Translations under genes and position numbers: made by a program | Origin: a virus | Lineage: Duplodnaviria > Heunggongvirae > Uroviricota > Caudoviricetes | Reading direction: 5' to 3' (one strand) | IMG/VR virus record: IMGVR_UViG_2531839330_000009 | DNA length: 52,062 bases | Shown here: positions 1-52,062 of the stretch, piece by piece | Position numbering within the stretch: position 1 is the stretch's first letter | Layout: every line of letters starts with the position of its first letter | The notes under the pieces: generated by a model | Seen by the model: the letters and a program-made list of their open reading frames with translations, nothing else | The model's database searches: none | What the model was told of the DNA's origin: nothing

Positions 1-1254
1 ATGCTGGAACAAATGGGCATTGCCGCGAAGCAAGCCTCGTATAAATTAGCGCAACTCTCCAGCCGCGAAAAAAATCGCGTGCTGGAAAAAATCGCCGATG
101 AACTGGAAGCACAAAGCGAAATCATCCTCAACGCTAACGCCCAGGATGTTGCTGACGCGCGTGCCAATGGCCTTGGCGAAGCGATGCTTGACCGTCTGGC
201 ACTGACGCCCGCACGGCTGAAAGGCATTGCCGATGATGTGCGCCAGGTGTGTAACCTCGCCGATCCGGTGGGGCAGGTAATCGATGGCAGCGTACTGGAC
301 AGCGGCCTGCGTCTTGAGCGTCGTCGCGTACCGCTGGGGGTTATTGGCGTGATTTATGAAGCGCGCCCGAACGTGACGGTTGATGTCGCTTCGCTGTGCC
401 TGAAAACCGGTAATGCGGTGATCCTGCGCGGTGGCAAAGAAACGTGTCGCACTAACGCTGCAACGGTGGCGGTGATTCAGGACGCCCTGAAATCCTGCGG
501 CTTACCGGCGGGTGCCGTGCAGGCGATTGATAATCCTGACCGTGCGCTGGTCAGTGAAATGCTGCGTATGGATAAATACATCGACATGCTGATCCCGCGT
601 GGTGGCGCTGGTTTGCATAAACTGTGCCGTGAACAGTCGACAATCCCGGTGATCACAGGTGGTATAGGCGTATGCCATATTTACGTTGATGAAAGTGTAG
701 AGATCGCTGAAGCATTAAAAGTGATCGTCAACGCGAAAACTCAGCGTCCGAGCACATGTAATACGGTTGAAACGTTGCTGGTGAATAAAAACATCGCCGA
801 TAGCTTCCTGCCCGCATTAAGCAAACAAATGGCGGAAAGCGGCGTGACATTACACGCAGATGCAGCTGCACTGGCGCAGTTGCAGGCAGGCCCTGCGAAG
901 GTGGTTGCTGTTAAAGCCGAAGAGTATGACGATGAGTTTCTGTCATTAGATTTGAACGTCAAAATCGTCAGCGATCTTGACGATGCCATCGCCCATATTC
1001 GTGAACACGGCACACAACACTCCGATGCGATCCTGACCCGCGATATGCGCAACGCCCAGCGTTTTGTTAACGAAGTGGATTCGTCCGCTGTTTACGTTAA
1101 CGCCTCTACGCGTTTTACCGACGGCGGCCAGTTTGGTCTGGGTGCGGAAGTGGCGGTAAGCACACAAAAACTCCACGCGCGTGGCCCAATGGGGCTGGAA
1201 GCACTGACCACTTACAAGTGGATCGGCATTGGTGATTACACCATTCGTGCGTAA
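1..1254 (+). CDS. proA: gamma-glutamyl phosphate reductase
   Basis: 417-aa ORF recognised from memory as near-identical to E. coli ProA; gene order proA-thrW matches E. coli. Confidence 0.95.
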
Positions 1255-1368
1255 ATAAAACCGGGTGATGCAAAAGTAGCCATTTGATTCACAAGGCCAT
1301 TGACGCATCGCCCGGTTAGTTTTAACCTTGTCCACCGTGATTCACGTTCGTGAACATGTCCTTTCAGG

Positions 1369-1444
1369 GCCGATATAGCTCAGTTGGTAGAGCAGCGCAT
1401 TCGTAATGCGAAGGTCGTAGGTTCGACTCCTATTATCGGCACCA
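1369..1444 (+). tRNA. thrW: tRNA-Thr (anticodon CGU)
   Basis: 76-nt cloverleaf GCCGATATAGCTCAGTTGG...GGTTCGACTCC...CACCA; anticodon loop TTCGTAA; lies directly after proA. Confidence 0.9.
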
Positions 1445-1445
1445 T
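1399..1445. repeat. attL core: 47-bp direct repeat covering the 3' half of thrW
   Basis: Identical 47 bp ATTCGTAATGCGAAGGTCGTAGGTTCGACTCCTATTATCGGCACCAT recurs at 40857-40903. Confidence 0.8.
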
Positions 1446-1458
1446 TAAAATCAATAAG

Positions 1459-2622
1459 TTACACATCATTAGTACCTTCCTTATTTTTTAACTGGGACAA
1501 ATTTGGGACCGATGGGTTCAGGATCGAGTCTATTTGCCGTGCGTGTTCGGTAAGGTGATTAGGTGCAAGGTGAGCATATCGACGAACCATTTCGATAGAC
1601 TCCCAGCCTCCCATTTCCTGTAACACTGACAACGGGACTCCGGCTTGAACCAGCCAACTTGCCCAGGTGTGTCTCAAGTCGTGAAATCTGAAATCATCAA
1701 TACCAGCCCGTCTCAGCGCCGCTTTCCAGGCTGTGTTTGCGTCATACCGCATCTTCCTTACTGTTGGCGCTTTCGTTCCGTCTGGTTTGGTACAGCTTTC
1801 CTTGTACACAAATACCCAACGGTGATGATTCCCGATTTGTTTTTTCAAAACGCGACATGCAGTATCATTCAGCGCAACGCCAATTGCGCGGTTTGATTTA
1901 CTCTCTTCCGGGTTTATCCATGCCCCCCGGCGCTGCATGTCTATTTGTTGCCATTCAAGGTTGATGATGTTCGAGCGTCTTAAGCCTGTTGCCAGTGCAA
2001 ATTCAACAACAGACTTTAATGGCTCCGGACATTCATCAATCAGCCTTTGTGCTTCATGGGGCTCCAGCCAGCGGATCCGTTTATTCTTTGGTTGAGGCAC
2101 TTTAATAATTGGTGCCTTATCCAGCATTTTCCATTCACGCTCTGCGGCTCTTAGTAGGGCCTTTATAAATGAAAGATGCGTAGCCTTCGTTGCAACGGAC
2201 GCTGGTTTTGGCGTGTATTCTGGAACAGGTTTCCCTTTTTTTCTGCATGCTTCTGCCCTGAGTCTCCAGTTTTCCTCATGACGCCGGTTCGTCATTTTCT
2301 GCATTGCTGAATAAATTTTTGATTCAGTAATGTCTCTTAGTTGCATTCCTGCGAAATGTTGAAGCCAGAATCCGATCCGGCTTTTGTCATCGTCCAGTGA
2401 TTTTTTATGTGCTTTCTCTTCAAGCCACCTGACACACGCTTCCTCGAACGTTATATCAGGTATTTCACCAAGTTTGCTGACCCGCCATGCTTCAGCCTTT
2501 AGCTTGTCATGGAGTTCTGTCGCCTGCCTTTTGTCCTTTGTTCCAAGAGACTGTTTAAATCTTTTACCGTTCGGCAATGTGAAACTGGCGTACCATATTT
2601 CACCTCTGCGGAAGAGTGACAT
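1459..2622 (-). CDS. int: tyrosine integrase (P22 Int-like)
   Basis: 387 aa, MSLFRRGE...; C-terminal HDLRHTWAS...RY catalytic motifs; adjacent to tRNA att site. Confidence 0.9.
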
Positions 2623-2849
2623 TTTCTTTCCTCTGTTATGCCATCACCCGCGCTCACCTGGACAGTATGCAGCGGAGACTGAAGAGCCGCAATGCAGGCT
2701 TGTCGTGTTGTGAGGTAAGGAGATTTATTCTTAGTGGGATCTTTGCGTGTTGCCTGAAGACGCCCTGTGCGTATCCAGTTAATGGCAGTCGGTCTGGATA
2801 TCTTGAGAAAATGACAGGCCTCATCGAGTGTGAGGCTGTATGGCTCCAT
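2499..2849 (-). CDS. xis: excisionase (P22 Xis-like), 116 aa
   Basis: Internal ATG at 2849 preceded by [38 protein letters not shown]; overlaps int start as in P22. Confidence 0.7.
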
Positions 2850-3154
2850 TATTTCACCTCTTGCTGTGACATTGTTGAAAAATGGATACCAGCTCGTTGC
2901 TGCCAGACGATCCAACCGAGAGTCATATCCCATGCCATGTATTCGTTATCGCCGTTTTTTGCTCTCCGACGATCTACTAAGTCACCGAAACGCTTTTCCA
3001 TGAATAATTCATAAGCTTCGCGTTCATCTGGTTCTACTTCCAGAGATAGGAGTGCGATTTCATAAGCACGGCGCTCAATATCGTCTCGCACGTCAAGGCT
3101 GCTGATACGCTCTTTAATTTCTTTAATCAGTTCTTTGTCGGTAAAAGTGGTCAT
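2849..3154 (-). CDS. hypothetical early protein (YfdT-like)
   Basis: 101-aa ORF, GGAGG RBS, TAATG stop/start coupling to neighbours. Confidence 0.5.
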   Translation of the reverse strand: MTTFTDKELIKEIKERISSLDVRDDIERRAYEIALLSLEVEPDEREAYELFMEKRFGDLVDRRRAKNGDNEYMAWDMTLGWIVWQQRAGIHFSTMSQQEVK

Positions 3155-3516
3155 TATGCTCCAGCCTCCGGTGCTTTTGGCATTACTGCCCAGTGAGTGA
3201 TATTGACGTTTTCAAGGTCCCCGACCTGAAATGTCCACTGCCATTCTCCGGTTTCTTTTTGTCCCCAGGTGTACCAGAGAGAACGCCAACCAATTAGCCA
3301 GCCTTCTCCGTTAGCATCGAATAACAAAACACTTTCATTTGCTGGTGGCAGTTCAGTTGACACTGGTATTACTTTGTTTTCCTGTGCTGCACATTTAGCT
3401 TCAAGCGCATCGAATTTACGCACCAGGTATTCAGCATCTGTTTCATTTACTTTCAGATCTCGCGGTACACATCTCCCACGAAGAAACCCTTCCATTTCGA
3501 AAACATTCATGCGCAT
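3154..3516 (-). CDS. hypothetical early protein (YfdS-like)
   Basis: 120-aa ORF with GGAG RBS, translationally coupled in the early-left operon. Confidence 0.5.
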   Translation of the reverse strand: MRMNVFEMEGFLRGRCVPRDLKVNETDAEYLVRKFDALEAKCAAQENKVIPVSTELPPANESVLLFDANGEGWLIGWRSLWYTWGQKETGEWQWTFQVGDLENVNITHWAVMPKAPEAGA

Positions 3517-4043
3517 TTGCGTAACTCCGATAACTCGTTAAAGCGTTCCATAAACATCCCGTAGGCATGGCCCGGTGCCAGTGGAATCACGTTGAACATC
3601 TCTGTTGCCGGGATACCTTCCAGTACAGGCCAGAAAGAGCCATCATCAAGCCCGAGATCGCGGCGTTCGGTTGCCAGCATGATGAGATCGGCATATTTCA
3701 CGGGCGTACTCATAACTGGGGGTAACCCGTATTTCTCACGGATTACGGCGTCTATTTTTTCTTCCATTTGTTTATAGTCAGGAAGAAGGCGTTTCAGTGG
3801 TGCGGGAATGTCCTGGCAATACGCTTCTGTTGCATCATGCATTAACGCTTCAAAAGCAAATTCCTGCGGCACCAACTGGCTGCAAAGAACCGCATGTTGG
3901 GCGACGCTGTAGAAGTGCGAAAGATGACCGGCAAAGCGACAGATATTTGAAAGGGAAACCGCGATATCGTTAATATCGATGTCGTCTTTATTTATCCTGT
4001 CATAATAAAAATGCTTCCCGGAAAAAGTTTTAATAAATGACAT
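3507..4043 (-). CDS. HD-domain phosphohydrolase (YfdR-like 5'-deoxynucleotidase)
   Basis: 178 aa from internal ATG with GGAGA RBS; H...HD motif (ALMHDATEAY); resembles E. coli KplE1 YfdR from memory. Confidence 0.7.
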   Translation of the reverse strand: MSFIKTFSGKHFYYDRINKDDIDINDIAVSLSNICRFAGHLSHFYSVAQHAVLCSQLVPQEFAFEALMHDATEAYCQDIPAPLKRLLPDYKQMEEKIDAVIREKYGLPPVMSTPVKYADLIMLATERRDLGLDDGSFWPVLEGIPATEMFNVIPLAPGHAYGMFMERFNELSELRKCA

Positions 4044-4170
4044 TTTGTTCTCCACGTATATGCGCTGCACCGCGCTGAATTTTGGTTAAAGAAAACCCTC
4101 GCCATCAGGCGATTATTGAGTTAATTACGTTTCCATAAATGCCCCCGCAGGGGCATTTGCAGTAATGAAA

Positions 4171-4995
4171 TCAGGCGGTGAAAGTACCAATAAAGGTTTC
4201 TACTTTGCTGTCTTTGAATTTTTCAACAAGCAGATTACGAAATTCGTTAGCCATTTCTTCCTGTACTGCTTCCAGCTGAATAATGCGCAGAACCAGTACA
4301 GGGCGATCACCAGTGATAATGCTGAGGCGTAATTTAAACGGACGTTCTTTCAGGCCTTCAAACGGAACGCATTTAAACTCAAATGCTACTGGCATAATGT
4401 CTTTAGTTTTCGCTTCGACAGACTCCATCAGAGAGCGTTTGCCGCTGAAGTCATTGTCTTCAAAATCAGCGGTCTGGTTTGCTTCAATCGTGATTTTACG
4501 GACCGCCGCAGCCGCTTTTGTTGCCTGAATGGCGTCACCATTAGCATCAAAGCCCACAAGGTAGTCGGCCCAGTCTTCAATCCATTCTGCCAGTGACTTC
4601 TGGGAGTTACGCTCGCCGTTAACAGACAACAGGGCAGAGAACGGTGCTGTCTTTTTCAGTTTGAGAGTGGCGGTGTTATCTGCGTGACCTGGTTCATCAA
4701 TAGTACCCAGGTTAAGCACACTGACGGCTCGCATATTATCAGCATCGATAAAGCAGCGGGTGCCTTCATCTGCAAGATCTTTAGAATAACGGGTAAAGTC
4801 ATCGATGCTGGCAGTGGAAAGCGCACCACGGAAACGGAAGCGATTTAAATTAAATTTTTCCAGATCATGAATGCGGAAATTCTCAGGCAATGCCACAGCA
4901 TCGGCACCAATCTTACTGATAATTTCATTAACACCCTGAGCAGAAATAAGGGCATGGATTTGATTAATTGCGGTTGCGTCTAAGTTCTGAGACAT
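4171..4995 (-). CDS. YfdQ-like phage protein
   Basis: 274-aa ORF with good RBS; same size and position as KplE1 yfdQ. Confidence 0.55.
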
Positions 4996-5060
4996 AATAA
5001 GTCCTCACTATATAAAGATATTCAGTGATGAGATAAATAATCAGTTAATTAAAAACGATA

Positions 5061-5423
5061 TTAACGACCTGCTGCGCGGAGTTTTCCGTCAGGTTCACCG
5101 GCAAGAGTCAGTAACTGTCCCTGGTCTTCCTGCAGAATAGTCAGGCGACCACCGCGATTGACATACATCGGCGTTTCGGTGGTGTCTTCTTCGGAAATTT
5201 TCCCGCGGTTAGTCGGGCGAACATATGAGAGTTTGTGTTTGATTTTCACACGGTTCTCATCAAATGGTTCGATTTCCAGGTTGAGTGAGACCTTACCTTT
5301 GGTTTTCGTGTTCATCACACCGGAAGCGACTTCACTGAGAACTGCGCCGATTTTGGTTTCAAATACGCCGCCGTCCAGCTCCCCGATAAATGCCTGCACA
5401 TCAGTACTGCGTTCGCTAGCCAT
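5061..5423 (-). CDS. YfdP-like hypothetical protein (120 aa)
   Basis: Start at internal ATG (MASERS...) preceded by GAGGAG; the longer track ORF upstream lacks an RBS. Confidence 0.5.
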   Translation of the reverse strand: MASERSTDVQAFIGELDGGVFETKIGAVLSEVASGVMNTKTKGKVSLNLEIEPFDENRVKIKHKLSYVRPTNRGKISEEDTTETPMYVNRGGRLTILQEDQGQLLTLAGEPDGKLRAAGR

Positions 5424-6031
5424 TTTGCTGCTCCTCATCATATCGACCCTGTAAGGTCGGTTAGTTTCTCCACAAAACAGAGAAGAACACCTGCGGTGGC
5501 AGCCGCCCGGATGGATTGGGTTATGAGCCCGTCGTCCGGTGATGCTCTTCTCTGTTTTGTAAAAAGAGCGGTACCAGCCGGAAGCAAGGGTACAAACTGG
5601 TACCGCCAAAGCAGTGGCTGTTGTGGTGGGGTTGTCACTCAGGCGTATGGTCAACCTGACAATCCGGTGTCCTCAACGGGGAAAGAGTAACCCCGCCATA
5701 CTTACCGCCGCGCCATTTCGCGGATTACCACAACGCTGAGAGCACTTAGCCAGTTACGGCACCACACTTTGTCGCGGCTCCATAAATGCCCTCATCGTTG
5801 CACCCTGGTCTCTTCCCAGGCGTCAAACCGAATCGCCACGCTGGTTAGGCGTCTTATCAGCATCATCATTGACTTGCACATTCCGGCTACCTGGTTTGTT
5901 TGCCCGAGCAAGGAGTGGATTGTCCCCTTTAACGTCCCCAGACCGCTAACGACGCATGTGCCATACGCCGTGTTACAACCAAATTTTGTTAGTACCTTGT
6001 TTGTTTGTCTGGAAAGAAAGATAAAATGAAG

Positions 6032-6070
6032 TTGCGCATTATGCAAGTGTTTTTGTTGCGAGATATGCAA
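6032..6070. promoter_or_regulatory. OL-like operator pair (two 15-bp TTGCG-N5-TGCAA dyads) in the putative pL region
   Basis: TTGCGCATTATGCAA (6032-6046) and TTGCGAGATATGCAA (6056-6070); TTGCG half-sites recur at OR. Confidence 0.4.
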
Positions 6071-6084
6071 TTTAAAGGGTAATG

Positions 6085-6105
6085 AAAAGCCACCTTTGGG
6101 TGGCT
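6085..6105 (-). terminator. intrinsic terminator downstream of repressor gene
   Basis: Minus-strand hairpin GCCACC-CAAA-GGTGGC followed by TTTT, 20 bp past the cI-like stop. Confidence 0.55.
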
Positions 6106-6125
6106 AATTGATGAGGAGGTAAGGG

Positions 6126-6818
6126 TTAATTGTGTCGCTTAAGGGTTTGTGACTGGCTGATTAAGACCTTTCCAAAGACCATAAACCGGTGTTCATTTTC
6201 GCTGGTAATTCCCCATTCACGGTAAATCTGGTTATCAGAAATCACCAGTAGTTTGTCAGGTATCATTTGCAGTCGTTTGACATAAATTTTATCATCAAAA
6301 CCAAATACATAGATACCATCTCCATCAAACTGATTGATACTGACATCAACGAAGATGAGATCTCCTGGCTCAATGGTTGGACACATACTGTCCCCACGAA
6401 CGTTGATAACTTTAATGTGATTGGCTGGCCGTCCGCCAAACATCGATACAGCATTATCAGTTCTGTATTCAATGGCATGAATCACATCAATGACATCACC
6501 GCCCTGGATAAGGCCATTTCCCGCACTGGCACTGACATCCAGCATTTCAATACGGAATACATCCTTCACCTGCGCAACATCCTCACTAATACTGTTTTTA
6601 CATACAGTATTACTTTTGACGTCTGAGGTAAAGAGATCAGCAATATCAACACCTAAGCTCCTGGCAATATTACTCAGGGCTTGTTCAGTGAATTGTTTCT
6701 GCTTACCTGTTTCCAGGCGTGAGATATTCGCCGCATCCACTCCTATTGCTTCAGCGAGATCGGCGATTTTCATGTTCTTCGCCTGGCGAAGTTGTCTGAC
6801 TCGGTTTCCTATGTTCAT
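6126..6818 (-). CDS. CI-like prophage repressor (HTH_XRE + S24 LexA-like peptidase domain)
   Basis: N-terminal HTH (MKIADLAEAIGVDAANISRLETGK); C-terminal GDSM...VKRL motif; divergent from cro-like gene; first ATG lacks an SD (possibly leaderless). Confidence 0.85.
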   Translation of the reverse strand: MNIGNRVRQLRQAKNMKIADLAEAIGVDAANISRLETGKQKQFTEQALSNIARSLGVDIADLFTSDVKSNTVCKNSISEDVAQVKDVFRIEMLDVSASAGNGLIQGGDVIDVIHAIEYRTDNAVSMFGGRPANHIKVINVRGDSMCPTIEPGDLIFVDVSINQFDGDGIYVFGFDDKIYVKRLQMIPDKLLVISDNQIYREWGITSENEHRFMVFGKVLISQSQTLKRHN

Positions 6819-6855
6819 GCGTTTATTACATTTCTTTAATGCGCGTTAAGCAAAT

Positions 6856-6905
6856 CAACTTGCGCAAAATATTTGCGTGAAATAATATGCTCATCACGCA
6901 ATATG
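6856..6905. promoter_or_regulatory. OR-like operator/promoter region between repressor and cro-like gene
   Basis: 96-bp divergent intergenic region with palindromic TTGCGCAA and TTGCG...CGCAA inverted half-sites. Confidence 0.45.
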
Positions 6906-6915
6906 TGGAGGTCAT

Positions 6916-7176
6916 ATGCAATCACCATTACGGAATGTGCGTAAGGCGCACGGATTTACTTTGCAGCATGTTGCTGCTGGCGTTCAGGTCAATCCAGCGA
7001 CGCTGAGTCGTATTGAAAGACTGGAACAAATTCCATCTATCGATCTTGCAGAACGTCTGGCCAATTTTTTTAAGGGTGAAATCAGCGAAATGCAGATTCT
7101 TTATCCGGCACGTTTTCAATCTAGCCAAAACCAGAATGGGTTTAAACCACAGGAACAGGAGGTAAGCCGTGGGTAA
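6916..7176 (+). CDS. Cro-like HTH regulator
   Basis: 86 aa, HTH (FTLQHVAAGVQVNPATLSRIE), GGAGG RBS, first gene of rightward operon. Confidence 0.6.
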   Translation: MQSPLRNVRKAHGFTLQHVAAGVQVNPATLSRIERLEQIPSIDLAERLANFFKGEISEMQILYPARFQSSQNQNGFKPQEQEVSRG

Positions 7177-7726
7177 TCATCACTGGAAAGTGGAAAAACA
7201 GCCTGAGTGGTACGTGAAAGCTGTCAGAAAAACTATCGCGGCGTTGCCGGGGGGTTACGCTGAAGCTGCTGAGTGGCTGGATGTAACAGAGAACGCATTA
7301 TTTAACCGCCTTCGTGCCGATGGCGATCAGATTTTCCCGCTGGGATGGGCAATGATTTTACAACGTGCTGGTGGCACTCACTTCATTGCCGACGCTGTGG
7401 CGCAGTCTGCAAATGGCGTCTTTGTGTCTCTTCCTGACGTCGAGGATGTGGACAATGCCGATATTAACCAGCGTTTACTGGAAGTCATTGAACAGATCGG
7501 CAGTTATTCAAAACAGATTCGTTCGGCAATCGAAGACGGTGTAGTGGAACCGCATGAGAAGACAGCAATTAACGACGAGCTGTACCTCTCAATTTCGAAG
7601 CTGCAGGAGCATGCAGCACTTGTCTACAAAATTTTTTGCGTTTCAGAAAGTAATGACGCCCGCGAGTGTGCAGCTCCGGGCGTCGTGGCGTCGATTGCTT
7701 CTGGTTGTGGAGAAACTAACGCATGA
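7169..7726 (+). CDS. CII-like / YdaT-like regulatory protein
   Basis: 185 aa, GTG start with AGGAGG RBS 6 nt upstream; position after cro; family assignment from memory only. Confidence 0.4.
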
Positions 7727-8061
7727 ACAGTTTAACAACACACTACCGTCGCTCGCAACTGATTGCGCTTCCTGTACCGGGTGGAAAAGCGAAGGTAGAG
7801 TATTGCTATGCAGTAAATGTACCAGGTGACAGGGAAATTGTAACCCACAGCTTTGCAGAGTGGGCTGTGGGTGATTTCAACCGGCAGAAGGAGACAGTCC
7901 TTTGCGACAAGTTAACCGCTGGTTCAAAGATCACTACGGAGTGCCCGTCAGAGTCATTCGTTGGGAGCCGGAAACACAACGGGTTATCTACCTCCGTGAA
8001 GGCTATGAGCATGAGTGCTTCAGCCCGCTCGAACAGTTTCGTCGTAAATTCAGGGAAATAG
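7723..8061 (+). CDS. hypothetical protein (possibly frameshifted; see findings)
   Basis: 112-aa ORF; C-terminal third is Ser-rich low complexity while an overlapping frame (7902-8081) looks protein-like. Confidence 0.3.
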
Positions 8062-8070
8062 AGGTCGGTC

Positions 8071-9012
8071 ATGAGCACTAAATTAACCGGCTATGTATGG
8101 GATGGTTGCGCTGCGTCAGGCATGAAATTATCCAGCGTGGCAATTATGGCCCGCCTGGCTGATTTCAGTAATGACGAAGGTGTGTGCTGGCCATCAATTG
8201 AAACCATTGCCCGTCAGATTGGCGCGGGGATGAGTACCGTCAGAACGGCTATCGCACGGCTGGAAGCAGAAGGCTGGTTAACGCGTAAGGCGCGTCGCCA
8301 GGGTAACCGCAATGCGTCGAATGTTTATCAGCTTAACGTTGCGAAGCTTCAGGCAGCGGCATTTTCTCAACTGTCAGATTCTGACCCGTCAAAATCTGAC
8401 GCATCAAAATCTGACCCGTCAAAATTTGATGCGTCGAAATCTGGCAAAAAAGCGGGTTTTCACCCGTCAGAATCTGGCGGGGATCCGTCAGTAAAATCAA
8501 AACATGATCCGTCAGATAAAAAAACTTCTCGTCCGGACGCTTCGCAACCGGACACGCAGACGGCTGAACAGGAGTTTTTAACTCGCCATCCTGATGCGGT
8601 TGTATTCAGCCCTAAAAAGCGCCAGTGGGGGACGCAGGATGATTTGACCTGCGCACAGTGGCTCTGGAAAAAAATCATCGCCCTGTACGAGCAGGCTGCC
8701 GAATGTGACGGCGAGGTGGTTCGTCCCAAAGAACCGAACTGGACAGCCTGGGCAAACGAAATTCGCCTGATGTGTGTGCAGGATGGTCGTACTCACAAAC
8801 AAATCTGCGAGATGTACAGCCGCGTCAGCCGCGATCCGTTCTGGTGCCGTAACGTGCTCAGCCCGTCGAAGCTGCGGGAAAAATGGGATGAGCTTTCCCT
8901 GCGCTTATCGCCGTCCGTAAGCACGTACACCGAAAAACGCGAAGACCCGTACTTCAAATCCAGTTACGACAACGTGGACTACAGCCAGATCCCGGCAGGA
9001 TTCAGGGGGTGA
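8071..9012 (+). CDS. replication initiation protein (lambda O-like N-terminal domain)
   Basis: 313 aa; position after cro/cII; contains in-gene tandem iterons encoding an SDPSK/SDASK linker. Confidence 0.7.
   Translation: MSTKLTGYVWDGCAASGMKLSSVAIMARLADFSNDEGVCWPSIETIARQIGAGMSTVRTAIARLEAEGWLTRKARRQGNRNASNVYQLNVAKLQAAAFSQLSDSDPSKSDASKSDPSKFDASKSGKKAGFHPSESGGDPSVKSKHDPSDKKTSRPDASQPDTQTAEQEFLTRHPDAVVFSPKKRQWGTQDDLTCAQWLWKKIIALYEQAAECDGEVVRPKEPNWTAWANEIRLMCVQDGRTHKQICEMYSRVSRDPFWCRNVLSPSKLREKWDELSLRLSPSVSTYTEKREDPYFKSSYDNVDYSQIPAGFRG
8371..8525. repeat. putative replication origin: tandem 15-bp iterons plus A-rich tract inside the rep gene
   Basis: At least 5 head-to-tail 15-mers (CCGTCAAAATCTGAC-like) at 8371-8445, 3 more copies to 8520, then GATAAAAAAA. 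Confidence 0.6.
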
Positions 9013-9014
9013 TT

Positions 9015-9503
9015 ATGAGTCTTTTGAATGAAGTTCAGAAATTCATTGAAGCCCATCCGGGGTGTACTTCCGGAGACATTGCGGATGCTTTTGCTGGTTA
9101 CTCACGGCAGCGCGTTCTGCAGTCAGCAAGCAAGTTACGTCAGAGTGGGCGTGTGGCTCACCGTTGTGAAGGGGATACACGCAGACATTTCCCGCGCCTG
9201 ACTGAGAGAGCGCAGGATCCGGAACCACAACCAGTTCGTGAAACCAGACCTGTGCGCAATTTCTATGTCGGCACTAACGACCCGCGGGTGATTTTGTGCC
9301 TGACCCGCCAGGCGGAAGAACTGGAGTCCAGGGGCTTATACCGTCGTGCTGCAACGGTGTGGATGGCGGCATTCCGTGAAAGCCACTCCCAGCCAGAACG
9401 AAACAATTTTCTGGCGCGTCGTGAACGGTGTTTACGGAAAAGCAGTAAGCGGGCTGCATCAGGTGAAGAGTGGTATCTCTCAGGGAATTACGTGGGGGCT
9501 TAA
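9015..9503 (+). CDS. hypothetical protein (tentative PerC-like C-terminal motif)
   Basis: ORF with ATG at 9015 just after rep stop; ...ESRGLYRRAATVWMAAF... resembles PerC-family motif from memory. Confidence 0.3.
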   Translation: MSLLNEVQKFIEAHPGCTSGDIADAFAGYSRQRVLQSASKLRQSGRVAHRCEGDTRRHFPRLTERAQDPEPQPVRETRPVRNFYVGTNDPRVILCLTRQAEELESRGLYRRAATVWMAAFRESHSQPERNNFLARRERCLRKSSKRAASGEEWYLSGNYVGA

Positions 9504-10156
9504 TGAGTAATAAATATTGCCAGGCGCTGGTGGAACTGCGGAACAAACCAGCCCATGAACTGAAGGAAGTGGGCGATCAGTGGCGCACGCCGGACAACAT
9601 TTTCTGGGGAATTAACACCCTGTTTGGCCCGTTTGTTCTGGATCTGTTCACTGACGGTGATAACGCCAAATGTGCTGCGTATTACACGGCGGAAGACAAC
9701 GCGCTGGCGCATGACTGGTCAGAACGCCTTGCGGAGCTTAAAGGTGCTGCCTTTGGTAATCCCCCATACAGCCGCGCCAGTCAGCATGAGGGGCAATACA
9801 TCACCGGCATGCGTTACATCATGAAGCATGCCAGTGCCATGCGTGATAAAGGCGGGCGCTATGTTTTCCTGATCAAAGCTGCCACCAGCGAAGTGTGGTG
9901 GCCGGAAGATGCAGATCATATTGCTTTTATTCGCGGGCGTATTGGTTTTGAACTGCCTGCCTGGTTTATCCCGAAGGATGAGAAGCAGGTGCCGACAGGC
10001 GCTTTCTTCGCTGGTGCTATTGCTGTTTTCGACAAGACCTGGAAGGGACCGGCAATCAGCTACATCGGGCGCGATGAACTTGAGGCATGTGGTGAGGCCT
10101 TTCTGGCGCAGGTTCGCCATCAGGCAGAAAAACTGGTCAGGGAGATGGCGGCATGA
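9503..10156 (+). CDS. phage N6-adenine DNA methyltransferase (Dam-like)
   Basis: Internal ATG overlapping upstream stop (TAATG); catalytic NPPY motif (AAFGNPPYS). Confidence 0.75.
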   Translation: MSNKYCQALVELRNKPAHELKEVGDQWRTPDNIFWGINTLFGPFVLDLFTDGDNAKCAAYYTAEDNALAHDWSERLAELKGAAFGNPPYSRASQHEGQYITGMRYIMKHASAMRDKGGRYVFLIKAATSEVWWPEDADHIAFIRGRIGFELPAWFIPKDEKQVPTGAFFAGAIAVFDKTWKGPAISYIGRDELEACGEAFLAQVRHQAEKLVREMAA

Positions 10157-10479
10157 CGACGTTAACTCAATGCCAGCAGCAGGTGCTGGATATGCTGATT
10201 TCTTATCAGCAAGAACGTGGCTTCCCGCCAACCAATCAGGAGGTGGCAACCATGCTGGGATACCGTTCAGTGAATGCAGCGGTGGAGCATCTTCGCGCAC
10301 TGGAGAAAAAAGGCGTCATCACGATAAAGCGTGGCGTGGCCCGGGGGATAACGCTTCATACCGCGGTGAAGGACGACGACAGCGAGGCGGCCGGGATTAT
10401 CCGCGCACTGCTTGCTGGTGAGGAAAACGCCAGGCTGCGTGCAGCCCACTGGTTACATGAGAGGGGGCTGAAAGTATGA
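10153..10479 (+). CDS. LexA-DNA-binding-domain-like wHTH protein
   Basis: 108 aa; N-terminal LTQCQQQVLDMLISYQQERGFPPTNQEVATMLGY resembles LexA N-domain. Confidence 0.45.
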   Translation: MTTLTQCQQQVLDMLISYQQERGFPPTNQEVATMLGYRSVNAAVEHLRALEKKGVITIKRGVARGITLHTAVKDDDSEAAGIIRALLAGEENARLRAAHWLHERGLKV

Positions 10480-10865
10480 AGCTGATTCTGCCTTTTCCAC
10501 CCAGCGTGAACACCTACTGGCGACACCCCAACAAAGGGGCATTTGCTGGTAAGAGCCTGATAAGCGCGGCGGGGCGAAAATTCCAGAGTGCGGCGTGCAC
10601 AGCAATAGTTGAGCAGTTACGTCGTCTGCCGAAACCAACGTCAGCACCTGCTTCAGTGGAGATCGTGTTGTTTCCTCCGGATAACCGGATCCGCGATCTG
10701 GACAACTATAACAAGGCGCTGTTTGACGCCCTGACCCACGCGGGTGTGTGGGAAGACGACAGCCAGGTGAAAAGAATGTTGGTGGAGTGGGGACCGGTTA
10801 TCCCGGAAGGGAAGGTCGAGATCACTATCAGTAAGTACGAGAAACCGGCGGGTGCAGCCGCCTGA
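10476..10865 (+). CDS. rusA: Holliday-junction resolvase RusA
   Basis: 129 aa; RusA-like conserved D...D acidic residues (RDLDNYNKALFDALT); nin-region position. Confidence 0.8.
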   Translation: MKLILPFPPSVNTYWRHPNKGAFAGKSLISAAGRKFQSAACTAIVEQLRRLPKPTSAPASVEIVLFPPDNRIRDLDNYNKALFDALTHAGVWEDDSQVKRMLVEWGPVIPEGKVEITISKYEKPAGAAA

Positions 10866-10884
10866 TCAAGAGGAGAAACGAAGT

Positions 10885-11682
10885 ATGAATAATCTGATGG
10901 TCATTGATGGTATTGAAGTTCGTCGTGATGCTTATGGGCGTTACAGCCTGAACGATCTGCACAGGGCTGCCGGTTCTCTGGATAAGCATAAGCCTGCATT
11001 CTGGCTCCGCAATGAGCAAACTGAACGTTTAATAAGCGAGTTGCAGATTTGCAACTCGGTCAATATAGAGCCAGTTAACGTTATTCGTGGCGGAAATAAC
11101 CAGGGGACGTATGTCTGCAAAGAACTGGTGTATGCCTATGCAATGTGGATCAGCCCGTCATTCCATCTGAAGGTGATCCGTACTTTCGATATGGTAACCA
11201 GCACACCGGAAAAAATATCCGGGCAGGCTGCTGACAAGATGCAGGCTGGCGTGATCCTGCTGGACTTTATGCGCAGGGAATTAAACCTGTCTAACTCATC
11301 AGTGCTTGGAGCCTGTCAGAAGCTTCAGGAGGCTGTTGGCTTACCGAATCTGGCACCGCGCTATGCCATTGATGCTCCTGCTGACGCGCCTGATGGCTCA
11401 AGTCGCCCCACGCTGTCGCTGAGTGCACTGCTGAAACAGTATGGTATCCGCCTTACGGCTAATCAGGCATATCACCAGATGGTGAAGCTGGGGATCGTTG
11501 AACAACGCGAACGATACAGCCGTACCGCAATTAACAACATTAAAAAATTCTGGTCGCTGACGGCGAAAGGCTGCATGTTCGGCAAGAACATCCCCAGTCC
11601 CGCAAATCCGCGCGAGACGCAGCCGCATTTCTTCGAATCCCGATTCCCTGAGCTGTTAAAGCTGCTCGATACCGTTCATTGA
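10885..11682 (+). CDS. KilA-N domain protein (antirepressor-like)
   Basis: ATG at 10885 with AGGAG RBS; KilA-N-like N-terminus (MVIDGIEVRRDAYGRYSLNDLHRAAG). Confidence 0.5.
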   Translation: MNNLMVIDGIEVRRDAYGRYSLNDLHRAAGSLDKHKPAFWLRNEQTERLISELQICNSVNIEPVNVIRGGNNQGTYVCKELVYAYAMWISPSFHLKVIRTFDMVTSTPEKISGQAADKMQAGVILLDFMRRELNLSNSSVLGACQKLQEAVGLPNLAPRYAIDAPADAPDGSSRPTLSLSALLKQYGIRLTANQAYHQMVKLGIVEQRERYSRTAINNIKKFWSLTAKGCMFGKNIPSPANPRETQPHFFESRFPELLKLLDTVH

Positions 11683-11683
11683 G

Positions 11684-12679
11684 GTGACCGTGAGAGCACT
11701 ACTGACCCCTGAAATAGCCCCGCGTATGGGGATCGTATTGTTCAGGCCAGGTTCAGAGCTGATGCCCCTGTTTATGCAGGGGCGTGTTCTGCTGGAGCCT
11801 GAGCCGGAGCGTTATTCATCTTTCGCCAGTGGTGCCGTTCCTGCGGCATCACAACCGCTGGCGGATGATCCTGCCGTTCTGGCCGTGTTCCGTAATGAGG
11901 CAGTGATTCGTCGTGCTGGTGGGGTGGAATGTCTTGAAAGCTGGTTACTTCGTGAAAAAGGCTGCCAGTGGCCTCATTCCGACTGGCACAGCGAGAACAT
12001 GACCACAATGCGACACGCGCCGGGCGCAATCCGTCTGTGCTGGCACTGCGATAACCAGCTTCGCGATCAGTTCACGGAACGGCTGGAATCAATGGCAACG
12101 GATAACTGTGCCCGCTGGGTGTTGTCTGTTGTGCGTCGGGATCTCGGTTTTGATGATAGTCACGTTGTGACAATGCCGGAACTGTGCTGGTGGCTGATTC
12201 GTAATGATCTGGCAGATGCCTTACCGGAAAGTGCAGCCCGTAAGGCACTGAGATTACCGAAGCCTGTTGTGCCGTCTGTCACCCGGGAAAGTGATCTTGT
12301 GCCTTCGGTTCCTGCCACCAGCATCATCCAGGATAAGGCGAAAAAGGTGCTGGCGCTGAAAGTGGATCCGGAGTCGCCGGAGTCTTTTATGTTACGCCCA
12401 AAACGCCGCCGCTGGGTTAATGAAAAGTACACGCGCTGGGTTAAGACACAGCCGTGTGCATGTTGTGGAAAGCCTGCTGATGATCCCCACCACCTGATAG
12501 GCCATGGTCAGGGTGGAATGGGTACAAAAGCGCATGACCTCTTTGTGTTGCCTTTGTGCAGAAAGCATCACGACGAGCTGCATGCGGATACCGTGGCATT
12601 TGAAGAGAAGTATGGTTCCCAGTTGGAGCTGATATTTCGTTTTATCGATCGTGCGCTGGCAATTGGCGTGCTGGCCTGA
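11684..12679 (+). CDS. DUF968-like phage protein with C-terminal Cys/His-rich motif
   Basis: 331 aa, GTG start; C-terminal CxCCG...HHLIGHG...CxxHHDELH zinc-binding-like motif. Confidence 0.45.
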   Translation: MTVRALLTPEIAPRMGIVLFRPGSELMPLFMQGRVLLEPEPERYSSFASGAVPAASQPLADDPAVLAVFRNEAVIRRAGGVECLESWLLREKGCQWPHSDWHSENMTTMRHAPGAIRLCWHCDNQLRDQFTERLESMATDNCARWVLSVVRRDLGFDDSHVVTMPELCWWLIRNDLADALPESAARKALRLPKPVVPSVTRESDLVPSVPATSIIQDKAKKVLALKVDPESPESFMLRPKRRRWVNEKYTRWVKTQPCACCGKPADDPHHLIGHGQGGMGTKAHDLFVLPLCRKHHDELHADTVAFEEKYGSQLELIFRFIDRALAIGVLA

Positions 12680-12697
12680 TTTTTTCGGAGAAAGTTG

Positions 12698-13084
12698 ATG
12701 CGTAATATACAGATGATCCTTGAACGTTGGGGGGCATGGGCAGCGAGTGATAGCTCAGGAGTTGACTATTCGTCTATAGCTGCTGGGTTTAAGGGGCTTC
12801 TTCCATATACCAGAAAGACACGTCTAGCTTGTTCAGATAGTGATGCATTAATTATTGAAGGTAGCCTTGCTCTTCTTAAGAAGAGAAAACCGTACGAACA
12901 TTCTTTGATTGTGGCTCATTACCTGTATGGCATCTCGAAAAGAAAGATCGCAAAGGCACGTAATAAAGACGAAAAATTGATACGTATCGAGATACAGGTT
13001 GCTGAAGGTTTTATCGATGGCTGCCTAAGTATGCTGGATGTGAAACTTGAAATGGATGACTACTCTGAGTCTCCTGTAGCATGA
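12698..13084 (+). CDS. late-gene antiterminator Q (QuuD/phage 21-type)
   Basis: ATG at 12698 with GGAG RBS; MRNIQMILERWGAWAA... resembles DLP12 QuuD from memory; precedes lysis genes. Confidence 0.8.
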   Translation: MRNIQMILERWGAWAASDSSGVDYSSIAAGFKGLLPYTRKTRLACSDSDALIIEGSLALLKKRKPYEHSLIVAHYLYGISKRKIAKARNKDEKLIRIEIQVAEGFIDGCLSMLDVKLEMDDYSESPVA

Positions 13085-13695
13085 AATAATGAAACGACCA
13101 TATGTCTTACATAATATGGTTGATTTGTAGCTGGATGCAATGTTGTACTCATGAATCGCAAGGGATTATCCTCGTCGGTTGTAATTTTTGCATCAGCTAC
13201 TTCCTGCTGAAGATGCTTTCGCCAGTCATCAAGTCTCTCGCCAGATTTCTTAATTTTACAGTAAATGATAATGCCACCATGGTTGTCACGCGCAGTGCCT
13301 GTGCCATATCGCTCGTTGAGCTGGTTCCATCCACCTAAGATGTACGCAGGACCTTTCCATAATTTAGCTTCGCCAATCCATGCAAATCGGCCGAGCTGAT
13401 GTTTAACTAATATATCTATATGCCCTCCATGCTGAGTGTCATGTTCAGCGTCATAATTACGGCCTTTCAAAAAAGCAATAATAACTGATGTGAGCTCATC
13501 TTCACCCCCCTGCTGTGTTTGATACATATGTTTTTGGGTTTCCAAAACATACATCGCGTCATCAAGGTCAACGTAAAGTTGCTTCACGAAATCGTCGTGA
13601 CTTGCTGCAAATTTTCGCTTAAGAAAACCAGACAATTCAGGGTCAAATTGACTTAAGGTGTCTAATTGGGCAAGGTTGAAATTACATTCACTCAT
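13060..13695 (-). CDS. cassette gene C: putative PD-(D/E)xK nuclease-like protein (211 aa)
   Basis: ATG with GGAGG RBS; motif GGHIDILV-(14 aa)-IGEAKLW fits the D...(D/E)xK core; AT-rich; 3' end overlaps the Q 3' end by 25 bp. Confidence 0.5.
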   Translation of the reverse strand: MSECNFNLAQLDTLSQFDPELSGFLKRKFAASHDDFVKQLYVDLDDAMYVLETQKHMYQTQQGGEDELTSVIIAFLKGRNYDAEHDTQHGGHIDILVKHQLGRFAWIGEAKLWKGPAYILGGWNQLNERYGTGTARDNHGGIIIYCKIKKSGERLDDWRKHLQQEVADAKITTDEDNPLRFMSTTLHPATNQPYYVRHMVVSLFHATGDSE

Positions 13696-14110
13696 GTAAT
13701 TCCTCCAAAGCCTCAGTAGGAGTGAAGTATGGGAACAAATAATGATTATAATTATCGACTAATTGACCACTGTAAGGATGATAAAACTTACCTGTATGAA
13801 GCGCATGAGACACGTCATCATCATCGACGGGAATAGGATCACTATCGTCAGACTCGATATACTGGAAATGCATATCTAGCAAGTGCATTCTGTTGCTCGA
13901 AAGATAGTCAGTTACTTTGATCAGTAAAACTTTGGCATCGTTATTTTGCACATCAAGCTTAGTACCATTAACCAAACTTACATATGTTATGTGTTTCAGT
14001 GACTTAGCTTCTTTGCTGGTTAAAAAATCAACCACAACACGACATAAATCTCCAACCGGCCCATGTAGGTCGTGGTTGATTTTCGAGTATATGTCGTGTT
14101 TAGTTAACAT
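13688..14110 (-). CDS. cassette gene B: hypothetical acidic protein (140 aa)
   Basis: Internal ATG at 14110; overlaps gene C start by 8 nt (translational coupling); acidic tract SDDSDPIPVDDDD. Confidence 0.45.
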   Translation of the reverse strand: MLTKHDIYSKINHDLHGPVGDLCRVVVDFLTSKEAKSLKHITYVSLVNGTKLDVQNNDAKVLLIKVTDYLSSNRMHLLDMHFQYIESDDSDPIPVDDDDVSHALHTGKFYHPYSGQLVDNYNHYLFPYFTPTEALEELHE

Positions 14111-14120
14111 AATCAACTCT

Positions 14121-15218
14121 TTATGCAGCCTCGTCAGTGGCTCGCTTTCTCTGTATGCTTGATAGTGACTCTAACATCTTGTTGATTACAAACAAAATAT
14201 GCTCAATTGAGGAGCAACGATCTATGATTGCATCATAAAGGTGACTGTTCGGTTTATCAATCATAGCCCGTTTACCTGGCAGTATTAATTCTACAGGGAA
14301 AACTTGAGAAGCTGAATCAGTCAGATCCCAAATTTTACCGAGTTTGTATTTCGTTAGTATGGGACTTGCCTCTTCGCCCCCATGATGGTAGCTGTCTGAG
14401 CGCAAGCAGCTTTCACCCGGACGGAGTTTTAATGAGCTGGTGTTTCCATCTGATGTAAGAAATGACATCTGCGAGATTCTACCATCTGTTTGCTCGTACA
14501 TTTCTTGTACTAATCCAAAGAGGTCAATGGGCGCAGGTAAAGTCAAACCAGTAGTAGTTCTAATAAACTGATCAAGCAAAAATTGCTGTCGTTCCGACTC
14601 TGAACGAGGCATCACAGATAAATCAACAGTGAGCGCAAGTAAATGCAACTCGGGTAGAATCATTATTGTATTAAAGCACTGTGTAACTTCACGTGTTTTA
14701 CATTTGATTTCACCACCATTGGAGCGAAGAGCTAGCCCAGCATCGCTTAAATGGGTCGCGTCGAGTTCAATAGTTTCTGTGTAGTATGCTTTCGACGTAA
14801 GAATCGTTGTTTCTAAAGAAACTTTGTTTACGACAGAAAATGTAGTTTCTAAAAAATGAAGATCTGTATCAGCTGCAAGCAACACATCTTTAGGCAAAGG
14901 ATATGGATAGCTTTCGCAAAAAACGGATTCGTCTCTTTCTAGGGCATTTATATTCTCCCGTAGAGTTTGCACTTCTTCCGGTTCTAACTTATACAGCTTA
15001 ACTAAACGGGTCCCACTCAATAGTAAATTTTGCCATACTTCACCTATATGAGTACTTACAGCTTCCTGATCTACATCTTCTGTTGCTTGGAGCCTCGCGA
15101 TAAATGGGTCAAGGCCAACTGATGTGACACCAAGTGGTTCCCCCACAATTTTTTTTGTGAGCTTCCATCCAACACGTTCGGTGATATCTCTTAAAAGGTT
15201 GATCGTTTGCTCATTCAT
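14121..15218 (-). CDS. cassette gene A: hypothetical protein (365 aa)
   Basis: Internal ATG at 15218 (track ORF begins at a TTG further upstream); no recognisable motif; AT-rich; first gene of the 3-gene minus-strand operon. Confidence 0.45.
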   Translation of the reverse strand: MNEQTINLLRDITERVGWKLTKKIVGEPLGVTSVGLDPFIARLQATEDVDQEAVSTHIGEVWQNLLLSGTRLVKLYKLEPEEVQTLRENINALERDESVFCESYPYPLPKDVLLAADTDLHFLETTFSVVNKVSLETTILTSKAYYTETIELDATHLSDAGLALRSNGGEIKCKTREVTQCFNTIMILPELHLLALTVDLSVMPRSESERQQFLLDQFIRTTTGLTLPAPIDLFGLVQEMYEQTDGRISQMSFLTSDGNTSSLKLRPGESCLRSDSYHHGGEEASPILTKYKLGKIWDLTDSASQVFPVELILPGKRAMIDKPNSHLYDAIIDRCSSIEHILFVINKMLESLSSIQRKRATDEAA

Positions 15219-15364
15219 AAGAAACCCTTTTTTGTATTTTTTTGTACTTTTTGAAGGCAATTTAGATAGTCCTTAACATACTAAATTAACGAACATATTT
15301 CATTAGCACGGTCCGCAAAAAGTGATGTATCATGTTAAGAGTGGTTACTTCGCCACACAACTTA

Positions 15365-15386
15365 AACCCGCCGTCGAGCGGGTTTT
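15365..15386 (+). terminator. tR'-like intrinsic terminator in the late-promoter region
   Basis: AACCCGC-CGTCGA-GCGGGTT hairpin followed by TTTT, ~150 bp upstream of the holin gene. Confidence 0.45.
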
Positions 15387-15536
15387 GTCATTTCTAGGCC
15401 TTGGTATTCGTTGGGCTTGGTCTATCTGGTACTTATCCATTGGCTCGACTTCTTTTACGTTTCCGCTTCTGATTTGCGGTACATGATGTTCCCTCAATTT
15501 GCACCTCCTGTATTGCGAGGTGAGAGATAACTACAA

Positions 15537-15863
15537 ATGCCTCATAACCCAAATACCTGGCTGGACTTGGTCCAGAGCTGGTGGCGTGGAGACACACCGC
15601 TGGGTGCAGTGATTATGTCGATCGTTATGGCTGGTTTGCGCATCGCCTATTTTGGCGGTGGTGGTGGCTGGAAGCGAAAAACGCTCGAGATTTTGCTATG
15701 TGGCGCTCTGACGCTGACCTTTGCATCCGCTCTTGAGTATGTCGGATGGCCTAAATCGCTTTCTGTTGCCATTGGTGGTGGCGTGGGGCTGATCGGTGTC
15801 GATGCTATTCGTGGGGCTGCAATGCGAGTAATCGGTAACAAATTTGGTAGCTCGAAGGAGTAA
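15537..15863 (+). CDS. holin
   Basis: 108 aa, hydrophobic segments, immediately upstream of lambda R-like endolysin. Confidence 0.75.
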   Translation: MPHNPNTWLDLVQSWWRGDTPLGAVIMSIVMAGLRIAYFGGGGGWKRKTLEILLCGALTLTFASALEYVGWPKSLSVAIGGGVGLIGVDAIRGAAMRVIGNKFGSSKE

Positions 15864-15866
15864 TTT

Positions 15867-16343
15867 ATGCAGGCACTAAATTCCCAGCGTAAAGCTTTCC
15901 TGGATATGGTGGCATGGTCAGAAGGAACGGATAACGGGCGACAACCGACACGTAACCACGGTTATGATGTTATTGTTGGTGGTGAACTGTTCACTGATTA
16001 CTCCGATCCCCCTCGCAAACGTGTCACGCTAAACCCCAAACTCAAATCAACAGCCGCCGGACGTTATCAGCTTCTTTCACGCTGGTGGGATGCTTACCGT
16101 AAGCAGCTTGCTCTGAAAGACTTCTCTCCGAAAAGCCAGGATGCTGTGGCATTGCAGCAGATTAAGGAGCGTGGCGCTTTACCGATGATTGATCGCGGTG
16201 ATATTCGTCAGGCAATTGACCGTTGCAGCAATATCTGGGCTTCACTGCCGGGCGCTGGTTATGGTCAGTTCGAGCATAAGGCTGACAGCCTGATTGCAAA
16301 ATTCAAAGAAGCAGGCGGAACGGTCAGAGAGATTGAGGTATGA
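15867..16343 (+). CDS. R: endolysin, lambda R-type lytic transglycosylase
   Basis: 158 aa, near-identical to lambda R from memory ([22 protein letters not shown]...). Confidence 0.9.
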
Positions 16344-16801
16344 GCAGAGTAACCGCGATTATTTCCGCTCTGGTTATCTGCATCATCGTTTGCTTGTCAT
16401 GGGCTGTTAATCATTACCGCGATAACGCCATTACCTACAAAGCCCAGCGCGACAAAAATGCCAGAGAACTGAAGCTGGCGAACTCGACAATTACTGACAT
16501 GCAGATGCGTCAGCGTGATGTTGCTGCGCTCGATGCAAAATACACGAAGAAGTTAGCTGATGCGAAAGCTGAAAATGATGCTCTGCGTGATGATGTTGCC
16601 GCTGGTCGTCGTCGGTTGCACATCAAAGCAGTCTGTCAGTCAGTGCGTGAAGCCACCACCGCCTCCGGCGTGGATAATGCAGCCTCCCCCCGACTGGCAG
16701 ACACCGCTGAACGGGATTATTTCACCCTCAGAGAGAGGCTGATCACTATGCAAAAACAACTGGAAGGAACCCAGAAGTATATTAATGAGCAGTGCAGATA
16801 G
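16340..16801 (+). CDS. Rz: i-spanin Rz
   Basis: 153 aa, N-terminal TM helix, ATGA overlap with R, lambda Rz-like. Confidence 0.85.
16560..16742 (+). CDS. Rz1: o-spanin Rz1 (embedded in Rz, +1 frame)
   Basis: 60 aa; lipobox LVVVGC and proline-rich tail, lambda Rz1-like. Confidence 0.8.
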
Positions 16802-16832
16802 CGCTGCCCATATCGATGGGCAACTCATGCAA

Positions 16833-17126
16833 TTATTGTGAGCAATACACCCGCGCTTCCAGCGGAGTATAAATGCCTAAAGTAATAAAACCGAGCAATC
16901 CATTTACGAATGTTTGCTGGGTTTCTGTTTTAACCACATTTTCTGCGCCGCCACAAATTTTGGCTGCATCAACAGTTTTCTCCTGTCCAATTCCCGAAAC
17001 GAAGAAATGATGGGTGATGGTTTCCTTTGGTGTTACTGCTGTCGGTTTGTTTCCAACAGTAAACGTCTGTTGAGCACATCCTGTAATAAGCATTGCCAGA
17101 GCGGCAGAAAACAACATTTTTTTCAT
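16833..17126 (-). CDS. bor: Bor lipoprotein (serum-resistance factor)
   Basis: 97 aa from internal ATG (MKKMLF...ITGCAQQ lipobox); near-identical to lambda Bor from memory. Confidence 0.85.
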   Translation of the reverse strand: MKKMLFSAALAMLITGCAQQTFTVGNKPTAVTPKETITHHFFVSGIGQEKTVDAAKICGGAENVVKTETQQTFVNGLLGFITLGIYTPLEARVYCSQ

Positions 17127-17306
17127 CTTATTATCCTGCATTGTTAAAAACGGCAGAATCCTATGTGACAACAATTAAACGATAGTTAAATGGATTGATG
17201 AAAATTAAAACTATATAGGTGTACGGTCAGACTATTGGAGGTAGTCAGGATTTGAATGTCAGTCTGTTGTCGGCATTCTGGCAATGCAATTTGGATAAAG
17301 CGGGGA

Positions 17307-17429
17307 TTAAAAAGATAGAGGCGAGCCGGTCAGGTAGAAATGAATCAGGCTCAAAGTGAAGCGGAAAAGGTCTGTGGTACAAGCTGATGCAGCCATAATT
17401 ACAGCCTGATGATTTGTGGAATGAAACAT
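17307..17429 (-). CDS. small hydrophobic peptide ORF (40 aa), speculative
   Basis: ATG preceded by AAGGAGGG SD; hand-translated MFHSTNHQAVIMAASACTTDLFRFTLSLIHFYLTGSPLSF; below track size cutoff. Confidence 0.2.
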   Translation of the reverse strand: MFHSTNHQAVIMAASACTTDLFRFTLSLIHFYLTGSPLSF

Positions 17430-17509
17430 GTTGACCCTCCTTAATTGATGTTATTCGAGTGATGAAGGCATTCTGTCCTTCTATAGTGTCCAGTAAATCA
17501 AACAGGAAA

Positions 17510-17531
17510 CTTGTCCAACGTGTTGGACAAG
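17510..17531. promoter_or_regulatory. perfect 10-bp-arm palindrome upstream of HNH/terminase genes
   Basis: CTTGTCCAAC-GT-GTTGGACAAG. Confidence 0.35.
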
Positions 17532-17651
17532 CCTCTCCATTAGTGAGTTGTATTGATCACAACTCTACAAAGAATTCATTACTGGGTAGATGAAAATAGT
17601 TTCACGATGAATGGAGGAGGCTATGTCGGTGGCTTCTTCATTGGAGTACAT

Positions 17652-18002
17652 ATGCCATCACGAATCCCAAAAGCCTGCCGTGTTCGTGGCTGCCGCCATA
17701 CCACCACAGACCCGTCAGGCTATTGTGAAAGCCACAAAAGCGAAGGCTGGAAGCAATACAAGCCAGGACAATCCCGTCATCAGCGCGGTTATGGTTCGAA
17801 GTGGGATGTTATCCGCGTGCGTGTGTTGAAGCGTGACAAAGGACTGTGCCAGTTATGCCTGCGTGCCGGTGTGGTGCGTGAAGCGAAAACCGTTGACCAC
17901 ATCATCCCTAAAGCGCATGGCGGCACTGATGCCGACAGTAATCTGCAGAGTCTGTGCTGGCCGTGTCATAAGGCGAAGACGGCCCGTGAACGGTTGAAGT
18001 AA
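17652..18002 (+). CDS. HNH endonuclease (terminase-associated)
   Basis: Cys-rich CRVRGCRH...C, HNH motif DHIIPKAHGG...N...CWPCH; directly upstream of terS. Confidence 0.75.
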   Translation: MPSRIPKACRVRGCRHTTTDPSGYCESHKSEGWKQYKPGQSRHQRGYGSKWDVIRVRVLKRDKGLCQLCLRAGVVREAKTVDHIIPKAHGGTDADSNLQSLCWPCHKAKTARERLK

Positions 18003-18127
18003 GAACCAGTTCCCACTGCCAGAGGGGAGGGGCGGGTCAAATCCCTGTGACCTGACGTCTTCCGGACTGCCCGCCCCATCGTTTTTTTATACCCGCGAAA
18101 AATGAAATTTAACCAGGAGTGCCGCAT
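18003..18127. other. GC-rich inverted-repeat region between HNH and terS (candidate cos site and/or terminator)
   Basis: GGGGCGGG ... CCCGCCCC inverted repeat with inner GGTCA/TGACC, then T7 run. Confidence 0.3.
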
Positions 18128-18622
18128 ATGGCTGGAACGGCGGGGCGTTCCGGGCGTCGCCCCAAGCCAACGGCGCGCAAGGCGCTGGCCGGAAACCCCG
18201 GCAAGCGAGCCCTGAACAAAGATGAACCTGTTTTTACGCCCATCAAAGGTGTTGAGCCACCGGAGTGGTTCGCAGAAGAAGATCTCCCTCTCGCCACGAT
18301 CATGTGGCAACTGACAACCAAAGAACTCTGCGGTCAGGGCCTGCTGTGCGTGACTGACCTGGCGGTACTTGAGCGGTGGTGCGTGGCCTATGAGTTCTGG
18401 CGACGTGCCGTGAAAAATATTGCCAGCCAGGGCAACACCATCACCGGTGCAATGGGCGGCAGGGTCAAAAACCCGGAGCTGACCGCCAAGAAAGAACAGG
18501 AGTCCGAGATGAGCAGCACGGGGGCAATGCTCGGACTCGACCCCAGCAGCCGCCAGCGTCTGATAGGCCTGGCGGGGCAGAAGAAAGCCACTAACCCGTT
18601 TCTGAAAATCATCGAATCATGA
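18128..18622 (+). CDS. terminase small subunit
   Basis: ATG at 18128 with AGGAG RBS; basic N-terminus; precedes terL with overlapping stop/start. Confidence 0.7.
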
Positions 18623-20352
18623 GCCGGAAATCTTACCCCAACGTAAATGCTGCCAATCAGTATGCCCGTGATGTCGTGCGGGGAAAGATTGTGGCCTGCC
18701 AGTTTGTGATTCAGGCCTGCCAGCGCCATCTTGATGACCTGATGGCGGAAAAAAGTAAGTCGTTTCGTTACCGCTTCGACAAGGACCTGGCTGAACGGGC
18801 CGCCAAATTTATTCAGCTGTTGCCGCACACCAAGGGTGAGTGGGCATTTAAGAGGATGCCCATCACGCTGGAGCCGTGGCAGCTCTTTGTGATCTGCTGC
18901 GCGTTTGGCTGGGTCAATAAAGGCTCCCGGCTGCGCCGCTTCCGTGAGGTGTATACCGAAATCCCCCGTAAGAACGGCAAATCGGCAATCTCTGCCGGTG
19001 TCGCCCTGTATTGTTTTGCCTGTGATAACGAGTTTGGCGCGGAAGTGTATTCCGGTGCCACGACAGAGAAACAGGCGTGGGAAGTCTTTCGCCCGGCGCG
19101 ACTGATGTGTAAACGCACACCCATGCTGACGGAAGCGTTCGGGATTGAGGTTAACGCCTCAAACATGAACCGTCCGGAGGATGGCGCGCGGTTTGAACCG
19201 CTGATCGGTAACCCCGGTGATGGATCATCACCCCACTGTGCGGTGGTGGATGAATATCACGAGCACGCCACCGATGCGCTTTACACCACGATGCTTACCG
19301 GGATGGGGGCGCGACGTCAGCCACTGATGTGGGCCATTACTACTGCCGGGTACAACATTGAGGGGCCGTGCTACGACAAACGGCGGGAAGTTATCGAGAT
19401 GCTCAACGGTTCGGTACCCAACGATGAACTGTTCGGGATCATCTATACCGTTGACGAAGGTGACGACTGGACCAACCCACAGGTGCTGGAAAAAGCCAAC
19501 CCGAATATCGGGGTGTCGGTTTACCGTGAGTTTTTGTTAAGTCAGCAACAGCGTGCGAAAAATAACGCCCGTCTGGCAAACGTCTTTAAAACAAAACACC
19601 TCAATATCTGGGTGTCGGCGCGTTCGGCGTATTTCAACCTGGTGAGCTGGCAGAGCTGCGAGGATAAATCACTGACTCTTGAGCAATTCGAGGGGCAGCC
19701 GTGCATTCTGGCCTTTGACCTGGCGCGTAAACTGGATATGAACAGCATGGCGCGACTTTATACCCGCGAGATTGACGGTAAAACGCATTACTACAGTGTG
19801 GCTCCGCGCTTCTGGGTACCGTATGACACGGTGTACAGCGTCGAGAAAAATGAAGATCGCCGGACAGCCGAACGCTTTCAGAAATGGGTGGAAATGGGCG
19901 TTCTGACCGTTACCGATGGTGCGGAAGTGGATTATCGCTACATCCTCGAGGAGGCCAAAGCGGCGAACAAAATCAGCCCGGTCAGTGAGTCACCCATCGA
20001 CCCCTTCGGGGCGACCGGGTTGTCACATGACCTTGCTGATGAAGACCTGAATCCCGTCACTATCATTCAGAACTACACCAACATGTCCGACCCGATGAAA
20101 GAGCTGGAAGCGGCAATTGAATCGGGGCGCTTTCATCATGATGGCAATCCCATCATGACCTGGTGTATCGGCAATGTGGTCGGCAAAACCATTCCGGGTA
20201 ACGATGATGTGGTGAAACCCGTCAAAGAGCAGGCGGAAAACAAAATTGACGGTGCAGTTGCGCTGATTATGGCGGTTGGCAGAGCCATGCTGTACGAGAA
20301 AGAAGACACGCTGTCTGACCACATTGAGTCCTATGGGATCCGCTCGCTTTAA
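18619..20352 (+). CDS. terminase large subunit
   Basis: 577 aa; ATPase and nuclease regions (e.g. VVDEYHEH); canonical position. Confidence 0.9.
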
Positions 20353-20363
20353 CTGAGGTAATT

Positions 20364-20546
20364 ATGATCATGCTGATTCTCGCGCCTCTGGTGGGCGTGC
20401 TGGGGGCGCTTTTGCTGGCGTATGGTGCCTGGCTGATTTATCCCCCGGCGGGGTTTGTTGTTGCCGGGGCGTTGTGCCTGTTCTGGTCGTGGCTGGTGGC
20501 GCGATATCTCGACCGTACACAGTCGTCTGTCGGCGGAGGTAAATAG
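20364..20546 (+). CDS. small membrane protein, hypothetical
   Basis: 60 aa, two hydrophobic helices, GAGGT RBS; between terL and portal. Confidence 0.35.
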
Positions 20547-21787
20547 TGTTCTTTTCGGGATTATTTCAACGAAAAAGTGACGCACCGGTGACCACGCCAG
20601 CAGAGCTGGCGGATGCTATCGGGTTGTCCTACGACACCTATACCGGAAAGCAGATCAGCAGCCAGCGGGCCATGCGACTGACGGCGGTTTTTTCCTGCGT
20701 CAGGGTGCTGGCAGAGTCGGTCGGGATGTTGCCCTGCAATCTGTATCACCTGAACGGCAGCCTGAAACAGAGAGCCACCGGCGAGCGTCTGCATAAGCTG
20801 ATCTCCACGCATCCCAATGGCTATATGACGCCGCAGGAGTTCTGGGAGCTGGTGGTCACCTGTCTGTGCCTGCGGGGAAACTTTTACGCCTACAAAGTGA
20901 AAGCATTTGGCGAAGTGGCTGAACTGCTGCCCGTCGATCCCGGCTGTGTGGTACCGAAGCTTAACAGTAGCTGGGAGCCGGTCTATCAGGTCACATTCCC
21001 GGACGGCTCCACGGATGTACTGAGCCAGGAAGATATCTGGCATGTGCGCACGCTGACGCTGGACGGTCTGGTGGGGCTGAATCCCATCGCCTATGCCCGC
21101 GAGGCAATATCGCTGGCAGCTGCGACCGAAGAGCACGGGGCCAGACTGTTCAGCAATGGTGCGGTGACGTCCGGTGTGTTGCGTACATAGCAGACGCTGT
21201 CGGATCAGGCTTATGAGCGCCTGAAGAAAGATTTTGAGGAGCGTCACACCGGGCTTGGCAATGCTCACCGCCCGATGATCCTTGAGATGGGGCTGGACTG
21301 GAAGTCGATGGCGCTGAACGCCGAGGACAGCCAGTTCCTGGAAACCCGCAAGTTTCAGCTTGAAGAAATCTGTCGTCTGTTCCGGGTGCCGTTGCACATG
21401 GTGCAGAACACCGATCGCGCCACCTTCAACAATATCGAAGAGCTGGGGCTGGGATTTATCAACTATTCACTGGTGCCGTATCTGACCCGCATCGAACAGC
21501 GGATCAACACCGGACTGGTACGAAAAAGTAAGCAGGGCGTTTATTACGCCAAATTTAACGCCGGGGCGTTACTGCGCGGGGATATGAAGTCCCGTTTTGA
21601 AGCCTACGCCACCGGGATCAACTGGGGAATTTACTCTCCCAATGACTGCCGCGACCTGGAAGATATGAATCCGCGTCCCGGTGGTGATGTCTATCTCACA
21701 CCGATGAACATGACCACGAAACCCTCCGATGGCAGTAAAGCCGGTAAGCAGAAGGATAACGCCAATGCAGACGAAACAACGTCTTGA
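20546..21787 (+). pseudogene. portal protein (HK97 family) interrupted by a single in-frame TAG at 21188-21190 (or amber-suppressed)
   Basis: Track ORFs 20546-21190 and 21275-21787 share one frame; hand translation of 21191-21274 has no further stop; GTG start with GGAGG RBS. Confidence 0.65.
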
Positions 21788-22415
21788 TGTACCGCTGAGT
21801 CTGAAATCTGTCAGTGACTCCGGTGAGTTTGAAGGGTATGGCTCCGTCTTTGGTGTAAAGGACAGCCACGATGATGTGGTGATGTCCGGGGCATTTGCTG
21901 CTTCCCTGCGGGCGTGGAGTGACAGAAAAGCGTTACCTGCGCTGCTCTGGCAGCACCGCATGGATGAACCCATCGGTGTTTACACCGAAATGAAGGAAGA
22001 CGATGTCGGGCTTTACGTCAGGGGACGGTTGCTTATTGATGATGATCCCCTCGCAAAACGCGCACATGCACACATGAAGGCCGGTTCGTTAACCGGCCTT
22101 TCTATTGGGTACGTCCTGAAAGACTGGGAATACGACCGGAGCAAAGAAGCCTTTCTGCTGAAAGAAATCGACCTCTGGGAAGTCAGCCTGGTGACGTTCC
22201 CGTCTAACGACGAGGCGCGGATCAGCGACGTCAAGAACGCACTGGCCCGCGGGGAAATCCCCGAACAGAAAAAAATCGAAAGAGTCCTGCGTGATGTCGG
22301 ACTCTCCCGTACCCAGGCCAAAGCATTCATGGCCGGGGGCTATGGCGCACTGTCCCTGCGCGACGCTGAGGATGTGGGCTCTGCACTGAATGCACTGAAA
22401 AATCTGAACTTCTAA
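21765..22415 (+). CDS. prohead maturation protease (HK97 family)
   Basis: Internal ATG with AAGGA RBS overlapping portal end; portal-protease-capsid order. Confidence 0.7.
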   Translation: MQTKQRLDVPLSLKSVSDSGEFEGYGSVFGVKDSHDDVVMSGAFAASLRAWSDRKALPALLWQHRMDEPIGVYTEMKEDDVGLYVRGRLLIDDDPLAKRAHAHMKAGSLTGLSIGYVLKDWEYDRSKEAFLLKEIDLWEVSLVTFPSNDEARISDVKNALARGEIPEQKKIERVLRDVGLSRTQAKAFMAGGYGALSLRDAEDVGSALNALKNLNF

Positions 22416-22429
22416 TCAGGAGAAATACG

Positions 22430-23635
22430 ATGGCGGTTGATATTAAAGATGTCGAACAGGTCGCGCAGGAGCTGCAGCAGAAGTTTGACGACTTCAAAGC
22501 AAAGAACGACAAGCGCGTGGATGCGATTGAGCAGGAAAAAGGCAAGCTTGCCGGGCAGGTGGAAACCCTGAACGGGAAACTCAGCGAGCTGGAAAATCTC
22601 AAAAGCGACCTTGAAAAAGAGCTGCTTGAGCTGAAACGTCCGGCAGGTGGAGCGCAAAATAAACTGGCCACCGAGCATAAAGAGGCGTTTGTGGGCTTCC
22701 TGCGTAAAGGCCGTGAAGACGGTCTGCGCGATCTGGAGCGTAAGGCATTGCAGGTGGGTACCGATGAAGACGGTGGCTACGCCGTGCCGGAAGAACTGGA
22801 TCGCAACATTCTTAACCTGCTGAAAGATGAAGTGGTGATGCGTCAGGAAGCCACGGTGATCACCGTTGGCGGTTCCGACTACAAAAAACTGGTGAATCTG
22901 GGCGGTACGGCTTCCGGATGGGTGGGGGAAACGGATACGCGATCCCAGACTGCCACCTCCAGACTGGAGCTGATTGAACCTCTCATGGGGGAAATCTACG
23001 GCAACCCGCAGGCTACCCAGAAAATGCTGGACGATGCCTTCTTCAACGTGGAGGCCTGGATCAACAGCGAGCTGGCAACCGAATTTGCCGAACAGGAAGA
23101 AATTGCCTTTACCTCAGGCAATGGCACCAAGAAGCCGAAAGGGTTCCTGGCGTATGAATCCACGGATGAAACCGACAAGGTCCGGGCGTTCGGCAAACTT
23201 CAGCATATTGTATCCGGCGAAGCGACCGCGGTGACCGCAGACGCCATTATCAAACTGATTTACACGCTGCGTAAGGCACACCGCACTGGCGCGAAGTTCA
23301 TGATGAACAACAACAGCCTGTTTGCCATACGTCTGCTGAAAGACACCGAGGGTAACTATCTGTGGCGTCCGGGGCTGGAACTGGGGCAGCCGTCCTCTCT
23401 GGCGGGTTACGGTATCGCTGAAAACGAACAGATGCCGGATATCGCCGCTGATGCGAAAGCCATTGCATTTGGTAACTTCAAACGGGGTTACACCATCGTT
23501 GACCGTATCGGCACCCGCATTCTGCGTGACCCGTACACCAATAAACCGTTTGTCGGTTTTTATACCACCAAGCGCACCGGCGGGATGCTGGTCGATTCGC
23601 AGGCCATCAAACTGCTGAAGATTGCAGCGGCGTAA
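22430..23635 (+). CDS. major capsid protein (HK97 fold, with N-terminal delta/scaffold domain)
   Basis: 401 aa; coiled-coil N-terminus then capsid domain; AGGAG RBS. Confidence 0.85.
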   Translation: MAVDIKDVEQVAQELQQKFDDFKAKNDKRVDAIEQEKGKLAGQVETLNGKLSELENLKSDLEKELLELKRPAGGAQNKLATEHKEAFVGFLRKGREDGLRDLERKALQVGTDEDGGYAVPEELDRNILNLLKDEVVMRQEATVITVGGSDYKKLVNLGGTASGWVGETDTRSQTATSRLELIEPLMGEIYGNPQATQKMLDDAFFNVEAWINSELATEFAEQEEIAFTSGNGTKKPKGFLAYESTDETDKVRAFGKLQHIVSGEATAVTADAIIKLIYTLRKAHRTGAKFMMNNNSLFAIRLLKDTEGNYLWRPGLELGQPSSLAGYGIAENEQMPDIAADAKAIAFGNFKRGYTIVDRIGTRILRDPYTNKPFVGFYTTKRTGGMLVDSQAIKLLKIAAA

Positions 23636-23684
23636 TCACTCAGGGGCGCGGAACCGCGCCCCCTGTTCTGACGGGTGAAGAATC

Positions 23685-23885
23685 ATGATCCTGAAACAAG
23701 ATCTGAAATGGTCACCGGACGGTATGCGTGTTGAGGTCATTCGGGCCGGTGAGTATGACGACGGGGCGCTTCCTGCCCGGGTGCAGGAGATTGCACTTCA
23801 GGCCGGGTTAGCAGAGCGCGGAATCAGTGCAAAAAGCAGTAAAGCGGCAAAAGAGAAAAAAGCCACGACCAGTAAAGAGGGCTGA
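23685..23885 (+). CDS. hypothetical small head protein
   Basis: 66-aa ORF between capsid and connector genes. Confidence 0.3.
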   Translation: MILKQDLKWSPDGMRVEVIRAGEYDDGALPARVQEIALQAGLAERGISAKSSKAAKEKKATTSKEG

Positions 23886-23887
23886 GT

Positions 23888-24211
23888 ATGCTTCTGACAA
23901 TGGAAGAGATTAAAGCCCAACTCCGGCTGGATGAGGATTTCGATGCTGATGACCGCCATCTGCAACTGCTGGCCTGTGCGGCACAAAAGCGGACGGAAAC
24001 GTATCTGAACCGGAAGCTCTATGCACCGGATGAAACCATTCCGGACAGCGATCCGGACGGGCTGCACCTGCCGGATGATATTCGTCTGGGGATGCTGATG
24101 CTTATCAGCCATTTTTACGAAAACCGCTCGTCGGTTACGGAAGTGGAGAAACTCGACATGCCGCAGAGTTTTGGCTGGCTTGTCGGCCCGTACAGGTACT
24201 TTCCGCAATGA
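23888..24211 (+). CDS. head-tail connector (gp6-like adaptor)
   Basis: 107 aa; position and size. Confidence 0.45.
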   Translation: MLLTMEEIKAQLRLDEDFDADDRHLQLLACAAQKRTETYLNRKLYAPDETIPDSDPDGLHLPDDIRLGMLMLISHFYENRSSVTEVEKLDMPQSFGWLVGPYRYFPQ

Positions 24212-24618
24212 AAATTCGTCAGGCGCAGACCAGCGCAACCTACATTCTGCCGGACCCCGGTGAACTGAATAAACGCGTCCTGATCCGCCAGCGGGTGGAT
24301 ATGCCCGCGGATAACTTTGGCGTGGAGCCTCAATACCCGGTTACGTTCCGGACATGGGCGAAGGTTATCCAGACCAGTGCCACCACCTGGCAGGAAACCG
24401 CGCAGACCGGGGACGCCATCACCCATTACATCACCATTCGTTACCGCCGGGGGATCACTGCTGATTATGAGGTGGTCTGTGATGACAGTGTGTACCGGGT
24501 GAAACGTCAGCGTGATCTGAACGGGGCGCGGCGCTTTCTGCTGCTGGAGTGTACGGAGCTGGGCGAATGTAGGCAGAGTCACGGAGGCAGCAATGGCGAC
24601 TCCCTTTTTTCACGTTGA
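24208..24618 (+). CDS. head closure / head-tail joining protein
   Basis: 136 aa; ATGA-coupled to upstream gene. Confidence 0.45.
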   Translation: MKIRQAQTSATYILPDPGELNKRVLIRQRVDMPADNFGVEPQYPVTFRTWAKVIQTSATTWQETAQTGDAITHYITIRYRRGITADYEVVCDDSVYRVKRQRDLNGARRFLLLECTELGECRQSHGGSNGDSLFSR

Positions 24619-25099
24619 TGTTCAGCAGCCCGCCGAGATGCGCTTTAACCGCGCCCGTGTCCGGAGGGCGTTTGTCACGATTGGGCAGCGTCATATGCGT
24701 GATGCCCGTCGGCTGGTGATGCGCCGTGCGCGGTCGGCACCGGGTGAAAACCCCGGTTATCAGACCGGACGCCTGGCTCGTTCGATTGGTTATATGGTGC
24801 CGAGAGCCAGTAAAAAGCGAGCCGGTTTTATGACACGCATTGCCCCTAACCAGCGCAACGGGAAGGGGAACCGGATGATCTCTGGTGACTTCTATCCGGC
24901 GTTTCTGTTTTTTGGTGTCCGGGGAGGAGCAAAACGTCGTCGTAGTCATCATCGTGGTGCATCCGGTGGCAGCGGCTGGCGACTGGCTCCACGTAATAAC
25001 TTCATGGTGGAAACTCTTGAAAAGAACCGCAGCTGGACACGCTATTTTCTGGCGCGGGAATTGCGTAAATCACTGAAGCCGGAGAGACGACACAGATGA
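24593..25099 (+). CDS. neck/tail-completion protein (HK97 gp10-like)
   Basis: 168 aa; position in head-tail joining block. Confidence 0.4.
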   Translation: MATPFFHVDVQQPAEMRFNRARVRRAFVTIGQRHMRDARRLVMRRARSAPGENPGYQTGRLARSIGYMVPRASKKRAGFMTRIAPNQRNGKGNRMISGDFYPAFLFFGVRGGAKRRRSHHRGASGGSGWRLAPRNNFMVETLEKNRSWTRYFLARELRKSLKPERRHR

Positions 25100-25656
25100 A
25101 ACTGACGCCTGTTATTGCTGCGCTGCGTGCCCGCTGCCCGTATTTTGAAAACCGGGTGGCAGGCGCGGCACAGTTCAAAAATCTGCCGGAGGTCGGAAAG
25201 CTGAGACTCCCGGCGGCGTATGTGGTACCGGGTGATGACTCTCCGGGAGAAAACAAAAGCCAGACCGACTACTGGCAGGAGCTGAAAGAGGGCTTCTCCG
25301 TGGTTGTCATACTGAGTAACGGGCGTGATGAGCGCGGTCAGTTTGCCTCGTATGATGTGGTGGACGATGTCCGGCAGATGCTCTTTAAGGCCCTGCTGGG
25401 CTGGAACCCGGAAGCGTGCGGTAACCCGATTACCTATGACGGCGGCACGCTGCTGGATCTGAATCGTCATGAGCTGATTTATCAGTTCGATTTTTCGGTC
25501 ATCAGCGAGCTGACTGAAGACGATACCCGCCAGCAGGATGATCTGAACAGTCTGGATGAACTGCAAACGCTGGCGATTGATGTTGATTATCTCGAGCCCG
25601 GTAACGGGCCTGACGGCGATATCGAACATCACACCGAAATAACCCTTCCTTCCTGA
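25096..25656 (+). CDS. tail-associated hypothetical protein
   Basis: 186 aa; ATGA overlap with upstream gene. Confidence 0.35.
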   Translation: MKLTPVIAALRARCPYFENRVAGAAQFKNLPEVGKLRLPAAYVVPGDDSPGENKSQTDYWQELKEGFSVVVILSNGRDERGQFASYDVVDDVRQMLFKALLGWNPEACGNPITYDGGTLLDLNRHELIYQFDFSVISELTEDDTRQQDDLNSLDELQTLAIDVDYLEPGNGPDGDIEHHTEITLPS

Positions 25657-25664
25657 GAATCTTC

Positions 25665-25835
25665 ATGTTTGTGAAACCTGTTAAAGGGCGGTCAGTGCCT
25701 GACCCTGCCCGCGGTGACCTTTTGCCCGTCGAAGGGCGAAATGTTGACGAGAACAACTACTGGCTGCGCCGTGAAGCAGCGGGTGATATCCGGCGCGTGA
25801 ATAAAAAGGTGAACACCGATGACGATAAGCTTTAA
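25665..25835 (+). CDS. small protein preceding tail sheath (DUF2635-like)
   Basis: Hand-translated 56-aa ORF MFVKPVKGRSVPDPARGDLLPVEGRNVDENNYWLRREAAG..., overlaps sheath start. Confidence 0.35.
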   Translation: MFVKPVKGRSVPDPARGDLLPVEGRNVDENNYWLRREAAGDIRRVNKKVNTDDDKL

Positions 25836-27315
25836 CACCATTCCGTCGAATACGCTGGTTCCGCTGTTTTATGCGGAAATGGATAACCAGGCGGCGAATA
25901 CTGCACAGGACAGCGGAGCATCGCTGCTGATTGGTCATGCCAATAACGGTGCAGAGATTGTTGCCAACAGTCTGGTACTGATGTCGTCGGCAGACTATGC
26001 ACGCCAGATTTGTGGTGCGGGAAGTCAGCTGGCGCGTATGGTCGAGGCTTATCGCCAGACTGACCCGTTTGGCGAGCTGTATGTGATTGCCGTTCCTGAA
26101 TCCACAGGCGCGGCGGCAACGGTTACGCTGACGGTGACCGGGGCGGCAACCGAAACCGGCACGGTGAATGTGTATGTGGGACGTACCCGCGTGCAGGCAC
26201 CGGTGACTAACGGCGATAACGTCACGATGATTGCCAGCAGTATCCAGGATGCCATCAATGCCGTTCCGACCCTGCCGTTTACGGCTTCATCTTCGGCAGG
26301 CGTGGTCACACTGACCGCGCGTCATAAGGGGCTTTGCGGGAATGAAATTCCTGTCAGCCTCAATTACTACGGCTTTGGTGGGGGCGAAGTGCTGCCAGCG
26401 GGCGTACAGATTGCCGTGGCGACGGGTACCGCCGGAACGGGTGCTCCGGTTCTCACCGGCGCGGTGGCTGCAATGGCGGATGAGCCGTTTGATTATATCG
26501 GCCTGCCGTTCAACGACACGGCCTCCGTTAACACGCTGGTGACCGAGATGAACGATACCAGCGGTCGCTGGAGCTATGCGCGTCAGCTGTACGGTCATGT
26601 GTATACGGCAAAGATCGGCACGCTGTCAGAACTGGTGACCGCTGGTGACCAGTTTAACCAGCAGCACATTACCCTGGCGGGGTACGAAAAAGAGACCCAG
26701 ACGCCTGCCGACGAGCTGGCGGCAAGCCGTACCGCCCGCGCAGCGGTGTTTATCCGCAACGATCCGGCACGTCCCACGCAGACCGGTGAGCTGGTGGGTA
26801 TGCTGCCTGCGCCGAAGGGGAAACGGTTCACGATGACCGAGCAGCAGACCCTGTTGTCTCATGGCGTGGCAACGGCGTATGTCGAAAGCGGGGTGCTGCG
26901 CATTCAGCGTGATGTCACCACGTACAGGAAAAATTCTTACGGGGTTGCGGATAACAGCTACCTCGACAGCGAGACGCTGCATACCAGTGCGTATGTACTG
27001 CGCAAACTGAAATCCGTCATTACCAGTAAGTACGGGCGTCACAAGCTTGCCAGCGACGGTACCCGCTTTGGTCCCGGTCAGGCGATTGTCACCCCGGCGG
27101 TAATCAAAGGGGAACTGCTGGCAACCTACCGTCAGCTTGAGCGTGCGGGGATCGTGGAAAACTACGAACTGTTTAAGCAGTACCTGGTTGTGGAGCGTGA
27201 TGCCAGCGATCCGAACCGCCTGAACACGCTGTTCCCGCCTGACTATGTTAACCAGTTGCGTGTTTTTGCCGTGGTTAACCAGTTCCGTCTTCAGTATTCA
27301 GAGGAGTCTGCATAA
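25819..27315 (+). CDS. contractile tail sheath protein
   Basis: 498 aa; precedes tube/chaperone/tape-measure genes. Confidence 0.8.
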   Translation: MTISFNTIPSNTLVPLFYAEMDNQAANTAQDSGASLLIGHANNGAEIVANSLVLMSSADYARQICGAGSQLARMVEAYRQTDPFGELYVIAVPESTGAAATVTLTVTGAATETGTVNVYVGRTRVQAPVTNGDNVTMIASSIQDAINAVPTLPFTASSSAGVVTLTARHKGLCGNEIPVSLNYYGFGGGEVLPAGVQIAVATGTAGTGAPVLTGAVAAMADEPFDYIGLPFNDTASVNTLVTEMNDTSGRWSYARQLYGHVYTAKIGTLSELVTAGDQFNQQHITLAGYEKETQTPADELAASRTARAAVFIRNDPARPTQTGELVGMLPAPKGKRFTMTEQQTLLSHGVATAYVESGVLRIQRDVTTYRKNSYGVADNSYLDSETLHTSAYVLRKLKSVITSKYGRHKLASDGTRFGPGQAIVTPAVIKGELLATYRQLERAGIVENYELFKQYLVVERDASDPNRLNTLFPPDYVNQLRVFAVVNQFRLQYSEESA

Positions 27316-27671
27316 TGGCCCGTATCGGGGGAACCTGTTATTTCAAAATTGACGGTCAGCAGCTATCGCTGACCGGCGGCATTGAGGTGCCCATGAACAG
27401 GACGGTCAATGATGACATCATCGGCCTGGACGGTTCAGTGGACCGCAAGGAAACTCACCGTGCGCCTTATGTCAAAGGGACCTTCAAGGTGCCGAAGAAT
27501 TTTCCGGTGAGCAAAATCACCTCGTCTGATGAGATGACCATCACTGCTGAGCTGGCGAACGGTCAGGTCTATGTATTGTCGTCAGCCTGGCTGCACGGCG
27601 AAGCGAACCATAATGCCGAAGAAGGCACGGTTGATCTTGAGTTCCACGGTGAAGAAGGGGATTACCAGTAA
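27315..27671 (+). CDS. tail tube protein
   Basis: 118 aa; ATGx overlap with sheath. Confidence 0.65.
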   Translation: MARIGGTCYFKIDGQQLSLTGGIEVPMNRTVNDDIIGLDGSVDRKETHRAPYVKGTFKVPKNFPVSKITSSDEMTITAELANGQVYVLSSAWLHGEANHNAEEGTVDLEFHGEEGDYQ

Positions 27672-27940
27672 TGAAAGAGCTTGAGTTAAAGAAACCGATT
27701 ACCGCTCATGGCGAGACACTCTCCGTACTGGAGTTTGATGAGCCCACCGGGAAAGATGTCCGCGAGCTGGGGTATCCCTACCAGATGAATCAGGATGAGT
27801 CCGTCAGACTTCTGGCGCATGTTGTATCGAAATACATTGTGCGGCTGGCGAAAGTGCCGCAAAGCTCTGTCGACCAGATGTCTCCGGCAGACCTGAATGC
27901 AGCGGCGTGGCTTGTGGCTGGGTTTTTCCTCCAGGCCTGA
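27671..27940 (+). CDS. tail assembly chaperone
   Basis: 89 aa directly upstream of tape measure. Confidence 0.55.
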   Translation: MKELELKKPITAHGETLSVLEFDEPTGKDVRELGYPYQMNQDESVRLLAHVVSKYIVRLAKVPQSSVDQMSPADLNAAAWLVAGFFLQA

Positions 27941-28089
27941 CGGCTGAATACCTCACTGATCGCTTCTTTGACTGCGCCAGCTACTGGCGCATTAATCCCT
28001 TCGAATTGCTGAATATGCCGATCAGTGAAATTCCCTTGCTGGTCAGTCAGGCAAACAGGATAGAGCAGGAGAAACGCACACATGGCTGA
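27907..28089 (+). CDS. -1 frame extension of tail assembly chaperone (putative programmed frameshift product)
   Basis: ORF in -1 frame overlapping chaperone 3' end and tape-measure start; T-rich slip site GGGTTTTTC at 27920-27928. Confidence 0.35.
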   Translation: MACGWVFPPGLTAEYLTDRFFDCASYWRINPFELLNMPISEIPLLVSQANRIEQEKRTHG

Positions 28090-39041: not shown

Positions 39042-39623
39042 CTTTATCAATGACTTATCTCCCGACTTCCCGCCTTGCTTTTCCTAAACAGAACAATCGT
39101 AGAATATTCTTGAAGGGTTAGATCGTCACTGTTTTCTGTTCGATACTGTGACATTCAGCACTTGATTCGCTATGGATCTGACAGGAAGGTTTCGAGCGAA
39201 AATCTGCAGTTATTCAGTCGTTTTCTTATCGGTCACCATTATTCTTTTAGACATTGATCCTACAAAGCTGCCGCAAAGTTGGTGGTGGGAACTGAAGTTG
39301 CGTAGAGAAGGGGTCAATACCCGGGGGCAAACATGGGCTGGCAAAAGTGTAGCGGTATTAGGCGCAGCTATTTAGCCTAGTTATGTTTTATGAAAACTTG
39401 ATATCATATAAGTGTCTTACTTATTGGCTGTAAATAAGTTTTTCCTAAGGAATTGTTTCTTGAGTATCATTTGTAACTGTAACGGAATTTATAATCCTTT
39501 GCTTTATTGTTACGGTATTTTTTATCACACCCTATTTTTAGTGGTTTTTTATACTGAAGTTTGGCAAAGTGAACTTTATATACATATACTTCATCCTGGT
39601 TTCAGTTAAATTGGGTGGATGAT

Positions 39624-40367
39624 ATGGCAACTACATGTTCAGTTATATTGATTTTGGAGTCCTTTGATGTTTATTTCGGAAAAGAGATTGTGTTTCTGGA
39701 GAGAGGTTCATCTGTACTTGTCGACTCTAGCTCTAGAGATTTTTTCCTGACATATCCTGAAAGAGTGATAGTGGCGGATTTTGGCGCTGAGTTTATTAGT
39801 CGCTATTTGAAAGCTAATAACTTAAGGGATATTTCTGATTGTAGGGAATATCCATCTTATTTAAAAATAAACTTTGCTGACTTCAGTTTAATTAAAGGAT
39901 TAATTAGTTGGGCTAATCACTGTGCTGAATACATAGAAATTTTTGATGAGTCTATTGCTTTTACATGTCTCTCTGCATTTTCTTCTGAAAAACAATTTGG
40001 AGTATTTCTGTTTGGATGTTTGAAAAGCACAGGGGCTAAAGTTAAAACGATTATTCATACGGATTTATCTGCACCATGGCGTCTTAAGGATATATCATCA
40101 AGATTATATCTCAGCGAAAGTTTACTAAAGAGGAAATTGAAAGAAGAGGGGGTATCATTCAGTAAGATCATACTTGATGAGAGGATGCAAATGGCTGAAT
40201 ATTTACTCAGCACTCGTTGTTATCCTATTAGTAAAGTAGCTAAGGTCTGTGGTTATGCCAGTGTCTCATACTTTACTTATGTATTTAGACGTTATTTTGG
40301 TGTTTCTCCAAGTCAATACTCTCAGAGGAGTTCAGAAAGTAAAATTCTTACTCACCAGGGAATCTGA
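39624..40367 (+). CDS. AraC-family transcriptional regulator (Rns/PerA-like virulence-regulator type)
   Basis: 247 aa; C-terminal dual HTH (…KVAKVCGYASVSYFTYVFRRYFGVSPSQY); very AT-rich. Confidence 0.7.
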   Translation: MATTCSVILILESFDVYFGKEIVFLERGSSVLVDSSSRDFFLTYPERVIVADFGAEFISRYLKANNLRDISDCREYPSYLKINFADFSLIKGLISWANHCAEYIEIFDESIAFTCLSAFSSEKQFGVFLFGCLKSTGAKVKTIIHTDLSAPWRLKDISSRLYLSESLLKRKLKEEGVSFSKIILDERMQMAEYLLSTRCYPISKVAKVCGYASVSYFTYVFRRYFGVSPSQYSQRSSESKILTHQGI

Positions 40368-40408
40368 TCATTGTTCTTGCCCCCTTATTTCCAGACAGGG
40401 GGTGTATC

Positions 40409-40636
40409 TTAAGTTAACGTTACCCGCTGACGTCGATATTCTCGCAGAGAGCGATAACCCAACGCACTGTGCGGATGGTTTTCATTGTAATGTTCGATCG
40501 CCACTGCAAGATTATGCAATGCCGTTCTTACATTCGGTTTCGGCATGAACGCGATGTAGTCTTCCTTCATCGTTTTCACGAACCTTTCTGCCATTCCATT
40601 ACTCTGAGGACTGCTGATTGCCCATGAGGAGTACAA
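40409..40636 (-). pseudogene. IS3-family (IS2-like) transposase C-terminal remnant
   Basis: …[15 protein letters not shown]…[18 protein letters not shown] is the OrfB C-terminus; no upstream transposase body. Confidence 0.6.
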
Positions 40637-40856
40637 TTAAACGGGTTAATCAGTTTCTCCATTTGAAAGAAAAAAGACTTCTGTACTGTTTGATATCACC
40701 GCTATTTTCTTATTTTCTGTGCAGGTCGTAGTGGGACAAAACTGAGACACATAAGGCCTCACAATGGCTTGCAAGGCTTTACATGTTTTGATGTGGTGGG
40801 ACGTGTGAGCGCAGTGTTGATGGGGTAATGCTTTGAATTAGAAGCGGATTCTTATA

Positions 40857-40903
40857 ATTCGTAATGCGAAGGTCGTAGGTTCGACTCCTATTATCGGCAC
40901 CAT
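40857..40903. repeat. attR: 47-bp direct repeat of thrW 3' end
   Basis: Identical to 1399-1445; identity breaks on both sides. Confidence 0.8.
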
Positions 40904-41533
40904 CAACAGAAAACCCCGTAAAAGCTGCATTGTTTAGCATGTTTATCTAACGGTTTGTAACTTCTGTTCTAACGTCCGCTATCACTTACAAACGCCTATA
41001 CGTTGTTATGGGCTTTGGTAGTGTAACACGTATGGGCGAGTAGTTCCCAGGCTCAACCTCGTAACAAGTTCCTTTGAAGCTGGAAGACGTGCCACCGTCT
41101 CTAAACCTTCTACCAAAACTCTTAGCAAGATGTTCCACACCTGGCGCGGTGTCCAATGATGCTACACGTCGTGAGACGTTGCAGAGGATAAACAGGCTAA
41201 ATGATGGGAAGAGTTTTAAGTGCAATAGTGGATCAAAGCCCACCTCTTCAAAACCTAACTTGATCGGGAAAGAATCAAGCTCTAGCACGGTTTCGTCCAC
41301 CGGAGTACAACGGGTGCCTGATAAGAGAAGAACTGCTAAGACTTCATAGCTTTTGTGAAAAAGCCCTTTTTAGTGGATACGCCTACGGCGCTTATTTTTT
41401 GGTATAACCATCAAAGGCGCTTTATGGCTCCTATTGTCTTGAAAATGTATCTTTACTTGTATTGTGTTTTATGCGTAGTCTCCCTGTGTAGTATGTAACT
41501 TGTTAATTTTCATATGAATACAGAGGCAACACG

Positions 41534-41686
41534 ATGAAAAACATTGCAGCTATAAAACGTAATAACCGCAAGATTCACGCTCGTAAGTTCCTGTCTACGC
41601 CAGAGGGAAAAGCCTGGCTAGAGCGTAAACAGCGAGAGAACGAAGAAAGAAAACTCCTTAGTGAGTTGAAATGGCTTAAGGATTGA
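41534..41686 (+). CDS. small basic protein (50 aa), hypothetical
   Basis: ATG with AGAGG RBS 7 nt upstream; followed by a long hairpin. Confidence 0.3.
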   Translation: MKNIAAIKRNNRKIHARKFLSTPEGKAWLERKQRENEERKLLSELKWLKD

Positions 41687-41696
41687 ATCACCAGTA

Positions 41697-41738
41697 GGCG
41701 CATAACACATCCAGCGATCAAAGATGTGTTTATGCGCC
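41697..41738 (+). other. long imperfect hairpin (15-bp arms)
   Basis: GGCGCATAACACATC ... GATGTGTTTATGCGCC, then AT-rich tract. Confidence 0.4.
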
Positions 41739-42236
41739 TGATAGTGAAATTATTAAAGTTTTTTAGTTAATGTAGCCATTGCATGAACGATGATCGCTAG
41801 TGAATCGATTTTATCTCGAGGGGTAAAATAGATGAGGTATATGATGGTAACAATTACAGCTAAAGTAATTGTGGTTCTGCAGGTTTTTAAAATGGATGAG
41901 ATAAAGCGCATAGATACCCCCTATTGATTTAACAATAGCAAAGTATCATTTATTTTTTATTGCACGCAACATGCAAATTTTCACATATAATAGTTTACTA
42001 TTCACTTTGTATGGTGTCAACAAGATGATGTGTTGTTTTGTTTGATTTGTTCAAGATAATGTTTCATTTTCTCATCTATATAACTTGTGTTTTAGATAAT
42101 TTCACTAATTGTAAAAGTTACGTATTGCTTAATAGCTACCTTTTTATCTGAAATCGGCGCAGACGTGATCAATGTTTAACGCGAAGATCAGCGGCGTCAG
42201 GTCCACGCAGCGACAATTCTCAAATATCAGGAGGCA

Positions 42237-42794
42237 TTACGCTTCCTGCTCTTTCTTAATACGTTGCACTGTCTGTGTGCTGACACTGAAATCTTTTGCT
42301 ACGCTCCGAATTGATCCACCATTCGCGAGAGCGGCAACAATTCCCGCTCGATCAATTGCTTTTCCATTACCACGTTTTGCTATACGCCCAGCTGCCTTAG
42401 CTGCTGCGATCCCTTCACGTTGACGCTCAAGCATCATTTCACGTTCCATTTGTGCCACTGCTGCAAGCACTGTGAGCATCATATTCCCTGCGGGAGAGTT
42501 CTTCCCTGTCTTAAAGTCTTCTTTATGGAAATGCACAGACACGCCGCGCTCTGTTAATTGCTCAACCGTTGCCAGTAGGTCGGCTGTATTACGGCAAAGT
42601 CGATCAATGCTGTGAACATGCAAAACATCACCTTCACGCACATAGTTCATCATTGCCTCAAACTGTGGGCGCTGGGTATTCTTGCCTGACGCTTTATCTT
42701 CAAAGACTTTATCAAGAGTTACTCCAGCTAATTGACGGTCTGTGTTTTGTTGGACAGTCGATACCCTAATGTATCCAATATTAGCCATTTTCAT
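42237..42794 (-). CDS. small serine recombinase (resolvase/invertase family)
   Basis: 185 aa; IGYIRVSTVQQ catalytic Ser motif, C-terminal HTH; start at 42794 or 42788. Confidence 0.8.
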   Translation of the reverse strand: MKMANIGYIRVSTVQQNTDRQLAGVTLDKVFEDKASGKNTQRPQFEAMMNYVREGDVLHVHSIDRLCRNTADLLATVEQLTERGVSVHFHKEDFKTGKNSPAGNMMLTVLAAVAQMEREMMLERQREGIAAAKAAGRIAKRGNGKAIDRAGIVAALANGGSIRSVAKDFSVSTQTVQRIKKEQEA

Positions 42795-43297
42795 TTTCCT
42801 TCTGTGTTGATTTGTGTGTAGTGATTATTGATCGTGTTGATTAGGTGTGTAAAGGACTTTTTTCACTACGAAATTCGAAGGTTTTTAGTGTGGTGATTTA
42901 GCCTGCTTTATCACTACACGTCTTGCATGAGAATCATGTGGTTACGTTTTGGTAAAATTAGCAAGCTATTAAATAGTGTGTTTATTTTGAAAAAATAATT
43001 TTTTGTTGCATTAAAGAAAACTTGTTCGACAGATAATAGATTGATTTTTAATCAATAATTTCTGATAGTGCTCTGTAAGCCGCATTACACAAGGATTTGC
43101 GAAAGTGATGTAAAAGTGAAGAAAGCTAACATTGCACTTTTTAAGCTACTTTTCATTGAATTTTTAGTATGGAATTACATAAGGATTAATCATCAATTAA
43201 TCTTGAATTTAAGCCTGTTTTAGATGTTTAATTTTGGTAGCAAGAAACACTTTTAGAAGATCATTGCACAGATGTTATGTGATAAATGGATGTAACG

Positions 43298-43349
43298 GTA
43301 GGTCACTGTGAGCTAGGGGGTAGGTCACTGTGAGCTAGGGGGTAGGTCA
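43298..43349. repeat. tandem 22-bp direct repeats (2.4 copies), iteron-like
   Basis: GTAGGTCACTGTGAGCTAGGGG x2 plus partial third copy. Confidence 0.7.
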
Positions 43350-43490
43350 ATTTGAACCACAATAAGACTAACGATAATACTAATAATAAAACTAACTATT
43401 AAACTATATAATATAATTCTTTTTTATCTTTATAAGAATAATTATAGGGATACCCGTTAGGGAGTCTAACGACTATCCCTTAATCTATTG

Positions 43491-43514
43491 GCATTCGCCA
43501 GAACCTTGCACAAG
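43491..43514. repeat. 24-bp inverted-repeat arm A
   Basis: GCATTCGCCAGAACCTTGCACAAG; reverse complement matches 43830-43853 at 23/24. Confidence 0.55.
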
Positions 43515-43829
43515 TTAGACTGATACTTCTCATAACACATAGTTTTTTGTTTGTTGATGTTAGTTAGTAGATCTATGTTCGCTAATGCCGCTCACAACGA
43601 ATATGTAATCTACTATGTGCAAATAGCCTACGGCTTGCGTAAGGCTAAATAGTCTTGCGCTGTGCGCAGAACGATAATTAACTAACTACCATCTAACGAT
43701 TGAAATTTACTTGTGCAATAACCTGAGCGTAAGCGAATGGTTGTTAGTGTCTATGCGCTGTGCGCTTCAATAGTTCCATTGATGAGGCTTACGCCAATCT
43801 AACGATCATCAATCATCTAAAATAAATTT

Positions 43830-43853
43830 CTTGTGCAATGTTCTGGCGAATGC
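43830..43853. repeat. 24-bp inverted-repeat arm B
   Basis: CTTGTGCAATGTTCTGGCGAATGC; related direct copies of CTTGTGCAAT / GCGAATG near 43710-43740 and 44165-44178. Confidence 0.55.
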
Positions 43854-44302
43854 AATTAGAGTAGCGTTACCCCTTTGGGGATGCTAACGCATAACTATAG
43901 ATCAACCATCAAACAGACAAAAAAGAAAAATATGGTTTAAAGATGTTAGGTAGTAGATGAGATTCTACCCCTTAAATAAGCCTCTGGCGAGCTAAACAGC
44001 CTCTACATAAGGGAATGTATTGTTTTTATCAAAACCTCGTTAGAACGCATTTTAGAGCGTTTTAGAGAATAAGGAAGAATAGGAGTACTCGTAAGAGCAC
44101 GAATTGCTCGTAAGTGCATGAAAAAGATCGATTTTTTTCGGAAATGGTATTGACAAACGTCTCTTTCTGTGCAATAATAGGTATTAGAGGGACAGGAATA
44201 GATTCTTATCCTCTAAATAATTAAACCAATGCACCGCACTTTGAAGCCCAAGGCTTGCAAGGTGTCTTTTTCTTTTAACCAAATAGAATAGGAGGTTAAT
44301 TA

Positions 44303-44485
44303 ATGAAATATTTCACTCCACAGGATGTAGTAGAAGCCTGGAAACGTGGTGAGATCAACCGCTTTAAAGTAAGGATGTATAGAAACACCGCTCGCCGTTG
44401 TGGTTATCCAGAGCGTGAAAAATGCTTTGACGATGCACTAAAAATTATTGATGAACTGCGTAAGGCAGAAGCAGAGAAAGAATAA
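44303..44485 (+). CDS. hypothetical small protein
   Basis: 60 aa with GGAGG RBS. Confidence 0.35.
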   Translation: MKYFTPQDVVEAWKRGEINRFKVRMYRNTARRCGYPEREKCFDDALKIIDELRKAEAEKE

Positions 44486-44506
44486 TAACAGGAGAAGGAG
44501 AAAACT

Positions 44507-44674
44507 ATGAGCGAAACCAAGAAACCAATTCCACGCACTTACCTACACGTTGACCCTGAAATTTTCAAGATTTTATTTGCTGAAGCCAAGAAAAGGCAAA
44601 TTATGGTCAGTGATTTGATGTTAGAAATCATTACTGAAGCAGCAGAGAACATCAAACAAAAAAAGGGTAAGTGA
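44507..44674 (+). CDS. ribbon-helix-helix-like small DNA-binding protein
   Basis: 55 aa, strong AGGAGAAGGAG RBS; beta-strand then two helices (TYLHVDPEIFKILFAEAKKRQIMVSDLMLEII). Confidence 0.4.
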   Translation: MSETKKPIPRTYLHVDPEIFKILFAEAKKRQIMVSDLMLEIITEAAENIKQKKGK

Positions 44675-44725
44675 TCCTCATTCACTTTAGTAGCGCATTA
44701 AGCGTGATTTATAAGGAGATTTTTA

Positions 44726-45352
44726 ATGATAAACCAGCCAACTTTTACAAAACACTATAACACGTTTGATAATATATCAAAGATTTACTCTAATGAATTT
44801 CCAGAAGGTAAGGTTTTAGATTTATTGCACATTGTTCTTTATTATAGATTTCTTAGTTATCAGGAAAATGGTCTTAATTGTTATGAAAGTCACGAAACAT
44901 TAGCTAAGATTTTTAAGTCTTCACCATCAACAATTAAACGTAAGATAAACGATCTTAAAGAGATGGGATTATTAGAAACATCCCCACATCCTGATCCGTA
45001 TATTTCATCTTTGATTTACAATGCTCTCCCTCTCACAGATGCACATATTACTCCCCCAGGAGAGTCATCACTACCTGATCCTTCTGAGAAAGAAAACGAA
45101 TCTAATGAAATATTGAATGTTTCAGAAATCATCGTTGAAGAAGAAAAACAGGAATCAGAGTTCCCTGAGCGGCCCGAAATTTTTACTTGGCTTCTTTCCC
45201 TTGATAAGAAGAAACCACCGCACGAAGAAACAGAAGATTTTGTAAAACGAGCATTAGATTCAAAGAATATCTATCTTTGTGAAAATGATTTTGACTCTTT
45301 GATAATTGATCTCAAAAGTGAGAGCACAATATATGATTCACTACCCTTTTAA
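44726..45352 (+). CDS. winged-helix DNA-binding protein, possibly replication initiator/regulator
   Basis: 208 aa; wHTH-like region (ESHETLAKIFKSSPSTIKRKINDLKEMGLL); acidic C-terminus. Confidence 0.4.
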   Translation: MINQPTFTKHYNTFDNISKIYSNEFPEGKVLDLLHIVLYYRFLSYQENGLNCYESHETLAKIFKSSPSTIKRKINDLKEMGLLETSPHPDPYISSLIYNALPLTDAHITPPGESSLPDPSEKENESNEILNVSEIIVEEEKQESEFPERPEIFTWLLSLDKKKPPHEETEDFVKRALDSKNIYLCENDFDSLIIDLKSESTIYDSLPF

Positions 45353-45619
45353 GGAGAATAAATGGCTTATAACATCACTATAGGAAACAAAACTATTGAA
45401 ATAACTGAGAGCGGATACCACATTTTAAAAGCTATTTTGGAAATAGAGTTCTCACCGCCGACAGTGGTTAGCTTTTAGGGTTTAGCTCCTATCATCATTT
45501 TTTGGGATTTAACGCTTTCAATAATTGTGTAGGTGGTGCATCGGAAGTCGATCTGATGGCTCATTTAGAATGATACATTAGCTTCTAACAAACGTTCTAA
45601 CTAATAAAATGATGGGCGT

Positions 45620-45865
45620 ATGTATAAGCGCCCAATGAAAATATTCAAAAAAGGAAAAATAATGATTGGCTATATTCAAGAAACACAATTATTTCAGATG
45701 ATCCTGTCTGATGCAAAAAACTATGCTGAGTTAATCCGACTGGCAAAAGAAACAGAAGACTACGAAGCATTAGAGCGTTATCGTGATGAAGTGCTGACGC
45801 TCAAGACACCTTTTAACATCGTATTGAATATGATTAATGATGCATTACAAGGAGAAGCCGCATAA
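45620..45865 (+). CDS. hypothetical protein
   Basis: 81-aa ORF in AT-rich element; start uncertain. Confidence 0.3.
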   Translation: MYKRPMKIFKKGKIMIGYIQETQLFQMILSDAKNYAELIRLAKETEDYEALERYRDEVLTLKTPFNIVLNMINDALQGEAA

Positions 45866-46173
45866 TGGAAGAAGATATTAGCAATGCAATGGAACAACTT
45901 TTAGATCTGACTATCTCACTACAAACAAGAATAAATCAAGCCTATTCAGATTTATGCGATTACACGCTCTCTCAATGCGTTATTAGCTTAATGAAGGTGA
46001 ATGTAAGCCTTGACGATTTTATCTCTCTGGTGAGCGATTTAGAGCTAATTGAGGACGATGCCAAGATGTGCACTCAAATCATCACAGACACCGCCAGCAC
46101 GTTAAAGGCTGCAAGTGAAGAGATTCAGCAATTAGTAGATGATTTAGCAAAAAGTGCTATTTCTTCTAAGTGA
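45865..46173 (+). CDS. hypothetical protein
   Basis: 102-aa ORF, ATGG overlap with upstream ORF. Confidence 0.3.
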   Translation: MEEDISNAMEQLLDLTISLQTRINQAYSDLCDYTLSQCVISLMKVNVSLDDFISLVSDLELIEDDAKMCTQIITDTASTLKAASEEIQQLVDDLAKSAISSK

Positions 46174-47157
46174 TAATGAAAATCATTTGCATTTATAACG
46201 ATTTCATTATATAATGATATTAGGGGTAGATAAAAAGGTTTTGACTGGTGTTAATCCTTCTACTGTCATAAATCCCTGCATATGGAAGGTGATAGCCTCA
46301 AAGGTTGAGTGGCATTAACCTCTAACAAATATTACCTTCCATCTCTCAAGAAGTTTTAGAATAATCATAACTCCCTCTTTGATTGTTGATTGTTTCTACG
46401 TTGTGTTGATGAATGTTGTTAGGCATTGTGCTTAATTTTGATAAAAGCGGGTAGGTGTTATCTCCTTGCCCTTCCCGCTCTTATTTTTCATCTATGCTTA
46501 TCCTAAAGCTCCTTATTTTGTCAGAAAACATTAAAGAGCCTTACACTGATAGTTATATTTTATAACTATTTACTAACATCATTAAACTATTATTTAATGA
46601 CAGAAGTTAGTAACAGAATAATCTATTAAGTTGTTGTCAAAAACAATCATCTGCATAGCGTTAGCCGCAAGCAGAGAGAGTTTAGCTAAGAATGGTGCAA
46701 TAAACTTTGGAAATATTGATAGCAAAACGGGTTTTATAGAATGCGGATCTATAAGCTTTGGTTGTAAAAACGATTTTCTGAAACGGTAGATTACTGTTGG
46801 TGTAGTTAATCATTATTAAAAATTTAATCTGTGAGTAGATTGGAATAGTGATTCCTTAAAATCTGACTGGTGCATCCACACCATGAAAGATAGCGGTTGG
46901 CCACCGCGCCCCGAATAGATATTCCTGATTGATTCCGCATGTTTTCCTAAGAGCATGTTTTCAGGAGTATCTATTCACCCTTTAAGCATATCATCAAGTA
47001 TATTTAAAAAGTGTATTTGCTGATATGTTTAATCCTCTTATAGTTTAACTTATCAATTATGTAATTGCCCGCACGTTAAAGCCCCTTTGCTGGTCAGAAT
47101 TAACCTCTTACGGCATTGGGGCTTTTTATTTGTCTGGCACTAACAGGAACGTTATTT

Positions 47158-47355
47158 ATGAAACAAGAAATGATTATCAGCAAAGACGGGGAAACGATGA
47201 TTGTTAGTGATGAAAACCTCATTAAGGTTGCCGCACTGTTGGGAATTACTCCCGAAAGTCTTCGTTCTACCACTGCTCAATTATTTAAATCGGCTGATGC
47301 GGTTAGTCTTGCTGATGCCCTTAAATCTAAAATTAAACAACTGAAAGGAAAATAA
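47158..47355 (+). CDS. hypothetical small protein
   Basis: Internal ATG with AGGAA RBS; 65 aa. Confidence 0.3.
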   Translation: MKQEMIISKDGETMIVSDENLIKVAALLGITPESLRSTTAQLFKSADAVSLADALKSKIKQLKGK

Positions 47356-47359
47356 TCTT

Positions 47360-47743
47360 ATGGCTAACCCATATGGAAAATTAAAAGCAGTGAATGCGGA
47401 TAACTCCCGTTCACGCTGTAAGGTAGTAGCTTACGCTGCTGATCCAGTGCTGCAAGATCGCCTCGTCAAACTGGCTTCACCTCTCACTGACGATCTTATT
47501 GTCGGGGCTTTGCTGAAAGCCGATGGCACCAAAGCAACAACCGCATCTGATATTGCTCACATAGTAGTTGAACCGGCTTATGAAGGACAGGAAAGCGTAG
47601 TGGTTGCACATCCTACTTTCGTTATTCTGGCTGAAGATGGGATTGAATTTAACAGCATGGAAAAGGCAAGTGTTATTGCAAAACTGCAATCTCTCGGCTT
47701 TGTAATTGCTAGTTATGAAGAACTTGCGATCCCTACGACTTAA
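47360..47743 (+). CDS. hypothetical protein (possible phage structural)
   Basis: 127-aa ORF tightly packed with neighbours. Confidence 0.35.
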   Translation: MANPYGKLKAVNADNSRSRCKVVAYAADPVLQDRLVKLASPLTDDLIVGALLKADGTKATTASDIAHIVVEPAYEGQESVVVAHPTFVILAEDGIEFNSMEKASVIAKLQSLGFVIASYEELAIPTT

Positions 47744-47757
47744 CAAGGAAAATAATA

Positions 47758-48789
47758 ATGAATGATTTATCAACATATTTTGGCGTTAATACTGCGGTAG
47801 TAACTCCATTTGCTTATGAGAATGCACTTAATACCCTGATTACTAATCTCGATCTGTTCGATGTGCAATATCATACAGAAAACAGCATTCTTCTTACCGA
47901 CCTGATTGATCAGTTTGTGCAGGTAGCTGGGGAAACCTCACCTTACGCTCAAAGCGACTGGAACGCCTCTAAACGTCAGGAATGGTCAAACAAACTTTTC
48001 CAGATGAAACACGTCGGCAGTATTAACGCTGTTACTTCTCGTGACCTGGAACAATACAGCCGCCAATATCCAAACCGTTCTGATGCTATGCTGGTAGCGG
48101 TTAATGATTTCTCTGAGGCTCATTACCGTTCACACGCAAACCGTGTTGAAGTGGATCTGATTACCGCGCTGCTGGGCCTGAAAGTTGAATCTGAATATGC
48201 CGGACAAGGTGATCTCGACTTCCTCGACGGTCAGGCTAAAACCACGGTACCCGCTATCGACTTTGCATCGACAACTGTTAACCCGTTCCTTGCTATTCGT
48301 AAAGCGGTGCGCTTACAGAGTGAAAAGCTGGGGTCTGGTCTTGCTGCAAAGCGAACTGGTGTAATTATCTTTGCTGCTGGCGCTGCTGCTGATGGTTTGT
48401 CATCTAACCCGCTGATCAGTGACATGGTGAAATATGCAGGCGATGCGAGTGCTACGGCCCTGTTTACCCGTATGGTTGATTCTAACCCAGCCTATGACTC
48501 TTTCCAGATTGGTGGGATCACTGTTATTGATGTGTCAATGTTTCCTGAGATTGTTGCTCACATCGGAGAGAACGGTTTCGCAATTGTTCCGGTAATGGAT
48601 AAAGCGGCACAGTGTTACCAGCTTCATAGCGGCGTTGGTGTGCGTCATGCTGAGTTAGGTCAAGATGCCGTGTTGCATCACCAATATCTAATCAAGGATG
48701 AATTCCAATTCCCATCTGTGGTTACTGAGACATCTTATCTGCCAGTAAACAACATTCCGCAAGCTATCATCTTCGGATCTGCTGCGTAA
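47758..48789 (+). CDS. putative phage structural protein (major tail or capsid; unresolved)
   Basis: 343-aa ORF; family not recognised. Confidence 0.35.
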   Translation: MNDLSTYFGVNTAVVTPFAYENALNTLITNLDLFDVQYHTENSILLTDLIDQFVQVAGETSPYAQSDWNASKRQEWSNKLFQMKHVGSINAVTSRDLEQYSRQYPNRSDAMLVAVNDFSEAHYRSHANRVEVDLITALLGLKVESEYAGQGDLDFLDGQAKTTVPAIDFASTTVNPFLAIRKAVRLQSEKLGSGLAAKRTGVIIFAAGAAADGLSSNPLISDMVKYAGDASATALFTRMVDSNPAYDSFQIGGITVIDVSMFPEIVAHIGENGFAIVPVMDKAAQCYQLHSGVGVRHAELGQDAVLHHQYLIKDEFQFPSVVTETSYLPVNNIPQAIIFGSAA

Positions 48790-48940
48790 TAAAGCGTTAA
48801 TAGACGATTCCCCATCGGGGCAATAAGGGTAAAGGGATTAACTAACCTGTAGGCGCAAATACAGTAACGAATCTCTTTGCCCTTTTTGTTTTTCTACTGT
48901 CTACAAACCCAAATAAAAATATATATGTGAGAGAAAACCA

Positions 48941-49138
48941 ATGAATACAGAAAACCCACAATCCTTTATTCTTAAGGCTGTAAAAGAACTGGCAGCTATT
49001 AGCGATGACTCAATAATCAATGTCAGTGCCTTATGCAGAATGCTTTCAATTGATGCAAATAATGTGCGGCAGCGTGTGTTTCAGACTGGGTGCAGCACTT
49101 TTGAGGCAATCCAATATTATTGCTCTAAAAAACAATAA
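48941..49138 (+). CDS. hypothetical small protein
   Basis: 65-aa ORF. Confidence 0.25.
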   Translation: MNTENPQSFILKAVKELAAISDDSIINVSALCRMLSIDANNVRQRVFQTGCSTFEAIQYYCSKKQ

Positions 49139-49172
49139 CAAACAATAATCATAATACAGGGAAACAATTAAC

Positions 49173-52062: not shown

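Follow-up and report, generated by a model that had tools for sequence, protein, structure and literature searches.

A reverse-strand gene trio lying between the Q and holin genes of a thrW lambdoid prophage is almost certainly a copy of the published anti-phage system DS-21

The window, by which we mean the whole analysed stretch of 52,062 nucleotides (IMG/VR virus record IMGVR_UViG_2531839330_000009), carries three reverse-strand genes between a Q antiterminator gene and a holin gene. Gene A (14121-15218, minus strand) encodes 365 aa, gene B (13688-14110, minus strand) 140 aa and gene C (13060-13695, minus strand) 211 aa; the list of open reading frames bears out the positions, lengths and strand that an earlier, sequence-only reading had given them. 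The Q gene (12695-13084, plus strand; Pfam Phage_antitermQ, 3.9e-50) forms the left boundary and converges with C, the two 3′ ends overlapping by 25 nt. A and B are separated by 10 nt and the stop of B overlaps the start of C by 8 nt, both overlaps being as earlier described. The Shine-Dalgarno motif claimed for C, GGAGG, is present 7 nt upstream of its ATG. An in-frame TTG at 15260, upstream of the start of A, would add 14 aa; the RefSeq start is the ATG. The AT-richness noticed before is also real, with a GC content of 0.40 in the cassette against 0.54 to its left and 0.51 to its right.

The AT-rich 5′ region of the cassette (15219-15301, minus strand) presumably holds its promoter and leader; a consensus scan detected no sigma-70 promoter upstream of A, and positions 12600-16000 gave no match to Rfam families. 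The right boundary is a phage backbone block (15302-15386, plus strand), which lies outside the system and ends in a terminator-like hairpin (15364-15385). This block is common to several phages (megablast, query 2303-2387), is kept upstream of A in divergent lambdoid loci, and probably represents the module of late promoter and tR′ that Q reads. The holin gene (15537-15863, plus strand) is annotated as 'phage holin, lambda family' in identical genomes. Megablast against INPHARED phages matched only the flanks, not the cassette. A tRNA-Thr(CGT) at 1369-1444 supports the thrW site that had been proposed for the prophage. All three proteins are acidic (pI 5.0 for A and 5.3 for B). A motif scan confirmed that none of them has a Walker A motif, and transmembrane segments were not found in any, the highest KD19 value (1.71, in A) falling inside predicted beta strands. 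A methyltransferase is present neither in nor beside the cassette, which is flanked by Q and the holin gene; an MTase domain is absent from both A and B.

Comparison of the protein sequences identifies the trio, almost certainly, as a copy of the anti-phage system DS-21 (working id TOXO) from the DefensePredictor study (DeWeirdt et al., Science 2026; PMC13092281; bioRxiv 10.1101/2025.01.08.631726). That system consists of WP_001532221.1, WP_021552536.1 and WP_001557682.1 in one transcription unit (PMC13092281). These correspond to A (gene 1), B (gene 2) and C (gene 3, apart from the substitution W63G), and the proteins printed in Table S8 are identical to ours at 365/365, 140/140 and 210/211 positions. 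The order of the genes is the same and the operon spans 2159 bp in both. The match was obtained through the supplementary tables of the paper; literature searches for 'PDC-S54', 'DS-21' or, in main texts, the RefSeq accessions gave no match. The main text does not discuss DS-21, and the paper offers weak domain calls for A and no mechanism (PMC13092281). From the raw letters, the sequence-only reading had thus correctly singled out a genuine defence system at the Q-to-lysis hotspot, but its suggestion that the module might be undescribed did not hold; the system is already known and we claim no discovery. The DS-21 paper describes neither the location of the trio, in a thrW prophage between Q and holin, nor the likeness of A to the RdgC fold discussed below.

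The reference allele was cloned alone, driven by its 'predicted native promoter region', and protects a non-lysogenic host (PMC13092281). It blocks Bas1 and Bas11 in E. coli MG1655 under its own upstream region, with 4.48 log protection against Bas1 and 2 log against Bas11; in the available part of the published phage data, no more than one or two of 24 phages are strongly affected (PMC13092281). The same part of the data has Bas1 sensitive to many systems of the DefensePredictor screen (PMC13092281).

By its predicted fold and its motif, C is a PD-(D/E)xK nuclease, as had been surmised; three additional helices extend it at the N-terminus. The predicted structure contains a restriction-endonuclease-like alpha/beta core, and its closest folds are the type II enzymes BstYI, BamHI and BglII, together with McrC. 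Across 39 homologues, and also across 18 sequences reaching down to 26% identity, residues E65, D94, E109, K111 and Q125 do not vary; since the catalytic residues are invariant across homologues, the motif is not a chance occurrence. The D...(D/E)xK core read earlier stands, with D94, E109 and K111 as its catalytic residues and E65 and Q125 as acidic and Gln helpers, whereas the spacing does not: GGHIDILV (from residue 90) and IGEAKLW (from 107) are 9 residues apart, and it is D94 and E109 that have 14 residues between them. Sequence searches of the PDB gave no meaningful match. HMM scans against Pfam, NCBIfam and PADLOC v2 returned nothing for A or B and a weak PDC-S54 match for C. PDC-S54 is an untested PADLOC candidate (Payne et al., bioRxiv 10.1101/2024.01.29.577857), a single gene about twice as long as C; only the nuclease core is alike, aligning with positions 254-374 of the 410-position model, and A and B have no PADLOC counterpart. 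The Vibrio and L049 homologues show the same similarity (E 1e-5 to 2e-6). The authors' HHpred found C to be DpnII-MboI-like, and their HHblits gave LmuA_effector_PDDEXK (probability 94.7, 54% coverage) (PMC13092281); the PADLOC HMMs gave no LmuA match.

For A, two structural methods return RdgC as the best and only significant match to the predicted fold, which includes an N-terminal helix-extended-helix segment. The TM-scores of 0.33-0.38 and the large rmsd place this likeness at the level of fold only. E. coli RdgC (PDB 2OWL) is 60 residues shorter than A and lacks the additional helical region at its N-terminus; A, for its part, is encoded on mobile elements next to a nuclease, and the two proteins share no sequence relationship. 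None of 28 close or 110 distant family members has a Pfam match, RdgC PF04381 included, and hhalign of the A superfamily gave probabilities of 0.7% with E. coli RdgC and 0.2% with lambda RexA. Homology to RdgC or RexA is accordingly rejected at the sequence level (hhalign probability below 1%). The authors' domain call for A was SAP/HeH at 0.64 (PMC13092281). Conservation in A peaks at residues 271-288, where H278 and G281 are invariant; the model has pLDDT <50 over this segment. The invariant polar residues D199, Y241 and H278 could mean ligand binding or catalysis instead of DNA clamping.

B carries the conserved motifs TDYLSS, HLLxMHFQ and FYHPxSG and the invariant residues L70, P112 and G115. 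The authors' HHpred assigned DUF5939 (prob 0.94) and a wHTH (0.8) (PMC13092281); HMMER against Pfam did not reproduce these. If the B/C pair were a type II toxin-antitoxin module, B would be the antitoxin neutralising C as the toxin; B is acidic and is coupled to C through a 4-11 nt overlap.

The A superfamily is large and unannotated, with about 454 clusters at 50% identity. B and C are retained in 26 of 26 distant loci, which rules out effector swapping within the superfamily, and a B/C overlap of 4-11 nt recurs in loci from Yersinia, Vibrio, Grimontia and metagenomes. Across hosts and mobile elements of great diversity, the three genes thus behave as one obligate unit. In some loci distant copies adjoin R-M genes; for single distant A members no related loci were found in viral contigs. 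In each of the approximately 36 enterobacterial viral contigs with the trio, C is arranged tail-to-tail with a Q-family gene, at Q identities down to 36-38%. Elsewhere the trio is found with no Q present, in Mu-like, corticovirus-like and other elements and, among housekeeping genes, at a plain chromosomal site; these contexts rule out a core lambdoid function. In sibling phages the same slot is filled by unrelated cargo. The present copy of DS-21 is carried by a thrW lambdoid prophage as cargo in its Q-to-lysis hotspot.

Membership of several better-known systems was considered. Lambda RexAB is, like DS-21, a prophage-encoded exclusion system expressed in the lysogen; membership was rejected, there being no RexA homologue by hhalign and no RexB-like transmembrane protein, and the RexA fold class is shared only via RdgC. 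Lamassu (LmuA-LmuB-LmuC) and Hachiman (HamA-HamB) were ruled out by the lack of an ATPase or helicase: DS-21 has no SMC-like ATPase, helicase or Walker A motif, and differs in being NTPase-free with a proposed sensor of a different fold. The PADLOC Lamassu models gave no match for A, B or C at E<=1, and PADLOC Hachiman gave none. BamHI, BglII and BstYI share only 7-10% identity with C, and DS-21 differs from this group by the extra N-terminal three-helix region of C and by two obligate partner genes. Membership of the R-M systems was ruled out by the lack of a cognate methyltransferase.

In view of the above, the best explanation is probably a DS-21 cassette working as a DNA-binding sensor, adaptor and nuclease formed by A, B and C. 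The detailed division of labour, with A as sensor and loader, B as adaptor and C as effector, could equally prove right or wrong. In this scheme A, through its RdgC fold, would bind or encircle DNA and recognise a feature of incoming or replicating phage DNA, for example ends or intermediates of replication or recombination. B, which is small, acidic and winged-helix-like and whose translation is coupled to that of C, would act as adaptor or inhibitor bridging A and C, holding C inactive until A is engaged, upon which C would act as a metal-dependent PD-(D/E)xK DNA nuclease. As there is neither a methyltransferase nor an NTPase, self-protection would depend on gating of the nuclease and not on marking of host DNA. 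The outcome would be either selective destruction of phage DNA or abortive infection. Some observations sit uneasily with the scheme: uniformly acidic proteins are unusual for non-specific DNA binders, the likeness of A to RdgC is one of fold with no RdgC or RexA sequence signal, and in the accessible phage data protection is narrow and Bas1 broadly sensitive. A wider generalisation is possible but tentative, in which DS-21 represents NTPase-free, DNA clamp-gated nuclease immunity and A founds a superfamily always encoded with B and C. If so, A would sense phage DNA topology or replication/recombination intermediates and unleash a restriction-fold nuclease via B, making DS-21 a mechanistic cousin of lambda RexA with a nuclease read-out for what RexA-type sensors recognise. 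Through its fold-level link to RdgC and RexA, A becomes a candidate sensor for a system whose annotation has hitherto come via its nuclease alone, and the link ties this system to the 70-year-old problem of Rex exclusion.

Instead of being gated, the A-B-C complex might be constitutively competent and cut only DNA bearing something that host DNA lacks, be it a modified base, a particular sequence context or a structure, so that no infection-triggered activation step is needed. It would then resemble a GTPase-free enzyme of the type IV or McrBC style, A and B forming the DNA-recognition module. The nearest folds of C and the DpnII-MboI-like call agree with this, as do the winged-helix-like B, the SAP-like motif of A, the distant copies next to R-M genes and the narrow range (Bas1 and Bas11) in the part of the phage data available. 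We nevertheless consider it unlikely: there is no methyltransferase in or beside the cassette, the RdgC fold is linked to non-specific DNA binding, and the queuosine-type modified phages Bas19-25 are not recorded as restricted by DS-21 in that same part of the data. RdgC inhibits RecA functions and RexA biases the lambda switch, and the constant tail-to-tail arrangement with a Q-family gene in enterobacterial phages might hint at late-gene co-regulation; A could on these grounds resemble RdgC and RexA in modulating RecA, recombination or the lysis-lysogeny switch, and C could be a recombination nuclease, with phage exclusion a side effect. Such a phage-lifecycle role is very improbable, given the Q-less occurrences described above (Mu-like, corticovirus-like and other elements, a plain chromosomal site), the unrelated cargo of sibling phages, an antisense orientation to the late operon, a foreign composition, and protection by DS-21 cloned alone in a non-lysogen.

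The sensor, adaptor and nuclease scheme would lack a phenotype here if the present copy were a disabled allele, with the DS-21 genes in place but the nuclease killed or weakened by W63G, or by a sequencing error in the resulting G6 run. Codon 63 of C (13507-13509, minus strand) is GGG (Gly) here and TGG (Trp) in the tested DS-21 allele and all close relatives, so that among the close alleles compared the substitution is confined to this copy and provides a ready-made test of a conserved residue. Among 38 homologues the position holds Trp in 19, Phe in 12, Tyr in one and Leu in one; it is aromatic in 32 and never Gly, and it lies two residues before the invariant E65-D66. We regard a disabled copy as rather unlikely, however, because residue 63 is missing altogether in the five remaining homologues and is located in a loop before the first core helix, and because all three reading frames are otherwise intact, A and B being the same as in the tested allele.

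The three genes under study lie on the minus strand, A at 14121-15218 (365 aa), B at 13688-14110 (140 aa) and C at 13060-13695 (211 aa), between the gene of the Q antiterminator (12695-13084, plus strand; Pfam Phage_antitermQ, 3.9e-50) and a lambda-family holin gene (15537-15863, plus strand). ORF and sequence analysis confirmed the layout described in the sequence-only reading. The genes are co-oriented, the start of C overlaps the stop of B by 8 nt, a gap of 10 nt separates A from B, the Shine-Dalgarno sequence of C is GGAGG, and the 3' ends of C and Q overlap by 25 nt. The GC content is 40% as compared to 51-54% in the flanks. Neither a Walker A motif nor a transmembrane segment was found in A, B or C. 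The proposed thrW prophage is in agreement with a tRNA-Thr(CGT) at 1369-1444.

The same reading had guessed a defence function, rightly, for a candidate undescribed module; the module has in fact been described. In RefSeq the proteins are WP_001532221.1 (A), WP_021552536.1 (B) and WP_001557682.1 (C), each annotated 'hypothetical', and a literature search gave no match to these accessions in main texts. All three appear, as a single transcription unit, in supplementary tables published with 'DefensePredictor' (DeWeirdt et al., Science 2026, PMC13092281; bioRxiv January 2025). The tested unit (contig NZ_QOXJ01000032.1, 7805-9963, working id TOXO) is categorized as 'Predicted novel defense gene' with defensive = TRUE and DS_name = DS-21; it is flagged as replicated in Table S8, and the main text contains no discussion of it (PMC13092281). 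According to Table S7, TOXO protects strongly against phage Bas1 (-log(EOP) 4.48) and also against Bas11 (2.0), while only smaller plaques were obtained with Bas3 (0.52), Bas9 (0.18), Bas67 (0.82) and T3 (0.30) (PMC13092281). A and B of the window match the tested proteins at 100% identity and C has a single difference, W63G. The cassette is thus a copy of DS-21, a system known before, at a hotspot where such cargo is expected. New and testable leads are a putative sensor with an RdgC/RexA fold, the rigid linkage of the three genes and the wide spread of the family.

For C, the authors reported a DpnII-MboI-type PDDEXK domain (0.96) and an HHblits link to the PDDEXK effector LmuA of Lamassu (94.7) (PMC13092281). 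C was modelled with AlphaFold2 from 39 homologues (pLDDT 90.6). Residues E65, D66, D94, E109, K111 and Q125, among them the D, E and K of the noted nuclease motif, are invariant in the 39 homologues and in 18 sequences down to 26% identity. By its predicted fold C is a PD-(D/E)xK nuclease, and conservation indicates that the predicted catalytic site is under selection. The motif noted earlier is present, but the 14 aa given as its spacer is the distance between D94 and E109; the two motifs as written, GGHIDILV and IGEAKLW, are 9 residues apart.

For A, the published call is a 'HeH' (SAP) domain at residues 16-48 with a probability of 0.64 (PMC13092281), and no Pfam, NCBIfam or PADLOC match was obtained. 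With the structure model (pLDDT 84), RdgC was the only Foldseek match at E <= 0.001 (E 3.8e-4, prob 0.99), at TM-scores of just 0.33-0.38. The structure paper on lambda RexA describes the same relatives for RexA and defines the RexA/RdgC/Iml3/Chl4 DNA-binding fold (PMC11077077). Because profile comparison revealed no sequence relationship with either RdgC or RexA, membership of these families was rejected and A is, as modelled, an RdgC-fold protein outside both. An exhaustive profile search gave 454 cluster representatives, nearly all full length (340-380 aa), and among 110 diverse members no recurring Pfam or PADLOC family was found. Residues D199, Y241, G246, F253, H278 and G281 are invariant in the superfamily; the most conserved stretch, 271-288, is a low-confidence part of the model. 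B is small and acidic, with conserved motifs TDYLSS, HLLxMHFQ and FYHPxSG; superfamily-wide, only L70, P112 and G115 are invariant. The authors' calls for B were DUF5939 (0.94) and a winged helix (0.8) (PMC13092281); the DUF5939 link was not reproduced by HMMER.

The gene order A-B-C, the gene sizes and the B/C overlap are preserved across highly diverse contexts: Yersinia phages, a corticovirus-like Vibrio prophage, a Grimontia prophage of the Mu type (where the trio sits between the F and protease genes), a small element that has a replication initiator of the GPA type, a chromosomal site amid housekeeping genes, a distant metagenome contig, and a locus adjoining a RelB antitoxin gene (L049). 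A metagenome scan with mid-distance relatives of A gave 26 loci, and in every sufficiently long one the B and C profile HMMs matched the next two genes after A, by which effector swapping was rejected. The three genes form an obligate unit that is mobile. The GC content of the host contigs spans 36-65%, and among the neighbours are phage structural genes, integrases, a transposase, housekeeping genes, type IIG and C5 R-M genes, MzaB, MADS mad2 and PDC-S36. The cassette is rare among E. coli, being present in 12 of 5426 complete genomes. Three loci have a broken A beside an intact B and C: in L049 (6335-7401) A is divided between two ORFs, and in L090 (1715-4011) and L104 (2382-5720) about 1.1-2.2 kb interrupt it. 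Decay, insertion or faulty assembly could account for these copies.

Established are the published defence phenotype, the nuclease fold of the C model with its conserved active site, the RdgC-type fold of the A model, the obligate three-gene linkage and the translational coupling of B and C. In the favoured mechanism, which is inferred, A would bind or encircle DNA and sense a phage-specific DNA state, B would connect A with C and hold C back, and C, once licensed, would cleave DNA. Since the cassette encodes no methyltransferase and no NTPase, self-protection must come from gating. A constitutive restriction-like complex recognising a DNA feature is an unlikely alternative to such a gated system. 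Far less probable is a lifecycle or recombination module with phage exclusion as an incidental effect, in view of the diversity of the carriers and the activity of the isolated clone.

Compatible with any of these readings, the window copy may be impaired by W63G, which we consider possible but not the favoured case. Codon 63 of C (13507-13509, minus strand) is GGG instead of the TGG of the tested allele and every close relative. Among 38 homologues this position, two residues N-terminal of the invariant E65-D66, is occupied by an aromatic residue in 32 and by Gly in none. GGG creates a G6 run. The change may be a hypomorphic mutation, or else an error in sequencing the homopolymer.

Every one of about 36 viral contigs from enterobacteria has the trio tail-to-tail with a Q-family gene, and this holds down to a Q identity of 36-38%. 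The divergent IMG/VR contigs L027-L045, whose Q-like gene has 36-38% identity, have the order Q, antisense C-B-A, DUF968, unlike the window with DUF968, Q, cassette, holin; the tail-to-tail Q linkage is retained despite the rearranged backbone. The Q-to-lysis interval is a cargo hotspot, and sibling prophages hold other antisense cargo in the Q-holin slot. In Shigella phage SfII (L008, 1832-3446), SfII_49/50 match PDC-M53 B/A (3e-54, 2e-32), a PADLOC system with candidate status only, and another E. coli prophage (L007, 3428-5929) has two hypothetical genes, one weakly DUF4064-like, and an IS5. This slot acts like a site for interchangeable defence cargo. The icd-integrated prophage of E. coli A17 (L001), with an identical DS-21 cassette, carries a DUF262-domain gene and a hypothetical gene adjoining its integrase (2624-4335). 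DUF262 occurs in GmrSD-type enzymes, and this pair may be further defence cargo.

To the right of the cassette, a plus-strand backbone block (15302-15386) is common to SfII, SfIV, 1720a-02 and other phages and is also kept in divergent loci. It closes with a plus-strand terminator-like hairpin (15364-15385), some 150 nt before the holin gene; the block matched no Rfam family. It is probably the Q-dependent late promoter with the tR' module, and on this reading the cassette would lie upstream of pR', in line with the earlier proposal. A promoter scan found no sigma-70 consensus promoter for the cassette. One may speculate that read-through across the convergent 25-nt Q overlap silences the cassette on induction.

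Two further observations concern other genes. Four tandem paralogous genes (L049 4247-6018, minus strand) adjoin the distant DS-21-like trio of that locus; they encode secreted proteins of about 105-119 aa, each with three repeats of a Cys-containing unit of about 30 aa (…YK.C.F.AG.K..C..PF.GK.V.LDQG…). In the window, an antisense ORF of 113 aa, which carries a lipoprotein signal (…LITGC…), directly follows the Rz/Rz1 region (16833-17174, minus strand) in a second AT-rich patch (GC about 0.41). It presumably resembles the lambda Bor lipoprotein moron, which would give the lysis region a second, independent piece of cargo.

What the first reader, a model, noticed from the sequence alone, without database searches (positions are those of the whole stretch)
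20546..21787. Portal gene carries a single in-frame amber (TAG) codon
Track ORFs 20546-21190 and 21275-21787 are in the same frame, and my hand translation of the 84 nt between them shows no other stop. The HK97-type portal is therefore one 413-codon frame interrupted only by TAG at 21188-21190. Portal is essential, so the prophage is either defective at head assembly, depends on an amber-suppressor host, or this is a sequencing error. All other head and tail genes look intact.
Basis: seen in the sequence. Interest (0 to 1): 0.6.

Follow-up and report, generated by a model that had tools for sequence, protein, structure and literature searches.

The report
Nonsense mutation in prophage portal gene
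A single G-to-T change has put a stop codon in the middle of the gene for the DNA-entry ring (portal) of an otherwise intact E. coli prophage, so the virus is most likely unable to make infectious particles: an ordinary early step in prophage decay, not a new biological system.

Summary
Window 20546-21787 is one 413-codon frame whose only internal stop is TAG at 21188-21190 (codon 215). Both halves match consecutive parts of the HK97-type portal models (PF04860, TIGR01537).

The ancestral codon is GAG (Glu). The closest complete E. coli genomes differ from the 1242-nt gene by exactly this base (G to T at 21188). SfIV and ST64B have GAG. All 120 IMG/VR contigs fetched with the same flanks have GAG or GAA.

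The TAG allele is absent from 5,426 complete E. coli genomes and from the GTDB representative, IMG/VR and JGI metagenome collections. It was found on only one draft E. coli contig, GCA_000356965.1, recorded in 3 samples. That contig is identical to the window over 20.6 kb, so it is probably the window's source.

The element is a 39.5-kb SfII/SfV/ST64B/e14-like myovirus prophage at thrW. Its other 23 late genes are intact. Its 17.5-kb late region differs from E. coli ECE218 by about six bases.

Best reading: a very recent, lineage-private nonsense mutation that makes the prophage defective but revertible by one base. A base-call error cannot be excluded without reads. Suppressor dependence cannot be tested here. 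Low interest; already known kind.

The parts
20546..21787 (+). HK97-family portal gene, now a pseudogene: 413 codons with one internal amber
   Evidence: one frame; PF04860 and TIGR01537 matches run on across the stop; 1 nt different from the intact WP_000466255.1 gene in E. coli HB-Coli0 and ECE218
21188..21190 (+). Amber codon TAG (codon 215). Ancestral codon GAG (Glu). The mutation is G to T at 21188.
   Evidence: L001, L002, L003 all GAG; 108 GAG and 12 GAA among 120 IMG/VR contigs; E or D in 28 homologues; Glu in the HK97 portal 8cez
20546..21190 (+). N-terminal ORF, the predicted product: a 214-aa fragment covering the first half of the portal domain
   Evidence: TIGR01537 positions 3-179 of 343; 96.6 bits, below the 112-bit cut-off
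21191..21274 (+). 28 in-frame sense codons after the stop, with no start codon; predicted not to be translated
21275..21787 (+). C-terminal ORF (170 aa) from the first in-frame ATG. No Shine-Dalgarno-like sequence precedes it, so it is probably not expressed.
   Evidence: TIGR01537 positions 211-343
18128..20352 (+). Small (18128-18622) and large (18619-20352) terminase subunits, intact
   Evidence: 0 nt differences from ECE218
20364..20546 (+). ymfR-like 60-aa membrane protein gene; its stop overlaps the portal GTG start by one base
21765..22415 (+). HK97-family prohead protease (S78), intact; overlaps the portal 3' end by 23 nt
22430..23635 (+). Major capsid protein, intact
23685..35595 (+). 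Head-completion, contractile tail and baseplate genes (connector, head closure, terminator, sheath, tube, tape measure, baseplate J, YmfQ), all intact
35883..37349 (.). Invertible tail-fibre segment bounded by 26-nt inverted repeats. The serine invertase gene lies beside it, outside this range, at 37375-37965 (+).
12695..13084 (+). Q-family late antiterminator
   Evidence: (PF06530 on the identical contig)
1399..1445 (+). attL core: the 47-bp 3' end of tRNA-Thr(CGT) thrW (tRNA at 1369-1444). The integrase gene lies outside this range, at 1459-2622 (-).
40857..40903 (+). attR core: an exact 47-bp direct repeat of attL. The prophage therefore spans 1399-40903.

Best explanation
The portal gene of a complete-looking 39.5-kb SfII/SfV/ST64B/e14-type myovirus prophage at thrW carries a recent, lineage-private nonsense mutation: G to T at 21188, turning Glu215 GAG into TAG.

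Shown:
- The base change, its ancestral state and its rarity.
- The intactness of the rest of the late operon.

Inferred:
- RF1 ends translation at codon 215 and releases a 214-aa fragment that lacks the C-terminal half of the conserved portal domain.
- No in-frame restart site with a ribosome-binding sequence follows, so no portal ring forms.
- From established knowledge of HK97-like assembly (my own knowledge, not tested here), the capsid protein and protease can still form portal-less proheads and tails still assemble. Terminase has nowhere to dock, so no DNA is packaged and no tail can join.
- On induction the lysogen would therefore lyse without releasing infectious phage.

The defect could be reversed by one base: 8 of the 9 single-base changes of TAG give sense codons. 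The prophage keeps immunity and its accessory genes (iss/bor-like, PD-T4-3 defence gene).
For: - One internal stop in a 413-codon frame.
- Pfam and TIGR01537 matches are split across the stop.
- The gene is 1 nt from the intact gene in HB-Coli0 and in ECE218, and that base is 21188.
- GAG in SfIV and ST64B.
- 120 of 120 IMG/VR contigs have GAG or GAA.
- Column 215 is E or D in 28 homologues, and Glu in the HK97 portal.
- The allele is absent from complete E. coli genomes: the best match to a 60-mer around the stop is 59/60 in 359 records. It is also absent from GTDB representatives, IMG/VR and JGI metagenomes.
- The same TAG lies on NCBI contig AQAE01000049.1, recorded for 3 samples and identical to the window over 20,645 nt.
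- The late region has no indels and only about 6 substitutions in 17.5 kb against ECE218. Four are synonymous, one is a private change of ECE218, and one is the amber. This looks like real divergence in a clean assembly.
- No internal stop was found in any other real gene when compared with relatives.
- No suppressor tRNA lies in the window.
- No Shine-Dalgarno-preceded restart follows the stop.
- Precedent in the same phage family: ST64B is inactivated by a single frameshift in a tail gene (PMC5322425), and K-12 e14 retains only the first 408 nt of this portal gene.
Against: - The source is a draft assembly and no reads could be inspected, so a consensus base error cannot be excluded.
- I could not identify the '3 samples' or show that they were sequenced independently.
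- The functional consequences are inferred and not tested.
- The host's tRNA genes lie outside the window.
- The base after the stop is C, which is not the strongest termination context (+4U is strongest; PMC5289835). Some readthrough is therefore conceivable, and a virion needs only 12 portal subunits.
- Domain-level mapping of the truncation failed: the AlphaFold model had pLDDT 35.
Confidence: 0.77

Rival explanations
1. Sequencing or assembly artefact: the true base at 21188 is G and the portal is intact.
For: - The window matches a 2013-era draft WGS contig.
- The allele is unique among thousands of related sequences.
- Nine public contigs from unrelated assemblies end within nt 641-644 of this gene, at the same codon. 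This could hint at a locally awkward site for short-read assembly.
Against: - It is a substitution at a non-homopolymer site.
- The surrounding 18 kb has no indels and only a handful of mostly synonymous differences from relatives, so the assembly looks accurate.
- The contig is recorded in 3 samples.
- The contig-end coincidence is at least partly a bias of looking up an exact 214-aa product.
- Real lineage substitutions in this region (about 3 expected) outnumber expected consensus errors by roughly an order of magnitude (inference).
Confidence: 0.13
2. The amber is real but the phage still works. Either the host carries an amber-suppressor tRNA (for example a glnV, tyrT or serU anticodon mutant), or basal readthrough of UAG-C by near-cognate tRNA-Gln supplies enough portal.
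For: - TAG is the suppressible class of stop.
- The +4 base is C, not the strong-termination U (PMC5289835).
- Only 12 portal copies are needed per virion (established knowledge).
- Position 215 varies between E and D, and aligns with Ala in the more distant solved portal 9lbn, so a substituted residue might be tolerated.
Against: - No suppressor tRNA in the window; the only tRNA is Thr-CGT.
- Strong amber suppressors are uncommon in wild E. coli (own knowledge).
- Classical amber mutants in phage portal genes behave as tight conditional lethals in sup0 hosts (own knowledge).
- The allele is private to one lineage, with no sign of spread as a phage.
Confidence: 0.05
3. The knock-out is selected domestication. 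Losing the portal stops virion production while the host keeps immunity, the iss/bor-like gene, the PD-T4-3 defence gene and possibly free contractile tails that could act like a tailocin.
For: - Tail, lysis and accessory genes are all intact.
- The PD-T4-3 homologue is full length at E 3e-140.
- Relatives show independent decay of the same gene: e14 beeE, and various broken portals on other contigs.
Against: - A single private SNP with essentially no later divergence gives no signal of selection.
- The allele has not spread.
- Several of the other broken portals lie in assemblies with many fragmented genes and may be long-read errors.
- Neutral decay explains the data equally well.
Confidence: 0.04
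4. The two ORFs are genuinely separate genes (a naturally split portal), or the stop is a programmed recoding site.
For: None beyond the existence of two ORFs.
Against: - All close and distant homologues are single uninterrupted genes with a Glu or Asp codon at this site.
- The C-terminal ORF would lack residues 215-243 and has no ribosome-binding site.
Confidence: 0.01

Closest known systems
Intact portal WP_000466255.1 of E. coli prophages (e.g. strains HB-Coli0, ECE218)
   Same: 1241 of 1242 nt identical; same start, end and neighbours (ymfR upstream, S78 protease downstream)
   Different: GAG (Glu) at codon 215 instead of TAG
Shigella serotype-converting phages SfII, SfIV, SfI and SfV, and Salmonella phage ST64B
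   Same: - Same thrW/proA integration site and att core.
- Portal gene 97.7-98.6% identical for SfII, SfIV, SfI and ST64B.
- Tail genes 97.4-97.6% identical for SfII, SfI, SfV and SfIV.
- Same morphogenetic gene order.
- ST64B is a documented case of inactivation by one small mutation in a structural gene (PMC5322425).
   Different: - No gtr genes; a PD-T4-3 GIY-YIG gene and an AraC-family gene sit next to attR instead.
- The lesion here is a nonsense codon in the portal, not a frameshift in a tail gene.
E. coli K-12 cryptic prophage e14 (beeE/jayE)
   Same: Same portal gene lineage (first 408 nt 97% identical), ymfR upstream, and a Pin-type invertible fibre module
   Different: e14 has lost most head and tail genes through a deletion that fuses the portal fragment to baseplate J. 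Here everything except one base is intact, so this is the earliest possible stage of the same decay.
Bacteriophage HK97 portal gp3 (PDB 8cez, 8fql)
   Same: Clear homologue: E 8.7e-52 over residues 27-385; Glu conserved at the aligned position. Same family model TIGR01537.
   Different: More distant in sequence than the E. coli and Shigella homologues. HK97 is a siphovirus, whereas this prophage has a contractile Mu/e14-like tail.
Laboratory amber (conditional-lethal) mutants in phage head genes
   Same: A TAG in an essential morphogenetic gene, one base from a sense codon
   Different: Found in a natural-isolate draft genome. No evidence of a suppressor host or of deliberate construction.

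Membership tests
HK97-family phage portal protein (TIGR01537 / Pfam PF04860) | Full-length match to the family model above the curated cut-off | tested here: met
   The intact 99%-identical homologue P0032 scores 264 bits against a cut-off of 112, over model positions 3-343. In the window the match is split: the N fragment scores 96.6 bits (below cut-off) and the C fragment 121.8 bits. So the gene belongs to the family, but neither predicted product is a complete member.
HK97-family phage portal protein (TIGR01537 / Pfam PF04860) | Sequence homology to an experimentally solved HK97-type portal | tested here: met
   8cez (HK97 portal) E 8.7e-52; RcGTA portal 6te8 E 5e-20
HK97-family phage portal protein (TIGR01537 / Pfam PF04860) | Gene order: terminase, portal, S78 prohead protease, HK97-fold capsid protein | tested here: met
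   PF03354 and PF20441 TerL, PF04860, PF04586, PF05065 in consecutive genes
HK97-family phage portal protein (TIGR01537 / Pfam PF04860) | Portal fold and dodecameric ring | tested here: inconclusive
   AlphaFold2 on a 28-sequence alignment gave pLDDT 34.8 and was unusable. Oligomerisation cannot be tested with these tools.
thrW-integrating SfII/SfV/ST64B-like temperate myoviruses | Integration into the 3' end of tRNA-Thr (thrW) next to proA, with a duplicated att core | tested here: met
   tRNA-Thr(CGT) at 1369-1444; 47-bp exact repeat at 1399 and 40857; proA at 1-1254
thrW-integrating SfII/SfV/ST64B-like temperate myoviruses | High nucleotide identity of the morphogenetic module | tested here: met
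   Portal 97.7-98.6% identical to SfIV, SfII, SfI and ST64B; tail genes 97.4-97.6% identical to SfII, SfI, SfV and SfIV
Serotype-converting (gtr-carrying) Shigella phages | gtrA/gtrB/gtr(type) O-antigen glucosylation genes next to attR and int | tested here: not met
   The region between the invertase and attR encodes a PD-T4-3 GIY-YIG protein and an AraC-family regulator; the phage matches do not cover a gtr cluster
Programmed stop-codon readthrough / recoding site | The stop codon is conserved at the site among homologues | tested here: not met
   Glu or Asp codon in every homologue examined
Suppressor-dependent amber mutant | Host or phage encodes an amber-suppressor tRNA | not testable with these tools
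   No suppressor tRNA in the 52-kb window. The rest of the host genome is not available.
Defective (cryptic) prophage | An inactivating lesion in a gene essential for virion production | tested here: met
   Nonsense codon at 215 of 413 in the portal. The loss of infectivity itself is inferred, not tested.

The most novel reading that the evidence does not exclude
The amber is a real, maintained allele with a function. It would make virion production conditional, on a host suppressor tRNA or on stress-dependent UAG readthrough. Alternatively it would convert the prophage into a head-less producer of contractile tails plus a carrier of defence (PD-T4-3) and serum-resistance genes. Either way it would be the first step of tailocin-like domestication caught in the act.
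Probability: 0.03. Interest if true: 0.5.

Novelty: already known. Interest (0 to 1): 0.1.

Why it matters
It matters mainly for annotation. The two ORFs should be merged and flagged as one portal pseudogene (internal stop), and the prophage should be scored as probably defective even though it looks complete. It is a clean example of the earliest stage of prophage decay: a single base change in an otherwise intact element. The same gene lineage shows the late stage in K-12 e14. It opens no new question. If the strain is available, it offers a natural, one-step-revertible portal-null lysogen for a well-studied phage family.

Tried and rejected
- Exact 29-mer around the TAG: no hit in GTDB representative genomes, IMG/VR or JGI metagenomes.
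- Exact look-up of the 214-aa product: nine of the ten places shown were wild-type contigs that simply end at that codon. Only one contig truly carries TAG.
- Look-up of the 170-aa C fragment: it returned other, unrelated portal disruptions (frameshifts and deletions). Several lie in assemblies with many fragmented genes, so they are not evidence of a hotspot.
- Literature search for the assembly accession: only irrelevant hits, so the strain name and sequencing platform remain unknown.
- Literature search for amber suppressors in natural E. coli isolates with prophages: no paper matched all four search terms.
- AlphaFold2 model of the intact portal, to place residue 215 in the wing, stem, clip or crown: pLDDT 34.8, discarded. 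The HK97 and RcGTA portal papers give no residue boundaries in their text.
- Possibility that the T came from a co-resident phiP27-type portal allele: rejected. phiP27 has G at the aligned base and GAA at the codon.
- Split-gene and recoding readings: rejected from the homologues.

Full report
**Observation.** The sequence at 20546-21787 translates as one frame of 414 codons including the terminal TGA. It has a single internal stop, TAG at 21188-21190, which is codon 215. They are in the same frame, with 28 sense codons between the stop and the next ATG.

**Is it one gene?** Yes.
- Pfam Phage_portal (PF04860) matches the N part over profile positions 2-165 and the part after the stop over 169-321 of 321.
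- NCBIfam TIGR01537 (portal_HK97, an equivalog model) matches the N fragment at model positions 3-179 and the C ORF at 211-343. A 99%-identical uninterrupted homologue scores 264 bits against a cut-off of 112.
- The solved HK97 portal (8cez) matches the reconstructed protein at E 8.7e-52.
- The neighbouring genes are small and large terminase, a 60-aa YmfR-like protein, an S78 prohead protease and an HK97-fold capsid protein.

**Ancestral state.**
- 1,398 complete E. coli RefSeq records carry this gene, none at 100% identity. The best eleven differ by one base.
- For HB-Coli0 and ECE218 I verified that this base is 21188: T in the window, G in the relatives. The ancestral codon is therefore GAG (Glu).
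- Shigella phage SfIV and Salmonella phage ST64B also have GAG.
- Of 120 IMG/VR contigs fetched with the same 15+11-nt flanks, 108 have GAG and 12 have GAA.
- In 28 homologues down to 72% identity the column is E (13) or D (15), flanked by invariant residues. HK97 gp3 also has Glu at the aligned position.

**How widespread is the TAG allele?**
- A 29-mer spanning it is absent from the GTDB species-representative genomes, from IMG/VR and from the JGI metagenomes.
- A 60-mer centred on it matches 359 complete E. coli records. None is 60/60; the best is 59/60.
- Exact look-up of the 214-aa product found one real carrier: NCBI draft contig AQAE01000049.1 of assembly GCA_000356965.1, 74.4 kb, listed as present in 3 samples. 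It has the same 214-aa and 170-aa split.
- That contig is identical to window 10546-31190 over all 20,645 bases fetched. Its coordinates place the window at bases 22338-74399 of the 74,400-base contig, so the window almost certainly comes from it.
- The other places returned for the 214-aa sequence are wild-type contigs that happen to end at nt 641-644 of the gene.

**Context.**
- The element is a prophage of about 39.5 kb. It is bounded by an exact 47-bp direct repeat, at 1399-1445 (the 3' end of tRNA-Thr(CGT), thrW) and at 40857-40903. proA lies to the left, and a tyrosine integrase is at 1459-2622.
- It belongs to the SfII/SfIV/SfI/SfV/ST64B group of temperate myoviruses. The portal gene is 97.7-98.6% identical to SfII, SfIV, SfI and ST64B. 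The tail genes are 97.4-97.6% identical to SfII, SfI, SfV and SfIV. The early region matches SfII, SfIV and SfV at 95-96%.
- Its fibre module is e14-like. An invertible segment is bounded by 26-nt inverted repeats, with a serine invertase beside it.
- From small terminase to YmfQ (17.5 kb, 24 genes) the window differs from E. coli ECE218 by about six substitutions and no indels. Four are synonymous. One is a private change of ECE218 (capsid L90; every other relative has F, as the window does). One is the amber.
- A tblastn screen of ORFs from two relatives against the window found no other real gene with an internal stop.
- The amber is therefore the only window-specific coding change in the late operon. 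It must be very recent, if it is real.

**Mechanism.** The base change and its consequences for the reading frame are shown. The rest is inferred.
- RF1 should terminate at codon 215 and release a fragment with only the first half of the portal domain.
- None of the twelve in-frame start codons downstream has more than a 3-nt Shine-Dalgarno-like match, and ten have none. The C-terminal half, which holds the densest run of invariant residues, should therefore not be made.
- From established knowledge of HK97-type assembly (my own knowledge, not tested here), capsid protein and protease can still assemble portal-less proheads, and tails assemble independently. Without a portal there is no terminase docking, no DNA packaging and no tail joining.
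- Polarity on the downstream protease and capsid genes is probably limited. The late operon is read by a Q-antiterminated polymerase (PF06530 gene at 12695-13084), and the protease has its own AAGGA ribosome-binding sequence.
- The predicted phenotype is a lysogen that is immune and can lyse on induction, but releases no infectious particles.
- Eight of the nine possible single-base changes of TAG restore a sense codon, so revertants should be easy to obtain.

**Rivals.**
- *Consensus base error.* This cannot be excluded without reads. It is disfavoured by the type of change (a substitution at a non-repetitive site), by the otherwise clean agreement with relatives, and by the contig's presence in three samples.
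- *Suppressor dependence or leaky readthrough.* This cannot be tested. The only tRNA in the window is thrW. The base after the stop is C rather than the strong-termination U (PMC5289835), so a low level of Gln insertion by near-cognate tRNA is conceivable. I know of nothing that makes it sufficient.
- *Selected domestication.* The accessory cargo invites this reading: an iss/bor-like lipoprotein and a full-length PD-T4-3 defence gene. One private SNP carries no signal of selection.
- *Naturally split gene or programmed recoding.* Both are refuted by the homologues.

**Comparison with what is known.** Inactivation of prophages by single small mutations is well documented, and in this same family. 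ST64B is defective in S. Typhimurium because of one frameshift in a tail gene (Figueroa-Bossi and Bossi 2004, as summarised in PMC5322425). The K-12 cryptic prophage e14 retains only the first 408 nt of this very portal gene, fused to a baseplate gene. The window shows the same process at its first step. Nothing here lies outside known biology.

**Verdict.** Observation confirmed and interpretation supported. The feature is an ordinary nonsense pseudogene, or less likely a base-call error, in a well-known prophage type. Interest 0.1; already known.

Noticed in passing
window 38026-38850 (-) and 39615-40367 (+): A full-length homologue of the anti-phage defence protein PD-T4-3 (GIY-YIG; PADLOC E 2.8e-140; Pfam LEM-3_GIY-YIG) and an AraC-family regulator sit next to attR. 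The related Shigella phages carry their gtr serotype-conversion genes at this position.
   Followed up: partly
window 13060-15260 (-): Three co-oriented minus-strand ORFs (211, 142 and 379 aa) lie between the Q antiterminator and the holin. They have no Pfam match and only a weak PADLOC PDC-S54 hit (E 1e-5) on the 211-aa one. This may be an uncharacterised moron or defence cassette.
   Followed up: partly
window 35883-37349, with the invertase at 37375-37965: The invertible tail-fibre segment is bounded by 26-nt inverted repeats (96% complementary). It is in the opposite orientation to the otherwise 99.7-99.8% identical prophage of E. coli ECE218, so the Pin-type switch is or recently was active in this lineage.
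   Followed up: partly
portal nt 641-644 (window 21186-21189); loci L005-L013: Nine public contigs from unrelated NCBI, ENA and Logan assemblies end within 3 nt of the codon that is TAG here; the six whose final bases reach nt 643 show the wild-type G there, and three stop short of it or could not be confirmed. A Salmonella 214-aa 'partial' portal entry is recorded on 94 contigs. This is partly a bias of looking up an exact 214-aa product, but the reason for a common assembly break at this point is unexplained.
   Followed up: partly
window 16833-17174 (-): An iss/bor-like serum-survival lipoprotein gene lies just downstream of the lysis cassette. The homologue in E. coli EC01307 is annotated Iss.
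   Followed up: no
E. coli K-12 genomes (e.g. NZ_CP025268.1 1212833-1213239): The e14 pseudogene pair beeE/jayE is the first 408 nt of this same portal gene (97% identical) fused to a baseplate J gene. e14 is therefore a deletion derivative of a prophage of this type.
   Followed up: partly
loci L014, L018, L020, L022: Other assemblies carry this portal broken at different points (N fragments of 220-238 aa). L020 and L022 also have several neighbouring genes fragmented (terminase, protease, capsid), which suggests long-read indel errors rather than biology; in L018 only the large terminase looks shortened.
   Followed up: no
window 40409-40636 (-): An integrase-core (IS3-type transposase) fragment lies just inside attR. 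It is annotated as an incomplete pseudogene in the ECE218 relative.
   Followed up: no

What the first reader, a model, noticed from the sequence alone, without database searches (positions are those of the whole stretch)
39624..40367. AT-rich AraC-family (virulence-regulator-like) gene carried as prophage cargo
247-aa ORF with a typical AraC C-terminal dual-HTH and very low GC, preceded by ~450 bp of AT-rich leader. It resembles the Rns/AggR/PerA class of AraC regulators that control fimbrial or virulence loci; here it rides on a prophage next to an IS3-family remnant. It may regulate host genes in trans.
Basis: partly seen in the sequence, partly recalled or inferred. Interest (0 to 1): 0.45.

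Follow-up and report, generated by a model that had tools for sequence, protein, structure and literature searches.

The report
PatE acid-resistance regulator on a prophage
This gene is the already characterised prophage-borne AraC-type regulator PatE of E. coli, which switches on the host's acid-resistance genes, so the finding is real but ordinary.

Summary
The ORF is real. It runs 39624..40367 (+), encodes 247 aa, has an intact AraC-type dual HTH at the C-terminus, and is 35% GC against 48.5% for the window. It lies at the right end of a complete-looking 39.5-kb prophage integrated in thrW, next to an IS3-family remnant.

It is 246/247 identical (S22I) to ECs_0287 of O157:H7 Sakai and to the only AraC gene of EDL933 prophage CP-933H. 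That gene is the published regulator PatE (z0321, O-island 8; Bender et al. 2012). PatE is RpoS-dependent and induced in stationary phase. It activates gadE, gadBC and hdeAB and lowers LEE expression.

Its nearest characterised relatives are the acid-resistance regulators YdeO, GadW and GadX (33-35% identity). Rns/CfaD is more distant (about 20-28%), although the overall fold is of the Rns/ToxT type.

The "AT-rich leader" is a mosaic of four pieces:
- a 3' fragment of tRNA-Ser serU
- 276 bp of core serU-yodB intergenic DNA
- 55 bp of an IS630-family end
- 249 bp of native upstream DNA (29% GC)

A 1.64-kb stretch running from the serU fragment into the IS3 remnant recurs at about 99% identity in unrelated phages.

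Verdict: already known, low interest.

The parts
1399..1444 (+). 3' end of the thrW tRNA-Thr(CGU) gene. This is the attL-side copy of the prophage att repeat. The full tRNA is 1369..1444.
   Evidence: ARAGORN; sequence read; exact repeat found at 40857..40902.
38976..39043 (+). 3' fragment (about 64-68 nt) of tRNA-Ser(CGA) serU, with one mismatch. It marks the left edge of the portable patE cassette.
   Evidence: Aligned to the K-12 serU locus. Weak tRNA-like Rfam hits only. The cassette shared with phages starts at 38980/38982.
39044..39319 (+). Copy of the core-chromosome serU-yodB intergenic DNA (42% GC), i.e. host flank of a serU att site.
   Evidence: Window 38976..39319 matches the serU locus at 97-99% in essentially all of the 5426 complete E. 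coli genomes, K-12 included. O111 strain 14614 has a lambdoid prophage ending at exactly this fragment plus flank, next to yodB.
39320..39374 (+). Terminal 55 nt of an IS630-family element.
   Evidence: 91% match to the 3' end of an IS630-family transposase gene plus 22 nt beyond it on plasmid pJNE23-001_1.
39375..39623 (+). Native patE upstream region, 249 bp, 29% GC. It differs from EDL933 at one position (39616).
   Evidence: From 39382 it is homologous (82.6%) to the Q-to-AraC intergenic region of a lambdoid prophage.
39561..39590 (+). Candidate promoter TTGGCA-18 nt-TATACT, 34 nt upstream of the ATG. TATACT is the -10 hexamer typical of sigma-S promoters (my own knowledge).
   Evidence: It is the only + strand hit of the consensus scan. 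The block is fully conserved in the 82%-identical paralogous locus. Function is not shown.
39624..40367 (+). patE coding sequence (247 aa plus stop). An AraC/XylS-family regulator with a beta-rich N-terminal domain and a C-terminal dual HTH.
40372..40636 (-). Remnant of an IS3-family element (partial ISEc48), carrying the C-terminal integrase-core part of the transposase. It forms the right edge of the cassette; shared homology ends at 40622.
   Evidence: rve_3 hit; Sakai repeat_region annotation; homology end-points.
40857..40902 (+). attR of the prophage, an exact repeat of the thrW 3' end. A second, low-GC thrW island begins immediately after it.

Best explanation
The gene is an allele (S22I) of patE, the AraC/XylS-family 'prophage-encoded acid-resistance transcriptional activator' first described in EHEC O157:H7 EDL933 prophage CP-933H.

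Proposed mechanism:
- The gene is transcribed from its own AT-rich upstream region on entry into stationary phase, in an RpoS-dependent way.
- The protein binds AT-rich promoter DNA of host acid-resistance genes through its C-terminal dual helix-turn-helix. The published site is -132 to -45 of hdeA.
- It raises expression of gadE, gadBC and hdeAB. The lysogen then survives extreme acid better.
- In LEE-positive hosts, type III secretion genes go down as a secondary effect.

What is shown here: identity to PatE, synteny, intactness, domain architecture and family placement. What comes from the literature on the 246/247-identical protein: regulation and targets. What is inferred: that the same happens in this host, that the TTGGCA/TATACT block is the promoter, and that the AT-rich upstream is H-NS-silenced.

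The gene travels as a 1.64-kb cassette (serU fragment, host flank, IS630 end, patE, IS3 remnant) that has been recombined into several unrelated temperate phage backbones.
For: Identity and synteny:
- 246/247 aa identity to Sakai ECs_0287.
- One nucleotide difference in the CDS and one in the 249-bp upstream region relative to EDL933.
- Same synteny: proA-thrW-int ... pinE, GIY-YIG gene, AraC gene, IS3 remnant.
- It is the only AraC-family gene in CP-933H/Sp1.

Literature:
- PatE is z0321 on OI-8, activates gadB/gadC/gadE/hdeAB, acts at hdeA -132..-45 and represses six LEE genes (PMC10877973).
- Z0321 is listed as 'putative regulator (prophage CP-933H)' and is 6-fold RpoS-dependent (PMC2907692).
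- ECs0287 rises 2.9 log2 units in early stationary phase (PMC2241611).
- PatE and PsrB are cited as prophage AraC regulators of AR2 alongside AppY (PMC10057817).
- Overexpressing a gene of E. coli Nissle that the authors call a PatE homologue raises survival at pH 2.5 (bioRxiv 10.1101/2025.08.01.668021).

Family placement:
- Best NCBIfam profiles are YdeO (147 bits) and GadX (111 bits).
- 33-35% identity to YdeO, GadW and GadX, and a shared N-terminal M-x-x-x-C-S-V/I motif.
- The GadX DNA-binding domain 3mkl matches at E 3e-24 by sequence, and at 43% identity and 1.8 A rmsd to the model.

Distribution:
- The cassette is present in 549 of 5426 complete E. coli genomes.
- It is also in the phage genome records mEp332, ev099 and PhiR70_1.
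Against: - No experiment was done on this allele or this host. S22I lies in the N-terminal domain and its effect is unknown.
- The primary paper (Bender 2012) could not be read here. PatE function is therefore cited through a review and other papers.
- From memory, the Bender abstract places patE 'between Z0321 and Z0322', whereas the review says z0321. Either way it is the single AraC gene of CP-933H.
- Allelic differences among six copies are mostly non-synonymous (11 against 2). Two of them fall at family-invariant glycines in the phage copies. This hints at relaxed constraint rather than strong purifying selection.
- The window does not contain the GAD island, so the presence of the targets in this host is assumed.
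Confidence: 0.88

Rival explanations
1. It is an Rns/AggR/PerA-type virulence activator whose main job is to switch on a fimbrial or other virulence locus elsewhere in the host genome.
For: - It has the same overall two-domain fold class as CsvR, Rns and ToxT (Foldseek probability 1.0 over the full length).
- The sequence match to Rns/CsvR runs over residues 17-232 at E about 1e-16.
- The gene is AT-rich and horizontally carried.
- PatE does influence LEE genes, negatively.
Against: - Identity to CfaD/Rns is only about 20-28%, against 33-35% to YdeO, GadW and GadX.
- NCBIfam ranks YdeO and GadX first.
- There is no fimbrial or virulence operon beside it in any of the contexts examined.
- The Rns fatty-acid-contact residue R75 aligns to a Phe in PatE, though this part of the alignment has low confidence.
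- The published regulon is acid resistance, and the LEE effect is repression.
Confidence: 0.07
2. It is a phage-directed regulator that controls prophage genes (lysis-lysogeny, late genes or superinfection functions) rather than host physiology.
For: - Close and distant homologues (84%, 55% and 53% identity) sit between the Q antiterminator and the holin in lambdoid prophages.
- The patE unit is homologous to such a locus from the 3' end of Q onward.
- The whole family is phage-associated (PHROG 1450).
Against: - The same cassette is found on unrelated backbones: a contractile-tailed thrW prophage, lambda-like siphoviruses and an argW prophage. It also persists in the heavily deleted Sp1/CP-933H remnant. 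A backbone-specific phage role is therefore unlikely.
- The Q-to-holin slot is the classical place for lysogenic-conversion cargo such as stx (my own knowledge).
- The published targets are host genes.
Confidence: 0.04
3. In this non-O157 host the gene is redundant, drifting cargo that adds nothing measurable beyond the resident GadX/GadW/YdeO circuit.
For: - There are 11 distinct non-synonymous against 2 synonymous differences among six alleles. These include G131E and G137E at glycines invariant across the PatE-like family.
- The host already has several AraC regulators of AR2.
- Published phenotypes rest largely on overexpression.
Against: - The ORF is intact in all seven copies examined, six of them distinct alleles.
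- The promoter-proximal block is conserved even in an 82%-identical paralogous locus.
- The review reports that a patE-null EDL933 mutant has lower expression of acid-resistance genes.
- The sample of alleles is too small for a dN/dS test.
Confidence: 0.08

Closest known systems
PatE (z0321 / ECs_0287 / WP_000246059.1) of E. coli O157:H7 prophage CP-933H / Sp1
   Same: - 246/247 aa identical.
- Same thrW integration site.
- Same neighbours: pinE, GIY-YIG gene, ISEc48 remnant.
- Upstream 249 bp identical but for one base.
   Different: - S22I substitution.
- Here the carrier prophage is full length (about 39.5 kb, with head and contractile-tail genes), whereas Sp1/CP-933H is a 10.6-kb remnant.
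- The element downstream of attR is a different thrW island, not the P4-like Sp2/CP-933I.
YdeO, GadW and GadX (chromosomal AraC-type regulators of the E. coli AR2 / acid fitness island)
   Same: - Same size and architecture.
- 33-35% identity, with a shared N-terminal MxxxCSV motif in YdeO and GadW.
- Best NCBIfam profiles.
- The DNA-binding domain is 43% identical to the GadX structure 3mkl.
- They converge on the same targets, gadE and hdeAB.
   Different: - Scores are far below the equivalog cut-offs (147 against 348 for YdeO; 111 against 500 for GadX), so it is not an orthologue.
- It is phage-borne, not in the acid fitness island and not in the safA-ydeO operon.
AppY of cryptic prophage DLP12 (E. 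coli K-12)
   Same: - A prophage-encoded AraC-type regulator placed after the tail-fibre genes near the prophage end.
- It directly activates gadE and AR2 genes and raises acid tolerance (PMC10057817).
   Different: - Only 28% identical.
- Different prophage, with ompT as neighbour.
PatE-like paralogues in the Q-to-holin slot of lambdoid prophages (P0021 84%; P0025 55%; P0027, P0028 and P0030 53%). These are probably the Psr family, but that was not verified.
   Same: - Same length and domain layout, and phage-borne.
- The upstream region of P0021 is homologous to the patE upstream region, including the promoter-like block.
- The review reports that PsrB binds the same hdeA region as PatE.
   Different: - Located in the late-gene slot rather than the tail-fibre/att region.
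- I could not locate psrA (z1789) in the EDL933 potC prophage. The equation with PsrA/PsrB is therefore not established.
Rns / CfaD / CsvR (ETEC) and ToxT (V. cholerae)
   Same: - Two-domain fold class: a beta-rich N-terminal domain plus a dual HTH.
- The only full-length solved structures that match the model.
   Different: - About 20-28% identity.
- The N-terminus is about 26 residues shorter.
- The Rns ligand-contact residue R75 is not conserved in the alignment.
- The regulon is acid resistance, not pili.

Membership tests
AraC/XylS family of transcription regulators | C-terminal domain of about 100 aa with two helix-turn-helix motifs | tested here: met
   Pfam HTH_AraC 60.7 bits (cut-off 26.6) and HTH_18 58.4 bits (cut-off 33.6) over residues 158-235. 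The model DBD has pLDDT 80-92 and superposes on the GadX DBD at 1.8 A.
PatE (EHEC CP-933H regulator) | Sequence identity with the EDL933/Sakai protein | tested here: met
   246/247 aa identical, S22I only.
PatE (EHEC CP-933H regulator) | Genomic position: right end of the thrW prophage, between the pinE and GIY-YIG genes and an ISEc48 remnant | tested here: met
PatE (EHEC CP-933H regulator) | RpoS-dependent stationary-phase expression; activation of gadE, gadBC and hdeAB; binding to the hdeA promoter; enhanced acid survival | not testable with these tools
   Known only from the literature on the O157 allele. The upstream region is conserved to 1 nt in 249.
YdeO (NCBIfam NF007407 equivalog) | Score at or above the curated cut-off of 348 bits | tested here: not met
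   147.3 bits; 34.7% identity. Context differs from the safA-ydeO operon.
GadX (NCBIfam NF007432 equivalog) | Score at or above the curated cut-off of 500 bits; location in the acid fitness island | tested here: not met
   110.7 bits covering residues 102-239 only. Phage-borne context.
Rns/CfaD/AggR/PerA class of virulence activators | Close sequence relationship to Rns-type proteins | tested here: not met
   28% to CfaD by tblastn and about 20% in structural alignments. This is lower than to YdeO, GadW and GadX.
Rns/CfaD/AggR/PerA class of virulence activators | Linked or cognate fimbrial or virulence operon | tested here: not met
   None is adjacent in the window or in six other contexts. 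A distant cognate locus cannot be excluded by sequence alone.
Rns/CfaD/AggR/PerA class of virulence activators | Two-domain fold with a beta-rich N-terminal domain packed on the dual-HTH domain | tested here: met
   Foldseek probability 1.0 to CsvR, Rns and ToxT over about 250 columns. TM is only about 0.41 and the N-domain pLDDT is 65-74.
Phage moron / lysogenic-conversion cargo | Non-essential gene in a cargo slot, with composition unlike the flanking phage genes, its own promoter, and presence independent of the phage backbone | tested here: met
   35% GC against 54-60% in the tail genes. Lies between the tail-fibre/pin module and attR. The same cassette occurs on unrelated backbones. A promoter-like site is predicted. 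Expression in lysogens comes from the literature.

The most novel reading that the evidence does not exclude
The patE cassette is a sequence fossil of how a phage cargo gene was assembled and made portable. The patE unit (39382..40361) began as a moron in the Q-to-holin late slot of a lambdoid phage. It was cut out by an IS630-family insertion at the 3' end of Q and an IS3-family insertion just after its stop codon. It was then fused to the attR side (serU 3' fragment plus 276 bp of host flank) of a serU-integrated lambdoid prophage, for example by imprecise excision or IS-mediated recombination. It now moves as a 1.64-kb block among unrelated temperate phages by recombination. A further, more speculative point: the conserved TTGGCA-18-TATACT block may descend from the phage late-region promoter context.
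Probability: 0.55. Interest if true: 0.3.

Novelty: already known. Interest (0 to 1): 0.15.

Why it matters
PatE is one of several phage-borne AraC regulators (AppY, PsrA/B, PatE) that plug into the E. coli GAD/Hde acid-resistance circuit. They plausibly help lysogens pass the stomach, which bears on the low infectious dose of EHEC.

This window shows the gene outside O157, on an apparently complete prophage that is common in commensal, animal and environmental E. coli. The trait is therefore not EHEC-specific, and three phage genome records also carry the gene.

None of this is new in kind. The value of the check is to attach a name and a published function to the ORF and to correct the subclass assignment. 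The mosaic anatomy of the cassette is a small, possibly undescribed, evolutionary footnote.

Tried and rejected
- **Primary papers.** I tried to read Bender 2012 (PMC3416394) and Yang 2015 (PMC4288888). Neither is held, so PatE function is cited through a review and other papers.
- **Old EDL933 record.** NC_002655.2 is not in the collection. I used NZ_CP008957.1 and Sakai instead.
- **Rfam.** An E-value search over 36000..43000 gave only weak tRNA-like hits on the serU fragment and nothing else. There is no known sRNA or riboswitch in the leader.
- **Ancestral arrangement.** I looked for a genome with an intact serU followed by the patE upstream, using a chimeric query. None of the 5426 complete E. 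coli genomes has it, so the ancestral arrangement is not documented.
- **PsrA.** I tried to locate psrA (z1789, said to be on OI-50/CP-933N) in EDL933 to measure identity with PatE. No AraC-family ORF turned up by annotation or tblastn in 1,615,001..1,685,000. The 53% paralogues are therefore not equated with Psr.
- **Rns fatty-acid pocket.** I checked whether it is conserved. The R75 equivalent aligns to Phe, and H20 falls in a region with no aligned counterpart in the shorter PatE N-terminus. There is no support for ligand control of that kind, and the alignment there has low confidence.
- **Hairpin after the stop codon.** The hairpin at about 40379..40403 folds no better than shuffled sequence (z = 0.07) and lies inside the IS3 end. 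It is not claimed as a terminator.
- **Small ORFs in the leader.** ORFs 39172..39375 and 39412..39609 were considered and dismissed. The first lies in copied serU-yodB intergenic DNA where K-12 annotates no gene. The second lies in 29% GC DNA, and I found nothing to support it as a gene.

Full report
**1. The observation**

The six-frame ORF list shows one long ORF on the + strand at 39615..40367 (GTG, 250 aa). An in-frame ATG at 39624 gives 247 aa. RefSeq annotates the 744-bp ATG form in O157 genomes. In EDL933 and Sakai, position 39616 is G, which abolishes the GTG, so 39624 is the conserved start.

The protein hits Pfam HTH_AraC (60.7 bits, cut-off 26.6) and HTH_18 (58.4 bits, cut-off 33.6) at residues 158-235. 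The CDS is 35.1% GC. The window averages 48.5%, and the tail genes upstream run 54-60%.

The prophage context is real:
- proA ends at 1254 and tRNA-Thr(CGU) thrW lies at 1369..1444.
- An ORF in the position of the prophage integrase lies at 1459..2622 on the minus strand.
- Terminase, portal, capsid, tail-sheath, tape-measure and baseplate genes follow, then a Pin invertase.
- An exact repeat of the thrW 3' end lies at 40857..40902.

The ORF at 40409..40636 (-) carries an rve_3 integrase-core domain. Sakai annotates this region as a partial ISEc48 of the IS3 family.

**2. What the gene is**

Megablast of 39100..40450 against 5426 complete E. coli genomes finds the whole segment in 549 genomes. 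Identity is 99.8% in many O157:H7 strains.

In Sakai the gene is ECs_0287 in prophage Sp1, integrated at thrW. It is followed by the ISEc48 remnant and then the P4-like Sp2. EDL933 has the same arrangement and the same protein, WP_000246059.1, as the only AraC-family gene of the thrW prophage CP-933H. The window protein is 246/247 identical, with S22I as the only change. The 249-bp upstream region differs from EDL933 at one base.

A 2024 review states that PatE is encoded by z0321 on O-island 8 of EDL933 (PMC10877973). According to that review:
- PatE is an AraC/XylS regulator.
- It activates gadB, gadC, gadE and hdeAB.
- It acts on hdeA between -132 and -45.
- It negatively affects six LEE genes.

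Independent array studies add two points. Z0321, listed as 'putative regulator (prophage CP-933H)' on O-island 8, is 6-fold RpoS-dependent (PMC2907692). ECs0287 rises 2.9 log2 units in early stationary phase (PMC2241611).

The AppY paper groups PatE and PsrB with AppY as prophage AraC regulators of the AR2 system (PMC10057817). A 2025 preprint overexpresses a Nissle 1917 gene that its authors call a PatE homologue, to raise survival at pH 2.5.

I could not open the primary PatE paper. From memory, its abstract places patE 'between Z0321 and Z0322' in CP-933H. Either wording points to the single AraC gene there.

**3. Family placement and architecture**

NCBIfam ranks YdeO first (147 bits, cut-off 348), then GadX (111 bits, cut-off 500), then HilD. 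None reaches its equivalog threshold.

Pairwise identities:

| Relative | Identity to PatE |
|---|---|
| YdeO | 34.7% over 248 aa |
| GadW | 33.5% |
| GadX | 35% over 161 aa |
| AppY | 28% |
| CfaD | 28% |

YdeO, GadW, AppY and PatE share the N-terminal motif M-x-x-x-C-S-V/I.

Against solved structures, the best sequence match is the GadX DNA-binding domain 3mkl (E 3e-24). Full-length CsvR and Rns follow at E about 1e-16 over residues 17-232.

An AlphaFold model built from a 12-sequence alignment is of moderate quality. Mean pLDDT is 67, with the DNA-binding domain at 80-92 and the N-terminal beta-rich domain at 65-74. Foldseek returns CsvR, Rns and ToxT as the only full-length matches (probability 1.0, TM about 0.41). 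The GadX domain superposes at 1.8 A with 43% identity.

The protein therefore has the Rns/ToxT-type two-domain build, but by sequence it belongs with the acid-resistance regulators. The Rns fatty-acid contact residue R75 aligns to a Phe, in a low-confidence part of the alignment.

PHROGs places the protein in phrog_1450, labelled 'unknown function' (E 6e-95).

**4. Anatomy of the 'leader' and of the cassette**

The 773-bp gap upstream of patE is a mosaic (GC values):

| Coordinates | Content | GC |
|---|---|---|
| 38976..39043 | 3' 64-68 nt of tRNA-Ser(CGA) serU | 63% |
| 39044..39319 | Copy of the serU-yodB intergenic DNA | 42% |
| 39320..39374 | Last 55 nt of an IS630-family element | 55% |
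| 39375..39623 | Native patE upstream region, 249 bp | 29% |

The first two pieces together (38976..39319) match the serU locus in essentially all of the 5426 genomes at 97-99%, K-12 included. The IS630 piece overlaps the 3' end of an IS630-family transposase gene on a plasmid at 91% identity.

The native unit 39382..40361 is 82.6% identical to a locus in which an 84%-identical homologue (P0021) sits between a Q antiterminator gene and the holin of a lambdoid prophage. The homology begins 8 bp inside the 3' end of Q. More distant homologues at 55% and 53% occupy the same Q-to-holin slot.

The one + strand promoter-like site is TTGGCA-18-TATACT at 39561..39590. It lies in a block that is fully conserved in that alignment. 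TATACT is the -10 hexamer favoured by sigma-S (my own knowledge), which fits the reported RpoS dependence. The start site has not been mapped here.

The segment 38980..40622, from the serU fragment into the IS3 remnant, recurs at 98.8-98.9% identity in the phage genome records mEp332 and ev099. There it lies between the tail-fibre assembly gene and, in ev099, IS remnants followed by int. It also occurs in an argW prophage of strain 673 and in Sp1/CP-933H. In strain WY517-2 only the part from 39328 onward is present, behind an IS1.

In O111:NM strain 14614 a lambdoid prophage is integrated at serU. Its right end reads tail fibres, nleC, then the serU 3' fragment starting at the same base as the cassette, then the host flank and yodB.

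The simplest reading is this. The left part of the cassette is the attR junction plus host flank of a serU-integrated lambdoid prophage. It was joined through IS630 and IS3 events to a patE unit that came from a Q-to-holin slot.

No complete genome in the collection keeps an intact serU followed by patE, so the intermediate is not documented. This model is inference.

**5. How it most likely works**

- Shown here: the gene and its immediate upstream region are intact and almost identical to the characterised O157 allele. The protein has an AraC dual HTH closely related to that of GadX.
- From the literature on that allele: sigma-S-dependent stationary-phase expression, activation of gadE/gadBC/hdeAB including an hdeA promoter element, higher acid survival when expressed, and lower LEE expression.
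- Inferred: the same circuit operates in this host, because the acid fitness island is core E. coli DNA (my own knowledge), although it lies outside the window. The AT-rich gene is probably H-NS-silenced until stationary phase. S22I is probably neutral.

**6. Rivals**

- An Rns-type fimbrial activator is unlikely. Identity is lower, no cognate operon is adjacent, and the published regulon differs.
- A phage-directed role is unlikely because the cassette is independent of backbone and persists in a decayed prophage remnant.
- Drifting, redundant cargo cannot be excluded. Among six alleles I counted 11 distinct non-synonymous and 2 synonymous differences. These include G131E and G137E at glycines invariant in the family alignment, found in the two phage copies. 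The sample is too small for a test. All copies are intact, and the review reports lower acid-resistance gene expression in the EDL933 null mutant.

**7. Novelty and verdict**

The gene is a known, named and experimentally studied regulator. This copy is one substitution away from the reference allele, at the same chromosomal site. The carrier prophage is full length here and is found at 80% coverage or more in 106 complete genomes, mostly non-EHEC isolates. The downstream neighbour is a different thrW island.

The only element I did not find described is the mosaic origin of the cassette, a minor evolutionary point.

- Novelty: already known.
- Interest: 0.15.

Noticed in passing
window 38976..39319: A truncated tRNA-Ser (serU) 3' end plus 276 bp of serU-yodB intergenic DNA, copied from the core chromosome, sits inside a thrW prophage and forms the left edge of the patE cassette. 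The same junction base is the attR boundary of a serU-integrated lambdoid prophage in O111:NM strain 14614 (L016).
   Followed up: yes
window 39320..39374: A 55-nt fragment matching the 3' end of an IS630-family element (91% to plasmid pJNE23-001_1, L015 2001..2056) is wedged between the copied host flank and the native patE upstream region.
   Followed up: partly
window 39382..40361; L021 6752..7738: The patE unit, including its upstream 242 bp, is 82.6% identical to a locus where an 84%-identical homologue lies between a Q antiterminator gene and the holin. Homology starts 8 bp inside the end of Q. More distant homologues (53-55%) occupy the same slot behind three different Pfam families of Q (L008, L021, L022).
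   Followed up: partly
window 39624..40367 compared with L002, L006, L007, L013, L014, L017: Differences among six patE alleles are almost all non-synonymous (11 distinct against 2 synonymous). Phages mEp332 and ev099 carry G131E and G137E at glycines that are invariant across the PatE-like family alignment A2.
   Followed up: partly
window 40903..about 51440: A second island begins right after the prophage attR. It is low in GC (35-41%). It encodes a resolvase-type serine recombinase (42237..42794, minus strand), an HTH protein (44726..45352) and several proteins with no Pfam hit, including a 633-aa one (49173..51074). In other strains (e.g. C8, L018) the same island sits directly at thrW with a tyrosine integrase at its far end. 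Function unknown.
   Followed up: partly
window 36231..38850: A Pin-type serine invertase (37375..37965) lies next to oppositely oriented tail-fibre and tail-fibre-assembly ORFs, suggesting an invertible host-range segment. It is followed by a LEM-3-like GIY-YIG domain protein on the minus strand (38026..38850).
   Followed up: no
L019 and L020 (EDL933 NZ_CP008957.1 1,615,001..1,685,000): The review places psrA (z1789) on O-island 50, which I recall to be prophage CP-933N at potC. Neither the annotation nor tblastn with PatE or its 53% paralogues finds any AraC-family ORF in the potC-integrated prophage of this EDL933 assembly. The location and sequence of PsrA could not be confirmed here.
   Followed up: partly
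window 51436..52062: Similarity to the thrW island of other strains stops at about 51440. The remaining roughly 600 bp carry only short ORFs of 42-91 aa on both strands. This may be an insertion or a different element at the window edge.
   Followed up: no

What the first reader, a model, noticed from the sequence alone, without database searches (positions are those of the whole stretch)
43298..43853. Repeat-dense non-coding region: tandem 22-bp iterons plus a 24-bp inverted-repeat pair flanking ~315 bp, near a serine recombinase
Upstream of the serine recombinase gene there are 2.4 tandem copies of GTAGGTCACTGTGAGCTAGGGG (43298-43349), two ~100-bp imperfect direct repeats sharing TGCGCTGTGCGC / ATCTAACGAT / CTTGTGCAAT / GCGAATG motifs, and a near-perfect 24-bp inverted repeat (43491-43514 vs 43830-43853, 23/24). 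The TGTGCAAT motif also overlaps a promoter-like TTGACA-17-AATAAT element at 44150-44178. Possible readings: an invertible switch acted on by the recombinase, an iteron-type replication origin paired with the downstream wHTH protein, or a multi-operator array.
Basis: seen in the sequence. Interest (0 to 1): 0.6.

Follow-up and report, generated by a model that had tools for sequence, protein, structure and literature searches.

The report
Replication origin of a mobile island
The repeat-rich stretch is most likely the replication origin and adjoining control region of a small, widespread and apparently undescribed phage-like island of E. coli, and not a DNA switch flipped by the neighbouring recombinase.

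Summary
They lie in a 1.5-kb non-coding gap (42795-44302) of an ~11-12 kb integrative island found in 734 of 5,426 complete E. coli genomes. The 22-bp tandem repeat is an array of 17-bp near-palindromes. Its copy number varies from 2.4 to 4.8 among relatives. It is always followed by the same ~90-bp AT-rich stretch and a 33-bp palindrome. Across 48 loci the repeat cassette comes in five sequence types. Each type travels with one type of N-terminal winged-helix domain of the downstream 208-aa protein (46 of 48 loci), although the DNA between them is reshuffled. All five protein types match phage replication-initiator families. This is an iteron-type origin with its own initiator. The inverted-repeat segment was never found flipped: 0 of 700 genomes, 0 of 27 fetched loci, 0 of 29 metagenome contigs. 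It stays unchanged beside a serine, a different serine, a tyrosine or no recombinase. The recombinase has its own res-like site cluster next to its gene. The function of the conserved inverted- and direct-repeat block (43481-43967) remains open. My best guess is an origin accessory site or a factor-binding array.

The parts
42237..42794 (-). Small serine recombinase gene (185 aa), a neighbour of the region
   Evidence: Pfam Resolvase E 1e-38. It is about equally similar to Tn3/gamma-delta resolvases (1e-27) and to Gin invertase (7e-25) in the PDB.
42810..42925 (.). res-like cluster of recombinase-type sites: GTAGTGAWWW at 42818(+), 42860(-), 42890(+, one mismatch) and 42908(-). It overlaps a promoter-like site for the recombinase gene.
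   Evidence: These are the only exact copies of the motif in the 52-kb window. The (-) promoter-like site lies at 42853-42824. The stretch 42795-43012 is present only where this recombinase gene is present.
43011..43296 (.). Conserved left flank of the origin, with ATT(A/G)CA(C/T)A motifs at 43084, 43174 and 43263
   Evidence: Present in 48 loci at 77-100% identity, including some without this recombinase.
43297..43362 (+). Iteron array: 2.4 perfect 22-bp units plus a degenerate third. Each unit is the 17-bp near-palindrome TAGGTCAC-T-GTGAGCTA followed by GGGGG.
   Evidence: TRF and the repeat finder. Relatives carry 2.4-4.8 copies. The cassette type tracks the initiator's N-terminal type.
43350..43440 (.). 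AT-rich stretch, the presumed DNA-unwinding element, with a 12-nt periodic ACAATAAAACTA run
   Evidence: 74-90% A+T in 50-bp bins. TRF rows 43359-43413. It follows the array in every cassette type.
43447..43479 (.). 33-bp palindrome h1 (GGGATACCCGTTAG-GGAGT-CTAACGACTATCCC) that closes the origin cassette
   Evidence: I3. It is a perfect 14-bp stem in L013. It is duplicated together with the iterons and the AT-rich stretch in L015 and L027.
43481..43514 (.). Left arm of the inverted repeat (contains CATTCGC and TTGCACAAG)
   Evidence: Invariant in 36 unique sequences.
43515..43829 (.). Segment between the arms. It holds a T-run at 43543-43576, a hairpin at 43624-43647, and two motif sets: TGCGCTGTGCGC, ATCTAACGAT, CTTGTGCAAT, GCGAATG.
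   Evidence: Relatives have one or two motif sets, collapsed at ATCTAACGAT or at TGCGCTGTGCGC. It always has the same orientation.
43830..43863 (.). Right arm of the inverted repeat (TGCAAT-11 nt-TGCAAT)
   Evidence: It exists in two allelic forms, with no compensating change in the left arm. It is missing in L027-type relatives.
43864..43890 (.). Hairpin/palindrome hR (GCGTTA-CCCC-TTT-GGGG-ATGC-TAACGC), followed by an A-run at 43897-43930
   Evidence: The second allele reads GTGCTA-CGC-GTTA-GCG-ATGT-TAGCAC, with two compensated pairs. L015 has a compensated CCC/GGG shortening.
43968..44302 (+). Promoter and leader module of the island's rightward operon: promoter-like site 44150-44178, leader hairpin 44185-44215, terminator-like hairpin plus U-run 44231-44276, RBS 44290
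   Evidence: This is the most widely shared part of the gap, present in ~700 genomes.
44726..45352 (+). Gene for the 208-aa initiator-like protein: N-terminal winged helix, acidic disordered linker, helical C-domain, and the tail ...IYDSLPF
   Evidence: Pfam HTH_36. PHROG replication-initiator families hit all five N-terminal types. AlphaFold2 model. Modular alignment A1.

Best explanation
Positions 43297-43479 are the replication origin of an ~11-12 kb integrative, phage-satellite-like island. The 22-bp repeats are iterons. Each carries a 17-bp near-palindrome that would be bound, probably as a dimer, by the N-terminal winged-helix domain of the island's own 208-aa initiator-like protein (44726-45352). 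Binding next to the ~90-bp AT-rich stretch would open the DNA. A 33-bp palindrome closes the cassette, the same order of parts as in ori-lambda.

The island encodes no recognisable helicase, loader or primase. The replisome would therefore come from the host or from a helper phage, recruited through the initiator's C-terminal domain and its SSB-tip-like tail.

The rest of the finding (43481-43967: the inverted repeat, the one-or-two motif sets and the flanking hairpins) is a conserved cis-acting block next to the origin. It most likely acts as an accessory site that binds a host or helper factor, or serves as a priming site. It does not invert.

The neighbouring serine recombinase most likely acts on its own res-like site cluster at 42810-42925, for example to resolve multimers of the replicating circle.

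Shown here: the repeat anatomy, the co-variation of the cassette with the protein domain, the initiator-family matches, the absence of inversion, and the independence of the block from the recombinase type. Inferred: binding, DNA melting, replisome recruitment, and the roles of the block and of the recombinase.
For: Iteron anatomy and its polymorphism
- Repeats, AT-rich stretch and palindrome.

Five cassette types, each with its own N-terminal domain type of the protein, while the C-terminal half is shared
- A: TAGGTCACTGTGAGCTA
- A': CGGTCACGATGACCG
- B: AACAGAAAACTGTTA
- C: GTAACGATnnGTTAC
- D: TAGGAAATGAGTTCCTA

Co-variation
- 25 of 27 genome and viral loci are concordant, and 21 of 21 metagenome loci that include the gene.
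- The block between the array and the gene occurs in different forms with the same initiator type, and in the same form with different types. The pairing has therefore survived recombination.
- In tandem double cassettes, the cognate array is the one nearest the gene (L027).

Initiator class
- All 8 tested proteins, covering all five types, hit PHROG families annotated as replication initiation protein, O-like, or DnaD-like loader (8/8 for phrog_270 and phrog_391).
- No transcription-regulator family was hit.

Precedent
- The Vibrio satellite PLE keeps its origin, made of semi-palindromic iterons for RepA, in a 2.7-kb non-coding region (PMC7145576).

No inversion
-.
Against: - This copy has only 2.4 iterons, the fewest in the family, so its origin may be weak.
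- No DnaA box (TTWTNCACA) and only one IHF-consensus match were found in the gap.
- No helicase, loader or primase was recognised among the island ORFs scanned.
- The winged-helix fold is generic. Foldseek gave no PDB match at E<=0.001. The top matches mix MarR-type regulators with RepA_N plasmid initiators (4pql, 4pt7, 5kbj), on a model with mean pLDDT 66.
- No tblastn relative exists on plasmids outside this island.
- L016 pairs an A' protein with only D-type repeats, and L004 has no array.
- Many of the loci are near-identical copies, so the number of independent array-protein pairings is about five types in roughly a dozen contexts.
- Nothing here shows replication directly.
Confidence: 0.65

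Rival explanations
1. Invertible switch. The serine recombinase recombines the two inverted-repeat arms and flips the 315-bp segment, changing expression of the recombinase gene or of the rightward operon.
For: An inverted repeat longer than chance flanks a short segment. A small serine recombinase that PHROG calls a DNA invertase lies 690 bp away.
Against: - A query with the segment flipped found no genome covering >=80% of it, against 85 for the native order.
- All 27 fetched loci and all 29 metagenome contigs have the native junction.
- The exact flipped junction has 0 matches in metagenome contigs.
- The block is unchanged in L016 (tyrosine recombinase), L014 (unrelated serine recombinase, opposite strand) and L018/L020 (no homologue of this recombinase).
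- The right arm exists in two alleles with no matching change in the left arm. L027-type relatives lack it altogether.
- The recombinase has its own clustered sites next to its gene.
Confidence: 0.03
2. Operator array. The wHTH protein is the island's transcriptional regulator (for example a repressor). The 22-bp palindromes and the TGTGCAAT/GCGAATG motifs are operators controlling the divergent recombinase and operon promoters, with no role in replication.
For: - Palindromic units fit a dimeric regulator.
- NCBI annotates the protein as a transcriptional regulator.
- The Foldseek top hits include MarR-type repressors.
- TGTGCAA is concentrated in the gap and overlaps the -10 region of the promoter.
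- No other repressor is evident in the island.
Against: - The array lies ~850 bp from the operon promoter and ~500 bp from the recombinase start, so it overlaps neither.
- It is always joined to an AT-rich stretch and a palindrome, and the three are duplicated as one unit.
- Every profile match of known function is to replication initiators or loaders.
- Relatives with the second promoter variant lack TGTGCAAT at the promoter but keep the same block.
Confidence: 0.15
3. RNA gene. The block 43440-43970 is transcribed into a structured RNA of up to ~0.5 kb. The two arms would close a large domain. The RNA could act in copy-number control or in immunity, as the CI RNA does in satellite P4 (recalled from my own knowledge).
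For: - The predicted fold is far more stable than shuffles (z -7.5).
- Several hairpins carry GNRA-like loops, seen by eye in the sequence.
- Hairpin hR keeps its shape through two compensated pairs and one compensated deletion.
- The core is nearly invariant.
- No protein repressor was found in the island.
Against: - There is no Rfam match at E<=1.
- Both strands fold equally well (-160.6 and -161.3 kcal/mol), so nothing points to a transcribed strand.
- The long-range helix is not maintained by compensation: the right arm has two alleles and the left arm is fixed.
- The second arm pair (43543-43576 with 43897-43930) crosses the first.
- No convincing promoter-terminator pair brackets the block.
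- There is too little sequence variation for a covariation test.
Confidence: 0.08
4. Packaging or partition site. The block is the signal by which a helper phage's terminase packages the island, or a centromere-like site for segregation of the excised circle.
For: - A satellite with capsid-like and tail-like genes but no terminase needs a cis packaging signal.
- The block is conserved while the replication specificity modules are exchanged. That fits a site read by shared outside machinery.
- L002-type islands carry a different block.
Against: - blastn at 'distant' sensitivity found no similarity of 42800-44300 to any of 50,697 phage records.
- There is no match to the neighbouring prophage in the window, nor to the lambda or P2 cos sequences.
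- No partition ATPase was seen among the scanned ORFs.
- A second non-coding gap (46174-47115), just upstream of the head genes, is an equally good place for a packaging site.
Confidence: 0.07

Closest known systems
ori-lambda with the O initiator (lambdoid phages)
   Same: Both have direct repeats at about two helical turns, each with internal dyad symmetry. Both are followed by an AT-rich stretch and then a palindrome. In both, the initiator has an N-terminal winged-helix domain that sets iteron specificity, and a separate C-terminal part that recruits other proteins. PHROG 'O-like' families are hit. The lambda anatomy is from my own knowledge.
   Different: Here the origin lies 1.4 kb upstream of the initiator gene in a non-coding gap, not inside the gene. 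No P-like loader gene was found. The window has only 2.4 repeats. The protein is small (208 aa) and ends in an SSB-tip-like tail. Sequence similarity is limited to weak profile matches (E 1e-4 to 1e-9).
PLE satellite of Vibrio cholerae: origin in a non-coding region, with RepA
   Same: In both, a large non-coding region of a phage satellite holds several repeat families. The origin repeats are semi-palindromic iterons for the satellite's own initiator (PMC7145576).
   Different: [quoted passage not shown] Here the structural resemblance to RepA_N is only suggestive (TM 0.43-0.52 normalised to the target, E>0.001). The host genus and the gene content differ.
SaPI/PICI replication origins
   Same: Both have iterons flanking or adjoining an AT-rich stretch in an integrative satellite, with an element-specific pairing of initiator and iterons (own knowledge).
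   Different: PICI initiators are primase-helicase (Pri-Rep) proteins with the origin downstream of rep. This island encodes neither activity.
Hin/Gin/Cin/Pin invertible segments
   Same: Both have a small serine recombinase gene next to a segment bounded by inverted repeats.
   Different: No second orientation was found anywhere. The arms do not co-vary with the recombinase. The arms are 34 nt long and resemble none of the hix/gix sites as I recall them. The segment holds no strong promoter and no gene.
Tn3 / gamma-delta res-resolvase, and plasmid multimer-resolution systems
   Same: The recombinase is as close to Tn3/gamma-delta resolvase as to Gin. A ~110-bp cluster of four short sites in alternating orientation sits directly upstream of its gene and overlaps its promoter-like site.
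   Different: The sub-site structure is inferred from a 10-nt motif only. No resolution activity was tested. This concerns the neighbour of the finding, not the finding itself.
P4 crr (cis replication region)
   Same: In both, a replication-linked cis region made of two ~100-120-bp direct repeats lies apart from the iteron core, and one copy appears to be enough. Here relatives have one or two motif sets. The P4 facts are recalled from memory.
   Different: The P4 crr repeats carry the same octamer iterons as the origin. The motif sets here contain no copy of the 22-bp iteron.

Membership tests
Iteron-type replication origin (lambda-O-like or plasmid-like) | Several direct repeats of an initiator-binding site at helical phasing | tested here: met
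   2.4 perfect 22-bp copies in the window and up to 4.8 in relatives; periods of 22-23 bp in four of the five cassette types, while the type-C sites are irregularly spaced.
Iteron-type replication origin (lambda-O-like or plasmid-like) | Adjacent AT-rich DNA-unwinding element | tested here: met
   43345-43444 is 74-90% A+T and follows the array in every cassette type.
Iteron-type replication origin (lambda-O-like or plasmid-like) | Cognate initiator encoded by the same element, with specificity matched to the iterons | tested here: met
   Five array types pair with five N-terminal domain types in 46 of 48 loci, despite reshuffling of the DNA between them. PHROG initiator families match 8 of 8 proteins. 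Binding itself was not tested.
Iteron-type replication origin (lambda-O-like or plasmid-like) | DnaA boxes or IHF sites (plasmid-type origins) | tested here: not met
   No TTWTNCACA anywhere in the gap, and one IHF-consensus match at 43034. Lambda-type origins do not require these.
Iteron-type replication origin (lambda-O-like or plasmid-like) | Supports initiator-dependent replication | not testable with these tools
   Needs a mini-replicon or marker-frequency experiment.
Invertible DNA switch (Hin/Gin type) | Inverted repeats bounding the segment | tested here: met
   34-nt arms, 88% complementary; above the shuffle range.
Invertible DNA switch (Hin/Gin type) | Both orientations present among isolates or assemblies | tested here: not met
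   0 of 700 genomes for the flipped query against 85 for the native order. 0 of 27 loci. 0 of 29 metagenome contigs. 0 matches to the flipped junction.
Invertible DNA switch (Hin/Gin type) | Crossover sites specific to, and inherited with, the recombinase | tested here: not met
   The same block sits next to a serine, an unrelated serine, a tyrosine or no homologous recombinase. The right arm varies without any change in the left arm.
Known RNA family (Rfam) | Covariance-model match | tested here: not met
   No match at E<=1 in 41500-47500. Only tRNA and TPP riboswitch matches in L001-L004.
Structured non-coding RNA (new) | Base pairs kept by compensatory change, with a strand preference | tested here: inconclusive
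   Hairpin hR shows two compensated pairs. The long-range helix shows none. Both strands fold equally well. The core is too invariant to test.
IS, MITE or REP-type repeat | Copies dispersed in unrelated genomic contexts | tested here: not met
   The median is one place per genome, always inside this island family. There is a single copy in the window. Among species-representative genomes it was found only in an E. coli contig and one probably mis-binned MAG contig.
Described phage-satellite families (P4-like, PICI, cfPICI, PLE), for the island as a whole | Hallmark genes: primase-helicase/alpha, Psu/Delta/Sid, AlpA, small terminase, portal and protease | tested here: not met
   Pfam, PHROG and NCBIfam scans of the main ORFs gave only a resolvase, a wHTH initiator-like protein, a weak major-head hit, a tape-measure hit and an integrase. 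The hallmark lists are from my own knowledge, and not every small ORF was scanned.

The most novel reading that the evidence does not exclude
The island belongs to an undescribed family of E. coli phage satellites. It carries its own lambda-gpE-type capsid protein, a tape-measure-like protein and a baseplate-like protein, but no terminase. It replicates from a cassette-exchangeable origin using a minimal initiator. That initiator's C-terminal tail (…DFDIPF or …YDSLPF) would mimic the SSB tip and so pull host primosome proteins directly to the origin. The almost invariant 0.5-kb block (43481-43967) would then be a new kind of cis element read by that host or helper machinery. It could be a priming or packaging signal, or a P4-style regulatory RNA.
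Probability: 0.15. Interest if true: 0.7.

Novelty: new member of a known kind. Interest (0 to 1): 0.4.

Why it matters
The result assigns a function to a 1.5-kb stretch that is left unannotated in more than 700 complete E. coli genomes, and it removes a tempting but wrong phase-variation reading. It also gives a natural set of five matched iteron and winged-helix pairs that could be used to study how initiator specificity is swapped between elements. Finally, it flags a common island family whose structural genes have no relatives among 50,697 phage records, and a conserved non-coding block whose role is open. If the island proves to be a mobilisable satellite, its origin and initiator are the obvious handles for following its induction.

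Tried and rejected
- Rfam at a permissive threshold over 41500-47500: nothing.
- blastn of the gap against phages: only a spurious 52-nt hit. Against plasmids: only two records, both carrying the island.
- The search for related loci with the wHTH protein in species-representative genomes: no relative.
- tblastn of the capsid-like protein against phages: no match. tblastn of the wHTH protein against phages: three weak hypothetical-protein hits. Against plasmids: only the island itself.
- phmmer of the wHTH protein against PDB sequences: nothing.
- AlphaFold2 plus Foldseek: a generic winged helix that does not discriminate.
- Lambda and P2 cos sequences, and similarity to the adjacent prophage: none in the island.
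- DnaA box and IHF scans: negative or nearly so.
- MITE or IS reading: rejected. The boundaries of the exchangeable block (43435-43967) do not coincide with the ends of the inverted repeat, and no copies occur outside the island.
- Sigma-70 or sigma-54 promoter reading of the arms (by eye): the spacing or the key bases do not fit.
- Covariation analysis of the block: abandoned because 36 unique sequences are almost identical in the core.
- Literature searches for the island, its protein accessions or a matching satellite family: nothing found.

Full report
CONTEXT

The window is E. coli chromosome at the tRNA-Thr(CGT) gene thrW (1369-1444). A lambdoid-type prophage occupies about 1459-38000, followed by IS debris. 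From about 41.4 kb a second, small element begins.

In strain C8 the same element lies directly at thrW and is about 12 kb long. Its gene order is:
- a serine recombinase on the minus strand;
- a 1.5-kb gap with no annotation;
- small ORFs;
- a 208-aa 'transcriptional regulator';
- more small ORFs;
- a 343-aa capsid-like protein (Pfam Phage_cap_E on relatives);
- a tape-measure-like protein;
- a 'baseplate' protein;
- a tyrosine integrase.

Related islands sit at a tRNA-Gly gene, next to yecR and in front of thiM. The gap sequence is found in 734 of 5,426 complete E. coli genomes and is never annotated. The finding lies entirely inside this gap (42795-44302).

THE OBSERVATION

- The tandem repeat is the best TRF hit in the window.
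- The inverted repeat extends to 34 nt at 88% complementarity and scores above all 100 shuffles.
- The 'two ~100-bp direct repeats' are an ordered set of four short shared motifs with unequal spacing, not a clean duplication.

THE 22-bp REPEAT IS AN ITERON ARRAY

Each unit is a 17-bp near-palindrome (TAGGTCAC-T-GTGAGCTA) followed by GGGGG. Relatives carry 2.4 to 4.8 units at the same place.

The array is always followed by the same ~90-bp stretch of 74-90% A+T, and then by a 33-bp palindrome at 43447-43479. In L015 and L027 the whole unit (array, AT-rich stretch, palindrome) is present twice in tandem, each time with a different array type. It therefore behaves as one cassette.

Homology between relatives breaks exactly at the first repeat (43315/43316) and resumes at about 43372. 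Between those points five different repeat types occur, all semi-palindromic; four have a 22-23 bp period and type C is irregularly spaced.

The downstream protein is modular in the same way. Its C-terminal half is shared, but its first ~105 residues come in five unrelated or diverged types (alignment A1). Array type and N-terminal type go together in 25 of 27 genome and viral loci, and in all 21 metagenome loci that include the gene. There are two exceptions:
- L016, which looks like L015 after loss of its second cassette;
- L004, a truncated island with no array.

The ~0.9 kb between the array and the gene is itself mosaic. The same initiator type occurs with different forms of that DNA, and the reverse. 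Simple linkage therefore does not explain the pairing.

All eight representative proteins, covering all five types, match PHROG families annotated as replication initiation protein, O-like initiator or DnaD-like loader. They match nothing annotated as a transcription factor. The AlphaFold2 model (mean pLDDT 66) shows a confident winged helix at residues 33-100, a disordered acidic linker, a helical C-domain and a free tail. Foldseek does not discriminate: there is no PDB match at E<=0.001, and MarR-type regulators are interleaved with RepA_N plasmid initiators.

The order of parts (dyad-symmetric iterons, AT-rich stretch, palindrome) is that of ori-lambda, which I cite from my own knowledge. 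The placement of a satellite's origin in a long repeat-rich non-coding region has a documented precedent in Vibrio PLE (PMC7145576).

NOT AN INVERTIBLE SWITCH

I built the flipped version of 43481-43863 in its native flanks and searched all complete E. coli genomes. No genome covers 80% of it in one piece, whereas 85 do so for the native order. All 27 fetched loci are co-linear with the window.

A 30-nt probe on the left arm recovered 29 metagenome contigs. All continue with the native interior, and none with the flipped one. The exact flipped junction has no match.

The block is also indifferent to the recombinase:
- L016 carries a 192-aa tyrosine recombinase with its own GATTAAA repeats at that position;
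- L014 carries an unrelated serine recombinase on the other strand;
- L018 and L020 carry no homologue of the window's recombinase.
All four keep the same block.

The right arm exists in two alleles about 60% identical, while the left arm is fixed. L027-type islands lack the right arm altogether.

The recombinase is as similar to Tn3/gamma-delta resolvase as to Gin. The only three exact copies of GTAGTGAWWW in the window, plus one with a single mismatch, lie in alternating orientation within 100 bp just upstream of its gene. They overlap its promoter-like site. That stretch is inherited with the gene. A res-like site with a resolvase that tidies up multimers of the replicating circle is the simplest reading, but it is inferred.

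THE CONSERVED BLOCK 43481-43967

What can be said about it:
- It is non-coding, with no ORF of 40 aa or more.
- Its core is almost invariant in 36 unique sequences.
- The number of motif sets is one or two, with deletions joined at the 10-12-bp repeats.
- Its flanking hairpins are kept by compensated changes. In hR, two base pairs are exchanged between alleles and one shortening is compensated. h1 is a perfect 14-bp stem in L013.
- As RNA it folds far better than shuffles, but equally well on both strands (z -7.5 and -7.4). This is what DNA-level symmetry gives.
- The two arm pairs (I1 and I2) cross each other.
- L002-type islands replace the block with an unrelated 840-bp block. That block has its own 17-nt motif twice, 105 bp apart, and shares only TTGCGCTGTGCGCAG with the window's block.
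- The TGTGCAAT copy at the operon promoter is absent in relatives with the other promoter variant, which keep the same block. An operator regulon tying the block to the promoter is therefore unlikely.
- There is no similarity to any phage record, to known cos sequences or to the neighbouring prophage.
- Among species-representative genomes, an exact 22-base probe finds it only in one E. coli contig and in one probably mis-binned MAG contig.

I therefore treat the block as a cis-acting companion of the origin that is read by machinery shared among islands, either host or helper. A transcript and a packaging signal remain open alternatives.

VERDICT

- The most eye-catching reading (invertible switch) is contradicted.
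- The third reading (operator array) remains possible for the block only.

The origin is a new member of a well-known kind. The island that carries it, and the conserved block beside it, are the parts that deserve experimental follow-up. I found no description of this island in the searchable literature. That is absence of evidence within that library only.

Noticed in passing
window 41400-52062 (island continues beyond the window); L001 10114-22900: An ~11-12 kb integrative island family is present in 734 of 5,426 complete E. coli genomes, at several integration sites. It has a lambda-gpE-type capsid-like protein (47758-48789) with no tblastn hit in 50,697 phage records, a tape-measure-like protein (49173-51074), a 'baseplate' protein and a tyrosine integrase. 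No terminase, portal or protease was recognised. I found no description of it in the literature searches.
   Followed up: partly
window 45329-45352 (C-terminus of the 208-aa protein); L002 10440-10460: The initiator-like proteins end in …IYDSLPF or …(E/D)DFDIPF in 110 of 120 homologues. This resembles the E. coli SSB C-terminal tip DDDIPF, which docks many replication and repair proteins (PMC5872125). The tail is disordered in the model. It may recruit SSB partners to the origin.
   Followed up: partly
window 42810-42925: The only exact copies of GTAGTGAWWW in the window (42818+, 42860-, 42908-), plus a one-mismatch copy (42890+), cluster just upstream of the recombinase gene and overlap its promoter-like site. 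This is a res-like arrangement that is inherited with the gene.
   Followed up: partly
window 44150-44302: The strong promoter-like site (44150-44178) is followed by a leader hairpin (44185-44215) and a 13-bp-stem hairpin with a U-run (44231-44276), all before the RBS. These predict a ~90-nt leader RNA or an attenuator in front of the operon. The apical stem differs among relatives while pairing is kept (AGCC-CAA-GGCT versus GCCG-TCA-GGC).
   Followed up: partly
window 44040-44069: A 10-bp tandem repeat (TTTTAGAGCG / GCGTTTTAGA) lies upstream of the promoter. Its copy number varies from about 1 to 2.8 among relatives.
   Followed up: no
window 46174-47115: A second gap of ~940 bp without ORFs or annotation lies just upstream of the head-like genes. 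It is also unannotated in relatives (L001 15886-16869) and holds a 16-bp tandem repeat at 46185-46218. It is a candidate site for a packaging signal or a late promoter.
   Followed up: no
L015 2340-2700; L027 3790-4130: Some relatives carry two complete origin cassettes in tandem (array, AT-rich stretch, palindrome) with different iteron types. The one matching the resident initiator lies nearer the gene. L016 appears to have lost the matching cassette.
   Followed up: partly
L002 6398-9337; L003 6369-9328: Related islands at tRNA-Gly have no recombinase gene and a ~2.9-kb non-coding region. It holds several further repeat families: ATTACACA(G/A)GG seven times, TACCCCTATCAA three times, and GTAACGATnnGTTAC sites in addition to their cognate iterons.
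   Followed up: partly
window 1459-41400: A lambdoid-type prophage is integrated in tandem with the island at thrW, followed by IS fragments (for example the transposase remnant at 40409-40636). Over all of 41401-52062, the island shares no similarity with it beyond one 15-nt chance-level match at 50548-50562.
   Followed up: partly
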